Notes under the pieces: generated by a model | Database searches by the model: none | Told to the model about the DNA's origin: nothing | The model's input: only the letters and a program-made list of their open reading frames with translations | DNA from: a virus | Lineage: Duplodnaviria > Caudoviricetes | IMG/VR virus record: IMGVR_UViG_3300032219_002522 | Span: 32,001 to 96,000 of that record | Length of the DNA stretch: 64,000 nucleotides | Reading direction: 5' to 3' (one strand) | Part shown: piece after piece, positions 1 through 64,000 of the stretch | Layout of the letters: every line of letters begins with the position of its first letter | Numbering within the stretch: position 1 is the first letter of the stretch | Made by a program: the position numbers and the translations under genes

Positions 1-8
1 TAAATAAA

Positions 9-593
9 CTATTTTCTAGGCTTTCTATTCTTCTTAGCTTGTTGATAAAGCTTTTTGTCGTGCATTTTTGTTGTTTTACCCCCAGTAACAAAAGAATTTA
101 CCCTAGCCATTGCCCATTGTTGAGGGGTGGTTCCTGGGATATGTCCAGTTTTCCAAGCTGCATAACCTCTTTTCCAAACTTGAGTTAGTATTCCTTGAGG
201 AAATCCTGTTTTATCAGATTTATTTTTAAGAGCTTTTCTAACTGGACTTGATGGAGAATTTACACCCTCATTTAAGAATCCATCAAATTCCATTATTTCA
301 GATTCACTAAGAGTATCTAAGAATTCTATAAATTCATTTTTTAGATCCTCCATTACTGACATAAATTCTGAAGGATCTGTTATTAGATTCTCTCCGAACA
401 TTTGTTTATATTTACTGGTGTATTTGCTTGTTTTTGTTTTCACTGGCTTACCCACGCCCGCTTTGCGCGATTTGTAATCAGCATCCCAAGGACCGTATGC
501 TGAATCATCATCATCTTTTTTGTTAGCGTGCTTTTTTATCTCCCTTTTCATCACGTTGGGATTTGTTGACAGATACTTTTTGGGTAATTTCAT
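9..593 (-). CDS. Hypothetical protein, DUF5824-like (phage/giant virus family)
   Basis: Motifs TKTSKYTSKYKQMFGE and ILTQVWKRGYAAWKTGHxPGTTPQQWAMARVNSF recalled from this family; ATG at 593 follows a GATAAATA late-type motif. Confidence 0.55.
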   Translation of the reverse strand: MKLPKKYLSTNPNVMKREIKKHANKKDDDDSAYGPWDADYKSRKAGVGKPVKTKTSKYTSKYKQMFGENLITDPSEFMSVMEDLKNEFIEFLDTLSESEIMEFDGFLNEGVNSPSSPVRKALKNKSDKTGFPQGILTQVWKRGYAAWKTGHIPGTTPQQWAMARVNSFVTGGKTTKMHDKKLYQQAKKNRKPRK

Positions 594-645
594 ACTATAT
601 TTATCCAACTTCACTAAATCATTTTTTTAAAATAAATGAAATCTC

Positions 646-653
646 TAGGTTTG
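646..653 (+). promoter_or_regulatory. Bacteroidota-type sigma-A -7 element (TAGGTTTG), with an upstream AATCATTTTTT tract
   Basis: Matches TAnnTTTG; same architecture at 21439, 26670, 27121 and 39028. Confidence 0.6.
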
Positions 654-670
654 CAGCAATTATCAAAAAT

Positions 671-1051
671 ATGGAATTTAGAAGAAGCAAATTCAGCAGA
701 AGAATAAGAAAGAAAAAAAGAATTGGAGAATTCAGAGAATATGGATTTTCTATCGATGTTTATTGTGGACCAGATCCAGAAGGAAAAATACTAGATCGAG
801 TAATCGATATTATTATATCTAAGGGAATGGATTGTACAGGAGGAGGGGATCAGGAGAAATACCAGTTCTTTATTGACGGAATAAAAAATGAATCAGATAA
901 AGAATGGATTTCTAATGAAATTAAAAAAATCGAAGAAGTACAAGATGTAGTATACTACAAAACTGTTGATTTGTGGCACGATAACTCAGAATACTTTGAA
1001 GAAATTGATAAAATTAGAAAGGAATATGAGGAGAAAAAGGGAACATCCTAG
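671..1051 (+). CDS. yggL: YggL/DUF469 family 50S ribosome-binding protein
   Basis: SRRIRKKKRIGEFREYGFSI and C-terminal VDLW resemble YggL; ATG at 671 lies just downstream of the promoter. Confidence 0.65.
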   Translation: MEFRRSKFSRRIRKKKRIGEFREYGFSIDVYCGPDPEGKILDRVIDIIISKGMDCTGGGDQEKYQFFIDGIKNESDKEWISNEIKKIEEVQDVVYYKTVDLWHDNSEYFEEIDKIRKEYEEKKGTS

Positions 1052-1562
1052 ACTTATCCATGGATCAATAATGAGTCCTTGTTTTATGACAGAGGAGGAA
1101 TTTGAATCTGGATATAAGGAATCCATATTTTATGTGGATAAACAATTCAAATCAGAATACGAGAAGCATATATCTGCTATGGAGCATATAGCTAATATAG
1201 CAAAAAGCTACATTTATAAAAATTGGAAGCTTGTAAAGGATTGGTCAGATTTGGAAGTTGTTGTAATTCATGGACCTACAGGAGGAAGTACTTATTACTA
1301 TTCCTATAAGGAAAGAATTAGGAAGAAAGATTATCACTCGGACATATTTCTTAAATTTGACAAAGAAAAGAAAAGAAACCAAAACCCGGTAAAAACAATG
1401 GACGAAGTGGTACTTGATCCTACTGATGGAGATTTTTCAGTTACAATAAATGGTAACGAACACTGGTGGATTCAGGATGAGGCAGTAATTATAATAGCGG
1501 ACTATATAGAAAAACAATTAAAAAAGCAAGATGAGGAAACTGGCGACAATTCAAAAAATTAA
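1026..1562 (+). CDS. Hypothetical protein
   Basis: ORF track; ATG at 1026. Confidence 0.6.
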   Translation: MRRKREHPRLIHGSIMSPCFMTEEEFESGYKESIFYVDKQFKSEYEKHISAMEHIANIAKSYIYKNWKLVKDWSDLEVVVIHGPTGGSTYYYSYKERIRKKDYHSDIFLKFDKEKKRNQNPVKTMDEVVLDPTDGDFSVTINGNEHWWIQDEAVIIIADYIEKQLKKQDEETGDNSKN

Positions 1563-1620
1563 AGAAATCCATCCGATTGAAGGAGCGGATGCAATTGAAT
1601 TAGCAATAAATTTCTGTTAA
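1531..1620 (+). pseudogene. Truncated N-terminus of a DRB0094-family (Rnl2-like) RNA ligase
   Basis: Own translation MRKLATIQKIKEIHPIEGADAIELAINFC*, matching the recalled family N-terminus MRKLA.I..I..I.PIEGAD.IE.A, stopped after 29 aa. Confidence 0.6.
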
Positions 1621-2646
1621 ATGAGAAATAAAAAAACGAGATCCGAAGGGGAGATTAGAGACCGAATAAACAATTTAATTAAAATCACAAAAAGAATGAA
1701 AGAGAGATCAGAAGTAACATCTTATCTAGATCCAGAGGATTTGGAATCAGTAGACACAAATAAACACACACAATGGTCTGTGTTACAGAATGGGCAGTTC
1801 GCTCCATCGTATGTTTCTATATCTAATGTCCCATCAGGTCTTTATGAAATGAAATGGAACTCACCTCTTCAATCATGGGTCCTTGCAAAACAAGCTTTAA
1901 ATATAGATGAGCTTTACGAACTTCCTTCACCAGAGATTGAAAGTATATTGAGTGATATAAAGATATTCTGGAGAAAAAGAGAAACGTACAAAGAATATAA
2001 TTTCGTTCATAAAAGAGGTATTTTGTTATATGGAGATCCTGGATGTGGTAAATCAGGTATTATCCAACTGTGCGTAAAAAGCTTAATAGAGGAAGAAAAT
2101 GGTATAGTTATAAATATCAAAGAGGATGAGGATTTTAAAGCATTTATAGAATTTGTTCCTACGATAAGAACTATCGAGCCTGAAAGACCTCTTATTGTAA
2201 TTCTAGAAGATATCGATTCATTAGCAGGTGAGGACAGATATTCCACAACTAAACTCTTAAATATCCTTGATGGGGTTAAACAAATCGAGAACGTTGTTTA
2301 TATAGCAACCACTAACTATCCTGAAAAATTACAGGAGAGAATCACAAATCGTCCATCAAGATTTGATAGAAGATACGAAGTTCAGATGCCTTCTAGAGAT
2401 ATTAGAGAATCTTACCTAAGAAATAAACTTACTGAGGAGGATCTAAAATCCATTAATATGAAAGAATGGTTAGATGAGAGCGATGATATGTCATTATCTC
2501 ACTTGAAAGAATTGGTTATTTCTGTAATCGTAATGGGTAAAGATTTTAGAGAATCCCTATCTGCTCTAAATGCTCTTTCAGATAAGCCAAAAATCAAAGG
2601 CGGAAAAAGAAAATCCGGAATCGGATTTAGTAACTCGAAAAATTAA
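1621..2646 (+). CDS. AAA+ ATPase
   Basis: Walker A GDPGCGKS, Walker B VILEDID, second region of homology TTNYPEKL..RITNRPSRFD. Confidence 0.9.
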   Translation: MRNKKTRSEGEIRDRINNLIKITKRMKERSEVTSYLDPEDLESVDTNKHTQWSVLQNGQFAPSYVSISNVPSGLYEMKWNSPLQSWVLAKQALNIDELYELPSPEIESILSDIKIFWRKRETYKEYNFVHKRGILLYGDPGCGKSGIIQLCVKSLIEEENGIVINIKEDEDFKAFIEFVPTIRTIEPERPLIVILEDIDSLAGEDRYSTTKLLNILDGVKQIENVVYIATTNYPEKLQERITNRPSRFDRRYEVQMPSRDIRESYLRNKLTEEDLKSINMKEWLDESDDMSLSHLKELVISVIVMGKDFRESLSALNALSDKPKIKGGKRKSGIGFSNSKN

Positions 2647-2674
2647 ATTGGGATATATAATCTAGAACTAATAT

Positions 2675-3742
2675 ATGAAGAGTTTTAGAGAAAAACATCC
2701 TGGATTGACAGAGGAACAGCTCAAGATAAAATATAAAATCTGGGAGAGGGAGAAAGAGAGGGAGAGGCAAATAAACGAAGCCGAGCAAAAAAAAAGATAT
2801 CGTAACCCCTTTAAGGAAGATGATGAGGGAGACGAAGGAGCTGGGTATGCGGGAAGTTTAGATATAGATGGATCACATGGTGTAGTTTCTGATGCGGCTT
2901 TAGTTAGTTCTGGAATTTCTTTTTACTACAACAACGGAACTAGAATCTTCACAAAAAGTGACATTGATGGAAGATTTAATATACCAAGAAGCTTCGGTCA
3001 GGGATTTGTATTGGTTGAAGGAGGAGTTGATTCAGTTAATGGACTAGATTATAAAGGACAATTTAGAATAGACTCAGCATTTTTTCATAGATACAGAGCA
3101 ATAACACCAATAACTCATATAGCTAGTCATATATGGGATTGTACACCAACAAGAACCCCGGATGAGGCGATGGATCTAGTTATTGACCATATATCCCACT
3201 TATCTAACATAATTATACCAAAAATAAATAAGGATCAATTCTTTAATCAGGATCATGTTAAGCTAACACTTAATCTAATAGAGGGATCTAAAGAAATACA
3301 GGCAATAAATACGATTATAGAGATCTATTCAGATTTAATAGGAGCTTTAAAATCGAATAAGGAGGGGGAGATAGTACAAAATAAAATACAGACCTATAAA
3401 GAAATAGGCAATTCACTATTAACTAAAATAAATGGACAGGAATCTATAAATTATATAGATGATTTTTTTAAATTTCATATTTCCAATCAAGAAAAAATTC
3501 ACGATAAATGCTGCTCTTTTCTAATAAATAAAGCAATGAAAAGCATAGATAAAGCTTTATGTAAAGATCCTATACAAGCAACAAAAGAAATACAGGCTTT
3601 AAATCTAGCAGTAAAAACTGAATGGTGTGATAAATCTTTACACATGACAATGGATAAAAATACAAGTCCTGAAAAAATATGGGACAGTATCGATAAAAAA
3701 AATCCAATGGATTTATTGGGATCTATAAATATATCAGATTAA
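2675..3742 (+). CDS. Hypothetical late protein
   Basis: 355-aa ORF preceded by GATATATA. Confidence 0.6.
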   Translation: MKSFREKHPGLTEEQLKIKYKIWEREKERERQINEAEQKKRYRNPFKEDDEGDEGAGYAGSLDIDGSHGVVSDAALVSSGISFYYNNGTRIFTKSDIDGRFNIPRSFGQGFVLVEGGVDSVNGLDYKGQFRIDSAFFHRYRAITPITHIASHIWDCTPTRTPDEAMDLVIDHISHLSNIIIPKINKDQFFNQDHVKLTLNLIEGSKEIQAINTIIEIYSDLIGALKSNKEGEIVQNKIQTYKEIGNSLLTKINGQESINYIDDFFKFHISNQEKIHDKCCSFLINKAMKSIDKALCKDPIQATKEIQALNLAVKTEWCDKSLHMTMDKNTSPEKIWDSIDKKNPMDLLGSINISD

Positions 3743-3744
3743 AA

Positions 3745-4338
3745 TCACTGATGATGATCCAAGTCTTTTGGATAATCTTCTATCTTACTCATTATTCTTT
3801 TTAAATCTTCATATGAGTAAGGCATTAAACCGTTAGTGTCTACTCCGATATCCATCGTTCTTCTTCTATTCTGTTTAGTCCACCATTCATCTGGTTTTAG
3901 ATTATTGTGGCAGTGTCCATAAAGTTGCCAAGACCCTTTATGATACTTATTCCATATTTTCATTGGCCAATGGCTAAGGATTATAAGGTTTTTTTCAATC
4001 TCTATTTCTAGATAAGAATTTACACTTTGAAATACCTCCTGGCAATTATCTCGATTTTTGTAAATATGCTCGTCGTGATTACCCAATATAAGGTGAACAG
4101 TATTGCAGATTATTCTTTCTCTAAATTTAAAAATATTCTCAACACCTCCAAAACTCCAATCGCCTAAGTGGTAAAGTATATCGTCTTGTGCAACAACCGA
4201 ATTTATAGATTCAACTAGTTTTTCGTTATGCTCTTCTAGAGTTTTGAAATCCCTGCATCGATTACCCTCAGGCCAGCTAGTAACTCCTCTAACTATATTT
4301 TTATGCCCGTAGTGCGTGTCTGAAGTAAAGTATATCAT
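3745..4338 (-). CDS. Calcineurin-like metallophosphoesterase
   Basis: DTHYGH, HLGD, GNHD, GHCH motifs. Confidence 0.9.
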   Translation of the reverse strand: MIYFTSDTHYGHKNIVRGVTSWPEGNRCRDFKTLEEHNEKLVESINSVVAQDDILYHLGDWSFGGVENIFKFRERIICNTVHLILGNHDEHIYKNRDNCQEVFQSVNSYLEIEIEKNLIILSHWPMKIWNKYHKGSWQLYGHCHNNLKPDEWWTKQNRRRTMDIGVDTNGLMPYSYEDLKRIMSKIEDYPKDLDHHQ

Positions 4339-4343
4339 AAAAA

Positions 4344-4399
4344 TTATATTCGTTAATCCTTGTTATGTTCCGGAACTTTTAGTGGAATAATCCGTAAAA
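4344..4399. promoter_or_regulatory. Back-to-back GGAAC-N18-TA(T/A)AA promoters sharing the palindrome GTTCCGGAAC
   Basis: Palindrome at 4367-4376, with a -10-like box 18 nt away on each strand, between divergent genes. Confidence 0.6.
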
Positions 4400-4404
4400 A
4401 TAAT

Positions 4405-4731
4405 ATGAAATTTAAAGATTTTAAGGAGTGTATAGATAATTTAATAATTATGCACAATAAAAATATGGAAGCCTATAGGATAGGTGTAGACATATTAGAT
4501 TATCATGATCCCTATGATAAAGCAATCAATATTTTATTTGAGCAGGTACTTACGGAGAATGGAATGGAATGGTTAGGTTGGTATCTGTACGAAAAAGACG
4601 GGATATCAGGTAATCCTAAAAAAGATATGAAAGCATGGGATAATGAAAAAGAAATTTGTAAAAACCTCAAAGATCTTCATGCTTATTTAACTACAAATAA
4701 CTACTTTAGACAAAATGTGGAGCAGCAATAA
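4405..4731 (+). CDS. Hypothetical protein
   Basis: ORF; ATG at 4405 after the promoter. Confidence 0.6.
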   Translation: MKFKDFKECIDNLIIMHNKNMEAYRIGVDILDYHDPYDKAINILFEQVLTENGMEWLGWYLYEKDGISGNPKKDMKAWDNEKEICKNLKDLHAYLTTNNYFRQNVEQQ

Positions 4732-4915
4732 ATCTATAATTAACTGGGAATTACACCAGAAAATTTCCAAGAAAACAAAAATACAAACCAAATACAAATA
4801 CAATAAACCTAATGGGAAAAAACCAGGATGGTTTAAAAGACTTGTATCTCATATAAAAGATGTTTTTAACGGATTAAATGACATGAGAAAAAATGGGAAT
4901 TCACCAAGGAGCTAA
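4715..4915 (+). CDS. Hypothetical protein
   Basis: ORF overlapping its neighbours in an operon. Confidence 0.45.
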   Translation: MWSSNKSIINWELHQKISKKTKIQTKYKYNKPNGKKPGWFKRLVSHIKDVFNGLNDMRKNGNSPRS

Positions 4916-5102
4916 ACCAAATCCTAAGATGCTATTAGATGGTAAAGAATATGTTGTTGAGAAATTCTTTATATCTGAATTAGGATATCTGATGATGAGA
5001 TTATACTCGGAGGAAAATAAAACATATACAACATATAATCTAGGAACTCACGATCCTGTAAAAAATATATTTAATGAAGCAATCGAAAAACAAAGATCCT
5101 GA
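4893..5102 (+). CDS. Hypothetical protein
   Basis: ORF in operon. Confidence 0.5.
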   Translation: MGIHQGAKPNPKMLLDGKEYVVEKFFISELGYLMMRLYSEENKTYTTYNLGTHDPVKNIFNEAIEKQRS

Positions 5103-5571
5103 AATAGTACTCCTTAATTCTGAAGGACCTGTATTAAAGGTAAAAGGGAGTGATGATGGATCATATGTTCTATATGATACTGATGATTCTATAGTGGAAA
5201 TATTAAACCTGGATGGATTTATAGGATTTATATTCGGTAATAAGTCAGTAAAATATACGGATGGGAGGGAATTTATATTTAATAAATTCTCTACAGGAAT
5301 GAGAACAAAAAAGTCTGATATAATTAAGTTCATAATATTATCCGAAAAAAATTCAGCAGGATTAGACCCTTGGATATCACCCGTTGCGGAAGAAAGGGAA
5401 TGGCAGGAAGACGTTTTAAATGAACTATTTCCTAGCTATCCCAATGCAGCTCCTAAATGGCAATATATGAATGGATTATTGCAAATAGCATTAATATACA
5501 AAGAACAGATCGAAGTAGATCACGGTAATAGTTCAGGCGAAGAAGAAACAGAAGACGATGAAAATGGCTAA
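5074..5571 (+). CDS. Hypothetical protein
   Basis: ORF in operon. Confidence 0.55.
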   Translation: MKQSKNKDPEIVLLNSEGPVLKVKGSDDGSYVLYDTDDSIVEILNLDGFIGFIFGNKSVKYTDGREFIFNKFSTGMRTKKSDIIKFIILSEKNSAGLDPWISPVAEEREWQEDVLNELFPSYPNAAPKWQYMNGLLQIALIYKEQIEVDHGNSSGEEETEDDENG

Positions 5572-5902
5572 AGAATTAATTTATATAGCATCCCCGTACA
5601 CGCACCCAGACGAAAGGGTCAGACACGAGAATTATTTAGTAGTTACTAAAATAGCAGGTGATCTTGTATCAAGAGGAGCAGTTGCTATTTCTCCTATAAC
5701 ATATGGTCATGTAATAGCAGAGCATACTAAGATGCCTACTGACTGGAATTTCTGGATGGATTTCTGTCTTGTACTTCTTGGTAAATGCGACAAGCTGTTA
5801 GTTTGTAATACCATTCACGGGTGGGAAAACTCCAAAGGTGTAGCAGCTGAGATAGAATTTGCAAAACAAAATGGTATTAAAATAGAATACTTAAAAAAAT
5901 GA
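5558..5902 (+). CDS. DUF1937 / nucleoside deoxyribosyltransferase-like protein
   Basis: IYIASPYTHPD ... GWENSKGVAAEIEFA. Confidence 0.7.
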   Translation: MKMAKELIYIASPYTHPDERVRHENYLVVTKIAGDLVSRGAVAISPITYGHVIAEHTKMPTDWNFWMDFCLVLLGKCDKLLVCNTIHGWENSKGVAAEIEFAKQNGIKIEYLKK

Positions 5903-7122
5903 ATAAATTAGATTTATCTTATCAATCCCTACTCCAAGATATCTTAGACAATGGAGTTACCAAACAAGACCGTACAGGTACTGGAACAATTAGTGTTTTT
6001 GGTAGACAAATCCGTCATAAAATGAGTGATGGGTTTCCATTACTCACAACCAAGAAGATGGCTTGGAAAACTATGGTAACTGAATTACTATGGTTCCTAC
6101 GCGGTGATACAAACATCAAGTTCCTTGTTGATAACAATTGTCATATTTGGACTGGTGATGCTTATAAAGTTTATGATAAAGACTTTGATCGTGAACATCC
6201 ACCATTCAGTGCACCATATCCACCTCGTCTAACGGTTAAAGAATTCGAAGAGAAAATTATGATTGATGATGAATTCAATAAATGGTATGGAGATCTAGGT
6301 CCAATCTATGGCAAACAATGGAGAAATTGGGGAGGTAAACAGGTGTCAGTAAAAGACGGTAACGTAGTTACAACAGTCAATGATCAAATCTCAAGTCTCA
6401 TCAACGACCTTAAAAACAATCCTGATAGCCGAAGACTAATGGTTAATGCTTGGAATGTTGGTGAGTTGGACCAAATGGTTCTTCCACCATGTCATTATGG
6501 GTTTCAAGTTTATACAAGAGAGTTGAGTGAAAGCGAAAGATTTAAGTGGTACGGAAATAAGATAGGTTCACACATGCACCATGACCATATCGTACAAGAG
6601 ATGAATCAAGAAAATGTACCAACCAGAGCAATTTCTTTAAGTTGGAATCAGAGATCTATAGATACATTCTTAGGTTTACCATTCAACATTGCATCTTATG
6701 GATTGTTATTAGAAATCATTGCTAAAGCAGTGAATATGGTTCCTGATGAATTGATTGGAAACTTGGGTGATACGCATTTGTATTTGAATCATATTGAACA
6801 AGCAAAGGAACAGATTGGCGGGAATTTGACACTAGAGGAAAGAATTGATCATTGGTTTCACACAAACAAACCAAATAGAGATGTTGTTGATCATTTTGAT
6901 ACTTTTGGGGATGCACAAAAAATCATGTATTTGGATAAAGCAAATGTTCCGAGCAGATCAAGGGAGCCATTCACACTACCCGAATTGAAACACATGAAAA
7001 CTGATGAGTTTTATAAATCATTATCCGAAGATCTGTCTTTATTTACTCATTTAGATAATACCGATTTTACAATCGAAAATTATCAATCTCATCCACACAT
7101 TAAAGCACCGTTATCCAATTAA
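5899..7122 (+). CDS. thyA: Thymidylate synthase with insertions
   Basis: DRTGTGT, ELLWFLRG, LGPIYGKQWR, LPPCH, QRSIDTFLGLPFNIASY, GDTHLYLNH. Confidence 0.95.
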   Translation: MNKLDLSYQSLLQDILDNGVTKQDRTGTGTISVFGRQIRHKMSDGFPLLTTKKMAWKTMVTELLWFLRGDTNIKFLVDNNCHIWTGDAYKVYDKDFDREHPPFSAPYPPRLTVKEFEEKIMIDDEFNKWYGDLGPIYGKQWRNWGGKQVSVKDGNVVTTVNDQISSLINDLKNNPDSRRLMVNAWNVGELDQMVLPPCHYGFQVYTRELSESERFKWYGNKIGSHMHHDHIVQEMNQENVPTRAISLSWNQRSIDTFLGLPFNIASYGLLLEIIAKAVNMVPDELIGNLGDTHLYLNHIEQAKEQIGGNLTLEERIDHWFHTNKPNRDVVDHFDTFGDAQKIMYLDKANVPSRSREPFTLPELKHMKTDEFYKSLSEDLSLFTHLDNTDFTIENYQSHPHIKAPLSN

Positions 7123-7127
7123 AAACT

Positions 7128-7451
7128 ATGGAAAGAGACAAATCATGGGATGATCCACAACTATCAGACGGAGATATGGGATACACAGAAACAAAGTTAA
7201 CCTTAGAGGAGATCGACAAAACGAATCATAAGGTTTTATTTGGCGATAGATTACTCGGATACTTTATTATGGATATTGATGGATATTACTATTTTGACTA
7301 TGTCACAGCTCCAAACGGATTATGGACTTCATATTCATTAAGAATGGTTGCGGATCTACTTGAAGAGATTAATAAACCACACGAGGATAAAATCAAAGAA
7401 TACTTTAAAAAAAATGGCACGACTACAGATTCAGTACAAGAACTACCTTAA
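7128..7451 (+). CDS. Hypothetical protein
   Basis: ORF track. Confidence 0.55.
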   Translation: MERDKSWDDPQLSDGDMGYTETKLTLEEIDKTNHKVLFGDRLLGYFIMDIDGYYYFDYVTAPNGLWTSYSLRMVADLLEEINKPHEDKIKEYFKKNGTTTDSVQELP

Positions 7452-7788
7452 AAGAAATCCAGATTCTAATTACAGTTATGAAGAATGGATGAAAAATGTA
7501 CTAACTCCAATTCTACAAAAAACACAGAATTTAAGCGATCACAATTCTTATTGGACTAGTGATAATATGAATACTAATGACCGCGAAATAAAATTTACTG
7601 AGATATCCAAAGGAATATCGGAACATTTATCAAATTTAAAATATGATAAGGGGGATCTCTCAGATATAGGCAACGAAATAGGATTCTCTTTAGGTACACT
7701 ATTAAAAGATATGTCGAAAGAGGAAATAAACTGCTTTATAATGGGCTTTAAACACGGGGTAAGTTTAACTAACGGTACACATTTTTAA
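7414..7788 (+). CDS. Hypothetical protein
   Basis: ORF; likely start MARLQ. Confidence 0.5.
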   Translation: MARLQIQYKNYLKRNPDSNYSYEEWMKNVLTPILQKTQNLSDHNSYWTSDNMNTNDREIKFTEISKGISEHLSNLKYDKGDLSDIGNEIGFSLGTLLKDMSKEEINCFIMGFKHGVSLTNGTHF

Positions 7789-7798
7789 ATTTCAATCT

Positions 7799-8035
7799 AT
7801 GAAAACAATTAAGATTAGGTATGTAAAAAGGAAGGATACCTACTATATGGAGAGAAAAGGAATCTTCGGATGGAAAAGACTAGGATATTCTGTAGATATG
7901 GGATATGGAGGTTTTTGGCAATCATATACATCGGATAATAAAAAAGATCTACTCGATCAGGTTCTAGAAGAATATTATCAGATTGACAGAAGATTTGCTG
8001 AGATTATAGAATATCCAATGATTAAAGTTTATTAA
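7799..8035 (+). CDS. Hypothetical protein
   Basis: ORF track. Confidence 0.55.
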   Translation: MKTIKIRYVKRKDTYYMERKGIFGWKRLGYSVDMGYGGFWQSYTSDNKKDLLDQVLEEYYQIDRRFAEIIEYPMIKVY

Positions 8036-8040
8036 ATATT

Positions 8041-8367
8041 ATGGAAGAAATGGAAAATACAAAAATTTCACTTGTTATTAGATCTGGAATTAAAATTATC
8101 CAGAACACTATTGAAGGAGTTACAATAAAAATACTAGACGAAGAAATGTCCAGAAGTGAACCGACTGAATTTCTTCCGCTAGGAGCTCTTGGAGTTAATG
8201 TAAGAATAGATTGGGAAGAAATGGGATCTAAGGATGTTTTTCTTACAGCTCAATTATGCGAAGATATGCACAGTCTGTATGGAGATAAAATAGCTGAGGA
8301 ATTTGTATTTCCTATGTTTAGAGAAGAGATGGAAAAATTTACAAATAGCTGTAAAGAATATGAATAA
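8041..8367 (+). CDS. Hypothetical protein
   Basis: ORF track. Confidence 0.55.
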   Translation: MEEMENTKISLVIRSGIKIIQNTIEGVTIKILDEEMSRSEPTEFLPLGALGVNVRIDWEEMGSKDVFLTAQLCEDMHSLYGDKIAEEFVFPMFREEMEKFTNSCKEYE

Positions 8368-8550
8368 TATTTCATTTAAAATAAGTAGAGAGATGTTAAT
8401 GGAAATGTCATCTTTAAAAACTAATGAGGAAGGGTTTGAATATATTGAAGATTGTTTTGCTATAGATAAAAACAGGATTGAAAGTGTACAAACAATATAC
8501 GAACCCGAATTTGAACCTTTTTTAATAATTAAGATCAAACCAAAATTATA

Positions 8551-8970
8551 ATGGAATTACTAAACACACATCCTATTAAAAAATCGGATTTGGGATTTCA
8601 TGGTAATTTATTTGGAGGAAAACTCCTTGCGTGGATAGATGCAGCAGCAGCTGGATATTGTATGCAGCTTTGTGATAGTCCTAGAGTAGTTACCGTTTCT
8701 ATAGATAAATGTAACTTCGAGAAGCCTGCTAGAGAAAGTCAACTTCTTAAAATATATGGAAATCCAACAAGAGTTGGAAATTGTTCAGTAACCCTTTATA
8801 TGGAAGCAAGAGCACATAACGTTTATACTGGTAAGCAGGTTCTTGTTCTAAAGACCCACATAACATTTGTTCATATTGACGAAGAAGGAAATCCTATCCC
8901 AATTGGAGAAAAAGGAAGGAACAGAATAAATAGGATAGTGGGTGAACAGACAGATCCCGATAATAAATAA
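8551..8970 (+). CDS. Acyl-CoA thioesterase (hotdog fold)
   Basis: DLGFHGNLFGGKLLAWID.AA, VVTVSID, TFVHIDEEGNP. Confidence 0.85.
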   Translation: MELLNTHPIKKSDLGFHGNLFGGKLLAWIDAAAAGYCMQLCDSPRVVTVSIDKCNFEKPARESQLLKIYGNPTRVGNCSVTLYMEARAHNVYTGKQVLVLKTHITFVHIDEEGNPIPIGEKGRNRINRIVGEQTDPDNK

Positions 8971-8975
8971 AACAT

Positions 8976-9389
8976 ATGGAAAAAGTAAGAATATATCTAG
9001 ACGATGTTAGAACTCCTATAGAAGAGGATTGGATTATTTGTAGGGATTACGAAGAATTTGTTAACAAAATTACTGAGATAGGATTAGATAACATATACAT
9101 GATATCTCTAGATCACGATTTAGGAGAGACAGCAATAAGAGAGTATTTTAAAAATGTAAAAACTAATTATGTTCTTAATTACGATAACATCCACGAAAAA
9201 ACTGGTTACGATTGCGCAAAATGGCTAGTTTCCGAAAGTATGGATAAAAATATAGATCTTCCTATAGTAACTGTCCATAGTGCAAATCCAGTTGGCTCTG
9301 CAAATATGATGGGATACATAAATAACTACCTTAAAAATAAGAGGTTACCCCAAAATTGTGAGAGAGTTAAAATACCTCATACTGTTTAA
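8976..9389 (+). CDS. Cyclic-phosphate-processing receiver-like domain protein
   Basis: YLDDVR, ISLDHDLG, KTGYDCAKWL, VHSANPVG. Confidence 0.75.
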   Translation: MEKVRIYLDDVRTPIEEDWIICRDYEEFVNKITEIGLDNIYMISLDHDLGETAIREYFKNVKTNYVLNYDNIHEKTGYDCAKWLVSESMDKNIDLPIVTVHSANPVGSANMMGYINNYLKNKRLPQNCERVKIPHTV

Positions 9390-9399
9390 TATATAGTAT

Positions 9400-9723
9400 A
9401 TGGAATTTATAAAAAAACTATCTTCAGCAATTGCTTTATCTTTGATAATATCGCTTCCACTATCGATGCTAGAAGCTTTAGCAGTATATTCTATTGTAAA
9501 TCTTTATGAGATTCCATATTTAATAAAATTCCATTATTATCAAATTATAGGGATAATCTTTATAATAATGATAACTAGAAATAGAATTAGAATAGATTCC
9601 GAACAAGACGATGAAAATGATCTTATACCCTCAATTATTTCTTTAAGTGCAAATAGATTATTTAGAATAATATTTGTTTGGTCAGTATCTTTTTCATTAC
9701 ACTACATATTTTTTAATTTTTAA
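9400..9723 (+). CDS. Membrane protein
   Basis: Three hydrophobic segments. Confidence 0.6.
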   Translation: MEFIKKLSSAIALSLIISLPLSMLEALAVYSIVNLYEIPYLIKFHYYQIIGIIFIIMITRNRIRIDSEQDDENDLIPSIISLSANRLFRIIFVWSVSFSLHYIFFNF

Positions 9724-9725
9724 GA

Positions 9726-10268
9726 ATGATCGACACTCTTTTAACTATAGTTATTCCTTGCAAAAATTCGGTAAGAAATCTCAAAAAAACCGTAGAAGAT
9801 ATAACAAAAAAAACAAAGGTAAAAGGAACTAGAGTACTAATTCTAGATTTTGGATCTGTAGACGGATCATACCAATATGCAGCTCAAGCATCTAATGATT
9901 TTGTAAGATTTCTTAAAATAGAATCTATAAAAATGGGCGAGGATCAAACTATAAAAAATGCCTTTGATCTAATTAATACACCATATGTACTAGTTATGAC
10001 TCCAGGATCTACTTTTAAGGACCATGATATGTTAATTTCATCTATTAATGAGATGTCTAAAATATCTTATCCCATAGCTTATTTAAGAAGAGAGGATTTT
10101 ATAAAAAATATAATGTCCACTTTCATAAAAAATAGAAGAAAGGTGGATGCTGTGTTTGGGAAAACACAGGTCCTAAATATTTTAGACTACAAGTATGAAG
10201 ACCCAGATCCTGAGATATCATTCGATAATCTTTCTAAAGGTATAAAGGTTGGAGGGTTTACCGACTAG
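9726..10268 (+). CDS. GT2/GT-A-fold glycosyltransferase-like protein (divergent)
   Basis: LTIVIPCKN...VLILDFGSVDGS; DxD motif not evident. Confidence 0.6.
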   Translation: MIDTLLTIVIPCKNSVRNLKKTVEDITKKTKVKGTRVLILDFGSVDGSYQYAAQASNDFVRFLKIESIKMGEDQTIKNAFDLINTPYVLVMTPGSTFKDHDMLISSINEMSKISYPIAYLRREDFIKNIMSTFIKNRRKVDAVFGKTQVLNILDYKYEDPDPEISFDNLSKGIKVGGFTD

Positions 10269-10587
10269 TTATGAGTGGTATATCTTGATCTACTTCTAGA
10301 TTTTCTATCTAATAAATCAAGCTCTTCTTTTACGCTATTCCAAAGTATCTCTAGAGGTTTGCTTATGTTGCCCCCATCTTTTTGAATAGATGCTATGAAT
10401 TTAACCCAAAGTTTAAATTCTTTTTCGTCTCTTACGTTAATTCCCTCATTTCTTGAGGAATCTTTTGATAACATTTTTTTTAGTTTTAGTTAAACTTAAT
10501 AACTTTAATGATGCTAAATTAACATCTTATTGTTAATAAAAAAAATAAAACCACAGTTTTTTGTATCGTTTCTGTAAAAAACATCAA

Positions 10588-10899
10588 TTAAGGAAGGTTT
10601 TCAAAGTGTTCTTTGGCTTCTTTTGCCATTTGAGCGTATTCGTATAGCTCTATTTTAACAAAATACTCAATAGCTTTGTTCATAGCTTTCGGTATATCGC
10701 TTCTTTTCATGTATATTTTAGAATAAACCTCATCTTCCCACATAAACTCCATAAAGGATTCTTCAATGAGACCATTATTTTTGGCTAAGTATAGAGCAGT
10801 TTCAACGGACCTTTTATAAACTTTACCTGGATTATTTATTAACCATTCTTCCAAATGATCCGGATTAACTTTGTTTATCATTTCTATTTCTTCAATCAT
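10588..10899 (-). CDS. Hypothetical protein with a C-terminal UVR-like helix
   Basis: YFVKIELYEYAQ resembles the EEYEKCA helix of 39062..39319. Confidence 0.5.
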   Translation of the reverse strand: MIEEIEMINKVNPDHLEEWLINNPGKVYKRSVETALYLAKNNGLIEESFMEFMWEDEVYSKIYMKRSDIPKAMNKAIEYFVKIELYEYAQMAKEAKEHFENLP

Positions 10900-10980
10900 A
10901 TAAATTCATACAGGGGTAAACATGTTTTGTTCCGAAACTAAAACTAATAACGACAATAAAAATATGGAAAAATAAATATT

Positions 10981-11139
10981 ATGGAAAATTCAATAATTTT
11001 ACCTTCTTGTATTAATCATCTAAGTGATATCCGAATCGAAACATTGGAGGATGCAATGAAATTTGAAATGCTTATGGAGATCTACCAGAAAAAATCTTAT
11101 ATGGAAATATCAGATATATTAGAGGAAAAGAAAAAATAA
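10981..11139 (+). CDS. Small hypothetical protein (52 aa)
   Basis: Own translation MENSIILPSCINHLSDIRIE...EEKKK*; abuts the next gene. Confidence 0.45.
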   Translation: MENSIILPSCINHLSDIRIETLEDAMKFEMLMEIYQKKSYMEISDILEEKKK

Positions 11140-11141
11140 TT

Positions 11142-11804
11142 ATGAAATTAGTATTTATATCAGATACCCACAATCAACACAATAATATAAATGTTCCTGA
11201 CGGGGATTTTATTATACATTGTGGGGATGTTTCAGGTAGAGGATATAAAAGTGAAATAGAATCTTTTGTCGATTGGTTTTCTTCATTACCTCATAGACAC
11301 AAAATAATGATTCCTGGTAATCACGATTTTCTTTTTGAAGAATATTACGACATCGCTAAAAATATGGTGGATTCTAGAGGTATCGTTTGTTTGATCGATA
11401 GCGGAATAGAAATAGAGGGAATAAAATTTTGGGGATCTCCAATAACCCCATATTTTCATAATTGGGCTTTTAATAGATATCGCGGATCTTCTATTGAACA
11501 ACACTGGAACAAAATACCGGAAGGAATAGATGTACTGTTAACCCACGGACCTCCTGCTTATTTACAAAATCATTTGTCGATGGTATTGGAAGGGGAAGAC
11601 GTTGGTTGTCAAGATCTATATAAAGCAATACAAAGAGTAAAACCTAAGATTAATGCTTTTGGACATATTCACGAAGGATATGGAACATCTGAAGAGGATG
11701 GAGTATTATATATGAATTGTAGTATTTTAAACAGAAGATACTCAATACAAAATAAACCTATAGAAGTATTATACGAAGATGGAGGATTTTCTCTCTATAA
11801 ATAA
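11142..11804 (+). CDS. Metallophosphoesterase (MPPED-like)
   Basis: SDTH, HCGD, PGNHD, LTHGPP, FGHIHE. Confidence 0.9.
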   Translation: MKLVFISDTHNQHNNINVPDGDFIIHCGDVSGRGYKSEIESFVDWFSSLPHRHKIMIPGNHDFLFEEYYDIAKNMVDSRGIVCLIDSGIEIEGIKFWGSPITPYFHNWAFNRYRGSSIEQHWNKIPEGIDVLLTHGPPAYLQNHLSMVLEGEDVGCQDLYKAIQRVKPKINAFGHIHEGYGTSEEDGVLYMNCSILNRRYSIQNKPIEVLYEDGGFSLYK

Positions 11805-12177
11805 TATGCAAAAAGGCACACCAGTTTCTGACAGTTTCAGAAAAAAACTTGTTGAAAGAGGTTATAGAAAATTTGACGGTAAGCCTATAAAGGGTGAAAT
11901 ATGTTATGATGCTTATCATAAGGATTTTAACAACAGTGACGGACTTAAATACACCATCTATTGTTATTGCTGTGATCTAAAGGATATAGTACCAAATCCT
12001 GAAGTATTTGAATTCTCATTCGAAGTTCAGCTTAATGCTGGAATAGGAATTATAGGATTGGAAGCTATACAATGGGATTTTAGAACTGAAGAAAATGCAG
12101 AAATAAATATAGCATTTTTTGAAATTAGAGTAGAGGAAGTATGGAAAGCATTAGGAGGTATTAAATTTCCATCCTAA
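11779..12177 (+). CDS. Hypothetical protein
   Basis: ORF track. Confidence 0.5.
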   Translation: MEDFLSINNMQKGTPVSDSFRKKLVERGYRKFDGKPIKGEICYDAYHKDFNNSDGLKYTIYCYCCDLKDIVPNPEVFEFSFEVQLNAGIGIIGLEAIQWDFRTEENAEINIAFFEIRVEEVWKALGGIKFPS

Positions 12178-12926
12178 AAATCAAACAATCTTTTAAGACC
12201 TCTGAAAACTAGAGATTCTTTTAATTTAGTAATTGATATTTCAAATTCTTTACCGAAAGTTTTAGGTGCATCTTTATAGGATTCTTGAGTTTCATCATTA
12301 GAGTCCTGTGTATATTGCCAATAAAAAGATGTTTCTTCTGGTACATTAAATCCATAGAATTCGTAAACCTGTTTTTGAGTTTCTAAAACCTGCTCACCGT
12401 TCCAGTTTTGTCCTATTATAACACATCCTGCATCTATATTAGAAACTATATTATCCTCGCCTAATGTTGTGTGCCTATTTTCTATCCAATTAAGTCTTTC
12501 TATAAGTTTTTGGTAAAAAGCATTAGCTTGTCCCCATCTTACACTTATAAAGAAAATCACAGCTTCAGATTCGAAAAGCTCTTTAGAAACCTTCCATAAT
12601 TCATCTTCCTTATTATTAATAGAAGCCCAACATCTGTGATTTCCTGAAGGATCCTTTTCATCATCTTTTAATAATGAATCTTTAATACCACAATTGTTTC
12701 CATCTACACCAGATACGTTTCCTTCACATGGATATATTTTTAGCTTAGGTATTTCTAAAAGAGTAACTTCTGTATTTTCTTCTAGCTTAGATTTAATGTC
12801 CATCGCTAATAGTGTGGATTTAGGAATTTCTTTACTTCCTTCCCATCTATTAGACGTGGTTAAAAATAGAACTTTCTTTTTTCCTGAAAGGTATTCTATT
12901 AATTCTTGTATTTGATCTGCAACCAT
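12174..12926 (-). CDS. Flavodoxin-like / NAD(P)H-dependent FMN reductase-type protein
   Basis: FLTTSNR, IYPCEGNVS..C, SEAVIFFISVRWGQ..AFYQKLIERL. Confidence 0.7.
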   Translation of the reverse strand: MVADQIQELIEYLSGKKKVLFLTTSNRWEGSKEIPKSTLLAMDIKSKLEENTEVTLLEIPKLKIYPCEGNVSGVDGNNCGIKDSLLKDDEKDPSGNHRCWASINNKEDELWKVSKELFESEAVIFFISVRWGQANAFYQKLIERLNWIENRHTTLGEDNIVSNIDAGCVIIGQNWNGEQVLETQKQVYEFYGFNVPEETSFYWQYTQDSNDETQESYKDAPKTFGKEFEISITKLKESLVFRGLKRLFDF

Positions 12927-12978
12927 AACTTATATATCTGCGAATTTAGAATATATACTTTAATGAAACATATCGAAA

Positions 12979-13236
12979 ATGAAACATATCGAAATATACG
13001 AAAATTTTAGTTCATATCCTAGCAGAAAAGAATTTACCGATGCTGAAATCAATTACTACCAAAAACTTTGGGACTGGCTTCCTCAAAAATATAGATTTAA
13101 TCAGTTTTTTCTTAAACTGTGGAATCAGGCTAAGGATAAGAGATATCTTTCGAATAAACAATGGATACAATTAGAGTATCTATTAAAAAATGGAAAATCG
13201 CAATACGAAGCTGGAATTTTACCAAATAATTATTAA
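12979..13236 (+). CDS. Small late protein with CTS-like N-terminus
   Basis: MKHIEIYENF. Confidence 0.6.
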   Translation: MKHIEIYENFSSYPSRKEFTDAEINYYQKLWDWLPQKYRFNQFFLKLWNQAKDKRYLSNKQWIQLEYLLKNGKSQYEAGILPNNY

Positions 13237-13239
13237 TAG

Positions 13240-13818
13240 ATGATAAATTTAAAATATTTCAAAGATCTTTTTGAATCAGAAAATATAAACGGTTCAGGAA
13301 TAACTATAGATGAATTCTGTAATAGAATAGAAATATATCCCCCTATGATACCAGTAATATCTGAATGGTGGAGTAAAAATAGATCCGATATAAAAATACA
13401 CCTTTTTCCTTTTGGATCCATTGAACCTATAGCTGGTGTTTTTTTAGGATCTGATACCGTATGTATAAACCAAAATCTGAGAATGCCCCCTCATATTAAG
13501 TTGTTTTTATCTTTACATGAATCGAGACATTGTGATCAATATAGAGATGGGTCGTTTATAGAAGGATATTATGATACGGTATTAAATAATGATCTGGAAG
13601 GATTTTTGGAAGCATATTCTAGATTAGAAAGAGATGCTAACGATTATGCTATTGGTGCAATGAGAGAAATTGGATTTTCACGAGAGATGAATAGAGAAGA
13701 AAACATGATAAGAGGAAATGAAAGGGCAGGGAATATTGTTTATAGAATGATGCAGAATGATATTGAAAGATTAAATCCTACTGATTTCTTTGACTTATTA
13801 AAAAAACAGATACTTTAG
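13240..13818 (+). CDS. Zincin-like HExxH protein
   Basis: LHESRH ... ERDANDYA. Confidence 0.6.
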   Translation: MINLKYFKDLFESENINGSGITIDEFCNRIEIYPPMIPVISEWWSKNRSDIKIHLFPFGSIEPIAGVFLGSDTVCINQNLRMPPHIKLFLSLHESRHCDQYRDGSFIEGYYDTVLNNDLEGFLEAYSRLERDANDYAIGAMREIGFSREMNREENMIRGNERAGNIVYRMMQNDIERLNPTDFFDLLKKQIL

Positions 13819-13857
13819 CGATTAGAAACAAACTTATGTTTTTTCTATATAAAAAAT

Positions 13858-14460
13858 ATGGCTAAACAAAGAAATTACGATATATCCAATCCTTTCTCAG
13901 AGAACCATAGAAGCAATTTACCAAGAAATTACTGTCTTTTTGATGTTGATGGAATATTATTGAATAATTTAGGCGATCCTGAATTTTTATACGAGGGAAA
14001 ATATAGGAGAGTATCAAAAAGCAAAGGCGATTTTATAAATACTTTCTACCATCCTTCTAATTTACAAGCAACTTTTCTAAGAATGGTTTCTGAAAAAGTT
14101 GGCGTTTATATTCACGAAGAAACAACTAATTCTTGGTGGTTTGTTAATGATCGAATTCTAGAGGAGTGTAAAAATCCCAATCTGGATAAAGTAAAAACTG
14201 AGGATAGAGTTTATGTAGAGGATATTGTTAATGGATATTCACATAGCATTTCCGGTGTATTTGTAAGGACTGAGGGAGAAAAGCCTTCTGATATGGAGCA
14301 ATACGGGGACTTTATAGCCGATCTAATCAATGTACCTAAGATATTAGTTAATGATGTGTTCGAAAGTGATTATATACACTTTAAACGCGATGAAGATATC
14401 CTTAAGTGCAACTTATCAGAAAGCTGGGAAACCACTTGGAATGAATTAAAAATTATCTAA
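13858..14460 (+). CDS. Hypothetical protein, possible PD-(D/E)XK fold
   Basis: FDVDG...LYEGKY. Confidence 0.4.
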   Translation: MAKQRNYDISNPFSENHRSNLPRNYCLFDVDGILLNNLGDPEFLYEGKYRRVSKSKGDFINTFYHPSNLQATFLRMVSEKVGVYIHEETTNSWWFVNDRILEECKNPNLDKVKTEDRVYVEDIVNGYSHSISGVFVRTEGEKPSDMEQYGDFIADLINVPKILVNDVFESDYIHFKRDEDILKCNLSESWETTWNELKII

Positions 14461-14518
14461 GAAAATCCATTTTTTACGAAACTATAAATATTAATAAATC
14501 TATGATAAATAAAAAAAT

Positions 14519-14869
14519 ATGGCTAAAAGTCGGGTAAGAAAAAAAAATGGAAAACCAGTAAAATATACCCCTAAACCGAAGGGTATTTCTAAGACCCAAA
14601 TGAAAAAGATCATGGAAATGATCCAAGAACAACAAAAAATATCTCAGAATGGACCTACTGAAATACCAGAAACTAGAGAAGCCGGGGGTGAATTATTAAT
14701 TTCTCCCGAATTCATAAAAAAAATAAATGTTAATGCTTCTGAAAATATAAAGGAGGGACCAGTCTTATCTGAAGGGGATAAATCTGAAACAGCAGATGAA
14801 GAAGAAAGGGTAATCCTAGAAAAAGAAGAAGAAAATACGGATTCAGGTCCTATTTCTTCAGAAATTTAG
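14519..14869 (+). CDS. Hypothetical protein (basic N-terminus, acidic C-terminus)
   Basis: ORF after a GAAAC-N18-TATGA promoter. Confidence 0.55.
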   Translation: MAKSRVRKKNGKPVKYTPKPKGISKTQMKKIMEMIQEQQKISQNGPTEIPETREAGGELLISPEFIKKINVNASENIKEGPVLSEGDKSETADEEERVILEKEEENTDSGPISSEI

Positions 14870-14946
14870 CATAAAATAAAGTCCCGTCTTTTGGGAGGAT
14901 TATTTGTGCTCTGATGGTTATATACCATATCAAATAATCAAATCAC

Positions 14947-15267
14947 ATGAAAATTATTAACGATGAACAGTTAAACGAATCAATCAAAAGCGGGGATAAA
15001 ACCCTAGTTCTTTTTTCTGCAGATTGGTGTGGACCATGTAAAATAATCAAACCATCACTTGAAAGATTAGAAGAGAAATTAGAAGAAACTCTAAAAATAG
15101 TAAAAGTTGACATTAGCGAAGCAGAAGAATCAGCAAAGAAATTTAACATAAGAAATATACCTACGTGCGTACTTATAGAAGGAGAAAATGAGATAGCTAG
15201 ATTCTCTGGAGTAAAAAATGATGAACAAATTAAAAAATTTCTTGAGGAACATCTGATTTTAAATTGA
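14947..15267 (+). CDS. trxA: Thioredoxin
   Basis: WCGPC active site, NIPT cis-Pro motif. Confidence 0.95.
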   Translation: MKIINDEQLNESIKSGDKTLVLFSADWCGPCKIIKPSLERLEEKLEETLKIVKVDISEAEESAKKFNIRNIPTCVLIEGENEIARFSGVKNDEQIKKFLEEHLILN

Positions 15268-15314
15268 AACTTTATCTATATTTGTAATATATTAATAAAA
15301 CGTTCTTTAACATA
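15266..15314 (+). promoter_or_regulatory. Promoter(s) and boxA-like element of the Y-RNA/Ro60 operon
   Basis: GAAAC at 15266, TATATTTG at 15277-15284, GTTCTTTAACATA at 15302-15314. Confidence 0.6.
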
Positions 15315-15319
15315 CTTAT

Positions 15320-15539
15320 TTTCTTGAAGCGGTTTAAAGGGTTACTTCAAAAATACAATTCAATAAGCAACAGGATCGGTTCTCAGGTTCCGGTCTAAAT
15401 AAAGGCTAAATACTGTATTAATCTGAAAGCGCCAGAAATGGAACTAAAGGTAGATTCTCGGTTCAATTCACCTGACTAGAAATTCGGGGATGATTACCTC
15501 CCATAAGGAGGAACCACTCTTTAAAGATTTCTCAAGAAA
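15320..15539 (+). ncRNA. Y-RNA-like element 1 (long, with an internal structured domain)
   Basis: 5'/3' pairing TTTCTTGA/TCAAGAAA and TTTAAAGGGT/ACTCTTTAAA; shared YGAAGCGG...ACTTCAAA...TTCTCR motif; upstream of Ro60. Confidence 0.7.
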
Positions 15540-15559
15540 GTATTATTATAAAAATAAAC

Positions 15560-15629
15560 TCCGAAGCGGGAATGAGGGATACTTCAAATTATGAAAAACG
15601 AAAACAAACCCTCGTTTAATATTCTCGGA
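15560..15629 (+). ncRNA. Y-RNA-like element 2
   Basis: TCCGA/TCGGA and GAATGAGGG/CCCTCGTTT stems; same motif. Confidence 0.7.
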
Positions 15630-15639
15630 TTTTAAATTT

Positions 15640-15720
15640 TATTCTGAAGCGGGATTGGGGGATACTTCAAAAATGATTGTTAGACACCAAAAAATCCACG
15701 AATCAAAAATTCTCAGAATA
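15640..15720 (+). ncRNA. Y-RNA-like element 3
   Basis: TATTCTGA/TCAGAATA and imperfect GATTGGGGGAT/ATCCACGAATC stems; same motif. Confidence 0.7.
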
Positions 15721-15727
15721 TAAATTT

Positions 15728-15764
15728 AAGGGGTTTGGACGCTATGCGACTGAACCCCTTTTTT
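15728..15764 (+). terminator. Intrinsic terminator between the RNA array and Ro60
   Basis: AAGGGGTTTGG/CTGAACCCCTT hairpin followed by a T tract. Confidence 0.75.
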
Positions 15765-15790
15765 ATTGTGTAATTATTAAAAACAGATAT

Positions 15791-17416
15791 ATGTCAAGAT
15801 TAAGTGAATTTGCAGACAAAAAAACAGCAATGGCAATTGTACAAAATTCCGTATATGGTGCTTTTGCAGTAGAGAACTTCATGGGTGGAACTTCCTATGA
15901 AATTAATCCTTTGGATACTCTTAGGATCATAGCTGCTTCTTCCATATTTGGAGAGCCACAGTATTACAGAGATGGATTGAATTCTCCTAGTAATCTTCAT
16001 ACATTATCCAAGTATTCGATATTTCCAGAAATGTTTGAATCTGGAGAAAATGCTGTTGATGTTTTTGAAAAGTCTATAGATTCCGCATTAGATTATGATT
16101 TTAAAGGAACTTTGGATCTTGCTTTAGAGTTAAGAACTAAATACTTTATGAGACTTAATCCTTCAGTTATATTCGTGAGAGCTTCTCAGCACGAGAATAG
16201 AGTAAGCTTTAATGAGCTATCCCCAGGATACATGAAAAATATCGGAAAGAAAATTGCTGAAAGACCTGATGATTTAACCAATCAGTTCGAATATTACATG
16301 TTTAAAAATAAGAGTAAGTCAAAACTTCCATCTCTTGTTAAAAGAACATGGTCGGAAAGACTTGAGGAATTCAGTAGATACCAATTAAACAAATACAAAG
16401 GTAAAAAACTTATTGATCTTGTAAGAATTTCACATGCTTCTAACAAGGACATAAGTGAACTAATGAAGACTGGTAAGCTTGAGGTTAAAGAATCTGAGAA
16501 AACTTGGGAGTCTCTAAGATCAGAGGGAAAAACTTGGAAAGAAATAACAGATACTATTCTTATTCCTCATATGGCTCTTCTAAGAAATCTTAGAGGTATA
16601 TTCACAGAGATTGAAGATAGAACAACAACTGCTAGAATATTATCACAATTAAAAGGTGGTGTAGAAAAAGGTAAACAATTCCCTTTTAGATATTGGGCAG
16701 CTTACAAAGCAATACAAAGTGCGGATGTACATAACAAGCAAGCTATCTTAGATACCCTTGAGGAGTGCATAGATCAATCTGTAGAAAATATGCCTAAGTT
16801 AAAGGGAAGAGTGGCTTGTTTATCTGACAACTCTGGATCTGCTTGGGGAACATGCAATAGCGAGTATGGAACCGTGACAGTAGCTGAGATTGCTAACTTG
16901 TCATCTCTTATTACCGCTCTACAATCAGATGAAGGTATAGTTGGAGTATTTGGAGACGATCTTTCTATGAAAAATGTATCTAAAAGAAACGGTCTTCTTA
17001 CACAGTTAGAGGAAACATCTGAAAGAGGTAGAGCTCAGGGTGGCGGAACAGAAAACGGTGTTTGGGTATTCTGGGACGAAGCAATAAAAAATAAAACCCA
17101 TTATGACACTGTATTTATATATTCAGATATGCAGGCAGGTCACGGCGGATTATACGGACACCGAGAGACTGTAGGAAATTCCCCTTATGGATTTAGTAAA
17201 ATAGGAGATACTCACGTAGACGTACTATCTATGGTACAGGAATACAGAAGAACTGTAAATTCTAAAGTTAATGTCTTCTGTGTACAAGTAGCTGGATACA
17301 ACAATTCAGTATTACCTGAGAATTTATATCGAGGAGCAATACTTGCCGGATGGACTGGTAAGGAGCCAATATTTGCTAATGCAATCATAGAGGCTTGGGA
17401 TTCTATAGAATCTTAA
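15791..17416 (+). CDS. Ro60/Rsr TROVE-domain RNA-binding protein with C-terminal vWA
   Basis: TROVE motifs (LRTKYFMRLNP, ALLRNLR, KQFPFRY) and vWA MIDAS DNSGS; true start ATG at 15791 (the ORF-track start lies inside the ncRNA). Confidence 0.9.
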   Translation: MSRLSEFADKKTAMAIVQNSVYGAFAVENFMGGTSYEINPLDTLRIIAASSIFGEPQYYRDGLNSPSNLHTLSKYSIFPEMFESGENAVDVFEKSIDSALDYDFKGTLDLALELRTKYFMRLNPSVIFVRASQHENRVSFNELSPGYMKNIGKKIAERPDDLTNQFEYYMFKNKSKSKLPSLVKRTWSERLEEFSRYQLNKYKGKKLIDLVRISHASNKDISELMKTGKLEVKESEKTWESLRSEGKTWKEITDTILIPHMALLRNLRGIFTEIEDRTTTARILSQLKGGVEKGKQFPFRYWAAYKAIQSADVHNKQAILDTLEECIDQSVENMPKLKGRVACLSDNSGSAWGTCNSEYGTVTVAEIANLSSLITALQSDEGIVGVFGDDLSMKNVSKRNGLLTQLEETSERGRAQGGGTENGVWVFWDEAIKNKTHYDTVFIYSDMQAGHGGLYGHRETVGNSPYGFSKIGDTHVDVLSMVQEYRRTVNSKVNVFCVQVAGYNNSVLPENLYRGAILAGWTGKEPIFANAIIEAWDSIES

Positions 17417-17440
17417 TCGTATAATTATCATAATAAATTT

Positions 17441-17466
17441 AAATCCCTAGCAATAGGGATTTTTTT
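17441..17466 (+). terminator. Intrinsic terminator
   Basis: AAATCCCTA-GCAA-TAGGGATTT plus T tract. Confidence 0.85.
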
Positions 17467-17500
17467 GTGTTTTTTTTCTAGAAATAGGATAAATACTTAT

Positions 17501-17752
17501 ATGAAAAACATAAAGACATTCGAAAGCTATAATGTTATAGACATGGAGAGAAATCAACCAGTAAAAAAATATGGTGAACCATTCCCATTAACAGATCTTA
17601 AAATAGGAGACAAGGTAATTTATTTAGGAACATCCTATATAGTAGACAAGGTAGATGAATACTCTTTATCGTTAAAATCTATTGAAGATGGATCGGATCT
17701 AAGAGTAAATCAAAATATGTTTAACCAAAGAGGATTCATTGGAGCTATATAA
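17501..17752 (+). CDS. Small late protein with CTS-like N-terminus
   Basis: MKNIKTFESY after GATAAATA. Confidence 0.6.
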   Translation: MKNIKTFESYNVIDMERNQPVKKYGEPFPLTDLKIGDKVIYLGTSYIVDKVDEYSLSLKSIEDGSDLRVNQNMFNQRGFIGAI

Positions 17753-17763
17753 ATATCAAAAAA

Positions 17764-17946
17764 ATGAAAGAGCAAATTAAGGTTTTCGATATACTTTCAG
17801 AAAAAACAAGAAATGACATAAATTTTTTTGTTGTTAATTCTTCTATATCGGACGATCCAGTAAGAAAAAAGAAATTTTACGATATTATTCAAAGAGTAAT
17901 ATTTGAATCCTCTATAGGATCAAAAGATAAAATAAAATCTAAATAA
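17764..17946 (+). CDS. Hypothetical protein
   Basis: ORF track. Confidence 0.45.
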   Translation: MKEQIKVFDILSEKTRNDINFFVVNSSISDDPVRKKKFYDIIQRVIFESSIGSKDKIKSK

Positions 17947-18092
17947 TGGCAAACCTTAAATCTTCAGACCCATCGAAAAAACATCTAGCAAAGGCTAAAA
18001 TAAAAAGACCAGGAATACATTCCAAATGTAAATCTAGTAACAGTAAAAATGCTAAGCATTATAAAAAGGCTTATAAATCTCAGGGTAGATAA
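17946..18092 (+). CDS. Small, very basic protein (48 aa)
   Basis: Own translation MANLKSSDPSKKHLAKAKIKRPGIHSKCKSSNSKNAKHYKKAYKSQGR*; start overlaps the upstream stop (TAATG). Confidence 0.6.
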   Translation: MANLKSSDPSKKHLAKAKIKRPGIHSKCKSSNSKNAKHYKKAYKSQGR

Positions 18093-18113
18093 AAAGATAT
18101 ATAATATAAAAAA

Positions 18114-18470
18114 ATGAGACACCTTAGAATATACGAGAACTTCATTGGTGAAGTTGAACCAGAAATAAGACAAGATTCTCCTATGAGTGTAAGTAATTTT
18201 CAAACGGAATCAACTGATTTTATTCCTACAAAAGAGGATGAAGAAGGAGATTATGCAGTAAAATTTATTAATGCAGAGGGAGAAGAAACCATCGTTACAA
18301 TAGGACACTCAATAGATCCTGAATATGTAGGTAAAAAAATGATTAGCTCTATAGAGATGATCCCTGATTCAAGCTCGGACGGAAAAGAATATTCTTTCGT
18401 TGGATATTACGATGAAATACCAGGAACATCTGGAGCATATGAGCTTAAAAAAGTTCTTATAGAGGGATAA
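18114..18470 (+). CDS. Late protein with CTS-like N-terminus
   Basis: MRHLRIYENFIGE after GATATATA. Confidence 0.6.
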   Translation: MRHLRIYENFIGEVEPEIRQDSPMSVSNFQTESTDFIPTKEDEEGDYAVKFINAEGEETIVTIGHSIDPEYVGKKMISSIEMIPDSSSDGKEYSFVGYYDEIPGTSGAYELKKVLIEG

Positions 18471-18760
18471 TGGCTATTAAAATATATTCAGGGTACGACG
18501 AATTTAAATACGAAGAATCTGAATTGTGTGATTGTATAGGACTAGATGATGAATCATCCTATCCAGAAGAATCGGAAGAAGAATCTTATGACATATTTTT
18601 TTATGACTCTAAAAATGTAGATTTTATAGATTCCTCAACATTTTACATTGTAGCAGATTTAGAGGATGAAGAAAACGCCGAAGATATATCAGGATATTTA
18701 GGAAAATTTAAAAGAATTTATATAAATGATTCTCACAAGGTTTTATTTTGCGTAAGTTAA
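18470..18760 (+). CDS. Acidic hypothetical protein
   Basis: ORF track. Confidence 0.55.
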   Translation: MAIKIYSGYDEFKYEESELCDCIGLDDESSYPEESEEESYDIFFYDSKNVDFIDSSTFYIVADLEDEENAEDISGYLGKFKRIYINDSHKVLFCVS

Positions 18761-18764
18761 AAAA

Positions 18765-19691
18765 ATGAATAATCTACTATCTTTTAAAGATTTTGTTCTC
18801 TTCGAAGACAAAGAGACTAATACAACAAAAAAACTCTTCGATCTTGATAACAAGATGACTTATAAAACCATTAAGGATTTAAGAACATCTAAAATAGGAG
18901 ACAAAATATACACTTTTTTCTGCGTCGGAAGCGGAATGGAAGCTTATGCAAATTCATTTATAGAAAAAGATAAAGAGAGAGGGGAGGCGCTTCAAAAAAT
19001 TGCAAACAACAAGGATAAAACATTAGTTTTTAGTGAGCAGGGAATATACGTAGTATCTGAGGCGGTATTTAACGGCCTAGTTTCTCTTTCGACAACTATC
19101 TTTACATACGTTCCAGATGGATCTATAACAACAGGAATTAGTATAACAAGGGTTTTTAAGCTTATTAATGTTTACTACAATAATAAAGGAAAAGCACCAT
19201 TCGATAGTATGAAGGAGGATCCGGCAACAATAGCAAAAACAATAATATCGGATCTTTATAAATTGGCTGATTCATCACCTAAGGCATCAGAAGCGGTATC
19301 TGTTCTAACAGTAGCACTTTATAAGTCTTCTCCTTCATCGTTTAAAACAATACCTAATTTCTTAGAAGATTGTGTTTATAATACAGCAAAAGATCTAAAT
19401 CTAAAATCTGTAAAAGTTGGACAGAACATAGAAGATTTCTACAAAGTAGCACAAAATACTCTGGATAATCTTAATATACCGATTCTTAAAAATATAGAAA
19501 TGGGTCTTGATAAAATGTCCGCAATAGTAGAAAGGGGAATAAGAAAGACTAATATATTTTCAACAAAGATAGGTAAAGAAGCTGGAGAGGCTTTAAAAGC
19601 AGCGCAAGAAAGAATAGCTCCTACTGGTAAAGCTATAGCTTCTAAGAGCAAACCTATATGGGATTCGATATTTGGAAAAAAATCGAAATGA
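18765..19691 (+). CDS. Putative internal virion protein, paralog of 19720..20874
   Basis: CTS-like MNNLLSFKDFVLFE; collinear similarity to the next ORF. Confidence 0.6.
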   Translation: MNNLLSFKDFVLFEDKETNTTKKLFDLDNKMTYKTIKDLRTSKIGDKIYTFFCVGSGMEAYANSFIEKDKERGEALQKIANNKDKTLVFSEQGIYVVSEAVFNGLVSLSTTIFTYVPDGSITTGISITRVFKLINVYYNNKGKAPFDSMKEDPATIAKTIISDLYKLADSSPKASEAVSVLTVALYKSSPSSFKTIPNFLEDCVYNTAKDLNLKSVKVGQNIEDFYKVAQNTLDNLNIPILKNIEMGLDKMSAIVERGIRKTNIFSTKIGKEAGEALKAAQERIAPTGKAIASKSKPIWDSIFGKKSK

Positions 19692-19719
19692 TTAATAGAT
19701 ATATATATATAAAAACAAC

Positions 19720-20874
19720 ATGGCAAGAATATTATCATTTAGTGATTTTAACGAACTAAGCGAAGGCTATAACTTTAACGGAAGCGATTATGGTTTTAAG
19801 GATCTTTCTAGTTACGTTGAATTATCTGAATCAGAAATGCTTTCTTTATTTGACAACGAAATCTATGAAGCAGCTCCGAAAGGAAACACTGTACAAGGTG
19901 GATTATTTGATGTTAACGATAAGAACGTTTATAATGCAGTTAAAAACGTAAAAACTGCTGTTATCCAAGGTGCTCAATACACTTTCTTAACAATAGGTCA
20001 AGGTATTAAAGCTTATGCTGATGCACAAGTTAAAGCTGCAAAAGCTACCGGACAAGCTTTATTAAATTTAGCAAAATTTACTGGTAAAGTTGTTATATTT
20101 ACTGCTGCTGGACTTTATGTAGTAACTGAAGCAGTTGCTACTGGATTAATTTCTCTAGCAACATCTATATTTGGATATGCAAAAAAAGGAGCTATTGCAA
20201 TTGGTAGTACTCTTGTTACTGCATTAAAAAATGCTAACGATTACTTTAAAAAATTAGGCAAAGCAGTATTTAATACTATTAAAAATGATGCTTTAGCAGT
20301 TGCTAAAGTTTTTATGACAGGTTTATATAAAGTTGCTAATTTAGCTTCTCAAGCTGCTCAAGCAGTTGCATCTCTAACCGTTGCAGCATATAAGATAGCT
20401 AAAACAGCATTTAAATCTATTACTAACTTTGCAGCAGAGTGTATATACGGAGCAGCTAAAGCAGCTAAGACTGTTGCTATTAAAATAGGAAAAGCGGTTG
20501 GTGATTTTTATAATGCTTCTGTAAGTGTATTTAAATCTGCTAAGGATGCTATTGTAAAAACTATAAAAACTGGATTTAACGCAGTAGCAAATACTGTTAA
20601 AGCTGGTGTGCAAAAAACAGTTAAGGTTGCTGCTAAAATAAAAACGGGAGTTGGAAATGCTCTTAAGGCCGCACAGAATAAAATCGTTAATACCGGAAAA
20701 GAAATACTTTCAGTTGGTAGCGCTATATTTAGGGGTCTTTGGGATCACGAGATTTACCAAGGAACTGACGAAGATATTTTTGAATCCTATGTTATTGTTG
20801 AGGGACAAAGATACTACGTGCCAGTTGATTCATACGATGATTACGATCTAGATATTTTCGGATCACAGTATTAA
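19720..20874 (+). CDS. Ala/Lys-rich amphipathic putative internal/ejection protein
   Basis: MARILSFSDFNELSE; long amphipathic helices; strong GCT/GCA, GGT, ACT codon bias. Confidence 0.6.
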   Translation: MARILSFSDFNELSEGYNFNGSDYGFKDLSSYVELSESEMLSLFDNEIYEAAPKGNTVQGGLFDVNDKNVYNAVKNVKTAVIQGAQYTFLTIGQGIKAYADAQVKAAKATGQALLNLAKFTGKVVIFTAAGLYVVTEAVATGLISLATSIFGYAKKGAIAIGSTLVTALKNANDYFKKLGKAVFNTIKNDALAVAKVFMTGLYKVANLASQAAQAVASLTVAAYKIAKTAFKSITNFAAECIYGAAKAAKTVAIKIGKAVGDFYNASVSVFKSAKDAIVKTIKTGFNAVANTVKAGVQKTVKVAAKIKTGVGNALKAAQNKIVNTGKEILSVGSAIFRGLWDHEIYQGTDEDIFESYVIVEGQRYYVPVDSYDDYDLDIFGSQY

Positions 20875-21352
20875 TAGAAACAAAACCTAAAAACATACCT
20901 ATTAAATGACCCCCGTGGGATATTCCATCGGGGTCATTTAGTGTAACGACCTCTCCTATCAATATAATAGCCAAAATTGGTATAAGGAATTTATTTGATA
21001 ATAGTAATCTTGTTAAAAGAAAATACACCAATCCAGATATACCTATAGAAATTTGAACTCCGAAAAAAGTAAGTATAAAAGTAAAGGTCTGAACGACTAT
21101 AGTTATTAATACCATCTGCTTTATATCATATTTGTTACCACTATGAATAAGTAACAAAAATATTGCTATTATATTAAATAGAAAATGATCTAAAGATTGG
21201 TGAATAAATCCACTAATAAATGGTAAGGATATAGCTAAATCAGCATTTCCCCCAAGTATAAGCATCATAATTAATCCTAGCGGGTATGCTAATACGCATA
21301 CTCCTAATACCTTTAATGTTTCTATAGCAGATCTTTTTAAATTTTCTTTCAT
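20792..21352 (-). CDS. Rhomboid-family intramembrane serine protease
   Basis: FIHQSLDHFLFN, GISG (catalytic Ser), SHGGHLIG (catalytic His), multiple TM helices. Confidence 0.8.
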   Translation of the reverse strand: MKENLKRSAIETLKVLGVCVLAYPLGLIMMLILGGNADLAISLPFISGFIHQSLDHFLFNIIAIFLLLIHSGNKYDIKQMVLITIVVQTFTFILTFFGVQISIGISGLVYFLLTRLLLSNKFLIPILAIILIGEVVTLNDPDGISHGGHLIGMFLGFVSINTVIRKYLDRNHRMNQLARSIFVPQQ

Positions 21353-21408
21353 TTTTTTGTTTTGTAATACAATAGTAGAAAACCCAAAGAAATATAAAAA
21401 AAGATTCT

Positions 21409-21474
21409 AAATCATTTTTTATATTAAATAAAAAGGTCTATATTTGTGAAACAAAACAAAAGGAACGATATATA
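21409..21474 (+). promoter_or_regulatory. Dual promoter (host-type TATATTTG and late GATATATA) of tRNA operon 1
   Basis: TATATTTG at 21439-21446 and GATATATA at 21467-21474; same layout at 27121-27156. Confidence 0.65.
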
Positions 21475-21482
21475 ACAGATAT

Positions 21483-21557
21483 ATGAAAAACCTAAACAAC
21501 ATATTACCTTTAATATTAAGACCGTCGATAAGACGATCTCTAAAGGTCCTGTGTTAG
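21483..21557 (+). CDS. Attenuator leader peptide 1, MKNLNNILPLILRPSIRRSLKVLC
   Basis: Codons 7-19 ATA TTA CCT TTA ATA TTA AGA CCG TCG ATA AGA CGA TCT match the downstream tRNAs; the 3' end overlaps the antiterminator strand. Confidence 0.75.
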   Translation: MKNLNNILPLILRPSIRRSLKVLC

Positions 21558-21612
21558 TTTTCAATATATACTAAACTAAAAAACCGGGACCTTTAAAAGC
21601 CCCGGTTTTTTT
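21541..21612 (+). terminator. Attenuator 1: terminator with alternative antiterminator
   Basis: Terminator AAAAAACCGGG...CCCGGTTTTTTT (21578-21612); antiterminator TAAAGGTCCTG (21541-51) pairs with CGGGACCTTTA (21585-95). Confidence 0.8.
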
Positions 21613-21614
21613 AT

Positions 21615-21630
21615 GGTCTTTGAAATATTG
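21615..21630 (+). promoter_or_regulatory. boxA-like element GGTCTTTGAAATATTG
   Basis: Near-identical to 27337-27352 and 15302-15314; resembles rrn boxA. Confidence 0.55.
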
Positions 21631-21642
21631 AATTATTAAATT

Positions 21643-21729
21643 AGAGAGTTGCCAGAGTCAGGCTTAATGGATCAGTCTTGAAAACTGACGTAGTGAAAGC
21701 TACCAGGGGTTCGAATCCCTCACTCTCTG
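21643..21729 (+). tRNA. tRNA-Ser(UGA)
   Basis: Cloverleaf, loop CTTGAAA, long variable arm, G73. Confidence 0.9.
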
Positions 21730-21734
21730 CTCAT

Positions 21735-21806
21735 GGGTCTATAGTTAAAGGGATATAACCCTAGCCTTCTAAGCTTGTATTCCTGGTTCGAGTCCAGGTG
21801 GACCTA
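21735..21806 (+). tRNA. tRNA-Arg(UCU)
   Basis: Loop CTTCTAA, T arm CCTGG-TTCGAGT-CCAGG. Confidence 0.9.
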
Positions 21807-21810
21807 CACA

Positions 21811-21970
21811 AAGCCCTCTGCCTAGCGCTGGGTATGGATCGAAGATAGAATAGGCCTCTACACCGTAGACAGGTAGGATACCTCGGTATTCTTTAATGAT
21901 ATGCACACTTATTCTCTAAATCGTGGGTTAGCACAGTTTGTATGTTCTGGGGATATTTAAAGACATACAA
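21811..21970 (+). ncRNA. Unidentified structured RNA inside tRNA array 1
   Basis: Nested stems AGCCC/GGGTT, AGAATAGG/CTTATTCT, TGCCTA/TGGGTA, TCTAC/GTAGA and AGGATAC-CTCG-GTATTCT, then a TTGTATGT/ACATACAA hairpin. Confidence 0.45.
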
Positions 21971-21973
21971 TTT

Positions 21974-22046
21974 CGGGATGTAGATCAGTTGGTAGATCGC
22001 CTGGTTTGGGGCCAGAAGGCCCTAGGTTCGAGTCCTAGTATTCCGA
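21974..22046 (+). tRNA. tRNA-Pro(UGG)
   Basis: CGGGATG acceptor, loop TTTGGGG. Confidence 0.9.
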
Positions 22047-22053
22047 CAGCCAC

Positions 22054-22127
22054 AGAGGCGTAGCTCAATTGGTTAGAGCACATGCCTTATACGCATGCGG
22101 TCACGAGTTCGACTCTCGTCGTCTCTA
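22054..22127 (+). tRNA. tRNA-Ile(UAU)
   Basis: Clean cloverleaf, CATGC-CTTATAC-GCATG, A73. Confidence 0.85.
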
Positions 22128-22130
22128 CTT

Positions 22131-22204
22131 GGTCCCTTAGCTCAGTAGGTTAGAGCAACTGACTCATAATCAGTAGGTCCACGGTTCGAGCCCGTGAGGG
22201 ACCA
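22131..22204 (+). tRNA. tRNA-Ile2(CAU, lysidine type), less likely Met
   Basis: Loop CTCATAA; GGTCCCTTAGCTCAG body resembles ileX-type tRNAs. Confidence 0.8.
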
Positions 22205-22219
22205 CAAAATTAATAATCT

Positions 22220-22300
22220 GCCTGGGTGGTGAAATTGGTAGACACGTTCGGCTTAAGATCGAATGCGAAATGCGTGAGGGTTCGAGTCCCTCCTCGGGTA
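22220..22300 (+). tRNA. tRNA-Leu(UAA)
   Basis: Loop CTTAAGA, long variable arm, A73. Confidence 0.9.
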
Positions 22301-22305
22301 CATAT

Positions 22306-22408
22306 ATAAGAGTGGCGGAAGCGAGATCATTTATGATCCGATGGAGAGACGCTAGGGTGTCATGCCAGAGAACGAAAATTCATGTTGGTTCAAGTCCAAC
22401 CTCTTGTA
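22306..22408 (+). ncRNA. tRNA-like RNA with Leu-type body, D-loop hairpin insertion and degenerate anticodon arm
   Basis: ATAAGAG/CTCTTGT acceptor, TGGCGGAA...AGACGC D arm, perfect T arm GTTGG-TTCAAGT-CCAAC. Confidence 0.65.
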
Positions 22409-22421
22409 CTTTTTAGATTTT

Positions 22422-22973
22422 TTACTTAACCTCTTTAATTCTGAAGTATCCTCGGTGATCGGTTTTACCTGGTTCTACACCATCTTCGAATTTACAATAT
22501 CCAGTAGAATTAAAGAAGTTCCATTCTTCTCTTCTACCTTTACTAAGTTTATCCTGTGGCATTAAAGATCTATTATATTCTTGATTTTCTTGGTTAATTC
22601 TCTTATACATTCCATTATAAAATGTAGATGTGCTAAGTAAATTCGTAGCTTCTTCCATTAATCTTCGATTGATATTATAGTCAAATATAGCCTCATGAAT
22701 AGAAATCTCTGAAATGTCTCTTCTATAGCTAATCCATTGTGATATAACTCCACCATAATTATATGGTGTATAACCTAAATCCCCTACGTAAAAAAGATTA
22801 AAATATGGAGAATTCTCTTTGCTGTGATCGAACAACCTTATGTTAGTATTAAAATGTGGTACAGTTCCACTGAATTCTTTCATTCTATTATAGAATTCAG
22901 GCAGTATCTCTAATGTTATTGATGTCGGATTATTATTTGCATCAAATCCCTCAAATAGCTTAATGTGTTTCAT
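22422..22973 (-). CDS. Late protein with CTS-like N-terminus
   Basis: MKHIKLFEGF after a minus-strand GATATATA. Confidence 0.6.
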   Translation of the reverse strand: MKHIKLFEGFDANNNPTSITLEILPEFYNRMKEFSGTVPHFNTNIRLFDHSKENSPYFNLFYVGDLGYTPYNYGGVISQWISYRRDISEISIHEAIFDYNINRRLMEEATNLLSTSTFYNGMYKRINQENQEYNRSLMPQDKLSKGRREEWNFFNSTGYCKFEDGVEPGKTDHRGYFRIKEVK

Positions 22974-23019
22974 ATGATTATATATCTAAATATCTAAATA
23001 AATGTGATATATAATGTAT

Positions 23020-24633
23020 ATGAAAAAGTACATAAAACTATTCGAGGAGTTTGTTTTTGAATACCTATCAAAAGCTTCTAAAATAATTAATAATATTAGC
23101 GAATTACCTAAAGTTGGAGAACCTGTAGTCAAACAGGATTTTAGCGAGGACGGTATAGTAGCTATTGATTGGAAGAACTTAGTTTTTATTAGATCCTCAG
23201 ATGAGCTTCCCACTCTTCGAGGTAAAGATATGCTACTTCACACAGGAAAAGCTCTAAAGAGCGTAGGTTTCAATGACTCTTTCGAGAAGTACCTCAAGAA
23301 GAAGTACAATAATGACATCAACGACCCTGAAAATACATGGATAAAGGAAGAACCTCACTACAAGGACTTTGAAACTTTTCGAAAATGGATGATAGATGCT
23401 CATTCCACCAGATGGACAAAACACTTTACGTTGAACCACGTAGTTTCTTCTCACTCTGGTGGAAACTGGACAGGTAACAAGTACATCTACTTGATGCCCG
23501 GAGAATCTATGATCAAGACTAACGGAAAACCTGCTAGTCTCTTTGCTATAGACACTTACTATGACAAGAGCTTGGTAGTGTCTGACGGTACAGTAGTTCT
23601 TTACTTACCTGAAGCAGATGAAGAAGTTAGGGAGTTTGTGGCTAAAACAGCTGAGAACAGAAACCAAATTTATTTCTTGAAGATAAAAGGAGATATTGTC
23701 GATTACGAGCTGAAAGATGCCAACGATGCGATAGAAGCTATGGGATACACTACGTTTAGTGGGGGCTCTCACTACTCAACCGAGTATAATCTTGACAGTG
23801 AGATGAGAGATTTACAAGACAGGGAAGACATCAGAAAAAGTGGACTACACTGGGGTTCTAAATGGTACAATCTTGAGAAGGGACAAACACACTGGGAAGA
23901 TTTTATGAGTCTAGGGAAGATAAAAAGATCCCAGTATAAAAACTTGAACATCAAGAAAGAAGAACAGGAGTACCAAGAACATAGAGGATTCAGCAAAGAT
24001 TACTTGAAAGAGTGCGTGAAATCGTTATCAAAATCTCATTCGGAAGATCCTTTCGACAAAGAAGTTGTGCGCAACTACTTACGATACATGACGATGGTTT
24101 GCAAGATCATAGCTACTCCTAAATTTTCAATGAAACAGTTCGATGAGACTGCAGGTTTCAGTTGGAATAATTCGGATGAACACGCGTTAAGTATGGATTC
24201 ATGGGATCCGAATAAATTAGAATCTGAGTTAGATAGAGATTTTGAGGCTCACCCTGAATACACAAGACCTGAACGATACGGTTACGGAACTCCAGCACAA
24301 AAAGAAGTTATGGCTAAAAGGAGCAATGAATACATAGGGGAGTATTACTATTTCAATAAGTACCTACTGTTCGACATAAAGCAAGCGTTTAAAACTTCAT
24401 GGATAGGAAAGTTCCTCCAGGATAACCGTAAAGAACTAGAAATTTTACAGGATATTATTATTAAAAAGAAAGAAAGCCCAGAATGGGAAGAAGCTGCCGG
24501 TAAGATAGCTGATAGATTAGTAGACAGTCCAGTATTTCCTGATCTTTTAAACATTGGATCATATCTAATAGCAATGAATAGAGGAGCTAAAAAGTACGGA
24601 TATAAGGACGTTTATGACATGCTTGAATTATAA
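23020..24633 (+). CDS. Putative internal virion protein of unknown function
   Basis: MKKYIKLFEEFVFE; GATATATA at 23006. Confidence 0.6.
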   Translation: MKKYIKLFEEFVFEYLSKASKIINNISELPKVGEPVVKQDFSEDGIVAIDWKNLVFIRSSDELPTLRGKDMLLHTGKALKSVGFNDSFEKYLKKKYNNDINDPENTWIKEEPHYKDFETFRKWMIDAHSTRWTKHFTLNHVVSSHSGGNWTGNKYIYLMPGESMIKTNGKPASLFAIDTYYDKSLVVSDGTVVLYLPEADEEVREFVAKTAENRNQIYFLKIKGDIVDYELKDANDAIEAMGYTTFSGGSHYSTEYNLDSEMRDLQDREDIRKSGLHWGSKWYNLEKGQTHWEDFMSLGKIKRSQYKNLNIKKEEQEYQEHRGFSKDYLKECVKSLSKSHSEDPFDKEVVRNYLRYMTMVCKIIATPKFSMKQFDETAGFSWNNSDEHALSMDSWDPNKLESELDRDFEAHPEYTRPERYGYGTPAQKEVMAKRSNEYIGEYYYFNKYLLFDIKQAFKTSWIGKFLQDNRKELEILQDIIIKKKESPEWEEAAGKIADRLVDSPVFPDLLNIGSYLIAMNRGAKKYGYKDVYDMLEL

Positions 24634-24643
24634 TTAGAATAAT

Positions 24644-25066
24644 ATGATTAAAAAACTATCATATTTCGATATATCCGGAATAATTACAAAGCAATATCCT
24701 GAATATACTCTAATAATAGGTAAAAAATCTGAGGATATATTTAATTATTTTGCCGTAGATGAGTTACATGGACTATATAGAGATAAATGTCATGATAATC
24801 CAAATAACGCTTATATAGCTGGTTTATGTAACGTTTATCCTAATGATCATAATAAATTCTTTATCTTTCTAAATTCGATTAGATTAGATAACGGATACAA
24901 GGACGTCCTTTTAATAATGCACGAGTGTATGCACATGTCTCTAGAGATTCATGGTACAGATTTGACATATAGAGATGGAAATGACATAGAAGAAATTGCT
25001 ATAACTTGGGCAGAGAAGAATTCTGAATCAATTTACGAATTCATTATGTCCAAAGGAATATTATAA
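24644..25066 (+). CDS. HExxH hypothetical protein
   Basis: IMHECMH ... EEIAITWAE. Confidence 0.5.
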   Translation: MIKKLSYFDISGIITKQYPEYTLIIGKKSEDIFNYFAVDELHGLYRDKCHDNPNNAYIAGLCNVYPNDHNKFFIFLNSIRLDNGYKDVLLIMHECMHMSLEIHGTDLTYRDGNDIEEIAITWAEKNSESIYEFIMSKGIL

Positions 25067-25088
25067 AAAATAGGATATATAATGGGTC

Positions 25089-25460
25089 ATGCACGATCAC
25101 ATTAAAATATCCGGACTTGGTATAGAAATATACAAAAATGATATACCAGGGGTAAGATGGTATAAAGCTCAGTCTTTTATTAATGATCTTGGAAATGGAT
25201 GGAGATTGCCTTCATTAAAAGAACTTGCTTTAATAAAAACACTAAGAGATCTTGGTGGCATAGGTAGATTTCCTACCGAATATTCAGATTTTTCTGATTC
25301 GTATTATTGGAGTAATGAGGAAGGCGAGGTTACTAGTATAAGAACACAAGGGAAAGATGGGAAAAGTAACTATGCTTACTTTTTTGATATGTCGGAGGGA
25401 ACTTCTTCACATAATAAAAAATCATACGATCTTAGGGTTAGGTTTGTCAGAGATATATAG
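25089..25460 (+). CDS. DUF1566 (Lcl C-terminal, C-type lectin-like) protein
   Basis: GWRLPSLKEL, YYWS, AYFFDM..G, VRFVR. Confidence 0.75.
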   Translation: MHDHIKISGLGIEIYKNDIPGVRWYKAQSFINDLGNGWRLPSLKELALIKTLRDLGGIGRFPTEYSDFSDSYYWSNEEGEVTSIRTQGKDGKSNYAYFFDMSEGTSSHNKKSYDLRVRFVRDI

Positions 25461-25463
25461 AAT

Positions 25464-26315
25464 ATGCCAACAACAAGACCCTTTGCATATAATCCAACAC
25501 AATCAACAATTTCAGGAACTACAAATGTAGGTACATTATGCGTAGGTGTATCTGCTTTAAACTATGGTGCAAATCCAGGAGGACTAACTTGGTGGATGGG
25601 TCCGGACGAGGATAATTCTTATGTAATATCTAAAGATGTACCAACTTCAAACTTTCCTACCCCAGTAGGAAATGTAGGCACTGTACAATTTTGGAGATGC
25701 TCTAATACAGATGAAGCTTTTAGAAGTACAGTACAAATAATAAGCGGTATCACTCAAGCTTCCGCTTTAGCAGCTAGTGATTGGTTAACAACAAATGGAT
25801 ATTGGACTAATCGGAATCCATATCTTGCAGGTTTATATAAAACAACTTACTCCGGATATTTTGCTGATAATGTTAGTTTCTTTGCAACTGCTACTCCTGC
25901 ATCAGTAGGGGGAAATCCAGCTACATCAGTACAAACAACATCTATATTTGAACCCGCTCAAAATGATGGCGAGAATTTTAGTTGTCAATGGCTAGGTTAT
26001 TTTAAACCAACAACTTCTGAAACATATACATTCTACACTTCAAGTGACGACGCTTCGTATGTGTGGATAGGTTCAAATGCACAGACAGGGTTTACAACTA
26101 CAAATTCAACAGTTAATAACGGGGGATTACATGGGACACAAGAACGTTCAGGTTCTATTGCATTAACTGCTGGTACATATTATCAAATAAGAATACAATT
26201 TGGTGAACTAAGTGGAGGTGACGTAATGACTTTTAGTTATTCAACCCCTACTATTACAAAAACTACCAATGTAACAGGACTAGTATTTTATAATCCGTCC
26301 ACTAATGGATTCTAA
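25464..26315 (+). CDS. PA14-domain carbohydrate-binding virion protein
   Basis: NFSCQWLGYFKP..ETYTFYTSSDDASYVWIG...NNGGLHG...YYQIRIQFGE. Confidence 0.8.
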   Translation: MPTTRPFAYNPTQSTISGTTNVGTLCVGVSALNYGANPGGLTWWMGPDEDNSYVISKDVPTSNFPTPVGNVGTVQFWRCSNTDEAFRSTVQIISGITQASALAASDWLTTNGYWTNRNPYLAGLYKTTYSGYFADNVSFFATATPASVGGNPATSVQTTSIFEPAQNDGENFSCQWLGYFKPTTSETYTFYTSSDDASYVWIGSNAQTGFTTTNSTVNNGGLHGTQERSGSIALTAGTYYQIRIQFGELSGGDVMTFSYSTPTITKTTNVTGLVFYNPSTNGF

Positions 26316-26350
26316 TTCAATAATTAGATATATACAATAAAATCAAAGAA

Positions 26351-26629
26351 ATGAAGCATATTAAAAATTATCAGGCTAAAAATTCTAAAATTAACGAGGG
26401 ATTTTGGGATTCTCTTTTTGGTAGACCCACTGTTGATGATGCTGCTCACGATCAAATGAGAGGTCAAGGATGGAGTCACAGAGGTAAAGATGAAGAAAAC
26501 TACATCATGTTCCAAGGGCAAAAGTTCTATCCCGATCAAATCCAATATGATGATGTTTATTCAACTAAACAAATACCAAGAGTTGAAGGGGGTATGTTAA
26601 TCGTAGCTAATCCAGCTTGGAATTTGTAA
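26351..26629 (+). CDS. Small late protein with CTS-like N-terminus
   Basis: MKHIKNYQ...INEG after GATATATA. Confidence 0.55.
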   Translation: MKHIKNYQAKNSKINEGFWDSLFGRPTVDDAAHDQMRGQGWSHRGKDEENYIMFQGQKFYPDQIQYDDVYSTKQIPRVEGGMLIVANPAWNL

Positions 26630-26701
26630 AAAAAATCAGAAATCTTTTTTTTCTTATTATTTTGATCTCTATATTTGGATCCTAATTAAAAAACTTTTAC
26701 A

Positions 26702-27079
26702 ATGAAATTAAACAAAATGAGCAGGGTTACTATGAAGGTAGCTCACGAGAATCCAGATGCTAGCGTGAACTTCACAGCGGTAGGGATAGGAAAAGATCAA
26801 AGAGAAGCAGCTATCTTCGCATTAGGATCCTTCTTAAATGTTATGAATGGTATTAGTGAGGAAGGAATTTCGGATTACAATGAAGCTTTAGAAATGGTAA
26901 ATGGTCAATATTCGGAAGCTGAAATAGTATCGTTTATGGAAAAACAATTAGAAAGCAATTCAGGTTCTTTCTTTAATGCTTACGAATCTACTGATGTTGA
27001 TTATTCATGGGATGAAGTAGAAGGTGAAGAAGCTGGAGGATTAATCCAAGAAATGGAAATAATCGAAGAGGAATATTAA
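26702..27079 (+). CDS. Acidic early hypothetical protein
   Basis: Preceded by TATATTTG (26670); very acidic C-terminus. Confidence 0.6.
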   Translation: MKLNKMSRVTMKVAHENPDASVNFTAVGIGKDQREAAIFALGSFLNVMNGISEEGISDYNEALEMVNGQYSEAEIVSFMEKQLESNSGSFFNAYESTDVDYSWDEVEGEEAGGLIQEMEIIEEEY

Positions 27080-27167
27080 AAAATATCAAAGAAACATTTT
27101 TTTATTCAATAAAAAGATTGTACATTTGTGAAACAATATCAGAAAAGAGATATATAAACAAGAAACA

Positions 27168-27275
27168 ATGAAAAACTGTAGTAAACATAACATCATTCGC
27201 ATGAACAGTCAGATTAATGGCTGCTATCAAACGGTGGCGTTTTGGGCTAAGGGAAAAGATCCCGATCGAAGCTAA
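27168..27275 (+). CDS. Attenuator leader peptide 2, MKNCSKHNIIRMNSQINGCYQTVAFWAKGKDPDRS
   Basis: Contains codons for all 7 downstream tRNAs and no ATA/TTA/AGA/TCN; the last codons form the antiterminator strand. Confidence 0.7.
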   Translation: MKNCSKHNIIRMNSQINGCYQTVAFWAKGKDPDRS

Positions 27276-27336
27276 TACAAGAAATCATATTTAGATATTT
27301 TGAAAAGGCTTTGATTAACTTCAAAGCCTTTTTTTT
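27264..27336 (+). terminator. Attenuator 2: terminator with alternative antiterminator
   Basis: Terminator AAAAGGCTTTGA-TTAACT-TCAAAGCCTTTT plus T tract (27303-27336); GATCGAAGCT (27264-73) pairs with GGCTTTGATT (27307-16). Confidence 0.75.
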
Positions 27337-27352
27337 GTTCTTTGACATATTG
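27337..27352 (+). promoter_or_regulatory. boxA-like element GTTCTTTGACATATTG
   Basis: Shared by all three ncRNA operons. Confidence 0.55.
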
Positions 27353-27358
27353 GAAATT

Positions 27359-27440
27359 GGGAGCGGTAGCAAAGTTGGTCAATGCACCGGACTGAAAATC
27401 CGGCCATGTGGGTTCGAAGGTTCGAGTCCTTCTACTTCCA
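27359..27440 (+). tRNA. tRNA-Phe(GAA), atypical (12-nt variable region, Tyr-like body)
   Basis: CCGGA-CTGAAAA-TCCGG; T arm GAAGG-TTCGAGT-CCTTC. Confidence 0.75.
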
Positions 27441-27445
27441 CAAAA

Positions 27446-27518
27446 GGTCCCGTAGTTCAATGGATTAGAATGGAACACTACGGATGTTCTGATCCTGGTT
27501 CGAATCCAGGCGGGGTCT
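27446..27518 (+). tRNA. tRNA-Arg(ACG)
   Basis: GAACA-CTACGGA-TGTTC. Confidence 0.9.
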
Positions 27519-27529
27519 CAAACAAATAA

Positions 27530-27603
27530 GGTCGCGTGGCCGAGTGGTTAGGCGCTAGTCTGCAAAACTAGTAACACTGGTTCAATTCCAGTCACGACCT
27601 CCA
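27530..27603 (+). tRNA. tRNA-Cys(GCA) with encoded CCA
   Basis: CTAGT-CTGCAAA-ACTAG, U73, CCA. Confidence 0.9.
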
Positions 27604-27624
27604 AAAAATAAAATAATAAAGCCT

Positions 27625-27756
27625 ATGGATGAAAAAGTGGTAGTAAAAGGAAGTTTCCCCTCTAGTAAAGAAAACTTAAAAAGAGAAACATTAAAATTTA
27701 AACACGCCGAAAGATTAATAAAAAGAATTAAAAGGCTAATTAACAAAGGAAAGTAA
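27625..27756 (+). CDS. Small basic ORF inside tRNA array 2 (43 aa)
   Basis: Own translation MDEKVVVKGSFPSSKENLKRETLKFKHAERLIKRIKRLINKGK*; A-rich upstream region. Confidence 0.4.
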   Translation: MDEKVVVKGSFPSSKENLKRETLKFKHAERLIKRIKRLINKGK

Positions 27757-27833
27757 TCTCAGATGGTGACGGGGCTCGCCTGCTAAGCGAAGCGTACCTT
27801 AATTGGTATTTGGTTCGATTCCAATTCTTTCCG
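27748..27833 (+). tRNA. tRNA-Ser(GCU), divergent
   Basis: TCGC-CTGCTAA-GCGA, long variable arm, G73; some stem mismatches. Confidence 0.75.
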
Positions 27834-27839
27834 CAATAT

Positions 27840-27913
27840 TGACATATAGCTCAGTTGGTTAGAGCGTTGATCTGATACGTCAAAGGCCGAAGGTTCGAAT
27901 CCTTCTATGTCAC
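27840..27913 (+). tRNA. tRNA-Ile(GAU)
   Basis: TTGAT-CTGATAC-GTCAA; TGACATA/TATGTCA acceptor. Confidence 0.85.
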
Positions 27914-27918
27914 CCCAC

Positions 27919-27991
27919 GCCTTTGTAGCTCAGCTGGTAGAGCGCTTCACTTGTAATGAAGTTGTCGCAGGTTCGATTCCTGTCAAAGGCT
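27919..27991 (+). tRNA. tRNA-Thr(UGU)
   Basis: CTTCA-CTTGTAA-TGAAG. Confidence 0.9.
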
Positions 27992-27996
27992 CATAT

Positions 27997-28069
27997 TTTC
28001 CCCTCGTCTAATTGGCGGGACATGTGGTTTTGGACCAGAAGAGTCCAGGTTCGAATCCTTGGAGGAAAA
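27997..28069 (+). tRNA. tRNA-Gln(UUG)
   Basis: Loop TTTTGGA, U1-A72 acceptor. Confidence 0.8.
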
Positions 28070-28111
28070 CAAAAAGATAAATACAATGTCCAGTATGTAA
28101 AATTTAAGATT

Positions 28112-28603
28112 ATGAAAGTTCTAGTATTAAATAACGACTTTACGCCAGTGAGTGTTACCAATATAGCTCGGGGATTCAAACTTGTATATAAAGGTAAAGC
28201 CGAAGTATTAGAACATGACGAATCTAATCCTATTGTTACAGATCAACAAGTTTATAAAAGACCATCAGTTATAAGGCTTTTAAAGTATGTTGTTCTTCCA
28301 TTTAAGAAGCTAAAACCCACTAGGGAGAACATATTTAAGAGAGACGAATTAAAGTGCTTATATTGTGATGCTACAAAGCAGCTTACAATAGATCACGTAA
28401 TCCCTAGATCTAGAGGAGGTATTAATACATGGGAGAATCTAGCAACTTGCTGTTCTAGATGCAACGGTAAGAAAGGAGATAGAACTCCAGAAGAAGCAGG
28501 AATGAAGATGCGTCACAAACCATTTAAACCTGGATATGGATATTTTATCCGGAATTTTTCTAAAGGAATGGATGTTTGGACATCATATCTTCCAGAATAT
28601 TAA
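28112..28603 (+). CDS. HNH endonuclease (McrA-like)
   Basis: VLVLN, RENIFKRD..CLYC, TIDHVIPRSRGG.NTWENLATCCSRCN.KK; true start ATG at 28112. Confidence 0.9.
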   Translation: MKVLVLNNDFTPVSVTNIARGFKLVYKGKAEVLEHDESNPIVTDQQVYKRPSVIRLLKYVVLPFKKLKPTRENIFKRDELKCLYCDATKQLTIDHVIPRSRGGINTWENLATCCSRCNGKKGDRTPEEAGMKMRHKPFKPGYGYFIRNFSKGMDVWTSYLPEY

Positions 28604-28606
28604 TAT

Positions 28607-30253
28607 CTATAGAAGAACTCTTTCAGCATATTCCATAACTGCAGGATGTGTGTCTACTAAATGTTTAACAAGTGCAATAGTATTAGGATCCTCAGAATTT
28701 TGTGTTTGTTCTAGGAAAGATCCTAACATTTCCACTCCATCTTTTGTTAGACCTAATATATTTATAACATCGTTTTTGTCGTATTTATTGTCGCTAAGTT
28801 CTTTAAATAGATCAATATCCTCTAAGCTGAAGAATCCTCCATTCTTCTCAGAGTTAAATGCCTTAACAATTTCATTATATGTTATGGAATTGTCTTTTTT
28901 AATTATAGATACTATAATGTTTTTAAAAGCGTCCATCTCTTCTTTGGAATATTCTCCCTCTTCTATAGATCTTTGAACTCCTAAACTTCCTAGAGCATGT
29001 ATTAAAGCTATATTATTTTTACCTGTTTTTTGTTCTATCGATTGAATAATTTTTTTGATTATCAATTCACTTTCAAAATTTTTAGCTATAGATTCCTCTA
29101 TTTCAGGAGAATAGATTCCGTATTTTTTCATGAAATCTACATAATTTTGATTACCGCTTGAAACGCTACTGTTGCTTCTGTTAGCAGAACTAGTAATTCT
29201 TCCGCTAGGATCTATAGTAAGAGATGTTAGGAATTTATTATCAGTCTTAGGAAGATCTAATAGATTTATAGATATTTGTAGTCTTCCAGTTGTATAGGTC
29301 CAGAATGTTGAATCAGTTCTTATACAATATGGTGCATTTGATACTTTACAAACCGCTCTCATACCTTCCGCTGATCTAGCAGATGTTACCACTATCTTTT
29401 TAGCAATATTATAGTATAGTATTTTTATTGATGGAGATATAGACTTTAAAAGCTCTATAAATTCACCTATTCCTGATCCCCACCCAGATACTTTATCTTC
29501 GCAGTCCCTAACAAAATCTTTAAATGCCACGTAAGTATCTGCAAATTCAGGATAAGTCCTTGTGTCTTTATATTTACTTCCATAATTAATTAGCTGCTCC
29601 TCTGCGGTTTCCTCTATATTAGTTTCAGGATCTACAATAGGCTTTAATTTTTTTATGTCGGTTACTGCGTGATATAGTCTATCTAAAAGTTCAGCCCTTT
29701 CAGGATCAGTATTTTTTAGTTTAAGAGATTCTGCAAATTCTCTTCTTATTGGTCCTACGAAATTATCTATAAATTCCTTTATAGGCTTTTGTGCTTCTAC
29801 ATTCTCTAGATCATCCCATAGTTTTTCATAAGCTCTTTCACCCTGTGGTGTTCTTTTTATATAATTATCAATGTTACCAAAAGGAAGAGGAAACGTAGAA
29901 AGCATCGGAGACATTTGCTCATATTTTCTATAAAGGTTCTCTACTGAAAAAGAATTAGGATCGTTATCTCCATTGGACATTGGTAATTTCTCTACTATAC
30001 GAAAATACGTAAAAGGATACACCAAACCTGGTTTTTTAACTTTATTTAAAAAGTAATCTCTTACTTCTATGTAATCTGGATTGCTTAATATTTTTTTCTC
30101 TTCCTCTGGAGTAAATTCTATCTTCTCCATAGGATCTAATTTAAGCCTCCTTTTTTTATCGTCTGCTGCTAATTTTAATAAAAGAGCCTTAGCGGGAGCC
30201 ACATTTTCATTGATTGGATAAAATTGGTCGAATGATTTTAAATTTCTATTCAT
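28607..30253 (-). CDS. Putative internal virion protein, paralog A
   Basis: MNRNLKSFDQFYPINEN; collinear with 30266..31933. Confidence 0.6.
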   Translation of the reverse strand: MNRNLKSFDQFYPINENVAPAKALLLKLAADDKKRRLKLDPMEKIEFTPEEEKKILSNPDYIEVRDYFLNKVKKPGLVYPFTYFRIVEKLPMSNGDNDPNSFSVENLYRKYEQMSPMLSTFPLPFGNIDNYIKRTPQGERAYEKLWDDLENVEAQKPIKEFIDNFVGPIRREFAESLKLKNTDPERAELLDRLYHAVTDIKKLKPIVDPETNIEETAEEQLINYGSKYKDTRTYPEFADTYVAFKDFVRDCEDKVSGWGSGIGEFIELLKSISPSIKILYYNIAKKIVVTSARSAEGMRAVCKVSNAPYCIRTDSTFWTYTTGRLQISINLLDLPKTDNKFLTSLTIDPSGRITSSANRSNSSVSSGNQNYVDFMKKYGIYSPEIEESIAKNFESELIIKKIIQSIEQKTGKNNIALIHALGSLGVQRSIEEGEYSKEEMDAFKNIIVSIIKKDNSITYNEIVKAFNSEKNGGFFSLEDIDLFKELSDNKYDKNDVINILGLTKDGVEMLGSFLEQTQNSEDPNTIALVKHLVDTHPAVMEYAERVLL

Positions 30254-30265
30254 GGTTTTTTTTAT

Positions 30266-31933
30266 TTATAATAGGATTCTTTCAGCATATTCAATCACCT
30301 CAGGACCTGAATCTATTAGATGTTTAACTAGAGTAATTGTATTAGAATCTTCTGTAGATCCAACTTGATTTAGAAAATCTGTAAGATCATCTATTCCGAG
30401 TTTTGTAAGATTTATTATATCTAAAGCATCCTCTTTTTTATAATTTCCCTCAGTTATAATTTTAAAAAGATCTATATCTGACTTAGACATAAATAATCCC
30501 CCTGGAGATTTGAAATCTGATATTATAGAATCATAGCTTATTTTATTATCTTTTTTAAGAATAGCTACTATAAGATCTCTGTACTGAAGCATTTCTTCTC
30601 TGGTATAATCACCTTTTTCTATAGACTTTTGTACTTCTAAACTTCCTAATAATAGAACAAGTGACTTCGAATCCGAAGAACTAGCTTTTTGCTCTAAGGT
30701 CTGTATCAAATTTTTAATAGTTAATTCAGATCTAAAGCTTCTTTCTATAGATTGTATTACTCCTGCATGATCTATTTCAGGTAAATATCTACTTATAAAA
30801 TCCTTATAGTTTTCATTAGGTTTAGAAGGTTGAGGAGCTCCCATATTAACCCTAGTTCTAGCTTCTTTTATTGTTCCATCTTTTCTTACTGTAAATGTAG
30901 TCAGATATTTAAGATCCAATTTTGTAAGATCCATCATATTGATAGATATCTGTAGGCATCCTCCAGTTATACTAAAGAAATTTCCTTTGCTTGCTATACA
31001 TAAATCAGCATTAGATACCTTACAAACCTCTTTTATGCCTTCAAATGATCTGGAAGAAGTTACAACAACCTTCGTTGCGTTATCACTATATAATAATTTT
31101 ATAGACGGAGCTATATTTTCAATCTCTATAAGAAATTCCTCTATTCCAGATTCCCATCCCTCTAGCTTTTCTACACAATCGTTAACAAACAACACAAATC
31201 TTTGTCTTGGATTTTCAAATTTATAATTATTATAAAGATCTAAATATTTTTTAGAACCAGCTATTAATGTGGATTCTGGCGTATGAGATTTACCTGCTGA
31301 ATCTATTTTTGGTGATAGATTTTTAAAAGCAGTATAAGAGGAATATAATTTGTCAAGTAATTCTTTACTTTCGGGATCCTTATCTCTTAGCTGTACAGAT
31401 TTTTTAAATTCGTCCCTAACATCTTTGGATTGTATTTTATCAACAAATCCTTTTAATCCCTTCATAGAAATGATATTTTCTAAATCGCTAAAAAGGACCT
31501 CATAAGCAGGAATAGTTGATTTTTTTAATTCTTTATCCTTAATATAATTGTCTATATTTCCTAGAGGTAAAGGAAATATTGGAAAGTTAGGGGCTGCTTG
31601 TAAATATAGATTTATTAGATTTTCAACACAGAACTCTCTTTCGTCATAATTGCCCTCCGAATCCTTCTGACTATATCTTGGGAGCTTCTCAACAAACATA
31701 AAATAAGTAAAGGGATATACTAATCCTGGCTTCTTTACTACGTTTAATAAATAGTCTCGAAGCTCTGTATAATCAGGATTGCTTAATATTTTTTTCTCCT
31801 CTTCTGGTGTAAATTTTACATTCCCTTCTGGAGAGGACCTTCTACTCTTTTTTGATGCTAGTTTTAATAACAATTCCTTTGCTGCAGTAACGTTCTCATT
31901 GATATTAGAATATCCTTCAAATGTCTTTATCAT
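30266..31933 (-). CDS. Putative internal virion protein, paralog B
   Basis: MIKTFEGYSNINEN; shares FTPEEEKKILSNPDY, KKPGLVYPFTYF and EYAERxLL. Confidence 0.6.
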   Translation of the reverse strand: MIKTFEGYSNINENVTAAKELLLKLASKKSRRSSPEGNVKFTPEEEKKILSNPDYTELRDYLLNVVKKPGLVYPFTYFMFVEKLPRYSQKDSEGNYDEREFCVENLINLYLQAAPNFPIFPLPLGNIDNYIKDKELKKSTIPAYEVLFSDLENIISMKGLKGFVDKIQSKDVRDEFKKSVQLRDKDPESKELLDKLYSSYTAFKNLSPKIDSAGKSHTPESTLIAGSKKYLDLYNNYKFENPRQRFVLFVNDCVEKLEGWESGIEEFLIEIENIAPSIKLLYSDNATKVVVTSSRSFEGIKEVCKVSNADLCIASKGNFFSITGGCLQISINMMDLTKLDLKYLTTFTVRKDGTIKEARTRVNMGAPQPSKPNENYKDFISRYLPEIDHAGVIQSIERSFRSELTIKNLIQTLEQKASSSDSKSLVLLLGSLEVQKSIEKGDYTREEMLQYRDLIVAILKKDNKISYDSIISDFKSPGGLFMSKSDIDLFKIITEGNYKKEDALDIINLTKLGIDDLTDFLNQVGSTEDSNTITLVKHLIDSGPEVIEYAERILL

Positions 31934-31978
31934 TTTTTTTATTTAATAAGATATATATCTAAAATAATTTACATAAAG

Positions 31979-32281
31979 ATGGGTAGAAATATAATAACTA
32001 AGTTATATGAGTTTGTTATGACTCAGCCTTTAACTAAACCTAGGCCAACAACAGTTCCTACAACTCCTACTAGACCTGTAACTCCTCCTGCACCGGCAAG
32101 GCCAGGAAGACCAGTTCCAGACAGAGAGCCTAGACCAGAGGAGACTGAAAGACCGATAGCTAAGGCTTTTGGACAGGCTATGGGAAATATAAAAAGCTCC
32201 CTAGCTCAAGAAAGAGGTACTAAACTAGCAATGGGCATTATAAGTAGGCTAAGAAAGCTTAAAAATTTACCGATGGCATAA
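31979..32281 (+). CDS. Pro/Thr-rich small late protein
   Basis: ORF after the palindromic GATATATATC. Confidence 0.55.
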   Translation: MGRNIITKLYEFVMTQPLTKPRPTTVPTTPTRPVTPPAPARPGRPVPDREPRPEETERPIAKAFGQAMGNIKSSLAQERGTKLAMGIISRLRKLKNLPMA

Positions 32282-33729
32282 TGAAAAATATATCAAAATT
32301 CGACCATTTCATATCTGAGGCTACTCTTAGAGGAAATACAGGATTTCCTGGAGAAACCCCTTCTAATGATAAAAACCAGGACATATACAATACTAGCGGA
32401 GGTGAGGGAAACTTTATAGATGCAATACTTACAGCTAACCAAGAGGAAGCTCAAAGAATGATGAGAGAAATTCCTCAAGACATTAGTAATCTAATGGGTA
32501 ATGCTATAGAAGCTCAAGAAATGCAGAGAGGTCACGAGCAAGAACTTTCAGATTTGGCTGTTGAAGTTATAAGACAAGTATACGGTACTTTTTTAGATGA
32601 TGTAATATTGGATCTTAAAATAGTTACTAGACCAGATCAATCTCTAAGAGATAAAATGGAGAAATGTAAAAATTGTCAACTTCCTAACTTTGTAGAATTA
32701 GAGGATCAAGAAATCATAGATGAAATAAACAGAAGAAAAATAATAAGAACCGTACAACAAGGAAAGGGATTAAATGTAAAGGAGATCATAAACTTGCCAA
32801 TGGTTTCTAAAAGATTAAAACAAATATTAGGAGAAAATGAAGGTGAGGAATACAGAAGACTCGCAAATAAAATAGCAGCAGGAGCTCACTTTTATGACTT
32901 AACTCTAACACCAGCTCAGAAATCCTCAATGTTTAGAGATGCACCTCCGGGAGCATGCGACATAGATATCGAAAAACCTAAGACTAAAGACGAACAAGAG
33001 GAGGAAAAAGAAATAAATCCAGAGGATCTACTAGACGATATACAGAAAGATGGCGAGATAAATCCGGATATGGCCCAAGCTTTAGAGGGAACTCAGTCAA
33101 CAGTTATCGCTAGAGCATTGGATTTTGGTTTATTAATCCATGAATCAGTTAAGGGAGTTTATAAGTTAATAACACAAACTCTTCTTATGCAGGTAGGAGA
33201 TACATTAGGTTTAGAGGCTGCAGACATAGTTAAAGCTAACACTGAAACTATGATGGACGAAATTGAAGAACAAGCTATCGGAAAGACTCTACAAAGAGTA
33301 ATCGGAATTGTTATAAATAGTAACTCTAGAGCAGAAGCTATACTAAAAGATCTTAATAATAACGAGGATTACGAAGGAGCTGCTGCTTTTATAGAACAGC
33401 TACATTGGTTGTTTTATGGAAAGTTAGCTAAAATTACTCCAGCTAAAAAATGCTTAGAGATAACAAATTCTATACTCGCTCAAGCTTTTGATCCTACAGG
33501 AAACAGATTAAAGCCTATTTCAGAGATAGGTAAAAATATGGATAGAAGAGAGGTTGATGTTATTATTAATCAATGTCTAGACGATATGGATGCTGAAAGA
33601 GAATATCAAGACTGGAAGACTAAGTACGGGGGTTCACAAGAGGGATCTTCAGATACAGATCAAGGGGGATCAAAGGGTCCTTCAGGATTCGGCGGATTCA
33701 ATGGATTCGATGGATTTGGATTGAATTAA
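32281..33729 (+). CDS. Putative internal virion protein
   Basis: MKNISKFDHFISE. Confidence 0.6.
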   Translation: MKNISKFDHFISEATLRGNTGFPGETPSNDKNQDIYNTSGGEGNFIDAILTANQEEAQRMMREIPQDISNLMGNAIEAQEMQRGHEQELSDLAVEVIRQVYGTFLDDVILDLKIVTRPDQSLRDKMEKCKNCQLPNFVELEDQEIIDEINRRKIIRTVQQGKGLNVKEIINLPMVSKRLKQILGENEGEEYRRLANKIAAGAHFYDLTLTPAQKSSMFRDAPPGACDIDIEKPKTKDEQEEEKEINPEDLLDDIQKDGEINPDMAQALEGTQSTVIARALDFGLLIHESVKGVYKLITQTLLMQVGDTLGLEAADIVKANTETMMDEIEEQAIGKTLQRVIGIVINSNSRAEAILKDLNNNEDYEGAAAFIEQLHWLFYGKLAKITPAKKCLEITNSILAQAFDPTGNRLKPISEIGKNMDRREVDVIINQCLDDMDAEREYQDWKTKYGGSQEGSSDTDQGGSKGPSGFGGFNGFDGFGLN

Positions 33730-33747
33730 TAAAAAATGAATATTTAT

Positions 33748-33774
33748 AAAGTCCGGTTTAATCCGGACTTTTTT
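33748..33774 (+). terminator. Intrinsic terminator
   Basis: AAAGTCCGG/CCGGACTTT plus T tract. Confidence 0.85.
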
Positions 33775-33823
33775 GTTTTATTAGGAAATTTTTGTGGTAT
33801 TCTATTCTATAAAAAATAAAAAC

Positions 33824-34888
33824 ATGCTATTTGATTTTGATGATATACTAATAGAGCCTGAAATTCACACAAGCATACGCTCTAGAAAGAACGTGGATGT
33901 GTTTGACGAAAAGCAGATGCTTCCTCTCTTTACTGCTCCAATGGATACCGTTGTTAGCATGGATAATTACCAGGTTTTTAATTCCAATAAGATATACAGC
34001 ATCATACCAAGAAAAACTGAATATGAATTAAACGATTTTTCTATAGATCATAAGGTATGGTTTTCCTACGGTTTAGATGATTTTAAAAAAATATTTATTG
34101 ATAACCAAGCTAATATTGTCCTGGGAGATAAAGCTTACGCTCTAATCGATATAGCAAATGGCCATATGAGTATAGTGAAAGAACTCGTTCAAAAATCTAA
34201 AGAGATATACGGAAGAAGTCTAGTTATAATGGTTGGTAACTGTGCTAATCCTTTAACTTATCTTTCACTAGCACAAGCTGGTGCTGACTATGTTAGGATG
34301 GGAATTGGAAATGGAGCTGGGTGTTTAACAACGGTACAAACTGGTATAGGATATCCTATGGCTTCTTTGATACACGAAACCGCAACAATACAGAAGGAGA
34401 GAAATCTTTCCACAAGGATAGTTGCTGACGGAGGATTTAAAAAATACTCTGATGTTATTAAAGCATTAGCTCTTGGAGCAGATTATGTAATGCTAGGAAG
34501 TATCTTCAATAAAGCTTTAGAAAGTTGTGGTGAAACATACGAGGAAAATATAAATCACGGAACTTGGAAAGAACCTGGTGCTAGAGTCGATCAATATTCA
34601 ATAGATATTCTTTTACAATTTGAAGCAGGAAGAAAATTCTATAAGAAATTTAGGGGAATGTCTACTAAAGAAGTTCAGAAGAGTTTAGGTAAGACCAATC
34701 TTAAAACATCGGAAGGAATATCTAAGATGCAACCTGTTGAATATACTCTTACTGGATGGATCGATAACTTTACAGATTATTTAAAATCCGCTATGAGTTA
34801 TACTGACTGTTTATCAATCGGTGAATTTATTGGCAAAGTACGGTTCAATAAAATTTCAAAAAATTCTTTTGATAGGTTTCATAAATAA
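33824..34888 (+). CDS. IMP dehydrogenase / GMP reductase family protein
   Basis: APMDTV, IDIANGH, GIGNGAGCLT, IVADGG, ALGADYVMLG, FRGMST. Confidence 0.9.
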   Translation: MLFDFDDILIEPEIHTSIRSRKNVDVFDEKQMLPLFTAPMDTVVSMDNYQVFNSNKIYSIIPRKTEYELNDFSIDHKVWFSYGLDDFKKIFIDNQANIVLGDKAYALIDIANGHMSIVKELVQKSKEIYGRSLVIMVGNCANPLTYLSLAQAGADYVRMGIGNGAGCLTTVQTGIGYPMASLIHETATIQKERNLSTRIVADGGFKKYSDVIKALALGADYVMLGSIFNKALESCGETYEENINHGTWKEPGARVDQYSIDILLQFEAGRKFYKKFRGMSTKEVQKSLGKTNLKTSEGISKMQPVEYTLTGWIDNFTDYLKSAMSYTDCLSIGEFIGKVRFNKISKNSFDRFHK

Positions 34889-34932
34889 GAAACCTTTAAA
34901 AAAACTATCATATAATAAAGAAAATAGCACAA

Positions 34933-35739
34933 ATGAAAAAATTTGGAAGGTTTAATGATGTGATCAAATGGACAGCTGAACAGATGTACGATTACTCATA
35001 TATTGTTCATACTGAGAAATGGCAAGGAAAGGAGATCAAACATGATCCTAGATATGCTATGATTGAAACATTAAATCTTTCCTTCTCATGTCAGATGTCT
35101 CCAGACATTAAAGTTATTGGAGAACAAATCAAACCTAATTTTGCATGGGCAGACGAGCACTTTGATGAAAGGGTTAGTGGAACACCCCTTAATCCCCCTC
35201 CTTCTCACGTTCGTTGGCCTTATGCTCAAAAAAATAATTCAGAATTTGGAGGCGAAGAAAAATTCTCTCATACCTATCCTGAAAGGGTTTGGCCTAAATA
35301 TGGTGAATTGGAGAACACTTTAAGATCTGATAAGCAGGCTGAAAAGATCAAGGGTATCAGATATGATTATGGAGATTTTAATGATGTTGTTGATTTGATG
35401 GTTAGAGAGCCTTTTACTAGACAAGCATTCCTACCCATTTGGTTCCCAGAAGATACTGGATCAGTTCACGGGGAAAGAGTACCTTGCACTATAGGATACC
35501 ACTTTATTAGAAGAGCAGATTGGGTACATGTTGTTTATTATATTAGATCTTGTGATTTCTTCAGACACTTTAGAGATGATATCTATTTATGTGCTAAGAA
35601 GGTATTTTGGCTTATAGAAGAGTGTAAGAAGAAAGACCCGGAAAATTGGAAAGACGTAAAACCAGGTATGCTTACTATGCACATTACTTCTTTGCATGCT
35701 TGGGCCTCAGAAAAGCCTATGCTTAAGAATTTGTTTTAG
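34933..35739 (+). CDS. Thymidylate synthase-like enzyme (putative dCMP methyl/hydroxymethyltransferase)
   Basis: TRQA, VPCTIGYHF, IRSCDFFRHFRDD, HITSLH; Asp at the position of ThyA Asn177. Confidence 0.7.
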   Translation: MKKFGRFNDVIKWTAEQMYDYSYIVHTEKWQGKEIKHDPRYAMIETLNLSFSCQMSPDIKVIGEQIKPNFAWADEHFDERVSGTPLNPPPSHVRWPYAQKNNSEFGGEEKFSHTYPERVWPKYGELENTLRSDKQAEKIKGIRYDYGDFNDVVDLMVREPFTRQAFLPIWFPEDTGSVHGERVPCTIGYHFIRRADWVHVVYYIRSCDFFRHFRDDIYLCAKKVFWLIEECKKKDPENWKDVKPGMLTMHITSLHAWASEKPMLKNLF

Positions 35740-35751
35740 GATATATATTAG

Positions 35752-36594
35752 ATGTTGATACATCTAAAAGACTTCAAGAGCTTCTCTTTATTTGAAAATA
35801 TGAAGGTGGAAAAAATAGAACCCGCCGCATATAAGATGGAAACTGTTACAGAATTACCCTATATGAGCTATATAGAAGAAAATCGTAACAATTTTTTAAA
35901 AAAATTAATCAAAATATCAGAGGAGCTTGGCATAAAGCCACAATGGCTATTACACACTATATTTCACGAAAGTAGATTCGATCCAAAATATAAAGACGAA
36001 ATGTCGGGACAAGTTGGATTATTATCATTTCTACCATCAGTTTTAAAAAATTTTATAAATCCTGACACGGGTAAAAATTACAGTCCAAACGATGTATTGG
36101 AGATGAGTAATGTTGATCAGTTGGATTTAGTTAGAGCTTTCTATAAAACATGGCTTAGTGAAATGAATCTTAAGGGTGAAATATCACCGGGTGATTTTGC
36201 ATCTATAACTTTTTATCCTGAAGCTATTAGGAAAGATTGGAAATGGGAATTTCCTTCTTATATTGTAGATACTAACGTCGAGACTTTTAAAAAATTCCCA
36301 TCTGGATCTGGTAAATCTAAAAAGAATTACTATGAGTACATAGATCAAGTATTTAATAGCGACGAGGAGCAAGACGATAATAACAACTATATACTAGGAA
36401 ACTTTAGTGGTGCTTTCGCTGATCCTCAATCATATAGAGAAAAAAAGCCATTAGAATATTATAGAGGAGTTCTTGATTCAATAGAAGATCTCAGTTTAAA
36501 TCAAGAAATACAACAACAGGATCTAGCAAACACGGAAAAACATAAACAGGTTAATGCTAACACTGTACCTTTAGGAATAAATGTAGTAAAATGA
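35752..36594 (+). CDS. Lysozyme/lytic transglycosylase-like virion protein
   Basis: LLHTIFHESRFDP...VGLLSF...MSNVDQLDLV; CTS-like N-terminus. Confidence 0.6.
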   Translation: MLIHLKDFKSFSLFENMKVEKIEPAAYKMETVTELPYMSYIEENRNNFLKKLIKISEELGIKPQWLLHTIFHESRFDPKYKDEMSGQVGLLSFLPSVLKNFINPDTGKNYSPNDVLEMSNVDQLDLVRAFYKTWLSEMNLKGEISPGDFASITFYPEAIRKDWKWEFPSYIVDTNVETFKKFPSGSGKSKKNYYEYIDQVFNSDEEQDDNNNYILGNFSGAFADPQSYREKKPLEYYRGVLDSIEDLSLNQEIQQQDLANTEKHKQVNANTVPLGINVVK

Positions 36595-36872
36595 AACTAA
36601 AAAGAATAAAAGAATTCTCAGTAAAAGAAAATCTAGAATATAGTGGCGAGGATGTAACAAAAATGCCAATAATAGGAAAGGTTATTACTCATCCTATTGG
36701 ACCTTTTGATGAAGGAGAATATGATATAGTAGAAATAATAGATGCTCCAGACGATAAAGATATCTATGTCTGTAATAAATGGTATAAAGAATATAAAAGA
36801 ATACCACAGATTATACATTCAGATCTGGTAAAAGAATATATTCCTGTTGAAAAATTCGGGAACTTTTATTAA
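36591..36872 (+). CDS. Hypothetical protein
   Basis: ORF track. Confidence 0.55.
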   Translation: MKLKRIKEFSVKENLEYSGEDVTKMPIIGKVITHPIGPFDEGEYDIVEIIDAPDDKDIYVCNKWYKEYKRIPQIIHSDLVKEYIPVEKFGNFY

Positions 36873-36981
36873 TAAGGTTATATAATAATAGAACTAGAGG
36901 TTTCTAGTCACTTCCCGGTCAACAAGCCGTAGAGTTTTCAGAAATGGAAGCAAAGGAAGGGGCCAAAATAAAATAATCTTT

Positions 36982-37740
36982 ATGTATTATTCAACGCCAA
37001 GCGTGATGTCGGCATGTACTGCTCACATTACAAAAAACAGAAATAGATCTAAGATCTATGAGAATTCCGTCTATTTAAAAGACGGTGAAAATTTCGAGAT
37101 TGAATTATTCAATCCAACAACGTCAAGGGTACTTGCAAAAATCACTATCAACGGTAATAGTATTTCTAATTCAGGAATTGTTCTAAAGCCGGGAGAAAGA
37201 GTTTATCTGGAAAGATTTATTGATTCAAATAACAAATTTGTTTTTGAAACATATCAAGTCGAAGGGTCAAAAGAAGCTTTAAATGCCATCAGAAATAATG
37301 GTATTGTTGAGGTTTCTTTTTATACCGAGATTACTACATCCACTTACACATCAAATCCTGGATCTTTTACAATTGGAAATAATAGTGGATACGTACCAGG
37401 TACATTGTATGATACTTATAATGCTCCATTTGGAGGTACTACAGTAAATCATCTTTTTACAACTACAAGTTTTACTAATGATTCATTAGGTGTTAATGCT
37501 AACGTATCAAAAAGTGTTGAGACTGGTAGAATAGAAAAAGGAGATTCTAGTAATCAATTATTTGAAACCGTGAATGGAAATTTTAGTAACTTTTCTACAA
37601 GTTCCGTTTCGATTAAATTACTTCCTGAATCGCAAAAACCAGTTGAGGTTTCTTCAATTAGGAATTATTGTACAAATTGCGGAACAAGAATGAAAAAACA
37701 ATCTTGGAAATTCTGTCCAAGTTGTGGATCTAAAATCTAA
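36982..37740 (+). CDS. Hypothetical protein with a C-terminal zinc ribbon
   Basis: CTNCG...CPSCG. Confidence 0.65.
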   Translation: MYYSTPSVMSACTAHITKNRNRSKIYENSVYLKDGENFEIELFNPTTSRVLAKITINGNSISNSGIVLKPGERVYLERFIDSNNKFVFETYQVEGSKEALNAIRNNGIVEVSFYTEITTSTYTSNPGSFTIGNNSGYVPGTLYDTYNAPFGGTTVNHLFTTTSFTNDSLGVNANVSKSVETGRIEKGDSSNQLFETVNGNFSNFSTSSVSIKLLPESQKPVEVSSIRNYCTNCGTRMKKQSWKFCPSCGSKI

Positions 37741-37752
37741 ACCCTACTACAC

Positions 37753-37780
37753 AAAAAACCCAGGAGAAATCCTGGGTTTG
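37753..37780. terminator. Probable bidirectional terminator between convergent genes
   Basis: AAACCCAGGA-GAAA-TCCTGGGTTT. Confidence 0.8.
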
Positions 37781-37786
37781 TAGTTT

Positions 37787-38587
37787 TTATAGATATCTTT
37801 CCCAATCCTGAGCCATCTCAGCTTGAGAGATTTCTGAGTCTGTGTAAGGTCTTATATTTTTTAATGGGGTTCCTTGATAAGCCATATAAGCATCTTTAGG
37901 AACTGGTATTTGATATTCAGGAGAAACGTTTGCAGATCCTCCATAACCTGCTGTTGTAGGAGTAGTAGATATTTTTGGTGCATCTTTTGGACCAAATATC
38001 CAATTATAAGCTTTATATCCTGTTTTTAGTTCGGATGTTGTTGATCTTAAAGATTTAATCTTAGCGGTATCGGATGCTAAAGCTGTTAATTTTGCACCTC
38101 CACCCATGACGAAGTTTTTAAGAGATCCTATAATTTTACCTACGAAAGGACCTATCCCAGAAAATTTAGTCATAAACTTAGAGCTCTTTAAGAAAGCTGT
38201 TATCTTAGGAAAAAATTTAGCTACTAAATTAATTAGTGGTTTAAGTATAGTAGATCCTAAGGCTTTACCTTTTCCCAACGCTTTAACTAGAAGTGATCCT
38301 CCAGCTCCTATGTATTGTCCAAAAATAGGTATTAGTCCAATAGCACATAAGCCAGCTAATAAGTATTCTCCTTGTTTAGCATAAGAAACTAGATTTATAC
38401 CTTCTGCTACAGATCCAACCCCTGGTATAAGGGCAGCAAAGTCTAACACAGTATTGTACCATGCTTCCATTATAGCAGGATCATCACTTTCCAAATAATT
38501 TAAAGATTCTTTAATCTGGTCTTCAGAAAAAAAGTTAATTGGAGCACTCTCGAATAAATAATTTTCTATAGAAAGAATGTTATTCAT
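37787..38587 (-). CDS. Pre-toxin TG (PT-TG)-like domain protein with CTS-like N-terminus
   Basis: LDFAALIPGVGSVAEGINLVSYAKQGEY..AGL.AIGLIPIFG. Confidence 0.6.
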   Translation of the reverse strand: MNNILSIENYLFESAPINFFSEDQIKESLNYLESDDPAIMEAWYNTVLDFAALIPGVGSVAEGINLVSYAKQGEYLLAGLCAIGLIPIFGQYIGAGGSLLVKALGKGKALGSTILKPLINLVAKFFPKITAFLKSSKFMTKFSGIGPFVGKIIGSLKNFVMGGGAKLTALASDTAKIKSLRSTTSELKTGYKAYNWIFGPKDAPKISTTPTTAGYGGSANVSPEYQIPVPKDAYMAYQGTPLKNIRPYTDSEISQAEMAQDWERYL

Positions 38588-38647
38588 ATTTTTTTATTCT
38601 ATATATCCTTCTATGAAATTTTTAATTAGTACATTCGTATAAGTATC

Positions 38648-38995
38648 ATGCTTTACAGATCTAATAAAATTTATGTAGATGATTCGCCTGTTCATGGGAG
38701 GGGTGTTTTTGCTTCCGAAGCAATAAAGAGCGGAGAGATATTAGAGGAGTGTCATTACATAAAAGTACCAGAGGATATAGGATATCCCGAAATATTAAAA
38801 GAGCACTTCTTTAGTTGGCCAAAAGGAGAAAGCGGATTAGCCATATGCTTAGGATATGGAAGCATATTTAATCATTCAGATAATGAAAGTAATGCAGACT
38901 GGCAAACAGATACATTAAAGAATAAAATAATTTTCTTTACAACAAGGAATATAGAAGCGGGCGAAGAAATATTTACAAATTATCAAAAATATTAA
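38648..38995 (+). CDS. SET-domain lysine methyltransferase
   Basis: HGRGVFA, IFNHSD..NA, IEAGEEIFTNY. Confidence 0.9.
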   Translation: MLYRSNKIYVDDSPVHGRGVFASEAIKSGEILEECHYIKVPEDIGYPEILKEHFFSWPKGESGLAICLGYGSIFNHSDNESNADWQTDTLKNKIIFFTTRNIEAGEEIFTNYQKY

Positions 38996-39061
38996 CAGAA
39001 TCATTTTTTAAAAAGGGGGCTTTACTCTACATTTGGTATATAAAAATAAAACAAAAACAAA

Positions 39062-39319
39062 ATGGAACCAGAAGAAATAAACAAGCATTTAAATTTCGAA
39101 GAAGAGATTGATAAAATGTATGATCAGCAATCCAGAAAATTGTATTCTTATATTGAAAGAGAGGGTGAAAAAGCATTCGAAAAAGAAAGCCCCTTGTACA
39201 AATTCTTAGAAAGTGATCTTTTCGAAAGACTGATTTCACACTTCGAATCTACTGAGGAATATGAAAAATGTGCTTACATTTTAAAATTATCTCAGAATGT
39301 AAAAGATAAGATCTCTTAA
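39062..39319 (+). CDS. Small protein with UVR-like EEYEKCA helix
   Basis: HFESTEEYEKCAYI; TACATTTG promoter at 39028. Confidence 0.6.
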   Translation: MEPEEINKHLNFEEEIDKMYDQQSRKLYSYIEREGEKAFEKESPLYKFLESDLFERLISHFESTEEYEKCAYILKLSQNVKDKIS

Positions 39320-39357
39320 AATTGAAACTTTATTCTGATTTTCCATATAATTAATAT

Positions 39358-39615
39358 ATGGGAAAAGGAAAAAGATATATCAAAAAATCTGCTGATGGCA
39401 GATTTTTTTTGCATATAAAGGCACCTGAGTACTCTATAGATCCAGAAAAGAAAAGTAAATTGTGGCTTTCTTCGCCATATCTTTTAGAGGAGTCATTAAA
39501 ACAGGACCCTAAAAATACAGAACAAACACTTGACTTCCTAATAAAGTGGAACGAAATAAATCAAAATTTCGAAACTTGTTCAAAGCTCCTTCATTTAAAA
39601 AATAGCATAGAATAA
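39358..39615 (+). CDS. Hypothetical protein
   Basis: ORF after GAAAC-N17-TATAA. Confidence 0.55.
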   Translation: MGKGKRYIKKSADGRFFLHIKAPEYSIDPEKKSKLWLSSPYLLEESLKQDPKNTEQTLDFLIKWNEINQNFETCSKLLHLKNSIE

Positions 39616-39688
39616 TATATTCCTGAGATTTTCGAATCAAAACAAAAAATCATAGTATAATATTTATATGTAATTAAAAATTGGTATT

Positions 39689-39994
39689 ATGAGTATTTTT
39701 TTTGATAGTGAGGGTCTTAATTTAGGTAGAATGATTTCTCATTCTAAATCAGGATATATGGATAAATTTCCAGGTAACGAAGTTTATTTTAATTCAAACA
39801 TTTTTGTTTTAGGAGAGGGTAAAATTTGGTATGGCGATATCGACGTAACAAAAGAAAGAGACAAATTAGAAAATATAGCAAAAGAAATTGGTAAAGATCT
39901 ATACATCCTAAGAGAGATGGAAGGAAGATTCGGAAATGAAAATCTTGAAGATTCTGAAATTATCAAGAGATGTATATGTAAAATAAGTAAATAA
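39689..39994 (+). CDS. Hypothetical protein
   Basis: ORF track. Confidence 0.6.
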   Translation: MSIFFDSEGLNLGRMISHSKSGYMDKFPGNEVYFNSNIFVLGEGKIWYGDIDVTKERDKLENIAKEIGKDLYILREMEGRFGNENLEDSEIIKRCICKISK

Positions 39995-40005
39995 GAAAAA
40001 TAAAG

Positions 40006-41178
40006 ATGGCAAAAAAAGAATTTTCATTCGCAGAATTAGACAAAGCCCTATCGAAGATTGATGGGTTTGAAATGGGATCAATTTTAGAAAATAATGATTT
40101 CTCCGAAGTCGGAGATTGGATTCCTACAGGTAACTATTTATTGAACGCACAATTATCAGGTACTTTATTTGGTGGTATTGCAAACAATAGATCAATAGGT
40201 ATTGCAGGAGATCCACAAACTGGTAAATCTTTCTTATGTATGAATATTGTAAGGGAGTCACAGAAAAAAGGATACAACGTAATTTATTGCGATACAGAAG
40301 GTGCTATTGATAAAACAGGAGCAAAAAAATTCGGTATCGATACTAATACAGTACGTTACCAACCAATCAAGACAATTTCAGACTTTAAAGTATTTGTTGC
40401 CAACCTGGTAGATAAAGTTAAAGCATACAGAAAAGAAGGAGCAGATCCTAAAATTGCTATCATTCTCGATTCACTAGGTATGTTATCAACAGATAAAGAA
40501 ACTGGTGATGCTTTAAAAGGTAAAAGCGTAATGGATATGGGTATTAGATCTAAAGAATTAAGATCTTTATTCAGGGTTATTACATTAGATCTTACTGCAG
40601 TTAAGATCCCTTTAATTTGTACTAATCACACTACTACAGGTAACATTGGGGGTTTTATGCCAACAAAAGAAGCTGCTGGTGGTGATGGACCTATCTTCTC
40701 AATGAGTAACGTTATTATGCTTTCTAAAGCTCAGTTAAAAGAAGGAAGCGATAACACAAGAACCGGTATTGTTGTTACATCTACGCCAAAGAAAGCAAGA
40801 TTTACTAGGCCTTACCCAGTTAAATTTCATATTTCATTTATGAATGGTATGAATGCTTATGTTGGATTACAAGATTTCGTTTCTTGGGACATTTGTGGTA
40901 TCGAAAGAGGAAAACTTGAAGTAGATAAGAAAACAGGCGAAATGGAATTTACTCCTAATGCTTCGTCAACTCGTTGGGCAATTAAGCACTTAGGAAAAAC
41001 TGTTACTTCTTCTCAGCTATTCTCCTCTGAAATATTTACGGATGAAGTATTACATATGATTGACGATAAAGCAATTAAACCACATTTCTTATTGCCAGAT
41101 CTTTTCGATGACAATGAATTAGCAATCTTAGCTAATCCAGAGAGTGAAGAAGAAATAGAAGAAAATGGAGAAGAGTAA
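40006..41178 (+). CDS. uvsX: UvsX/RecA recombinase
   Basis: AGDPQTGKS, YCDTEGA, ILDSLGML, CTNH. Confidence 0.9.
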   Translation: MAKKEFSFAELDKALSKIDGFEMGSILENNDFSEVGDWIPTGNYLLNAQLSGTLFGGIANNRSIGIAGDPQTGKSFLCMNIVRESQKKGYNVIYCDTEGAIDKTGAKKFGIDTNTVRYQPIKTISDFKVFVANLVDKVKAYRKEGADPKIAIILDSLGMLSTDKETGDALKGKSVMDMGIRSKELRSLFRVITLDLTAVKIPLICTNHTTTGNIGGFMPTKEAAGGDGPIFSMSNVIMLSKAQLKEGSDNTRTGIVVTSTPKKARFTRPYPVKFHISFMNGMNAYVGLQDFVSWDICGIERGKLEVDKKTGEMEFTPNASSTRWAIKHLGKTVTSSQLFSSEIFTDEVLHMIDDKAIKPHFLLPDLFDDNELAILANPESEEEIEENGEE

Positions 41179-41458
41179 ACTTAAAATGAAATATCTCCTG
41201 GGTATATGGAAGGATCTCCCAGAATATCCAACTAAGGAAGATATAATCTACGAATTAAATTCTTACCTAGTTAGGGACGGTAGACCAGATGGTGATTTTT
41301 CTAAACAGACATTTAATTCATTCTTAAATCCTGGATGGGAGAAAACTAATCACGGAAAAATGGTAAAAGAATTAATAGAGAGCGAGATTTTTGAAAAAAC
41401 TGAAAAAAGTATAGGGAATAAAAATTGGTATAAAATAAAGGACAATCCACATTATTAG
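41165..41458 (+). CDS. Hypothetical protein
   Basis: ORF in the replication operon. Confidence 0.6.
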   Translation: MEKSKLKMKYLLGIWKDLPEYPTKEDIIYELNSYLVRDGRPDGDFSKQTFNSFLNPGWEKTNHGKMVKELIESEIFEKTEKSIGNKNWYKIKDNPHY

Positions 41459-41461
41459 AAA

Positions 41462-42763
41462 ATGCAGAATCAACACTTAGAAAATATTTGGTTTAGAGCT
41501 GTTATAGATAATCCGGCTTATATAGATGCTACAGATGTTAGTTTTTTTAAAAACACAGACTATCAGGAAGCATTCAAAGTTATAAAATCTTTTTGGAAAA
41601 AATATCAACAGATACCTAGTAAAATTCAAGTAAGAGAATCAGCAAAGCTTTTAAAGATAGACGATAAACTAACGGATTCTTTATTAGATTCAATGTGGTT
41701 AATAAATCTAGAAGATTACGATAGTGAATGGCTTCAGCAAAATGTAGAATCCTGGGTTGAATGGAAAACCCTAGAAAAAAGTGCTGTTGATTCAATAAAT
41801 TATATAAGGAGTACTGAAGTAACCCCTGATAATATCAAGGACGTAATTAATACCTATAAATCAATAGTAGTCGACAGGAATAAGGTCGACTTTTCTTTTG
41901 ATATGGGTCTTAACTTCAGGGATCCTGAATCACACAAGCAGCCTTCTAACCTAACATTCTCTAGTGGATATGATTATATCGATTTCTGTTTAGGCGGAGG
42001 ATTTTCAGCAAAAGGTCTATATGTTTTATTAGGACAACCTAAAGTTGGTAAAACATTATGGCTAGGAAACATAGCAACTCAAGCTATCCGTGCATCTAAT
42101 AATGTTGCTATTATTACATTAGAGCTTGGCGATAGTAAATACATGAAAAGGCTTGGATCAAATCTTTTAGGCATTAGAATGTCCGAATATAAAGAGACTG
42201 CTGAAAATGATGCGCTCATAAAAAAGAAAATCACCAATTTAGCTTTTGAAAATTTAAGAACTCCAGGAGAATTAGTAGTTAAAGAATTTCCCACATCTCA
42301 AGCTTCTGCAATAGATGTTGAAAATTGGCTAACAAAGGTTGAACAGATAATGGGAATAAAATTTAAAATAGTTATTATCGACTATATTAACATCATGAAG
42401 AACTGGAGAAATCCAAATTCAGAAAATACATATATGAAGATCAAGCAAATCGCAGAGGATTTAAGAGCTGCAGCACAAAGAAACCATTGGGCTATTGTTA
42501 CTGCAACTCAAACAAAACAAAGCGAATTCGATGCTACAGATCTAAGTATGAACTCAGCATCTGAATCATCGGGATTAGTTGCTACAGTTGATGGGATGTT
42601 TGGTATTATTCAAGATCCTATGATGTACACAAATAATGAATACAAGCTAAAGTTATTAGCAAATAGGGACGAGGGATATAAAAATTCCTACAAGAAATTT
42701 ATTGTTGACTACAATCACATGAGAATTTCGGAGGATCCCAATTCTCAAATAATGAATGATTAA
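41462..42763 (+). CDS. DnaB-like replicative helicase (T4 gp41-like)
   Basis: GQPKVGKT, ITLE, IIDYINIM, VTATQT, SESSGL. Confidence 0.92.
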   Translation: MQNQHLENIWFRAVIDNPAYIDATDVSFFKNTDYQEAFKVIKSFWKKYQQIPSKIQVRESAKLLKIDDKLTDSLLDSMWLINLEDYDSEWLQQNVESWVEWKTLEKSAVDSINYIRSTEVTPDNIKDVINTYKSIVVDRNKVDFSFDMGLNFRDPESHKQPSNLTFSSGYDYIDFCLGGGFSAKGLYVLLGQPKVGKTLWLGNIATQAIRASNNVAIITLELGDSKYMKRLGSNLLGIRMSEYKETAENDALIKKKITNLAFENLRTPGELVVKEFPTSQASAIDVENWLTKVEQIMGIKFKIVIIDYINIMKNWRNPNSENTYMKIKQIAEDLRAAAQRNHWAIVTATQTKQSEFDATDLSMNSASESSGLVATVDGMFGIIQDPMMYTNNEYKLKLLANRDEGYKNSYKKFIVDYNHMRISEDPNSQIMND

Positions 42764-43236
42764 TGAAAAAACAAAAAAAGCTAATCGAAGATGAAAAAGA
42801 TGACCTTAACATAGAGGGAGAATCAGAGGATTCGAAAAAGAATGATGTCGAGGATGAGGAATTTGAGATTGATTCATCTTTAGACTACAGAAACTTACAA
42901 TCTGTTGTTACTTATGAGGATGAGGATTACATATATTCTTGTAATTTAAACGATAAGATAGATGAGATATTTCAAGAATCCAGATGGACAGTAATAAGTC
43001 CTAGTAAAAAAATACCAAAGGATCTTATCCCTCTAATTTTTCAAGATATACTAAAAGAGTTAGAAAATACTGAATTCAGTATGGTAGAAAAATTTGTCGC
43101 TATTTGTGACTATACAGCGATAAATTACCAGAAAGCCTATGAATCTATTCATATGAAATATAAAGAGCTTATAGTGCAAGAAATGGACCAAAAATACGGT
43201 ATTTTAGGTAAGAAAGGAATCAAAAAGATATTTTAA
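42763..43236 (+). CDS. Hypothetical protein
   Basis: ORF in operon. Confidence 0.55.
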   Translation: MKKQKKLIEDEKDDLNIEGESEDSKKNDVEDEEFEIDSSLDYRNLQSVVTYEDEDYIYSCNLNDKIDEIFQESRWTVISPSKKIPKDLIPLIFQDILKELENTEFSMVEKFVAICDYTAINYQKAYESIHMKYKELIVQEMDQKYGILGKKGIKKIF

Positions 43237-44348
43237 TGGAGAAATTTCCCAATATTAAAAGAATAATATTTATTACTGATACACATCTAGGGGTTAGAAA
43301 TAATTCTAATGATTGGATTGAGATACATGAAAATTATTTTAAGAACTGGTTTATACCTTTATGCAAGAAGATTTATAAACCAGGGGATTGTCTTGTACAC
43401 CTAGGAGATGTATATGATAGCAGACAATCATTAAATCTTAGAGTTCTTAATTTAGGAATAGAAATATTCGAGGAACTATCCGGTATTTTTAAGGATGGTA
43501 TTTTTATAATATGTGGTAACCACGACATATACGGAAAAAATACCAACGAGGTAAACTCACTAAAATCTTTAAAATGGATTCCTAGAATAAAAATATACGA
43601 AGAGCCAGAATCTATAATAATGGGAGACAGAAAAGTTTTTCTTATGCCATGGAGAAAAGACCATGAGGCAGAAAGAGAGACTTTAAATAAAGTAAGCGAG
43701 GCTCACAATTATATGTTTTGCCATACAGACTTAAAGGGTTTAATGTTTAATAAGTTTGTTAGGATAGACGAAGGATTAGAATATACAGACATAGATAAAT
43801 TCGAAAGGGTATATTCTGGTCATATACACTACTCACAAACTTTTGGGAAAATGAGAATGTTAGGATCACCGTATCAACTTACAAGATCTGATACTGACAA
43901 CCCAAAAGGAATAACTGTTTTAGATCTAGAGACTGGATATGAGGATTACTACGATAATAACTACTCCCCTAAGTTTATAAGAATGACCTTCGATAAGGTT
44001 TTAAATTCTAATCCTGCAGAATTAAACCCTATATTCAAAAACAATTTTATAGATATACTTGTAGATCCGGAATTAGCTGTAAAAGCTCCATTAGGCCTGT
44101 TAACCGAGTATGTAAATCCTCCTCTTAAAATATCATTTACTCCTATAACAAACCCAGACCAGGAAGTTATAGATGAAGGATTCCATGACCTAGAGGGAAA
44201 GAACTTTTCTATATTAGATCTTACCAGACTTTATTTAGAAAAGTGCAATTATGAGGACGAGAAAAAAACTAAAATATACAACGCAATAGAAAAACTGTTG
44301 AATAAAATATCTGTACAAGTTAAGGAAGATGAAGATCAAGAAGATTGA
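43236..44348 (+). CDS. Recombination nuclease subunit (gp47/Mre11/SbcD-like)
   Basis: DTHLG, HLGDVYD, GNHD, SGHIH. Confidence 0.92.
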   Translation: MEKFPNIKRIIFITDTHLGVRNNSNDWIEIHENYFKNWFIPLCKKIYKPGDCLVHLGDVYDSRQSLNLRVLNLGIEIFEELSGIFKDGIFIICGNHDIYGKNTNEVNSLKSLKWIPRIKIYEEPESIIMGDRKVFLMPWRKDHEAERETLNKVSEAHNYMFCHTDLKGLMFNKFVRIDEGLEYTDIDKFERVYSGHIHYSQTFGKMRMLGSPYQLTRSDTDNPKGITVLDLETGYEDYYDNNYSPKFIRMTFDKVLNSNPAELNPIFKNNFIDILVDPELAVKAPLGLLTEYVNPPLKISFTPITNPDQEVIDEGFHDLEGKNFSILDLTRLYLEKCNYEDEKKTKIYNAIEKLLNKISVQVKEDEDQED

Positions 44349-45996
44349 ATGGAGAAACGTTGCCTCTTATGGTAACAAAATCCAAAAATTAGAGTTGCCT
44401 GAAAAGTCAGGATTAATACAAGTAGTTGGTGAGAATGGGGTAGGAAAATCTACGATATCAGATGTGATTACTTTTGGTCTTTATGGAAAGTTAGAGGGTA
44501 AAAAATTAAAGGACATACCAAACCGATCCAATAAGAATTCCTGGATGAAGATATCCTTTGAACAGGATGGTAAAACTTATGAAGTGGAAAGAGGATTAGA
44601 GCCATCTCTTTTTCAATTGTCTATTGATGGAAGTATCTATGACCAAGCAGGAAAAAGCAATGTTCAGGATTACTTAAGTGACGATATTTTAAAAATCCCA
44701 TACTACGTTTTTAATAACACAATATCCTTATCAATAAACGACTTCAAGAGTTTTTTAAAAATGAGCACTGCAGACAAGAAGCTCATAATAGACAAGATAT
44801 TTGGATTCTATATTTTAAACGAGATGAGGGATGTTCTAAAAGAAGAGAGCAAAAGTATAAAGTCATCTATCGATAGATTATCGGGAGAGATATTTGCTAC
44901 TGGAAGATCTATAGCAGCTTCACAAAAAGAATTAGAAGAACTACAACAGAAGATTATAGAAAATTCAGGAAATGAGATAGAAAAGACTGAGGACCAGTTA
45001 GAAAACTATAGGTCCCTTTTACAATTACATACAGATAGGATTAAATCATTCAGAACTAAAGAAAATGAAGTAAACAAATCTGTAACGGCATCTTACGAGA
45101 AATATAGCGACTTAGTATCGAAAATGAAAGAACTAGATACTAAAATAAACCTATACAATCAAGATAAGTGTCCAACCTGTTCTTCTGACCTATCCACCGA
45201 ATTTCATAAATCCATATTTGATGATTTATGTAAGCTTAAGGAAAAGTATCAGGAGGATATAAAGATTTTAAAATCTAACTACGAGGATGCTAAAAAAGCA
45301 CAAAATAAAATAACAGAAACAAAGAACGATCTTTTCTCTAAAGGAAGTAAAATTGAAACAGGTATTAAAACCCTGCAAAATAAAATAAAGGATCTTAAAA
45401 CAGCTAAAAACAATGACGAAGCTAATTCTATAAGGAAGTTATTGTCACAAGCAAATGAAGATTTAACAGTTTTCAATCAAGAAAAATCATCATTCGAGGA
45501 AAAACAGGGATGGATAAAAACTTTAGATGAAGTTCTTAGTGAAAAGGGTGTAAAGCAATTAGCTATAAAATCAATACTGCCTTCATTAAACAATGAGATA
45601 TTAAATACTCTTCTATCACTACACTTACCTTACAAAGTAGTTTTCAACGAGGAGTTCAATGCTCAGATATTTCATCTAGGTGAAGAAATATCTCCACAGA
45701 CGCTTTCGACTGGGGAAATGAAAAAAGTAGATTTTGCTGTACTTATAGCAGTAATAAAACTAATGAAAATAAGATTCTCCTCCGTAAATATACTTTTCCT
45801 GGATGAAATATTTAGTTCTGTAGATCCTGACGGAGTTCATAGCATACTTACTACATTGAGAAAACTATCGGATGATCTCAATATGAATATTTTTGTAATA
45901 AACCATGCTCCTATGCCTACCGAGATATTTGATTACAAAATTGAAATATCTAAGAAGAATAATTTTTCAGATATTCTTTTTGAAAAACTGTCGTAG
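44329..45996 (+). CDS. Recombination ATPase subunit (gp46/Rad50/SbcC-like)
   Basis: GENGVGKS, CPTC zinc hook, LSTGE, LFLDEIF. Confidence 0.92.
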   Translation: MKIKKIEWRNVASYGNKIQKLELPEKSGLIQVVGENGVGKSTISDVITFGLYGKLEGKKLKDIPNRSNKNSWMKISFEQDGKTYEVERGLEPSLFQLSIDGSIYDQAGKSNVQDYLSDDILKIPYYVFNNTISLSINDFKSFLKMSTADKKLIIDKIFGFYILNEMRDVLKEESKSIKSSIDRLSGEIFATGRSIAASQKELEELQQKIIENSGNEIEKTEDQLENYRSLLQLHTDRIKSFRTKENEVNKSVTASYEKYSDLVSKMKELDTKINLYNQDKCPTCSSDLSTEFHKSIFDDLCKLKEKYQEDIKILKSNYEDAKKAQNKITETKNDLFSKGSKIETGIKTLQNKIKDLKTAKNNDEANSIRKLLSQANEDLTVFNQEKSSFEEKQGWIKTLDEVLSEKGVKQLAIKSILPSLNNEILNTLLSLHLPYKVVFNEEFNAQIFHLGEEISPQTLSTGEMKKVDFAVLIAVIKLMKIRFSSVNILFLDEIFSSVDPDGVHSILTTLRKLSDDLNMNIFVINHAPMPTEIFDYKIEISKKNNFSDILFEKLS

Positions 45997-46008
45997 GATA
46001 TATAAAAC

Positions 46009-46437
46009 ATGGCAGAAATATATCCAGCAGGTACAGAATCAATAAGAAATCTCACACCAACATTTAACTATTTTCTTGTTGTTAAAGGTGATTCGATAGC
46101 AGACGATATACCACAGAAAGAATATTTTGTTTACAGATTTAAAGTTCCTGTTAATAAAAAGGATGGAATCTCGCAGCTTAAGAAGTATTTCAAATTTGTA
46201 ACTGCATCTCTTGTTTATGAATGTAGAGAACTTTCAGATCTTGAGTATGCAACCGGTGATTTTTACCATCCGGATTATACAAATTCTTTTAAACAACAGC
46301 TAAGATTTAAAATGAGGGAAATTCCTATCTATATACAATCACAGATAAGAGTTATAAATTTAGAAAAGGATCCTTACCAATATGGAAGTAAACCAATAAT
46401 AAGGGATAAAACTTCGGTAATACTAGATAACAATTAA
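46009..46437 (+). CDS. Hypothetical late protein
   Basis: GATATATA at 45997. Confidence 0.55.
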   Translation: MAEIYPAGTESIRNLTPTFNYFLVVKGDSIADDIPQKEYFVYRFKVPVNKKDGISQLKKYFKFVTASLVYECRELSDLEYATGDFYHPDYTNSFKQQLRFKMREIPIYIQSQIRVINLEKDPYQYGSKPIIRDKTSVILDNN

Positions 46438-46439
46438 TA

Positions 46440-47276
46440 ATGAATTTTTTAGAGAAATATAACACGGATGACGTATTTTTTAGAGGGATAATAATAGGTC
46501 TTTTAAGTAAACTAAATGAAGTTATAACATACGAACAGGTTGATAGCGAACAAAATGTTTCTAAGATCTTTATACCATTTTTCTACTCTATGGTAGGCGA
46601 CGAACCTTTTCTACAGGATTTTTACCTGTCTTACGAGGATTGTGATGGTAAGCCTGCTTTTGCGGAAGGAAATTACGATGTAATACCAAGAGGTATTTTA
46701 GAAATGGGTTCTATAAGAATAGACACAGGGTCAGCAACTACTAAATTTGTTAGGGGATCTTATACTAAGGAGATAGAGAAAGAGAATGGAAGTGAGATGG
46801 TTACTTATTCTTCTTATTTTTACCCAATTCCTCTAGGAATATCGGTAAACGCAAAAATAAAAGCTGATACAACTCTAGACGCTTTTAAAATACAGCAAAG
46901 CGTATTGGAAATAATATATAAAAGATTCGTTTATTATTTTTACTATAAAGGATTTAGAATACCTGTTCAGGTTAGTTTAGGTGATGCACCACCAGATAAA
47001 CAGCCCAACAACTTCCAGATGTCATATGGATCTCAAAGAGGTGAAGCAATAACCCTAAGCTTTTCTATGGAGCTAGAAACATATTTACCAGATATAGATC
47101 AAACAACCGAAAGATTTAGAGGTAATCTAATGCAAGGAGGTATAAAACTTAATGTTGAATTAGGAACAACACCTCCCGACAATAGCACAATAATATCTGG
47201 ACTAGGAATATATGATATAAGAAAGGACATAACAGGTGCAACTGGTGCAACTGGTGAAGCTCCTTCTAATCCTTAA
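46440..47276 (+). CDS. Tail completion/terminator protein (gp15-like), tentative
   Basis: IPFFYS...FL, IPRGIL, YPIPL, ELETYLP pattern and gene context. Confidence 0.5.
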   Translation: MNFLEKYNTDDVFFRGIIIGLLSKLNEVITYEQVDSEQNVSKIFIPFFYSMVGDEPFLQDFYLSYEDCDGKPAFAEGNYDVIPRGILEMGSIRIDTGSATTKFVRGSYTKEIEKENGSEMVTYSSYFYPIPLGISVNAKIKADTTLDAFKIQQSVLEIIYKRFVYYFYYKGFRIPVQVSLGDAPPDKQPNNFQMSYGSQRGEAITLSFSMELETYLPDIDQTTERFRGNLMQGGIKLNVELGTTPPDNSTIISGLGIYDIRKDITGATGATGEAPSNP

Positions 47277-47590
47277 GAATTTAGAGGTCTATCCTCTGTA
47301 TTTTCCTCTACTACTTCTTTAGCAGCTTCTTCCATTTCAGAAACTCCAGAATCTTTAGATTTTCTGTAACCTAAAAGAGCTGCACCTATAGATACAAGTA
47401 TGATAGACTGAGTTAAGATATCAACGCTCTTATCTAAGAACATTTTATCTATACATCCAAATAGAAAGCATATACCTCCTATAAAAACCACATAAAGTCC
47501 TGCTGTACCGCTTCCTGAGGTTTTTCCGTCTGAATTAGAAGTAAGTTGTGCAAAACTAAATCTCTCCATAGCGGCTCTGAATTTTTTCAT
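47273..47590 (-). CDS. Two-TM holin-like membrane protein
   Basis: SNSDGKTSGS followed by two TM helices and a charged tail. Confidence 0.45.
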   Translation of the reverse strand: MKKFRAAMERFSFAQLTSNSDGKTSGSGTAGLYVVFIGGICFLFGCIDKMFLDKSVDILTQSIILVSIGAALLGYRKSKDSGVSEMEEAAKEVVEENTEDRPLNS

Positions 47591-47629
47591 ATTGTTTTTT
47601 CTGATATATATTAAAAACATAGCTCCAAA

Positions 47630-49819
47630 ATGGCAGATAGCCCGATAGATTTTTCTGCAATAGGTAATTATAGAATTATATCCTGGTCAGAACCATTCAA
47701 AAATGTACAATCTTTTAATGGATGGGTAATAGATACTAGTGGGGAAGATCCACCTCACATATATCTATACTTAGAATATCGGTGGAGTATAAACGGATCT
47801 AATTGGTCTTTATGGGCTCCTCTAACACAACAATCTATTTCAAGTATTCCTATTTCACCAGACAATCCCTTCTGGATAGAGGTAAGATTGACCGCCGTAT
47901 CTGATGAAGATTCTAGTCCTTACTATCCACCGGGAACTTCTTTAAGTCCTTCGATAGTTTTACTAGATTTCGAACTTGATTTACAATATAAAAGTGTAGA
48001 CCCTAGAGACTTGATGAGTGCTCCTCCTGCTCCTCTATGTAGTAGAGAGCTAACAAATTATCCTATAGTTTTTTCTGATTGTGATTTTACTTTTAGACCG
48101 TATGATATTAACAGATCTATAAACATGTATCAGGATCTAAGCAAAATAGTAAATAATGTATTTGGACACGAGGTTGTTTACTATTCTGTACAACCACAAG
48201 GAAGAGGAAGAGACGTAGTTCTTAAGGAGTACAATATATTTAATGTTGTAGATGAAAAATGTGTTAAGGTCATGGTACCTAATAACCAGTTTCCTGATGC
48301 TGCTTTAACATTCGATTCGTGGGGATTAAACTTTAATCAGCCTTTTGAAATCCATATAGATAGAAAATATTTCGAAGGGATATTTGGAAAAGGCTCTCAG
48401 CCAAGAAAAAGAGATATAATCTATTTTCCAATAACTAATAGAATTTATCAGATAGATTCAATGTATGTATTTAGAGATATTAATAATTATCCAGTATATT
48501 TCAAAGTGCAATTAACTAAATACGAAGTTAAGAAAAATACAACTTTCTTAGATCCACAGGCAGAATCTGATTTATTAGATTACACTGTTAATACTAAAGA
48601 ATTGTTTGGTGAAGAGGTTAAAAACGAAGAGATAGAATTAACCAAACCACAACAGTATGCTATCACATCACAAAGAAGATTAGAAGATCCTATAAGATCT
48701 TATATAAATAAAGATCTCCCTATAATAGAATATGACCTTAATAATAACTGGACAATAGTTTTTAATAATTATTACGATCTGGATAAAATATTTATAGATG
48801 CCCAAGGACAAGTAGATCCTGCATCCCCAGCACTATTAGTGATAGAAAGAGATGCAGTAAGATGGAAAGCGGATCCTGTTTTAACCGAAAACGAGGAGAG
48901 GTCATTTCTTTGTTGGTTTAGGATAAGAAATTACTTAGATAGAAGTAAGTTAGTTCCTAAGCCCGCTCCTAAAATACCAATTACTATAGATAATATAGGA
49001 ACGGGACAGATAACATATAGCACTTATCCTATTGTTCATAAATTATCCGTGGGAGAAAATCCCAACGGATTTGTCTCCATACTAGCAGATGGAAATAGAT
49101 CTGGAGGATTTGAATTATTATCTGTAGACGATCAATTTAGATTTACAATTAAAGATGAAGGAGCCGCTGCTCCAATAACAACTGCGGGATGGAAAATGCA
49201 AAAAGCACAATCTAGAATATTGTTTGATGGCTATTATAACGGCCAAGGAATAATGATAGATATAATATGGAGCGGATCTAATGCGGTTACAAGTCCAACA
49301 GATAACAGCTATTTGCAAGCTGGTAGTATAAGAGTTATGATAAATAATCTGGAGATACTATCTCCTTTTGGAGCAGGAATACCTAGTACAATAGGAGAAT
49401 TTATACCAACAACCGATGATTGGTATGGGTTCGTGTTTAATTTCTCTAATATATTTAGACAATACTCGATAAAAGTTTGGAGATTAACATACGATCCAGA
49501 TAACCCCGCAACACAAACTTCCGATCTAAGTCTAGTCCATTCATTAGATGGCGTTACAACACAGGCTTATACTTTTGATATACCTCCAGTAATAGAAGAA
49601 GATTATGATAGTCCTTTTTACGGAACTAATAATTATTCTTACAAAACTAGATCGTGTCCATTATGGGCAACTAATTATAGATTTTTTAAACAAATGGTAG
49701 AAGAGGAGAAACAGTCAACAATGCTTAACCAAAATATAGTTGGTGATGCACAATTAGCAATTATTATAGATAATGCTAAACCTGTACTGAAACTTCCAAA
49801 AGTTGCCAGAAACAGATAA
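47630..49819 (+). CDS. Neck/head-completion protein (gp14-like core with extensions)
   Basis: FGHEVVYY, FEIHIDRKYFE, PRKRDIIYFPITNRIYQI. Confidence 0.6.
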   Translation: MADSPIDFSAIGNYRIISWSEPFKNVQSFNGWVIDTSGEDPPHIYLYLEYRWSINGSNWSLWAPLTQQSISSIPISPDNPFWIEVRLTAVSDEDSSPYYPPGTSLSPSIVLLDFELDLQYKSVDPRDLMSAPPAPLCSRELTNYPIVFSDCDFTFRPYDINRSINMYQDLSKIVNNVFGHEVVYYSVQPQGRGRDVVLKEYNIFNVVDEKCVKVMVPNNQFPDAALTFDSWGLNFNQPFEIHIDRKYFEGIFGKGSQPRKRDIIYFPITNRIYQIDSMYVFRDINNYPVYFKVQLTKYEVKKNTTFLDPQAESDLLDYTVNTKELFGEEVKNEEIELTKPQQYAITSQRRLEDPIRSYINKDLPIIEYDLNNNWTIVFNNYYDLDKIFIDAQGQVDPASPALLVIERDAVRWKADPVLTENEERSFLCWFRIRNYLDRSKLVPKPAPKIPITIDNIGTGQITYSTYPIVHKLSVGENPNGFVSILADGNRSGGFELLSVDDQFRFTIKDEGAAAPITTAGWKMQKAQSRILFDGYYNGQGIMIDIIWSGSNAVTSPTDNSYLQAGSIRVMINNLEILSPFGAGIPSTIGEFIPTTDDWYGFVFNFSNIFRQYSIKVWRLTYDPDNPATQTSDLSLVHSLDGVTTQAYTFDIPPVIEEDYDSPFYGTNNYSYKTRSCPLWATNYRFFKQMVEEEKQSTMLNQNIVGDAQLAIIIDNAKPVLKLPKVARNR

Positions 49820-49822
49820 TTT

Positions 49823-50587
49823 ATGCCAAGAAGAAAACCAAAAAACCACAATTTATCTAAAGAACAGGAACTTAACCTTAAGGATAAATTGGATAGTATT
49901 GTACTAGCTGATGAAATGCTATCTGGGCTAGGTACCCCGGATATTCCCCCTATAAAGCCACATCGTGAGCTAAAGGTAGATGTTGTTAAAAGCGAGGTTG
50001 AAATGGAAGCAAGAGCTATTCTTGAATCCCTATCAAAGTTTTATAACGATGTGGAGAACATATCGGAAGATTCATACATTAAACACAAGCAGAAAATAGA
50101 CGCTATGAGCATATCTACGATGGCTTTTCAGATAAGAACTGCCCAACACGCTATAGCTAAGCTTATAGAGGAAATTGATTCAGGAAGAGTAGAGCCTAGA
50201 CTTTTTGAAGTTTTAGCACAGCTACAAAATCAAGTTATGCAAATGCCTAAGAATTTTTCATCCTATATGACGCAGATGGAGAAAAATTACAAGCAGTTAA
50301 AATCTGAATCGGAGGAGATCAAAAAAGGAGGGGATATACAGTTTGATGAAAACGGAAACATAATACAATCCAAAGAAAACGAGGATCTTTTAAAAGCTAG
50401 AGGAACTAGGAGTCTAATGGAAAATCTTCAGAATGTAATGAAGAACGGAAACATGGTAAAAGATGCTGAAATAGTTATGCCTGACGACAGCTTAATAAAT
50501 CCAAGAACAAAATTTGGGGGAACCTCGGATTTATTAGGAGGAGAAGATGACTCGAATTTTGAACTAGATGACGATATATTTGAATAA
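49823..50587 (+). CDS. Putative terminase small subunit
   Basis: Helical protein with PRLFEVLAQL, immediately upstream of TerL. Confidence 0.55.
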   Translation: MPRRKPKNHNLSKEQELNLKDKLDSIVLADEMLSGLGTPDIPPIKPHRELKVDVVKSEVEMEARAILESLSKFYNDVENISEDSYIKHKQKIDAMSISTMAFQIRTAQHAIAKLIEEIDSGRVEPRLFEVLAQLQNQVMQMPKNFSSYMTQMEKNYKQLKSESEEIKKGGDIQFDENGNIIQSKENEDLLKARGTRSLMENLQNVMKNGNMVKDAEIVMPDDSLINPRTKFGGTSDLLGGEDDSNFELDDDIFE

Positions 50588-50589
50588 CA

Positions 50590-52398
50590 ATGAGTTTTGT
50601 AAAGGAAGATAAGTCAAGTAATTTCTGGTCGAGCGCTAAAGTCGAAAGATTAGTATACGACGCAGAAGAAAATGGTATAGACTATAAAGATGTAGATAAT
50701 CCTTTTCATGAAAATGATCCAGAACTAAGAAAAGGTAATATACTTTTTGAATATACCGAATGGGAATTAGAAGAGATGAGAAAATGTGCGGAAGACGTGG
50801 TTTATTTTGCTAATAAATATTGCCACGTTATGACTGATGAGGGTATTAGACAAATATTGTTAAGAGATTATCAAATACAGATTCTAAATCAATATCAGCA
50901 CAATAGAAAAAATGTATTCGTATCCCCTAGACAATCAGGTAAAACTATTACATCATCTATATTCCTATTATGGTATTTACTATTTAATTTCGAGAAAAAT
51001 GCCATGATTATGGCAAACATCGGGGATACTGCAGCGGAATTAATGGATAAGATAAAGGTTATTATGAAGGGATTACCCTTTTTTTTAAAGCCCGGTCTAG
51101 TCGTTTATAACGTAATGACTATGAAGTTTGATAACGGATGTAGAATAATGGCTAAGACGACAACTAAAACATCGTCTATCGGTTATACAATTCACATGTT
51201 ATACATGGATGAGTTTGCACATATTAATCCAAACTTTATTAACCAATTCTTTAAATCCGTTTATCCTACAATATCCTCTTCACAAATTGCCAGAGTTATT
51301 ATAACTTCCACTCCTAATGGAATGAATAAATTCTGGGAAATTTACAAAGGAGCAGTTGAAGGAGAGAATGAATTTAATCCTATAAGGGTAGAATGGTGGC
51401 AAGTTCCTGGAAGAGATGAAGAATGGAAAAGAAAAGAGATAGCTGCTCTAGGATCTGAAGAAGATTTTAATCAGGAGTACGGTTGTCAATTTTTATCATC
51501 ATCTAGATTATTATTAGATTCCAACACTCTAAAAAGATTAAAAGGCTCGGAGGAACAATTTACATTCCGTGAATTATCGTCATTTGAAAAAAGTCCTATA
51601 GATTATTCTAATCTTCTATGGCATCCGAAATTCGATCCAACCTCAATATTTGAAAAAGATGGACAGAAATTTTATATCTCCATAGATACTGCTAGTGGTG
51701 GGGGAGGTGACTATTCAGTTGCTAATATATTTAAGGTTGCTCCAATGCCAAGCAGTGCAATAAAAAATAAAAGATTCTTCGAAGACGAAAGTGATTTCTT
51801 CTGCTTGTTACAAGTTGGTATATTTAGATCCAATATGATTGAAATAGATGAATTTAAAGCATTCTTAGAGATTCTTATAGTAGATGTACTTGGCGTAGAC
51901 AACACAAGAATAGTTTTAGAATTAGATCATAAAGGTGAAATGCTAATGGATAAATTGCTGGATTCCGAGGATTTCTTTGATGAAATGTTTGTTTACACTA
52001 AACATTCAGAAGCAAGTACTAAATTAAAGCCAGGTGTTAAGCTAACAGTAAAAAATAAAGAGAAATTCTGCTATGATTTAAAAATAAACACAAGATCCTA
52101 CAGAATAATACCATCAAACAAGAATGGAATACACGAATTAGCCAATTTTGGTATAAATCCTAATGGAAGTTTTTCTAGTCAAATAGGTAAAGATGATGAA
52201 GCTATGACCCTTGTTAACATAAATTGTGTGTTCGACGGAGGAGACTTTCAAGAAACAGTAATGGATCTTTATGACATCATACCAGAAAAGTTTAGAAAAA
52301 TGATAGAAGAAAGGCTTTCAGAAAACACAGAAGCTGCTCAAAATAAAACTAGCGATCTATCAAACTATACTTTCTTAAACGGACTCCTTGATTCTTAG
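50590..52398 (+). CDS. terL: Terminase large subunit (gp17-like)
   Basis: LRDYQ, PRQSGKT, LYMDEFAH, ITSTPNG, FNQEYGCQF, IDTASGGGGDYS, KDD. Confidence 0.95.
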   Translation: MSFVKEDKSSNFWSSAKVERLVYDAEENGIDYKDVDNPFHENDPELRKGNILFEYTEWELEEMRKCAEDVVYFANKYCHVMTDEGIRQILLRDYQIQILNQYQHNRKNVFVSPRQSGKTITSSIFLLWYLLFNFEKNAMIMANIGDTAAELMDKIKVIMKGLPFFLKPGLVVYNVMTMKFDNGCRIMAKTTTKTSSIGYTIHMLYMDEFAHINPNFINQFFKSVYPTISSSQIARVIITSTPNGMNKFWEIYKGAVEGENEFNPIRVEWWQVPGRDEEWKRKEIAALGSEEDFNQEYGCQFLSSSRLLLDSNTLKRLKGSEEQFTFRELSSFEKSPIDYSNLLWHPKFDPTSIFEKDGQKFYISIDTASGGGGDYSVANIFKVAPMPSSAIKNKRFFEDESDFFCLLQVGIFRSNMIEIDEFKAFLEILIVDVLGVDNTRIVLELDHKGEMLMDKLLDSEDFFDEMFVYTKHSEASTKLKPGVKLTVKNKEKFCYDLKINTRSYRIIPSNKNGIHELANFGINPNGSFSSQIGKDDEAMTLVNINCVFDGGDFQETVMDLYDIIPEKFRKMIEERLSENTEAAQNKTSDLSNYTFLNGLLDS

Positions 52399-52468
52399 AA
52401 GAAGAATGATATATACATAGAAAAAGAAGTCATCGGATAACTTCTTATAATATAAATAAAAATTAAAA

Positions 52469-55400
52469 ATGGCAAAACAAGTCAAACTTGATTTATCCCA
52501 ATTTAAAGCATCTGGTGTTTACACTTTAGAATTTGATGCTAGTGAGAACATTATTATTAACCCTTCTACGATAAGATTAGTGGTAGGTTATTCTAGCGTT
52601 GGACCTTTCAATACACCAGTTTATTGCCCGGATATTACTACTTTCCAATCAGTATTTGGAGGAATAGAGAAGGCTATGGAAAAGAAAGGATCTTTCTTCC
52701 ATAGATCATCATTGGTTTGCTTACAAAGTGGACCTATATTTGCTCTTAATTTAAGACTTCTAAATAATACAGTAGACGAAAACGGAGATCCTGATTATGC
52801 TTCTGGAGCAGACGTAGCTAGGTACAGGGCATTCTCCATGGATACAGAGGAGCAAAATGGTGCTAATGCAACAGGTGGATATTCAGATCCTTTAACAAAA
52901 CAAGATAAATTATTATCTTCTTACTATAATAAAGAGAAATTCTGGTTCCCAGATACGACATATTTATTAGCTACTGAGGATAATTCTGGTTCACAACCTG
53001 ATACAAGAAAATTATTTAGTATCGTTAATATTGGACAAGGACCTGTAAGTATCATAGTAAGAAAATCTTTAGACTCTAGATTCCCTTTAAAAGGATTCGA
53101 TATAACAGCTAGAGAATATTTTGGACCTGATAATGTTCCTTCTTATATGAACCAATACGATTATTTATCCGATTGGTTTATTGATGTTATTGCAATTAGT
53201 GGTAACTGGACTGATTATCAAGCTTTATCAAATGACCCGGTTTATAGTCAATACTTTACTTCAAAAGGATTTATTAAATCTCAAATAGATAATTTCTTAG
53301 CTCTTAATGGCGTTAATATAGCATTAACTGTTACTGGTACAATAATTCCTAACTTTACTGATCAAAACGGTACTTTACGATACATTCAGACTCTAATTAA
53401 TAATCAGACACCTACTACAGGTATTTTCTGTGCTGTTAATGAAGAAGCTTTAGACGATCTTATAGACAACTCATCAGTATTCGATTTAGTTGGTCACCAC
53501 CTAGTTGATGAGATCGGTTCTGATGCTGATATTAATTCAGTACCTAAGAATCTAAATTTCTTATCTTATAGCCAAAATTTATTTGCAGACTATACTTACT
53601 ACAAAAATATAGACGGATCAACAGGAGGTACAGAAATTCAGGACGGTCTTTCTCCTTCTAACCCAGGAATGGACTTATTACCAGAAACTGGAACGCTTCT
53701 TATGGATTCGTTATACAATGCAACTGGTGACGCTGGTATACCTACTTCTCTTTGGGATACTTACAATCCTGCTGCTAGAGATGGCGGAGCTATTTACATA
53801 GACACCCTATTTACATCACCTTCATTACATGATGATCAAATTACAACATTAGATCAGTTTGTTACTGTTTCTAATAATGAACCGGCATCTAAATGGGTAC
53901 TTGGTAAGGTAACTTCTAATTTACCAACTCCTGGATATCTTGGATTTTATGTAGGAGATTTAGTTAAACTTAGAATAACAGAAGCTAAAACAATAACTAA
54001 TTCTACATTACCTCCTGGTATTAGAACACAGGTTAGATTAAAATTAAAACATCCTTTAGTAGGATCTACACCTTCTACAACTTATGTCGAGCCTTATGAC
54101 ATTACTAATAAAAGTACAACAGCAGCTTATCAAATAGGTAATCCTGATTACTTTGATAATGATGATGTTTACTTCTCTCCAGATATCCCCGTAGGTACTG
54201 ATTCATATCTAGCATATGAAAACTCCGCTATGTACAGAGACTGGGTAAAAGGAAATATTGGTGACGGCGATATAGACTGGAAGGATGATACAGGAACACT
54301 TATACAGTACTTAAAATTTGAAGTAAATGTAGATAGAGACGGTTACAATATCCTAGTTTGTAGAGCATTTGCTGATGATACATTCATAACACCAGAAGCT
54401 ATAGCTACTTGGGATACAACTTACATTAGCTCTCTTCCAATTGGAACTAATCAAACTACAGGAGAAAGCTTTAACATAGTATCTACAGCTGGTAATATAA
54501 GTGATTATGTAGATATTATTACTCAGCTTCAACCTAACGTGATAGAATTAACAACTGCTATCGCTGATTCATCAGGAATAAAAGTTGGGGATCTATTAGT
54601 TTCTACAGACGTACAAATCTATGACAATCCACTAACTGAAAATCTACAATCTAGATTAACAAGAGTATTAGAGGTTAAAACTGTAGCTTCTTCAACTTCT
54701 CCTGGAATTTACACAGTACAAGTTAAAACAGAAAGACCTATTCAATTATATCCTGGTATTACTACAAGAGTTTGGAAATTTAAAAATATTCAAGAGTTTG
54801 TAAAATCGTTTAATTTCACATACCTTCCTGGTTCTGATATTAAGGCAGCTTCTATGCCTAATGGAACAGACACAAGAATGAATGAAATCCTAGACGTTCT
54901 TTACAATACTAATCTTGCTAGAACATTAGCAGATACCGATGTAATTACGTTCAGATACATCGTTGATACATTTGACGGGGGTATACAGCCAAACTGTAAA
55001 TTCCAGCTTACTAAACTTGCTAAGAACAGACAAAAATGTTTAGCAATTTGTAACTTACCTTCTATGAAGAAGTTCTCTGAATCAATTGATCCTAGATTTA
55101 CTTCTGCACCAACTGCAACAGATCCAGCTCCACTTTTACAAGCTAGATACATTGCAGATGGAGGTAACTTAAGCTTAAATCCTTCGTTTACTTTCTCTTT
55201 ACCAGATGAGGATCTAGGAGCTAAATTCTCAGGATTCTTCGCTCCTTTCTTAACAATTAGAGAAAACAACAAGAATTTGGATGTACCACCTTCACCTTAC
55301 GTTTCTAATAACTTTATCCGTAAGTTTATTACAGGTGAACCCTATTCAATCGTAGCTGGTCTTAAAAGAGGTATTATCTCTTCTAACAACTTAGTAGGAT

Positions 55401-55870
55401 TAGAATATGACTTTGACTTACAGGATAGAGAATTCTTAGAGCCATTTGGAGTTAACCCTATAATTCGTAAGAGAGGTGTTGGTATAGTTATCTATGGTAA
55501 CCAAACAAGCTACCAAAGAACAAACTCGGCATTCAACAACTTACACGTAAGAGACTTACTAATCACAGTAGAAAGTGCTATTGAAGAAATCCTTTCTAAT
55601 TACGTATTTGATTTCAACGAAGACAACGTTAGACTTGAGATTAAAACATTAGTAGACAATTACTTAACTGGAGTAAGATCAGTTGGAGGTATCTATAACT
55701 ACTTAACTATTATGGACTCTTCTAATAATACCCCTGCAATCATCGATCAAAATATAGGTATTATCGACGTAATAATTGAACCAGCAAGAGGTATTCATAA
55801 GTTCATCAATAGAATGACAGTTACTAGAACGGGAGGTATCGCTTCAGGAGGATTTATCCAATTTAGCTAA
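52469..55870 (+). CDS. Contractile tail sheath protein (gp18-like) with insertions
   Basis: SGVYTLEFD N-terminus; GVNPI, YGNQT, NNLHVRDLL, FDFNE, DSSNNTP C-terminus. Confidence 0.9.
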   Translation: MAKQVKLDLSQFKASGVYTLEFDASENIIINPSTIRLVVGYSSVGPFNTPVYCPDITTFQSVFGGIEKAMEKKGSFFHRSSLVCLQSGPIFALNLRLLNNTVDENGDPDYASGADVARYRAFSMDTEEQNGANATGGYSDPLTKQDKLLSSYYNKEKFWFPDTTYLLATEDNSGSQPDTRKLFSIVNIGQGPVSIIVRKSLDSRFPLKGFDITAREYFGPDNVPSYMNQYDYLSDWFIDVIAISGNWTDYQALSNDPVYSQYFTSKGFIKSQIDNFLALNGVNIALTVTGTIIPNFTDQNGTLRYIQTLINNQTPTTGIFCAVNEEALDDLIDNSSVFDLVGHHLVDEIGSDADINSVPKNLNFLSYSQNLFADYTYYKNIDGSTGGTEIQDGLSPSNPGMDLLPETGTLLMDSLYNATGDAGIPTSLWDTYNPAARDGGAIYIDTLFTSPSLHDDQITTLDQFVTVSNNEPASKWVLGKVTSNLPTPGYLGFYVGDLVKLRITEAKTITNSTLPPGIRTQVRLKLKHPLVGSTPSTTYVEPYDITNKSTTAAYQIGNPDYFDNDDVYFSPDIPVGTDSYLAYENSAMYRDWVKGNIGDGDIDWKDDTGTLIQYLKFEVNVDRDGYNILVCRAFADDTFITPEAIATWDTTYISSLPIGTNQTTGESFNIVSTAGNISDYVDIITQLQPNVIELTTAIADSSGIKVGDLLVSTDVQIYDNPLTENLQSRLTRVLEVKTVASSTSPGIYTVQVKTERPIQLYPGITTRVWKFKNIQEFVKSFNFTYLPGSDIKAASMPNGTDTRMNEILDVLYNTNLARTLADTDVITFRYIVDTFDGGIQPNCKFQLTKLAKNRQKCLAICNLPSMKKFSESIDPRFTSAPTATDPAPLLQARYIADGGNLSLNPSFTFSLPDEDLGAKFSGFFAPFLTIRENNKNLDVPPSPYVSNNFIRKFITGEPYSIVAGLKRGIISSNNLVGLEYDFDLQDREFLEPFGVNPIIRKRGVGIVIYGNQTSYQRTNSAFNNLHVRDLLITVESAIEEILSNYVFDFNEDNVRLEIKTLVDNYLTGVRSVGGIYNYLTIMDSSNNTPAIIDQNIGIIDVIIEPARGIHKFINRMTVTRTGGIASGGFIQFS

Positions 55871-55915
55871 TAAATTTGGAGACAATTCTTGAATGTAAAT
55901 ATATAAAATAAAAAC

Positions 55916-56488
55916 ATGGCAGGCTTACCACATTATACAAGTTCGAAAGCTTCGATTAACAAGTTCGAACCGGTTTTTCTTAACCAGTTTGAGGTTATTA
56001 TTACTCCCCCTACTGCTATACCGGTTCAAGCTGGAAATCCAGGAAGCTCTAATATATTATTAGAACAAGTAACTAGAATATCTGGATTACAAGTAGATCA
56101 AAACCCACAGGAAATCACACAGCAATATAAATTTGCTAAAAGATATTATGCGGGTGCTGCTCCTCAAAGAACTGGTCTAGACGTTGATTTAGAATTTGAG
56201 ATTAACTTGAATGAAAACAACTCTATGTATGTTTTTAAAACATTACGTCAGTGGTCGGATTTAATTTATAATCCTCTAACTGGTGCAATGGGACTTAAAA
56301 AAGATTACACTGGAAATATTTTAATAAATGTCTTCAATAAACAGGGAGATATATTTAGAAAAATAAATCTAAGAGATTGCTTTCCAGCGTCAGCAATCAA
56401 TGAAATGGGATTGAACTATACTCAAACTTCTATATACAAATTGACTATGCAATGGGCAGTTGATTATTTCGACGACGTGTTTATATAA
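55916..56488 (+). CDS. Tail tube protein 1 (gp19-like)
   Basis: Follows the sheath; LRQWSDLIYNPLTG, CFP, DYF. Confidence 0.8.
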   Translation: MAGLPHYTSSKASINKFEPVFLNQFEVIITPPTAIPVQAGNPGSSNILLEQVTRISGLQVDQNPQEITQQYKFAKRYYAGAAPQRTGLDVDLEFEINLNENNSMYVFKTLRQWSDLIYNPLTGAMGLKKDYTGNILINVFNKQGDIFRKINLRDCFPASAINEMGLNYTQTSIYKLTMQWAVDYFDDVFI

Positions 56489-56498
56489 AAATTAAAAA

Positions 56499-57077
56499 AT
56501 GGCAGGATTACCACATTTTACATCGGCAAAGGCGGCGGTACAATTGTACGAACCGGTATACCTTAACCAATTTGAGGTTATTATACAACCTCCAGTTGGA
56601 GTATCTAGCGAGCAAGGTAACGGGGGAAGGAGTCTTCTAGTAGAAAACGTTTTATCTGTTTCAGGTTTAACTGTTGATAAAAACCCATCTGTAGCAGAAC
56701 AAAGATACAAATTTTCTAAAAGAAGATATGCGGGTGGAGTTGTTGATGATACAGGGGTTAAAGTTAGAATAGAATTTGAAACTAACCTTAATGACAACAA
56801 CAGTAACTACGTTTTCAAAACACTACGTCAGTGGTCGGATTTAATTTATAACCCTCTAACTGGTGCTACTGGTATTAAATCTACCTATGCAGGAGGTACT
56901 TACATTTTAATATCTATATTTAACAAACAAGGCGATGTATTTAGAAGAATTAAATTATTAAATTGCTTCCCTGTTGATCAGATTAAATCTTTAGACCTTG
57001 ATTACACAAACGGTACTAGTCCTTATAAGATCGCTCTATCTTTCAGAGCGGATTATTTCGAGGACGTTTTTAACTAA
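56499..57077 (+). CDS. Tail tube protein 2 (paralog)
   Basis: MAGLPH...NQFEVII...LRQWSDLIYNPLTG shared with tube 1. Confidence 0.8.
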   Translation: MAGLPHFTSAKAAVQLYEPVYLNQFEVIIQPPVGVSSEQGNGGRSLLVENVLSVSGLTVDKNPSVAEQRYKFSKRRYAGGVVDDTGVKVRIEFETNLNDNNSNYVFKTLRQWSDLIYNPLTGATGIKSTYAGGTYILISIFNKQGDVFRRIKLLNCFPVDQIKSLDLDYTNGTSPYKIALSFRADYFEDVFN

Positions 57078-57097
57078 TTTTATTTAACGTAATATAT

Positions 57098-57128
57098 AAA
57101 TGGAGGCTCAACAAAGTCTCCATTTTTT
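57098..57128 (+). terminator. Intrinsic terminator
   Basis: AAATGGAGGCT/AGTCTCCATTT plus T tract. Confidence 0.8.
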
Positions 57129-57179
57129 GTTTTTTGTTAAAACTTAGAATGTTAAATTAAAATAATATGGACGAAGATT

Positions 57180-57404
57180 GTGAATCAGAGAAGAAAAAGA
57201 ATAGCTTCATTTTGTTTAGTTTTAGCAACTTTCTTCAATCCCTTCGGATTCGATATCCTTTTTGCAACGATAATGAAATGGACAAATTCCTACTGGCATA
57301 CAGTAGCAATTTTTTACTTCCTATCGGGACTTTTCTTTGGTTTTTATTTCTTTTTGTCATCTAATAAGAAACTAAAGTCCAAAGAAAAAGTAAAAGAGAT
57401 ATAA
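57180..57404 (+). CDS. Small two-TM membrane protein
   Basis: LATFFNPFGFD...YW...FYFLSGLFFG. Confidence 0.5.
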   Translation: MNQRRKRIASFCLVLATFFNPFGFDILFATIMKWTNSYWHTVAIFYFLSGLFFGFYFFLSSNKKLKSKEKVKEI

Positions 57405-57412
57405 GAAATAGT

Positions 57413-58450
57413 ATGGAACAAAATACAAACGACGAATTACTAAATCACCTTAGTAGAAAAGAATCGGAATCTAAATTCCAATACGACCAAGATTCAGATG
57501 TTGGATCATATACAATACCTGAATGGATCGACAGAGAATCTAATCAACAACAAAATCCACAACCGGTTCAAAATCAATCAAATAACCTAGGGAAAGTAAA
57601 TGTTACTAGAACTCCTATGGGAATGGAGAATGATTGGAAAAATATACCAGTTGGTAATCTTCCATCAAAAGGATTCGGATATCCTGAAGGATTTGAAATT
57701 GCTATTAAAGCATCTGGAGTTAAAGAGATTAGACAATTTTCCACTGTAGATGAAGATGATAGAATAGATCTTGATGACAAGTTAAATACCATTATATCAA
57801 AGTGTATGAAGATAAGATGGAATGGAGGATTTCTAGAGCCATACGATCTTTGGTACGAGGACAGGTTTTATATTATAATGTGTATTAGAGATATGACCTT
57901 TTTAAGGGGAGAAAATAAAATCATGCTTCCAGTAACAAAAAATTGTACAAAGCCTGATTGTGAAGTTCCTGATATGATAGAGCTAAGATCTAATCTACTT
58001 GATAGTTTTGTTGTAGATCAAGATATACTTAAGAGATATAGTAATGAGAGTTATTCATTTAAATTTATACCAAAAGATGGAAGCCCTGAAATGGATCTTT
58101 ACATTCCCACTGTAGGAGTTACAACTATCTGTAGAAAGATCTTATCCGAAAAAAGAAGAAAAGGTAAAACATTTGACGAAAGCTTTGCTAAAGTTGCATC
58201 TTTTATAATACCTGATTGGAGAGGACTCGATGAATCTGTATATGATCAATACGAGAGAGCTGCTGAAGAATGGTCACCACTGCAATTCTCTATTGCAGAT
58301 CAAATAACAGAGAAGATAAACTTTGCTACAAAATCAAGAATCAATAGTAAATGTGAAAGCTGTGATGGGGAGGTCACAGCAGAGATTTCCTTTCCCGGAG
58401 GGTACAGATCTCTTTTCGTTATTTCAGATATCTTTAGCCAACTACTTTGA
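57413..58450 (+). CDS. Baseplate hub / tail assembly protein (gp26-like)
   Basis: LPSKG, DRFYIIMCIRDMT, C..C motifs, position after the tubes. Confidence 0.6.
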   Translation: MEQNTNDELLNHLSRKESESKFQYDQDSDVGSYTIPEWIDRESNQQQNPQPVQNQSNNLGKVNVTRTPMGMENDWKNIPVGNLPSKGFGYPEGFEIAIKASGVKEIRQFSTVDEDDRIDLDDKLNTIISKCMKIRWNGGFLEPYDLWYEDRFYIIMCIRDMTFLRGENKIMLPVTKNCTKPDCEVPDMIELRSNLLDSFVVDQDILKRYSNESYSFKFIPKDGSPEMDLYIPTVGVTTICRKILSEKRRKGKTFDESFAKVASFIIPDWRGLDESVYDQYERAAEEWSPLQFSIADQITEKINFATKSRINSKCESCDGEVTAEISFPGGYRSLFVISDIFSQLL

Positions 58451-58628
58451 TATTAAATTTAGACTATGGGAAGAATTTAAATTGTCTATAGACCATTTAG
58501 AAGAATTACCTTTCTACGAATATCAATTGTTTATAGATAAGCTTAACGAAAGAATAGAAAGAGAAAATAAGAAAAACGAGCAAGGCGAATTAGTAGAAGC
58601 ATTTGCATTTTCAAAGCCAAAAAGATAA
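58365..58628 (+). CDS. gp51-like baseplate assembly protein (start uncertain)
   Basis: SLANYFDIKFRL...LSIDHLEELPFYEYQLFI..L. Confidence 0.5.
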   Translation: MGRSQQRFPFPEGTDLFSLFQISLANYFDIKFRLWEEFKLSIDHLEELPFYEYQLFIDKLNERIERENKKNEQGELVEAFAFSKPKR

Positions 58629-58664
58629 CTTTTTGGCTTTTTAGGTATATAAATAAAAACAATT

Positions 58665-60446
58665 TTGGCAGAAGAAACTGGAACATCAGGAGCAGCAGGA
58701 TCGGAATTTCCGGTTTTCAAATCATCCGAAGGAGCTTTCGATAGAGCAAAGTACGAGGAGCAAGATAAGGCAAGGATAGAATCAGATGGAATAACTGCGC
58801 GTTCTACTGGAAAAGAAATAGACGAGGATCTAGTAAAGAAAAAAAAATCAGCGGATCAAGTTATAAAAGAAGCTAATAAATTTTACGACGATTCATTTCA
58901 AAAAAACGTAAAAGGATTAGATCCTGCTTATGATCCAAGCCTTATCTATTATTCAGAAGCTTATTCAGATGGAGGATCAAATAAAAACAAAATACGAAGG
59001 AAATTAGAAAAAGGAGAAACTATAGACGGCAAGGAGATTTTTGAAATGTCTAAGCAAGCTGCCGAAAATAAAATAAGTAATGCCAAGGTTCTTAAAGATG
59101 GTAGAGTTACTGATATAGTAGAAAATTTAGGCTTAAAAGATGTAAAGCAATTTGATTTATTTGAGGATGTAAAAAGTGATTTTGATAGTAAGATAAAGGA
59201 CGAAAAAATTAAATTTGAGCCACTTCTTGATAATTTTGCTAAGGTGCTAGACTATTTTAGTGTTAAGGATTCATTTATGGCTAGTCAATATGCTCCTATT
59301 TTATATACTCCTGAAAATATGGCTATAATTTCTGCTTTAGGAAAAGTTCTAGAAGCTGAAGGATTTACCAATGAGAGTGTTACTAAAATGGCAAAAGCAT
59401 ATGATGATAACATAAAAAAGCTAATAGAAAAAAAAGAAGGAAAAAAAGCGGAGGATGTAATAAAAGAAGCTGCTCAAGAAGCTAAAAAAGGAGAGACCAC
59501 TACTAAAACCGAAGAACAAAAGCTGGAAGAAAAGAAAGCGGAGGACCTAAAAAAAGAGCCAATAGCTGAAAATAAAGATATTAAATTAGACCAGCCTAAA
59601 GAAGCTACTACAACTACAACTACCACTACCACTACTATACCAACAGCCGAAGAACCTAAAAAAACTGAGGAAAAAAAAGAACCCGAAGTTAAAACAGCAG
59701 AACAAAAACTAGACGAGAAAAAACCAGAGGAAAAGAAAGAAGCTACTGGAACTGTAGAAGGGAAAAAAGACGAGGGGGAAAAAGGTAAGGGTAAAGAAAA
59801 AGAGCCTGTATTCAGTGAGCCAGTAAAAGGTATATTTGATATGCTAGGAATAAAGCTTCCTGCTGCTAAGGAGGGCGAAGGTGATAAAGGGGAAGGTGAT
59901 GAGGACAAAGGAAAAAATAAAGGATTAACCACCGGTAGTGCGCAAGGAGATAAAACTATAGAGGAGCTCGGTTTTGCTAAACCAAAAGAAGGTGAATCTG
60001 GAGGGGATAAGGGTAAAAAAGATAATAAATCTACGACTGACAATAAAGCAACCAAATTAGATGAGAAAGTTTCAACAAATACCGATAAAAAATCTGAAAC
60101 TTCTACCGCTTCTACGCCTATAAAAGAAACACAAACACAAAATTTATCTAGTGTAAGTACACCGGATACTGATAAAAAAGATGTTAAGAAAGAGGAGCCA
60201 GCGACAACTACAGCGACAACTACAGAAAATCAAACTGTAGATAAAAATGCTGGTGTTTCAAATGACGTGAAAACAACATCAGAAGCTCCAAAAGAAACTG
60301 AAGATAAAACAAAAAAAGAGGATCAAGATAAAATGAACAAAGAGATGAGCGACAATATGAAATCTATGGTAGCATTACTAGCTCAGCTAAATAACACGTT
60401 AAAAAATCCTCTTATGGTTATCCCTAACAATAAAAAATTCCATTAA
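58665..60446 (+). CDS. Lys/Glu/Thr-rich structural protein (possible tape-measure or hub-related)
   Basis: TTG start after TATAAATA; long low-complexity C-terminal half. Confidence 0.5.
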   Translation: MAEETGTSGAAGSEFPVFKSSEGAFDRAKYEEQDKARIESDGITARSTGKEIDEDLVKKKKSADQVIKEANKFYDDSFQKNVKGLDPAYDPSLIYYSEAYSDGGSNKNKIRRKLEKGETIDGKEIFEMSKQAAENKISNAKVLKDGRVTDIVENLGLKDVKQFDLFEDVKSDFDSKIKDEKIKFEPLLDNFAKVLDYFSVKDSFMASQYAPILYTPENMAIISALGKVLEAEGFTNESVTKMAKAYDDNIKKLIEKKEGKKAEDVIKEAAQEAKKGETTTKTEEQKLEEKKAEDLKKEPIAENKDIKLDQPKEATTTTTTTTTTIPTAEEPKKTEEKKEPEVKTAEQKLDEKKPEEKKEATGTVEGKKDEGEKGKGKEKEPVFSEPVKGIFDMLGIKLPAAKEGEGDKGEGDEDKGKNKGLTTGSAQGDKTIEELGFAKPKEGESGGDKGKKDNKSTTDNKATKLDEKVSTNTDKKSETSTASTPIKETQTQNLSSVSTPDTDKKDVKKEEPATTTATTTENQTVDKNAGVSNDVKTTSEAPKETEDKTKKEDQDKMNKEMSDNMKSMVALLAQLNNTLKNPLMVIPNNKKFH

Positions 60447-60507
60447 GAGGTTTACTTTTTAATATGGATTTATTATATTTGTACAAAATAAACCTAAATA
60501 ATAAATT

Positions 60508-60783
60508 ATGAGTAACAATTATGAAATTACCAAAGAGCTCAGAGCCACATTGGTTGAGTTCTTAAATGCCTACGGAGGCTACAAAGAATGTTTGGAAAAT
60601 TTGGAAAATGAGGAAAAAACTGAATTCACCGAGGAAGAAATTAATCAAATCCTGAATCTTCTTGGAATATTTAGACTTATGGACACTTTCCATATGGTAG
60701 AAAGATTTAAAATAGAAGTTACACCTCTAAAATCCCAGGAGACTGATGATCAATCAGAACCTACCGCAGCACAAGCAGGATAA
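60508..60783 (+). CDS. Hypothetical protein
   Basis: ORF after TATATTTG at 60474. Confidence 0.6.
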   Translation: MSNNYEITKELRATLVEFLNAYGGYKECLENLENEEKTEFTEEEINQILNLLGIFRLMDTFHMVERFKIEVTPLKSQETDDQSEPTAAQAG

Positions 60784-61183
60784 GATCGATACACTCTATT
60801 TAAGAATGGCCAATGTTTGGTCAGAAAACTCCCACTGTAATAGAAATAAAGTAGGTTGCTTAATCGTAAAGGATCGTCAAATAATATCTGACGGATATAA
60901 CGGAACGCCATCTGGATTTTCTAATAATTGTGAGGACTGCAATAATAACACACTTCCGACTGTGTTACATGCAGAAGCCAACGCCATAACTAAAATAGCT
61001 AAGAGTACGAATAGTGCAGAGTGTTCTACCCTCTATGTCACTCTGTCTCCTTGTTTTGATTGCGCTAAGTTAATCATACAAGCAGGAATTAAAAGAATTG
61101 TTTATTCTGAAACTTACAGAAATACAGATTCTTTTAAACTTTTCGAGGAAGCAGGAATAGAAATTAAAAAAATAAGCATTTAA
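60746..61183 (+). CDS. dCMP deaminase
   Basis: KVGCLIV, GYNGTP, HAEANAI, SPCFDCAK. Confidence 0.92.
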   Translation: MINQNLPQHKQDKIDTLYLRMANVWSENSHCNRNKVGCLIVKDRQIISDGYNGTPSGFSNNCEDCNNNTLPTVLHAEANAITKIAKSTNSAECSTLYVTLSPCFDCAKLIIQAGIKRIVYSETYRNTDSFKLFEEAGIEIKKISI

Positions 61184-61200
61184 AAAAATAATAAGGGATT

Positions 61201-61830
61201 ATGGCAGTAAAGAACATACAGGAATTGGCAGAAAGTTTTATGAGATCATCTTCGGAGAAAGACTTTGTCGAATTATATAAAAGAATTAAACCGGGACTAT
61301 TAAATCATTGTAAATCTATATTGATTGAGCAGGATGCAGCAGAGGATGCAGTTTCAAATACAATGGCTAAAATATGGACCAAGATTTCACAATACGATTC
61401 TTCAAGAGGTAATTTTTCTACGTGGGTATACAACATTGCTAGAAATGAATCACTAGGAATTAAAAAGAACGAGGATAGATATTTACCAATGATACACGAG
61501 GTGGTAAGGAGTAATGACGAATCGGACGATTCGGTTTCGGTATATCCATCAATAAGTTCTTCAGCACCAACTCTAGAAACAGAGTTTGATTATATAGGAA
61601 GTGGGAATGATGAGATGGAAGATCTATACGATAATGTTATAGAGAAAATGAAAGAACTTCCAGAAATTTACAAAGATATTCTTTTTGATAGAGAAATATT
61701 AAGAATGAAATATCAAGAGATTGCCGATAAATACGGAATGAAAAAAAGAGCTATTGCAACAAGAATTAGAAGAGCAAGATTAAAAGTTAGGGAGATGTTT
61801 CCTGGTGTTAATTTGACTTTTAACGATTGA
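61201..61830 (+). CDS. ECF-like RNA polymerase sigma factor
   Basis: Region 2 AEDAVS...YDSSRGNFSTWVYNIARN; region 4 MKYQEIA...IATRIRRAR. Confidence 0.9.
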   Translation: MAVKNIQELAESFMRSSSEKDFVELYKRIKPGLLNHCKSILIEQDAAEDAVSNTMAKIWTKISQYDSSRGNFSTWVYNIARNESLGIKKNEDRYLPMIHEVVRSNDESDDSVSVYPSISSSAPTLETEFDYIGSGNDEMEDLYDNVIEKMKELPEIYKDILFDREILRMKYQEIADKYGMKKRAIATRIRRARLKVREMFPGVNLTFND

Positions 61831-61864
61831 TTGTAACTTTTACTAATAGATAAATATAATTGAT

Positions 61865-62326
61865 ATGAATTATCCTTTTAAAAGAGTTATAACGGACATT
61901 AGGAACTATTTCTTTTTAAGAAGAACTATAAAGAAAAATACAGGATCTATTGAATGGGAAAGATTCAAGCTTAGAGTAGATTGGATAGGAAGAATATACA
62001 CAGTAGTTAATCTTCCGCCAGAGGTTATTTACTCCCCAGATTCACCGGAAGAGATTAGACCTGCATACATTTTAGAGGAATCAAGGCCTCTTAATGAGTA
62101 TTTAACTTCCTTAAATTTACAGGAGGTAATAATGCCTAAGATTTCTCCTATTCCTAATTCTGTTTCTTATCTAATAGTCTACAGCCCTTATTTTCAGAGA
62201 TTGTCTATAAGATGGATAATCTACAGAATTATACTTATTCTTATCTTAATCTGGCTCCAATATAAATTTGGATTAGTAAGTTGGATTTTAGGAGGGTTTA
62301 AATATTTATGGAATGTTATCTTCTGA
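61865..62326 (+). CDS. Membrane-anchored hypothetical protein
   Basis: C-terminal TM helix. Confidence 0.55.
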   Translation: MNYPFKRVITDIRNYFFLRRTIKKNTGSIEWERFKLRVDWIGRIYTVVNLPPEVIYSPDSPEEIRPAYILEESRPLNEYLTSLNLQEVIMPKISPIPNSVSYLIVYSPYFQRLSIRWIIYRIILILILIWLQYKFGLVSWILGGFKYLWNVIF

Positions 62327-63068
62327 TATACAAATAAATCGTCAAGCTTTCCCTTGGGGTAGAGCTTATGTAGTAGAAGGAGCTGGTAAAGCTCCTTTAA
62401 TTTTACCCTCAGTTACCACTATACTAAAACTAGTAAAGAACGAGAAGTATGAAAAATTAAGGGAACAGTTTGGTGAGGATAGATGGAATAAAATATTACA
62501 CGACGCAGCAGAGAGAGGAACAGTAATGCACAGAATGCTGGAATTATTTCTTCTTGAGTGGGCTAAAGAAAAAGACGTTGATAGATCATTAAAAAAAGCA
62601 CAGATATTTGCTATAGAGGAGTCAAGAAGAGATGATGGTAAATATGCTAAATACGTAAATAAGGGAAGGGATCTTTTCTGGAATTTTTATCATACTAATT
62701 TCTGGGAAAATATAGAAGAGGTAGTAGACAACGAGGCTTTCTTATACACAACATTTAAAGGAGGATGGGCAGGAGCATGTGATTTTGTTTATAGGGACAA
62801 AGCATACAATTTAATAGTTGACGACTTTAAATCATCAACATCTCCAAAAGATGAAGATGATATATTGAGCTATAAACTTCAGATATCAGCATATATGTTT
62901 ATGTGTGCAGAAAAATATGGAGAGGTACCAAAACAAGGAAGAATAACAATAGCAAATGAACAAACATCAGATATACAAACTTTCATAGTACACGACTACG
63001 AATTAAAAGATTATCTGGGTCAATTTATAGATTTTGCTAAAAAATTCAGAGAAATTCACGGGATATAG
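62313..63068 (+). CDS. PD-(D/E)XK exonuclease
   Basis: PSVTTIL, RGTVMH, AGACD, DDFKSS, YKLQISAY. Confidence 0.85.
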   Translation: MLSSDIQINRQAFPWGRAYVVEGAGKAPLILPSVTTILKLVKNEKYEKLREQFGEDRWNKILHDAAERGTVMHRMLELFLLEWAKEKDVDRSLKKAQIFAIEESRRDDGKYAKYVNKGRDLFWNFYHTNFWENIEEVVDNEAFLYTTFKGGWAGACDFVYRDKAYNLIVDDFKSSTSPKDEDDILSYKLQISAYMFMCAEKYGEVPKQGRITIANEQTSDIQTFIVHDYELKDYLGQFIDFAKKFREIHGI

Positions 63069-63110
63069 GAAACTTAATAATATTTAATCACTATAAAAAT
63101 AAAAAATAAA

Positions 63111-63608
63111 ATGTCAATGAAAGAATCAGAAGCTGTATTAGAAGCTCAAAACGAAGCTCAACTAGAGAAATTTATTAGCAACGTAGATACTGAAAAAGTA
63201 AAATCTATCAAAGAGGATCTTGAAAATTATAAAGCAAGTCTTAAAAATAAAGAATATGCTGTATCTATGTCAGATCCACTCCTACACAGATTTGATGTAT
63301 ACATGAATGAAGAAGTTCAGTGGAGATCTAAAGAAGCACTAGGAGTTAAAGAAATCATAAAAAGAATAGACGAAGTAAAGTCCGAAGGAATTAAGGACGG
63401 CGTTGTTTATTTTACTAATTTAGAAGTTGAGGCTTCTCACTACTTCATATTAAAAATGGAGGGTAAAGGAAAAGACGAAATCGATTCTTTTGTATCTCTT
63501 TGGAAAACTTTCGAAGAGACATTATCTTTGATTCAGCAAGATAATCTAGTAGTTAAAGATCTAGAGCAACAGCTTGCTGCTGCAGAACAAGGTATTGAAT
63601 TAGAATAA
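63111..63608 (+). CDS. Hypothetical protein
   Basis: ORF after GAAAC-N18-TATAA. Confidence 0.6.
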   Translation: MSMKESEAVLEAQNEAQLEKFISNVDTEKVKSIKEDLENYKASLKNKEYAVSMSDPLLHRFDVYMNEEVQWRSKEALGVKEIIKRIDEVKSEGIKDGVVYFTNLEVEASHYFILKMEGKGKDEIDSFVSLWKTFEETLSLIQQDNLVVKDLEQQLAAAEQGIELE

Positions 63609-63632
63609 TATCTACTATAAAATAAATATAAT

Positions 63633-63662
63633 AAAAGACTGGTATTAATACCAGTCTTTTTT
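63633..63662 (+). terminator. Intrinsic terminator
   Basis: AAAAGACTGGTA...TACCAGTCTTTTTT. Confidence 0.85.
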
Positions 63663-63680
63663 GTGGATATATACTTAAGT

Positions 63681-64000
63681 ATGAAAAACAAATTATTGCC
63701 ATGGATAATTGCTCTATCAGCATTATCAGTTTCAGGATCAGCTGCTTTTTATTCAGTATCGGGATTGGGTAAAATGTTTGCAGGAGCTTCTTTGCAGGTT
63801 ATGATACTTGCGGGAAGTTTAGAATTTGCTAAACTAGTTACAGCATCTCTTTTGCATCAATATTGGAAAAAGCTTAATCTTGGATTAAAGATATACCTTT
63901 CTATAGCAACACTAATACTAATAATCATAACTTCCGCAGGAATATATGGATTTTTATCATCTGCTTATCAGGAAACATCTTTTAAAGTACAAAACCAGGA
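63681..64000 (+). CDS. Membrane protein (partial, runs off the window)
   Basis: MKKQILPWIIALSALSVSGSAAFYSVSGL...LEFAKLV...TSAGIYGFLS. Confidence 0.65.
   Translation, partial: MKNKLLPWIIALSALSVSGSAAFYSVSGLGKMFAGASLQVMILAGSLEFAKLVTASLLHQYWKKLNLGLKIYLSIATLILIIITSAGIYGFLSSAYQETSFKVQNQ

Follow-up and report, generated by a model that had tools for sequence, protein, structure and literature searches.

Phage tRNA arrays preceded by putative ribosome-mediated attenuators whose leader codons match the array anticodons

The window analyzed here is a stretch of 64,000 nucleotides (positions 32,001 to 96,000) from the IMG/VR virus record IMGVR_UViG_3300032219_002522 (Duplodnaviria; Caudoviricetes), and all positions below are counted from its first letter. 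The genome is 115,839 bp long, so this is not the jumbo phage that the initial annotation had taken it for. Its only tRNAs lie in two arrays. The first is preceded by a unit at 21439-21642 that combines a promoter of Bacteroidota type, a 24-codon ORF, the strands of three alternative helices (1:2, 2:3 and 3:4) and a boxA-like element, followed by six tRNA genes:

21408-21446, plus strand: promoter of array 1, A/T-rich in its upstream part, with the -7 box TAnnTTTG of Bacteroidota type at 21439-21446; start of transcription unmapped
21447-21482, plus strand: 5' untranslated leader, in which GAAACAA (21448-21454) and GATATATA (21467-21474) are conserved
21483-21557, plus strand: leader ORF 1, 24 codons, with regulatory codons 7-19 at 21501-21539
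21500-21512, plus strand: region 1, the protector strand, within the regulatory codons, pairing with region 2
21541-21560, plus strand: region 2, the 5' strand of the antiterminator, spanning the five final codons plus the stop, pairing with 21573-21595
21573-21595, plus strand: region 3, which pairs with region 2 and overlaps the terminator on its 5' arm
21578-21612, plus strand: intrinsic terminator 3:4, with an A-run, a GC stem (21584-21588/21601-21605) and seven T
21615-21632, plus strand: boxA-like element (core TCTTTGA), past the terminator and ahead of the first tRNA
21643-22301, plus strand: tRNA array 1, six tRNAs
21643-21730, plus strand: Ser-UGA
21735-21807, plus strand: Arg-UCU
21974-22047, plus strand: Pro-UGG
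22054-22128, plus strand: Ile-UAU
22131-22205, plus strand: CAU tRNA, Ile2-like
22220-22301, plus strand: Leu-UAA

The ORF, the hairpin with its T-run and the six tRNA genes all lie where the initial annotation had placed them, and the CAU tRNA finds its best E. coli matches in annotated tRNA-Ile, in agreement with the Ile2 call. Such units are compact, at about 190 nt. The promoter layout of array 1 is also kept ahead of array 2 and in relatives, and two Bacteroidota genomes have the same -7 box at host promoters of tRNAs and rRNAs. The promoter-proximal motif TTTGTGAAAC is confined to the leaders of arrays 1 and 2 within the 115.8-kb genome.

The regulatory codons of leader ORF 1 are the run that had been proposed, comprising ATA and TTA three times each, AGA twice, and CCT, CCG, TCG, TCT and CGA once. 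As claimed, 12 of these 13 consecutive codons are read by the tRNAs of array 1 (CCT and TCT through U34 wobble), the exception being CGA, which has no cognate tRNA in the array. Codons cognate to array 1 make up 20.6% of those in the long ORFs of the phage, against which 12 matches in 13 have a probability of about 6e-8, and none of the 35,629 windows of 13 codons in the ORFs of at least 60 amino acids across the genome reaches 12. The proposed 11-bp helix between the end of the ORF and the 5' arm of the terminator (21541-21551/21585-21595) forms with one G-U pair, together with an inner helix (21553-21560/21573-21578). In leader 1 the predicted energy is -19.1 kcal/mol for the antiterminator 2:3 (z -5.0 relative to shuffled sequences) and -13.6 kcal/mol for the terminator; the duplex of region 2 with the terminator arm has a z of -5.3 (300 shuffles). 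The 1:2 hairpin (21500-21553; -13.9 kcal/mol, z -2.8) is part of the minimum free energy fold of the entire leader.

The second array is organized in the same way:

27121-27167, plus strand: promoter and 5' leader of array 2, with the -7 box at 27121-27128, GAAACAA at 27130-27136 and GATATATA at 27149-27156
27168-27275, plus strand: leader ORF 2, 35 codons, opening ATG AAA AAC as leader 1 does
27264-27273, plus strand: antiterminator strand of leader 2 (last codons and start of the stop codon), pairing with 27307-27316
27302-27336, plus strand: intrinsic terminator of leader 2 (-17.0 kcal/mol, z -5.7)
27337-27355, plus strand: boxA-like element of array 2
27359-28070, plus strand: tRNA array 2, with Phe-GAA, Arg-ACG, Cys-GCA, a Ser-GCU-like element, Ile-GAU, Thr-UGU and Gln-UUG

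The antiterminator of leader 2 is predicted at -14.8 kcal/mol (z -3.9; duplex z -2.3). The Ser-GCU-like element (27747-27833) scores 38 bits on the tRNA-Sec model, under the gathering score, and ARAGORN reports Ser-GCU at the matching array position in loci L250 and L263. No tRNA of array 2 lacks a codon in leader ORF 2, and the same holds for the 15-16 tRNAs that make up the fuller array found in relatives; the array in the window (unit 27121-28070) is short of about nine tRNAs relative to that array, while its leader is retained in full. The codon set of leader 2 is complementary to that of leader 1, with ATC/ATT, CGC/CGA and AGT/AGC in place of ATA, AGA and TCN. The isoacceptor split between the leaders (ATA/AGA/TCN in leader 1 vs ATY/CGH/AGY in leader 2) follows the arrays (Fisher p 2e-5 for the leader/array split over all array codons).

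Relatives of the phage keep these units in a form that points to decoding. The leader ORFs are free of indels despite variable flanks, except that a 1-nt deletion in four loci (L113, L115, L010 and L280) leaves a leader ORF 1 of 19 codons in which the regulatory run is retained. This deletion shifts the stop codon into region 2, whose nucleotides are conserved even out of frame; the peptide can do without the C-terminal tail of leader 1, which is kept as RNA. Changes in the stem of the array 1 terminator preserve pairing, and in leader 2 the antiterminator strand is invariant and the terminator stem covaries (C-G vs T-A). Substitutions in leader 2 are mostly synonymous and stay within the decoding set of a single tRNA. 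The in-frame arrangement and the mostly synonymous drift argue that ribosomes decode these ORFs, although translation itself is inferred.

All seven IMG/VR loci with the promoter and ORF-start pattern lie directly 5' of tRNA arrays, and a Glu-Asp-Met-Leu-Met array follows a third leader type (T3), in which codons for Glu, Asp and Leu abound. An attenuator-like layout with unrelated leader sequences was found ahead of tRNA arrays at more than 40 IMG/VR loci; a search for a T-run with a boxA-like motif contributed 32 additional loci with at least eight additional leader families. Seven of these loci are arrays of a distant 374-kb phage (G001), each of which follows an unrelated leader rich in exactly the amino acids of its own array: Tyr/Asn/Gln; Val/Phe/Pro; His/Trp, with a Trp-His-His array; Ile/Arg; Ala/Asp/Cys/Glu; Leu/Ser; and Thr/Lys/Gly/Met. 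Short ORFs of 19-37 codons occur in 20 units beyond arrays 1 and 2. When the match of each leader to its own array was summed over 20 automatically derived units, it reached 7.32 vs 3.80 +/- 0.44 for permuted pairs (z 7.9; 0 of 300,000 permutations). The own leader ranks first or second for 14 of the 20 arrays; the matches of leader families F2, F7 and F11 are weak (ranks 5-7 of 20). The leader/array correspondence anticipated by the initial annotation therefore goes far beyond permutation when arrays of independent origin are compared, whether from this phage, from its relatives or from G001. Among close homologues, leader/array co-variation judged by eye (Trp/Ile/Phe/Gly and type-2 families) was not convincing. 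Array 2 is eroded while its leader is full, so that close homologues do not co-vary the two on short timescales; arrays erode at a higher rate than leaders change.

The 5' leader signal GAAACAA...GATATATA is common to both leaders of the window, their relatives and G001. It also stands ahead of ordinary protein genes in other viral contigs, and is therefore a general 5' leader signal rather than one specific to tRNA arrays. A search with the G001-type 5' leader pattern returned G001 itself and leaders of ordinary protein genes, and nothing else. Among 50,697 records of isolated phages neither leader was matched, only the tRNA genes. The promoter/5' leader pattern had 47 matches in bacterial genomes (about 20 in Bacteroidota), none adjoining a tRNA, and we regard these as ordinary promoters or chance. 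The attenuator unit was also absent from 14 tRNA arrays in two Bacteroidota genomes and from 34 tRNA units in four other large phages.

RNA folding was compared across 22 units. Without conservation of sequence, the ORF's 3' end always supplies the strand that pairs best with the 5' arm of the terminator; relative to the stop codon this strand lies between about -47 and +15 nt, in most units no more than 30 nt away. This pairing has a z below -2 against dinucleotide shuffles in 15 of the 22 units (6/10 and 9/12), with a Stouffer Z of -10.1 for arm pairing in the 12 new units. To model the ribosome, the stretch that it would cover was masked from folding. Leader 1 then follows the textbook pattern: it is predicted to form the terminator with no ribosome or with one at codons 16 to stop, and the antiterminator with a ribosome stalled at codons 3-15. 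Cognate codons are enriched where a stall spares the antiterminator (odds ratio 3.3, p 2e-4, 10 units pooled). At equilibrium such folding fits cleanly in leader 1 alone and partially in four others, strong terminators dominating the remainder, and leader 2 and T3 fold without the terminator in the absence of a ribosome. The GC-rich terminators of G001 win equilibrium folding whatever the ribosome position, so the model would there need kinetic, co-transcriptional folding. Folding of truncated transcripts, a crude kinetic approximation, gave a better fit than equilibrium.

We consider it very probable that each array stands behind a host-type promoter and a ribosome-mediated attenuator, with leader codons that the array's own tRNAs read. 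This is what the initial annotation had proposed for array 1, and the comparisons of folding, conservation and permutation support it: the predicted alternative structures form in leader 1, and the leader ORFs stay in frame in relatives. Under this model, the nascent leader RNA would be translated, and a ribosome passing quickly over the array-cognate codons would come to cover region 2 at the end of the ORF. Terminator 3:4 would then form, and RNA polymerase would halt 20-30 nt short of the first tRNA gene. Were a charged tRNA scarce, the ribosome would slow at the cognate codon and stall over region 1, leaving region 2 free to pair with region 3; no terminator would form, and the polymerase would continue across the boxA-like element and transcribe the array. 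The outcome would be negative feedback on tRNA supply at the level of codons, acting as an OR gate over six tRNA species for array 1 and up to sixteen for arrays of the array 2 type. Sequence and comparison show which parts there are and in what order, that the helices compete, that leader codons correspond to array anticodons, and that all this recurs with unrelated sequences; translation of the ORFs, coupling of transcription and translation in the host, termination, readthrough, any response to the supply of tRNA and what the boxA-like element does are inferred in the absence of expression data. To our knowledge, transcription-translation coupling has not been established in Bacteroidota hosts. 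Stalling would report charged tRNA, so amino-acid starvation would be expected to trigger readthrough too.

The boxA-like element invites another reading. TCTTTGA[AC]AT has three matches on the two strands of the genome, one 3' of each terminator and a third at 13265, on the minus strand. A less strict form, TCTTTAACAT, lies at 15303, ahead of a Y-RNA-like array. The motif has a TTTG core in common with the Bacteroidota -7 box and lies 14-20 nt 5' of the first tRNA, near the distance from -7 box to tRNA in the host, and it could be the -7 box of a second, weak promoter that drives the array, the ORF and terminator being a separate small unit. We find this improbable. The motif lacks the TA at positions 1-2 that is present in every host promoter examined, and a TAnnTTTG box is absent from the gaps between terminator and tRNA of arrays 1 and 2, where the start of transcription is unmapped. 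These gaps measure only 22-30 nt in the window, and those of G001 no more than 4-10 nt, which leaves no space for a promoter; in G001, moreover, the motif is absent, the tRNA begins 4-10 nt past the T-run, and the leaders are still codon-matched. A second promoter would also leave the codon match and the antiterminator complementarity unexplained. Host rRNA operons instead carry a similar motif 30-45 nt 3' of the -7 box, inside the transcribed leader, as a boxA would be (only two Bacteroidota genomes were sampled, and there are no NusB/NusE binding data). We infer from sequence alone that the element probably makes polymerase termination-resistant.

Nor does the codon match by itself fix the polarity of the switch. 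Efficient leader translation could suppress the terminator, such that abundant cognate tRNAs raise transcription of the array, as positive feedback or a licensing check; a ribosome close behind the polymerase can suppress an intrinsic terminator a few bp past a gene (PMC4824070). This is still less probable, as the stop codon lies 16-39 nt 5' of the terminator stem in all 22 units, out of reach for a stop-bound ribosome, which would mask the antiterminator strand and favour termination; the conserved complementarity between the ORF 3' end and the terminator 5' arm would moreover have no role. Least probable of all is that the ORFs encode functional small proteins or are untranslated, with hairpins that are ordinary terminators or processing signals and a codon match that is non-regulatory or reflects T-box-like tRNA contact: direct evidence of translation is lacking and the peptides share a Met-Lys-Asn/Lys start, but peptides of different units are otherwise unrelated apart from their richness in the array's amino acids, the permutations exclude chance, no T-box or other Rfam family reaches threshold, and neither the in-frame, mostly synonymous drift nor the RNA-level conservation of the leader 1 tail fits.

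Why phages carry tRNA genes and how these are controlled is an open question. If ribosome-mediated attenuation is correct, some phages gauge decoding speed codon by codon and feed it back onto tRNA synthesis, and their leaders offer a natural OR gate that senses tRNA availability through several inputs. The leader would be a readable list of the purpose of its array, and comparing the two would reveal lost tRNAs, as in array 2 of the window. The units are modular, occur in many uncultured phages of Bacteroidota-type hosts, and could be tested with reporters and used as codon-specific sensors of translation speed. It is possible, if unlikely, that they form a counter-defence circuit, which senses the codon-specific slowing of ribosomes when host anticodon nucleases, other tRNA-depleting defences or shut-off remove particular tRNAs, and induces exactly the replacements, with the boxA-like element locking in a termination-resistant polymerase; this is speculation, and nothing presented here supports it.

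Leader-peptide attenuation of amino-acid operons is a textbook mechanism, which these phage units would extend from amino-acid and synthetase genes to tRNAs. Attenuator-like leaders were reportedly once suggested at the E. coli tRNA-Phe genes pheU and pheV. We dropped these as a precedent, since their leaders are 3-4 nt (PMC7049720), and in the literature searched we found no published control of tRNA genes by a leader peptide in the manner of the trp operon, nor, as the initial annotation had surmised, any leader-peptide attenuation of phage tRNA genes.

Multivalent attenuators are known from enterobacteria, e.g. ilvGMEDA (Ile/Leu/Val) and thr (Thr/Ile), besides trpL, hisL and pheL (PMC1183508; PMC3082878). 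The phage units resemble these in their short leader with regulatory codons, the competing 2:3 and 3:4 helices (with 1:2 predicted in leader 1), a terminator before the regulated genes and the proposed sensing of several amino acids; in the enterobacterial operons a stalled ribosome selects the antiterminator, as is proposed here for the phage. In contrast to the amino-acid operons, the units are phage-borne, regulate tRNAs rather than enzymes, sense codon families of single isoacceptors instead of amino acids as a whole, list up to 16 tRNA species in one leader, and combine Bacteroidota-type promoters with a downstream boxA-like element. The Rfam Thr_leader model (RF00506) aligns to 21490-21615 at 28 bits (E 0.043), below its gathering score of 55, a resemblance of architecture only, without sequence homology. 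T-box riboswitches likewise report the state of a specific tRNA by a choice between terminator and antiterminator, but they need no ribosome, since a specifier codon and the T-box sequence make direct contact with the uncharged tRNA, whereas the phage units have a translatable ORF; the T-box covariance model had no match here, whether the cut-off was its gathering score or an E of 1. As in boxA/Nus antitermination of rRNA operons, a boxA-like motif lies in the transcribed leader of untranslated RNA genes; in the phage it sits past a regulated terminator and would act solely on polymerases that have come through the attenuator. A further parallel lies in the attenuators of aminoacyl-tRNA synthetase genes, such as the Streptomyces alaS, thrS and trpS leaders (PMC8079986) and E. 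coli pheST, in which the translation apparatus is similarly regulated by the supply of charged tRNA. Those control one protein gene in response to one amino acid, whereas the output of the phage units is an untranslated operon of the sensed tRNAs themselves, which would make the feedback loop direct.

The tRNA genes of this virus record (115,839 bp, 32.9% G+C) are confined to two arrays of six genes each. Upstream of array 1, the parts of a leader sit between a divergent rhomboid-family gene and tRNA-Ser, and all coordinates in the initial annotation proved correct:

21439-21446, plus strand: -7 box of the Bacteroidota type TAnnTTTG, identified by sequence, after an A/T-rich stretch
directly after the -7 box and before the ORF, plus strand: 36-nt leader with GAAACAA and GATATATA
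21483-21557, plus strand: leader ORF 1, 24 codons
21578-21612, plus strand: terminator, a hairpin and seven-T run
21615-21632, plus strand: conserved post-terminator element, core TCTTTGA
21643 (start), plus strand: tRNA-Ser, first of array 1

Codons 7-19 of leader 1 are ATA, TTA, CCT, TTA, ATA, TTA, AGA, CCG, TCG, ATA, AGA, CGA and TCT, and 12 of these 13 fall within the decoding sets of the six array 1 tRNAs, as had been claimed, if U34 is allowed to read U, a wobble known to occur in E. coli and Salmonella and taken to apply in the present host. The initial assignment of the CAU tRNA to Ile fits its closest E. coli genes, which carry a tRNA-Ile annotation. Array 1-cognate codons have a background share of 20.6% in the phage's long ORFs (P ~6e-8 for 12/13), and across the genome's ORFs of ≥60 aa, 13-codon windows never reach 12 cognate codons.

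The neighboring rhomboid-family membrane protein gene is phage-encoded (20792-21352, minus strand; Pfam Rhomboid, E 1e-6) and divergent from the array 1 promoter. Within the array, an unannotated 166-nt insert with no Rfam match (21808-21973) separates tRNA-Arg from tRNA-Pro; one relative (L003) has such an insert, and in another (L047) the two genes are adjacent. A tRNA-like remnant 3′ of tRNA-Leu (22302-22408) has a good T-arm (stem-loop ~22384-22400) and no callable cloverleaf, and is followed by a T-rich stretch and the end of a minus-strand gene (22422-22973).

Array 2 is an internal replicate of this unit of promoter, short leader ORF and terminator. The two arrays share the promoter, the 5′ leader motifs, the ORF start ATG AAA AAC and the post-terminator element, and the motif TTTGTGAAAC occurs in both array leaders and nowhere else in the genome.

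27168-27275, plus strand: leader ORF 2
27302-27336, plus strand: terminator of leader 2
27747-27833: Ser-GCU-like element (GCU in the anticodon loop; long variable arm), 38 bits on the tRNA-Sec model

The array comprises Phe-GAA, Arg-ACG, Cys-GCA, Ile-GAU, Thr-UGU and Gln-UUG, plus the Ser-GCU-like element, which ARAGORN does not call and which scores under the Rfam tRNA threshold. ARAGORN calls Ser-GCU at the equivalent array position in two relatives (L250 and L263), explaining the presence of AGY (AGT/AGC) codons in leader 2; the 27747-27833 element would explain them too. For Ile, Arg and Ser, leader 1 is written in ATA, AGA and TCN, and leader 2 in ATC/ATT, CGC/CGA and AGT/AGC, respectively, each choice in keeping with its own array; across the split as a whole, Fisher p is 2e-5. 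Phage-wide, ATA makes up 57% of Ile codons and AGA 77% of Arg codons. This isoacceptor split argues that the leaders would sense tRNA species rather than amino acids.

The codon/anticodon correspondence that the initial annotation expected of homologous arrays is present, beyond all permutations. Own-array codon match sums to 4.01 across 10 hand-defined units, compared with 1.92 +/- 0.36 for permuted pairings (0/200,000), and to 7.32 versus 3.80 +/- 0.44 across 20 units derived automatically from coordinates (z 7.9; 0/300,000); in the latter set, 14 of the 20 arrays have their own leader as best or second-best match. Neither leader ORF nor terminator precedes the 14 tRNA arrays of two Bacteroidota genomes (one Flavobacteriaceae isolate and one Bacteroidaceae MAG), which have a TAnnTTTG box 15-40 nt 5′ of the first tRNA, and in four other large phages, of 169-345 kb, the identical detector found no terminator upstream of any of 34 tRNA units. 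The unit is thus neither a copy of the usual host arrangement nor general to phage tRNA arrays.

The three helices of leader 1 fold as described, between a protector strand (region 1), the antiterminator 5′ strand (region 2), its partner overlapping the terminator 5′ arm (region 3), and region 4:

helix 1:2, within 21500-21553: -13.9 kcal/mol, z -2.8
helix 2:3, 21541-21560 with 21573-21595: -19.1 kcal/mol, z -5.0
helix 3:4, the terminator: -13.6 kcal/mol, z -2.6

When the ribosome footprint is masked codon by codon, the terminator is predicted to form without a ribosome or with one at codons 16-stop, and the antiterminator with a ribosome at codons 3-15, the site of most cognate codons; modeled in this way, masking gives the classical attenuator pattern. 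In leader 2 too, a helix joins the last codons to the terminator 5′ arm (-14.8 kcal/mol, z -3.9), and throughout the units the strand that pairs best with that arm lies at the ORF 3′ end. This pairing reaches z < -2 against dinucleotide shuffles in 6/10 units of one set and 9/12 of the other (Stouffer -10.1 for the 12-unit set), and cognate codons are over-represented at positions where ribosome stalling does not block the antiterminator (odds ratio 3.3, p 2e-4).

Seven IMG/VR loci match the exact promoter and ORF-start pattern, all seven immediately 5′ of tRNA arrays. In three, the counterpart of leader 2 precedes a 15-tRNA array and holds at least one codon for each of the 15. The window's array 2 (27359-28070) has 6-7 tRNAs versus 15-16 in relatives (L001, L006, L243, L250), and its leader still lists them all. 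These fuller arrays indicate that array 2 is an eroded version with its full leader kept, making leader 2 a putative record of the array's former content. A third leader type, rich in Glu/Asp/Leu codons, lies 5′ of a Glu-Asp-Met-Leu-Met array, and its last codons too pair with the terminator arm. In alignments of relatives the leader ORFs have no indels despite variable flanks, 6 of 9 variable codons in leader 2 differ synonymously within one tRNA's decoding set, and the terminator stem covaries (C-G/T-A) while its antiterminator partner does not change and pairs through G-U where required. In four relatives (L113, L115, L010, L280) a 1-nt deletion cuts leader 1 to 19 codons and places the stop codon inside region 2, whose nucleotides are nevertheless unaltered; conservation in leader 1 is thus of codons in the upstream part and of the RNA itself further downstream.

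A unit apparently in decay, judged by sequence, is found in L002 (minus strand, ~6996-7300): its leader 1 counterpart has lost the ATG, no canonical start remains in frame, and the array is reduced to Arg-UCU, Ile-UAU and Glu-UUC with a degenerate Ser tRNA. An HNH endonuclease gene lies immediately 3′ of array 2 (28112-28603; Pfam HNH_5, E 5e-17), and endonuclease-like ORFs occur inside arrays of relatives (upstream sequences of L005 and L007); such genes may explain array erosion and rearrangement.

The arrangement recurs in G001 (IMGVR_UViG_3300035183_000733), a 373,759-bp phage of independent lineage with ~49 tRNAs, CTA-anticodon suppressors included. Seven arrays are each preceded by a promoter and a short ORF, then a GC-rich terminator whose end lies 4-10 nt 5′ of the first tRNA, and the leaders, unrelated in sequence, are each rich in precisely their array's amino acids:

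leader Tyr/Asn/Gln: array Asn-Asn-Tyr-Tyr-Gln-Gln-Gln
leader Val/Phe/Pro: array Phe-Pro-Val-Val
leader His/Trp: array Trp-His-His
leader Ile/Arg: array Ile-Arg-Arg
leader Ala/Asp/Cys/Glu: array Asp-Ala-Cys-Glu-Glu
leader Leu/Ser: Ser/Leu array
leader Thr/Lys/Gly/Met: Lys/Met/Gly/Thr array

The two CTA-anticodon (amber suppressor) tRNAs, at 19877 and 42187, suggest TAG recoding in this phage; one leader ends in TAG, with TAA directly after.

A wider search keyed only on the T-run and post-terminator element, without leader sequence, returned 66 loci, of which 32 new ones have a tRNA no more than 120 nt away and bring at least eight additional leader families. One such leader carries a long Thr/Ser stretch with Cys at the end before a Ser-Ser-Thr-Cys array; another reads Gly-Gln-Ser-Trp-Phe-Thr-Ile-Lys-Gly-Gln-Asp before Lys-Trp-Thr-Ile-Phe-Gly-Asp-Gln. 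At five loci (L235, L247, L248, L251, L272) the terminator and boxA-like element are followed by a canonical TAnnTTTG box and a ~100-aa ORF rather than a tRNA, with tRNA-Asp or tRNA-Met 0.8-1.4 kb further on, suggesting that the module is sometimes placed before protein genes.

The leader unit before the tRNA arrays is a real feature, and its initial reading as a leader-peptide attenuator is supported by the 12/13 codon match, competing helices, relatives and permutation tests. Of the explanations considered, classical ribosome-mediated attenuation has the best support, and that it acts on these tRNA genes is, in our judgment, highly probable; ORF translation, host coupling, termination and readthrough have not been shown. 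Slow decoding of any array-cognate codon would let the antiterminator form and the array be transcribed, and fast decoding would bring the ribosome onto region 2 and stop transcription, the net effect being demand-driven negative feedback on tRNA supply. Sensing of anticodon-nuclease defence, also proposed initially, remains an untested suggestion. Ribosome-polymerase coupling could instead impose the opposite polarity, or the ORFs could encode small proteins or the RNA bind tRNA directly; none of these explains codon match and antiterminator geometry together.

A weak second promoter at the post-terminator element shares this failing and is disfavoured, since the -7 consensus TA is missing from the motif and G001 has neither the motif nor space to fit one. 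TCTTTGA[AC]AT follows both window terminators, and its sole further genome match is on the minus strand at 13265. Similar motifs occur in transcribed rRNA-operon leaders of the two Bacteroidota genomes, 30-45 nt 3′ of -7 boxes, the similarity in the Flavobacteriaceae version running on through ACATATTGAA. We infer that the element, lying beyond the gate, may be a boxA-type antitermination signal. A close form, TCTTTAACAT, lies 5′ of a Y-RNA-like array at 15303, suggesting that the signal marks a third stable-RNA operon too; there, a TAnnTTTG promoter and then this boxA-like sequence (~15290-15320) stand directly 5′ of the Y-RNA-like array and TROVE/Ro60 gene.

No T-box match was found at the leaders, and Thr_leader scored 28 bits in the array 1 leader, under its gathering score of 55. 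In a full-text literature search, with most subscription journals outside its coverage, no phage or cellular tRNA genes were described as being under leader-peptide attenuation. Attenuator leaders precede synthetase genes such as Streptomyces alaS, thrS and trpS (PMC8079986). The window leaders are alike in mode of action to these, to pheST and to the multivalent ilv and thr leaders, but are homologous to none of them.

Follow-up and report, generated by a model that had tools for sequence, protein, structure and literature searches.

A putative leader-peptide attenuator upstream of a tRNA gene array in a tailed phage genome

An array of tRNA genes in a caudovirus genome is most probably controlled by a ribosome-mediated (leader-peptide) transcription attenuator, a prediction that draws on sequence comparison and RNA folding models. 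The cassette occupies positions 27121-28070 (plus strand) of the window, that is, the entire 64,000-nucleotide stretch that was analyzed (positions 32,001 to 96,000 of the IMG/VR record IMGVR_UViG_3300032219_002522), and consists, in series, of a promoter block, a 35-codon ORF, an antiterminator and a terminator, a boxA-like site and the tRNA array. The attenuator features that the original prediction proposed upstream of this array (array 2) were re-derived from the sequence, and each was found in its place; the architecture as a whole is supported by the retention of the antiterminator, the terminator and the leader across 13 homologs. Along with this anatomy, the case is built on the codon-periodic conservation of the leader, a compensatory change in the terminator, the match between codons and arrays in ten independent cassettes, and the placement of the cognate codons within the leaders. 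An Rfam search of the region 20500-29000 yields no known leader family above the threshold, and a megablast search against a phage collection detects only matches of about 95 bases to the Thr tRNA, in Klebsiella phages, and no relatives.

Anatomy of the cassette

The promoter block (27090..27136) includes a T-rich upstream stretch, a -7 box and a 12-base block, aligns with the region upstream of the sister array (array 1), and is kept in 12 relatives. The -7-type box TACATTTG (TAnnTTTG) corresponds to 27121-27128 and is adjoined by the 12-base block common to array 1, exact copies of which are present in the window only at 21443 and 27125. This box is a candidate Bacteroidota-type sigma-A -7 element, identified as such by the published Bacteroidetes consensus. 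The TAnnTTTG motif occurs 77 times in the window, where 82 occurrences are expected; given this lack of enrichment, the motif count lends no support to the promoter assignment. The A-rich 5' UTR (27137..27167) is devoid of a Shine-Dalgarno sequence and holds the element GATATATAA at 27149-27157, also common to array 1. A search with the motif that combines the promoter and the start region finds a tRNA array downstream in 7 of the 10 viral matches. The same pattern is present in at least 80 bacterial loci, many of these in Bacteroidota, and among the matches listed, none of the 80 has a tRNA gene within 1.5 kb downstream; thus, there is no sign that the hosts use the cassette.

The leader ORF (leader 2; 27168-27275, 35 codons) is intact in 13 homologs. 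Region 1 (27239..27245) lies within the Ala-Phe-Trp codons 24-26 and can pair with 27266-27272; the resulting 1:2 hairpin has a predicted energy of -10.6 kcal/mol in the window and -10.4 to -11.3 kcal/mol across the 13 homologs. Region 2, the antiterminator strand (27264..27273), spans the stop codon and the three codons before it and is a near copy of the 3' arm of the terminator. It is complementary to 27307-27316 over 10 bases, including three G-U pairs, and no other stretch of the leader complements the 5' arm of the terminator as well (shuffle P=0.037). The intrinsic terminator (regions 3 and 4, 27302..27336), which was identified by a terminator scan, lies 28 bases past the stop codon of the leader and consists of a 13-pair hairpin followed by a T-run. 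The 3:4 terminator fold has an energy of -17.0 kcal/mol, the 2:3 structure -15.3 kcal/mol in the window, and the 2:3 duplex ranges from -11.9 to -14.3 kcal/mol across the 13 homologs. The possibility that an antiterminator of 10 pairs could not compete with the terminator, which was raised in the original prediction, is not borne out: when each homologous sequence is folded singly, the antiterminator matches or exceeds the stability of the terminator core in 13 of 13 cases. One pair of the terminator stem is T-A in 7 sequences and C-G in 6, and is never broken; because the leader homologs are close relatives, this covariation may reflect one or two events only.

The boxA-like element (27336..27348) is located immediately 3' of the terminator and is conserved in the relatives. 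Ten of the 12 positions of the E. coli rrn consensus and 10 of the 13 positions of the B. subtilis consensus are matched, both consensus sequences being used as printed in PMC13753749. The copy in array 1 (21613-21625) is closer to the B. subtilis consensus, with 12 of 13 positions matching (PMC13753749). Exact plus-strand matches to the 10-base core of this element are found in the window only at the array 1 and array 2 sites. A putative boxA situated between a terminator and an array only makes sense in a read-through transcript: given its position 3' of the predicted regulated terminator, only read-through transcripts would gain it. In the interval from the terminator to the first tRNA gene, no promoter-like site was found, and hence no trace of the constitutive internal promoter that, according to the original prediction, would speak against attenuation.

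The sister cassette (array 1, 21439..22301, plus strand) shows the same arrangement, with a promoter, a leader ORF (leader 1, 21483-21557), a terminator (21578-21612) and the boxA-like site, followed by tRNAs for Ser(UGA), Arg(UCU), Pro(UGG), Ile(UAU), Met/Ile2(CAU) and Leu(UAA). The array 1 terminator produces sub-threshold Rfam matches to Thr_leader (28 bits, with a cut-off of 55) and L20_leader (25 bits, with a cut-off of 59).

A reduced tRNA array behind an unchanged leader

Array 2 has been described as encoding seven tRNAs. ARAGORN recovers Arg(ACG) (27446..27519), Cys(GCA) (27530..27603), Ile(GAU) (27840..27915), Thr(UGU) (27919..27992) and Gln(UUG) (27997..28070) as claimed, all on the plus strand, and Rfam also detects Arg, Cys, Thr and Gln. 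The other two assignments require comment. The non-canonical tRNA-Ser(GCU) (27748..27834) is detected by ARAGORN at a relaxed threshold only and by the Rfam tRNA-Sec model with 38 bits; it is 95% conserved, with compensatory changes in the D-stem and the T-stem, among 8 homologs. The tRNA-Phe(GAA) (27359..27441), identified by ARAGORN and, with 50 bits, by Rfam, is a deletion chimera: its 5' part corresponds to the Phe tRNA of the relative L014, and its 3' part to the end of an extra Tyr(GUA)-like tRNA of L014, joined at a 5-base repeat, TTCGA (27413-27417). In the chimera, the acceptor stem contains a single C-A mismatch along with two G-U pairs, and the D stem is reduced to only 3 pairs. Between the Cys and Ser genes, the array contains a small basic ORF of 43 aa (27625..27756), which runs with its stop codon into the 5' end of the Ser tRNA gene; 8 homologs retain an ORF of 41-45 aa at this site, despite a nucleotide identity of 67%.

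In relatives with complete downstream DNA, leader 2 heads an array of 15-16 tRNAs, namely Phe, Lys, Trp, Arg, Cys, (Ser), Ile, Val, Asn, Tyr, Gly, Ala, Met, His, Thr and Gln. The deletion at the Phe chimera joint removed the Lys and Trp tRNAs from the window, and a second deletion, with the junction at about 27908-27918 where the 3' end of the Ile gene is fused to the His-Thr spacer, removed Val, Asn, Tyr, Gly, Ala, Met and His. Judged by these scars, the seven-gene array of the window is a deletion derivative in which 16-17 genes were reduced to seven with the leader unchanged. The suggestion that leader 2 records a formerly larger array is thus corroborated by both the arrays of the relatives and the deletion scars. 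Of the tRNAs that were expected behind this leader in relatives, His, Asn, Gly, Tyr, Trp and Lys are indeed present, together with Val, Ala and Met, and the exception is Asp, which is absent from the ancestral array. Given that the array was cut by two deletions and the leader was not altered, the putative sensor now reports more tRNAs than the array supplies. Moreover, because the array is decaying, as indicated by its chimeric first gene, the control could be vestigial in this particular genome.

Leader codons and tRNA rosters

Comparison of leader 2 with the 16-tRNA array of the relatives shows that 29 of its 34 codons are read by these tRNAs (background 0.50, P=1.8e-5); only 2 of the 383 small ORFs of the genome do as well, and all amino acids of the relatives' array are covered (P=0.002). 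The seven tRNAs encoded in the window read 14 of the 34 codons, so that the representation of these tRNAs in the leader, as originally claimed, stands out against codon usage (P=7.6e-4) and is only modest in comparison with small ORFs (31 of 383 are equal). By its codon content, leader 2 is tuned to the 16 tRNAs and not to the present seven. The codon inventories reported earlier are correct for both leaders: leader 2 is free of ATA, AGA, TCN and Leu codons, and leader 1 contains no ATY and no AGY codons. The split between isoacceptors holds as well, with 15 of the 16 Ile, Arg and Ser codons of leaders 1 and 2 matching their own array (P=2.6e-5 in a test conditioned on the peptide sequences and the genome codon usage). 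Separately, the presence of 18 of the 20 amino acids in leader 2, which the original prediction singled out, is not unusual (P ~0.16) and was rejected as evidence in itself.

The amino acids encoded by codons 1-30 of leader 2 are exactly the 16 of the ancestral array. The residues that do not belong to the array (Asp/Glu, Pro and Asp) are confined to codons 31-33, beyond the modelled switch point (see below); because a ribosome located there would mask the antiterminator, these positions are predicted to be outside the sensing zone. Leader 2 is almost invariant in 12 IMG/VR relatives, and among the 13 homologs, which are close relatives of one another, it is the best-conserved segment of the cassette, with 96.4% mean identity; the identity is 77-83% in the promoter and UTR, and 67% in the protein-coding ORF inside the array. 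The variable sites of the leader (n=14) are distributed 1/2/11 over the three codon positions (binomial ~7e-4), and the synonymous changes in the sensing zone are always among codons of the same roster amino acid. In leader 1, the non-synonymous changes are swaps only among the array 1 amino acids.

The same relationship is detectable beyond this cassette. Ten pairs of leaders and arrays were compared, including the three leader types of this clade and seven from a distantly related 374-kb phage. The summed codon match of the ten pairs is 3.50, compared to 1.45+-0.34 when the pairs are permuted, and none of the 200,000 permutations reaches 3.50. In 10 of 10 leaders, the stretch that best complements the 5' arm of the terminator lies within 0-36 bases of the ORF end. 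According to a kinetic proxy, the cognate codons in the ten leaders are enriched where the antiterminator can form (table rows 94, 88 and 16, 63; P=1.3e-6). Within this clade, the code is divided among the three leaders in parallel with its division among the three arrays, which represent 6, 4-5 and 16 tRNA species.

Predicted mechanism, rival readings and known systems

The probability of terminator formation, P(terminator), was derived from base-pair probabilities in an equilibrium model. With the A site of the ribosome on codons 21-28, the modelled P(terminator) is 0.04-0.13, and with the A site on codons 29-36, it is 0.85-0.95, so that the model predicts a sharp switch between codons 28 and 29. 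Intermediate values of 0.33-0.52 result when the ribosome stalls on codons 3-20, and without a ribosome the value is 0.24, that is, mostly read-through, unlike the trp attenuator. For the 374-kb phage, with its GC-rich terminators, the equilibrium model breaks down and only the kinetic proxy fits.

From these observations, we infer that the leader is translated and that termination depends on ribosome stalling. Transcription would begin at the conserved promoter, and the leader would be translated as the RNA polymerase nears the terminator, under the assumption that transcription and translation are coupled in the presumed Bacteroidota host. A ribosome that quickly reaches the last seven or so codons would cover 27264-27273, and the terminator (27302-27336) would form and stop transcription. 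A ribosome delayed anywhere from codon 2 to about codon 29, a stretch in which each of the 16 ancestral tRNA species is represented, would leave 27264-27273 free to pair with the terminator 5' arm as the antiterminator, allowing the polymerase to read through. The boxA-like site on the read-through RNA probably would recruit NusB/S10, so that the untranslated array is transcribed processively. The quantity sensed would be the decoding speed of these codons, i.e., the pool of charged cognate tRNAs. With this pool as the signal and the same tRNAs as the product, the loop would be a supply homeostat.

The same hardware might respond to a different signal, either host amino-acid starvation or translational stress, perceived through tRNA charging, or tRNA cleavage by host anticodon nucleases, in which case the array would be a stress or counter-defence response instead of being kept at a fixed level. 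An attenuator of this type can distinguish neither phage tRNAs from host tRNAs nor low abundance from low charging, and leader 2 samples nine tRNA species that are no longer encoded by the array of the window, so that for their codons it can report the host pool only. We nevertheless consider such a signal unlikely, given that additional tRNA would not relieve amino-acid starvation and that the tight match between each leader and the roster of its own array in ten cassettes is what product feedback predicts; the three leaders also divide the code in step with three arrays. A further reading is conceivable, if speculative: the three leaders and three arrays, dividing the whole genetic code among them, might form a modular, phage-encoded monitor of the decoding capacity of the cell, in which leader 2 of this genome, uncoupled from its array for nine species, might serve solely to sense the depletion of host tRNAs (for example, through host shut-off or an anticodon-nuclease defence) and switch on the remaining phage tRNAs.

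Two further readings dispense with sensing altogether. The high conservation of the leader 2 peptide is also what a functional small protein would show, variation concentrated in third positions is typical of coding genes, and a second conserved small ORF resides inside the array; the 35-codon ORF could then be a protein gene with its own terminator, and the array would be expressed via leaky read-through or from an unrecognised start, with the codon match being incidental. This is very improbable because ten unrelated peptides follow the content of their own arrays, the non-synonymous swaps in leader 1 are confined to the array 1 amino acids, the 3' end of the ORF always duplicates the terminator 3' arm, and a boxA-like site lies 3' of the terminator; furthermore, the synonymous sites are far more conserved than those in the neighbouring small ORF (96% vs 67% identity). 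The terminator could also be a fixed, unregulated partial stop, or the end of an independent small RNA, that sets a constant ratio of leader to array without the involvement of translation. The partial termination obtained for the ribosome-free RNA in the equilibrium model (0.24) is compatible with this possibility, and an attenuator-derived small RNA with functions in trans, rnTrpL, has reportedly been described. The codon periodicity, the roster match and the end of the cognate codons at the modelled switch point all would be left unexplained, which makes this the least probable of the readings considered here.

The tRNA genes of phages are usually viewed as constitutive cargo that offsets a codon-usage mismatch or the loss of host tRNAs. 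Under the attenuator reading, their expression becomes conditional: the phage would gauge the decoding speed codon by codon and make the matching tRNAs only at need, in a closed loop, and stable-RNA genes would join enzyme operons as targets of leader-peptide attenuation. The roster of a leader can be read from the sequence alone, and that of leader 2 predicted the nine tRNAs missing from this genome. The question of when and why phages need tRNAs of their own would also become testable. If the leaders do form a monitor of decoding capacity, the 16-valent leader 2 would have a broader range than any other 'any-of-N' translational sensor described. A leader of this kind might be useful as a compact multi-input translational sensor in synthetic biology. 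A literature search that covered few of the subscription journals turned up no report of tRNA genes under leader-peptide control.

Among the known systems, T-box riboswitches also tie tRNA status to terminator read-through ahead of translation-related genes. T-boxes act independently of the ribosome, binding uncharged tRNA directly through the T-box sequence and a specifier codon, whereas the phage element has an ORF and lacks the specifier-loop architecture; an Rfam search of 20500-29000 for T-box families at E values up to 1 gives no match. In rrn-type antitermination by boxA and NusB-S10, a boxA sequence similarly opens a long untranslated stable-RNA transcript, but in the phage the boxA-like element is directly 3' of the predicted regulated terminator. 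In the pheST operon of E. coli, the pheM leader peptide controls the expression of an aminoacyl-tRNA synthetase: as predicted for the phage cassette, a component of the translation apparatus is governed by the decoding speed at cognate codons. In pheST, however, this component is a protein, an enzyme for the charging of a single tRNA species, and in the phage it would be many tRNAs, with the leader being a roster of them all.

The amino-acid operon attenuators of enterobacteria (ilvGMEDA, thr, trp, his, leu and pheA) share with the phage cassette a leader ORF that is translated (in the phage, predicted to be), regulatory codons, an intrinsic terminator, a mutually exclusive antiterminator set by the ribosome position, and the layout of regions 1 to 4. 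It is established from trp and his attenuation that an attenuator is blind to the source of the tRNA, phage or host, and to the distinction between low abundance and low charging. Multivalent leaders are also known, with ilvGMEDA sensing Ile, Leu and Val, and thr sensing Thr and Ile, and the phage leader appears to follow the same 'any of several' logic. The differences are that the valency of the phage leader is 16 tRNA species, each sampled 1-4 times, as opposed to runs of codons for one to three amino acids; that its modelled ribosome-free default is mostly read-through; and that it is phage-borne, with a candidate Bacteroidota-type promoter and a boxA-like site after the terminator. The cassette would control tRNAs rather than biosynthetic enzymes, so that the sensed molecule is the product itself. 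To our knowledge, all described leader-peptide attenuators control mRNAs for amino-acid biosynthesis or for aminoacyl-tRNA synthetases. Thus, because the genes under its predicted control are tRNA genes, the phage cassette does not appear to be an ordinary member of the attenuator class.

Anatomy and surroundings of the array 2 cassette

All the elements that the original prediction assigned to an attenuator upstream of array 2 are present at the predicted positions: a -7-type box (27121-27128), followed by a 12-base block that has a single other exact copy in the window, upstream of array 1; the leader 2 ORF (27168-27275, 35 codons); a 13-pair terminator hairpin with a T-run (27302-27336); and, in the last codons of the ORF, a 10-base antiterminator strand (27264-27273) complementary to the terminator 5' arm. 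The sequences upstream of the two arrays have in common the promoter block, the first three leader codons and a motif immediately past the terminator, the rest being different. The source record comprises 115,839 bases (33% G+C, completeness estimate 42%), of which the window covers 32001-96000, and the phage collection searched contains no close relative. The window harbors 12 confident tRNA calls, in two arrays; the seventh tRNA of array 2, tRNA-Ser(GCU) (27748-27834), is called by ARAGORN at a relaxed threshold only and is 95% conserved in 8 homologs, with compensatory changes in the stems.

Between the Cys and Ser(GCU) tRNAs, array 2 contains a conserved small basic ORF (27625-27756, 43 aa; 41-45 aa in 8 relatives) that changes as protein genes do, with the frame kept at 67% nucleotide identity, and that ends in a stop codon overlapping the 5' end of the Ser tRNA. 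Immediately 3' of the shrunken array lies an HNH endonuclease gene (28112-28603; Pfam HNH_5, E=5e-17), the product of which may have caused rearrangements there. Genes for a rhomboid-domain protein (20792-21352, minus strand) and a PA14/GLEYA-domain protein (25464-26315, plus strand) are located near the arrays (Pfam), and most of the ORFs around the arrays have no Pfam match. The array 1 terminator (21578-21612) is symmetric, with an A-run before the hairpin and a T-run after it; the terminator scan reports it on the minus strand, and it could act bidirectionally. Two stretches in or just past array 1 are without a called tRNA: a 166-base gap between Arg(UCU) and Pro(UGG) (21808-21973), present in relatives too, and a tRNA-like tail after Leu(UAA) (22302-22410).

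Codon content of the leaders and of the arrays behind them

With the background codon usage taken from 105 long ORFs of the record, array 2 reads 14 of the 34 codons of leader 2 (background 0.17, P=7.6e-4) and array 1 only 1/34; of the codons of leader 1, array 1 reads 10/23 (P=3.8e-3) and array 2 reads 2/23. The predicted partition of codons between the leaders also holds: given both peptide sequences, the codons for Ile, Arg and Ser fall in the box of their own array in 15 of 16 cases (P=2.6e-5). This split-box signal comes mostly from leader 2, whose two Arg codons belong to a set with an 8.5% share of all Arg codons in the genome. When 383 small ORFs from all six frames serve as the empirical null, the leader 1 match is in the top 2, and the match of leader 2 to the seven tRNAs of the window is unremarkable, being equaled by 31/383; nor is the occurrence of 18 of the 20 amino acids in leader 2, to which the original prediction drew attention, unusual in itself.

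The rank of leader 2 is resolved by the relatives. An IMG/VR pattern scan with the promoter-plus-start motif identifies ten loci, of which seven precede tRNA arrays (in bacterial genomes, among the matches listed, tRNAs lie within 1.5 kb downstream of this pattern in 0/80 loci), and a second IMG/VR scan, with the leader 2 core as the query, yields 12 homologous loci, in all of which the leader ORF is near invariant. In each relative with complete downstream DNA, the array behind this leader consists of Phe, Lys, Trp, Arg, Cys, (Ser), Ile, Val, Asn, Tyr, Gly, Ala, Met, His, Thr and Gln tRNAs, and the amino acids of leader 2 codons 1-30 are exactly those 16. This array reads 29/34 codons of leader 2 (background 0.50, P=1.8e-5), every member of it is covered (P=0.002), and only 2/383 small ORFs equal the match. 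Of the further tRNAs that the original prediction suggested looking for behind this leader, His, Asn, Gly, Tyr, Trp and Lys are thus present in relatives, and Asp is not.

The suggestion of a formerly larger array is borne out by these 16-tRNA arrays and by deletion junctions in the window, and array 2 of the window is a deletion derivative. Its first gene is chimeric: the 5' part, up to TTCGA at 27413-27417, is identical to the Phe tRNA of the relative L014, and the remainder to the 3' end of an additional tRNA, Tyr(GUA)-like, located after Trp in L014. The acceptor stem of the chimera is mismatched. At the second junction, the Ile 3' end is joined to the His-Thr spacer, seven genes having been removed.

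Arrays 1 and 2 of relatives have a third array between them (Glu, Asp, Met, Leu(UAG), Met), which is absent at the syntenic site of the window. This third array has its own leader, with many Glu, Asp and CUN-Leu codons, and the last codons of that leader again copy the terminator 3' arm. Its existence accounts for the lack of Leu codons and, in the window, of Glu codons in leader 2. The syntenic site (26634-27091, compared with 4051-6520 of the relative L025) contains only a 125-aa ORF (26702-27079), and the window carries about 3 kb of additional genes at 22415-25451 relative to L025. In another relative, L007 (3373-3750, minus strand), the leader 1 homolog has no ATG start and has an in-frame stop ahead of the conserved codons, so that this cassette may be decaying; both arrays of L007 are reduced as well.

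A distant 374-kb phage (100% complete, 49 tRNAs) encodes seven further cassettes, the leaders of which are unrelated in sequence, yet mirror the arrays behind them: Tyr/Asn/Gln-rich with Asn-Asn-Tyr-Tyr-Gln-Gln-Gln; Leu/Ser-rich with a Ser/Leu array; Thr/Lys/Gly/Met-rich with a Lys/Met/Gly/Thr array; Ala/Asp/Cys/Glu-rich with Asp-Ala-Cys-Glu-Glu; Ile/Arg-rich with Ile-Arg-Arg; Val/Phe/Pro-rich with Phe-Pro-Val-Val; and His/Trp-rich with Trp-His-His. Summed over ten leader-array pairs, the codon match amounts to 3.50, compared to 1.45+-0.34 for permuted pairings, and is reached by 0/200,000 permutations. The same phage has two tRNAs with the CUA anticodon (L016 1188-1259 and L015 1378-1453; amber suppressor type, labeled Pyl by ARAGORN), adjoining Leu(GAG) and Cys in small arrays with a promoter and without a leader peptide; TAG may be reassigned in this phage.

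Conservation, pairing and ribosome position

Among 13 homologs, the leader 2 ORF is the most conserved segment (96.4% identity, against 77-83% for the promoter and UTR and 67% for the protein-coding ORF inside the array), with 1, 2 and 11 variable sites at the first, second and third codon positions, respectively. Synonymous changes in the sensing zone are confined to codons of the same roster amino acid, i.e., one belonging to the 16-tRNA array; in leader 1, where three Leu codons vary, every replacement is by Ile or Ser, both array 1 amino acids. These patterns support the view that the ORF is read as codons.

The 1:2 hairpin (27239-27245 with 27266-27272), the 2:3 antiterminator and the 3:4 terminator have fold energies of -10.6, -15.3 and -17.0 kcal/mol in the window, and all three pairings are kept in the 13 homologs. 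The concern that the antiterminator is too weak to compete does not hold, the duplex being no less stable than the core of the terminator in these homologs. One terminator pair is T-A in 7 sequences and C-G in 6, and the leader strand still pairs through a G-U wobble. In 10/10 leaders, the segment that best complements the 5' arm of the terminator is located within the last 0-36 bases of the ORF.

In a model in which the ribosome masks the RNA to 13 bases beyond the A-site codon, the predicted terminator probability for leader 2 is 0.33-0.52 at codons 3-20, 0.04-0.13 at codons 21-28 and 0.85-0.95 at codons 29-36; for leader 1, it is ~0 at codons 2-17 and 0.96 from codon 18, the single non-cognate Arg codon of this leader. 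A kinetic proxy, in which the 5' arm is scored as already paired or not by the time the 3' arm is made, places the boundary just past the cognate run in 10/10 leaders, and the permissive side is enriched in cognate codons (2x2 table 94, 88; 16, 63; P=1.3e-6; ten leaders). The non-roster residues of leader 2 occupy codons 31-33, all three past the boundary (chance ~0.006 by simple combinatorics).

Transcription from an internal promoter would bypass such control, and a scan from the terminator to the first tRNA of array 2 detects no promoter-like site. Instead, a conserved boxA-like motif is found at 27336-27348 (array 1 counterpart, 21613-21625), where it would be useful only on transcripts that have passed the terminator. 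The array 2 site matches the rrn boxA consensus (PMC13753749) of E. coli at 10/12 positions and that of B. subtilis at 10/13, and the array 1 counterpart matches the B. subtilis consensus at 12/13. The tRNA arrays of relatives and of the 374-kb phage contain more boxA-like copies, with TTCTTTGA or a near variant of it as the core, and these frequently follow inserts other than tRNAs (L012 ~3950-3975, minus strand; L017 upstream of 1405; L015 upstream of 6081; L009 ~12225).

Predicted mechanism and known systems

These observations are most likely to reflect classical ribosome-mediated attenuation in which tRNAs are both the signal and the product. With fast decoding, the ribosome would come to cover the antiterminator strand and transcription would stop; when any roster codon is decoded slowly, the strand would stay free and the array would be transcribed. 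We infer that the leader 2 ORF is translated, that transcription and translation are coupled in the host, that the putative promoter and boxA sites function as such, and that the array responds to tRNA levels. The array 2 locus adds the broadest roster among the leaders compared here, a three-way split of the genetic code among leaders, and a natural experiment, the array having become shorter and the leader not.

No Rfam family fits the element, and no account of leader-peptide control of tRNA genes was found in the literature searched. The boxA-like copies within phage tRNA arrays resemble the boxA sites that rrn operons have in the leader and the spacer. In logic and layout, the array 2 cassette follows the multivalent ilv and thr leaders; it differs from these in being phage-borne, in controlling stable RNAs and in having a valency of 16.
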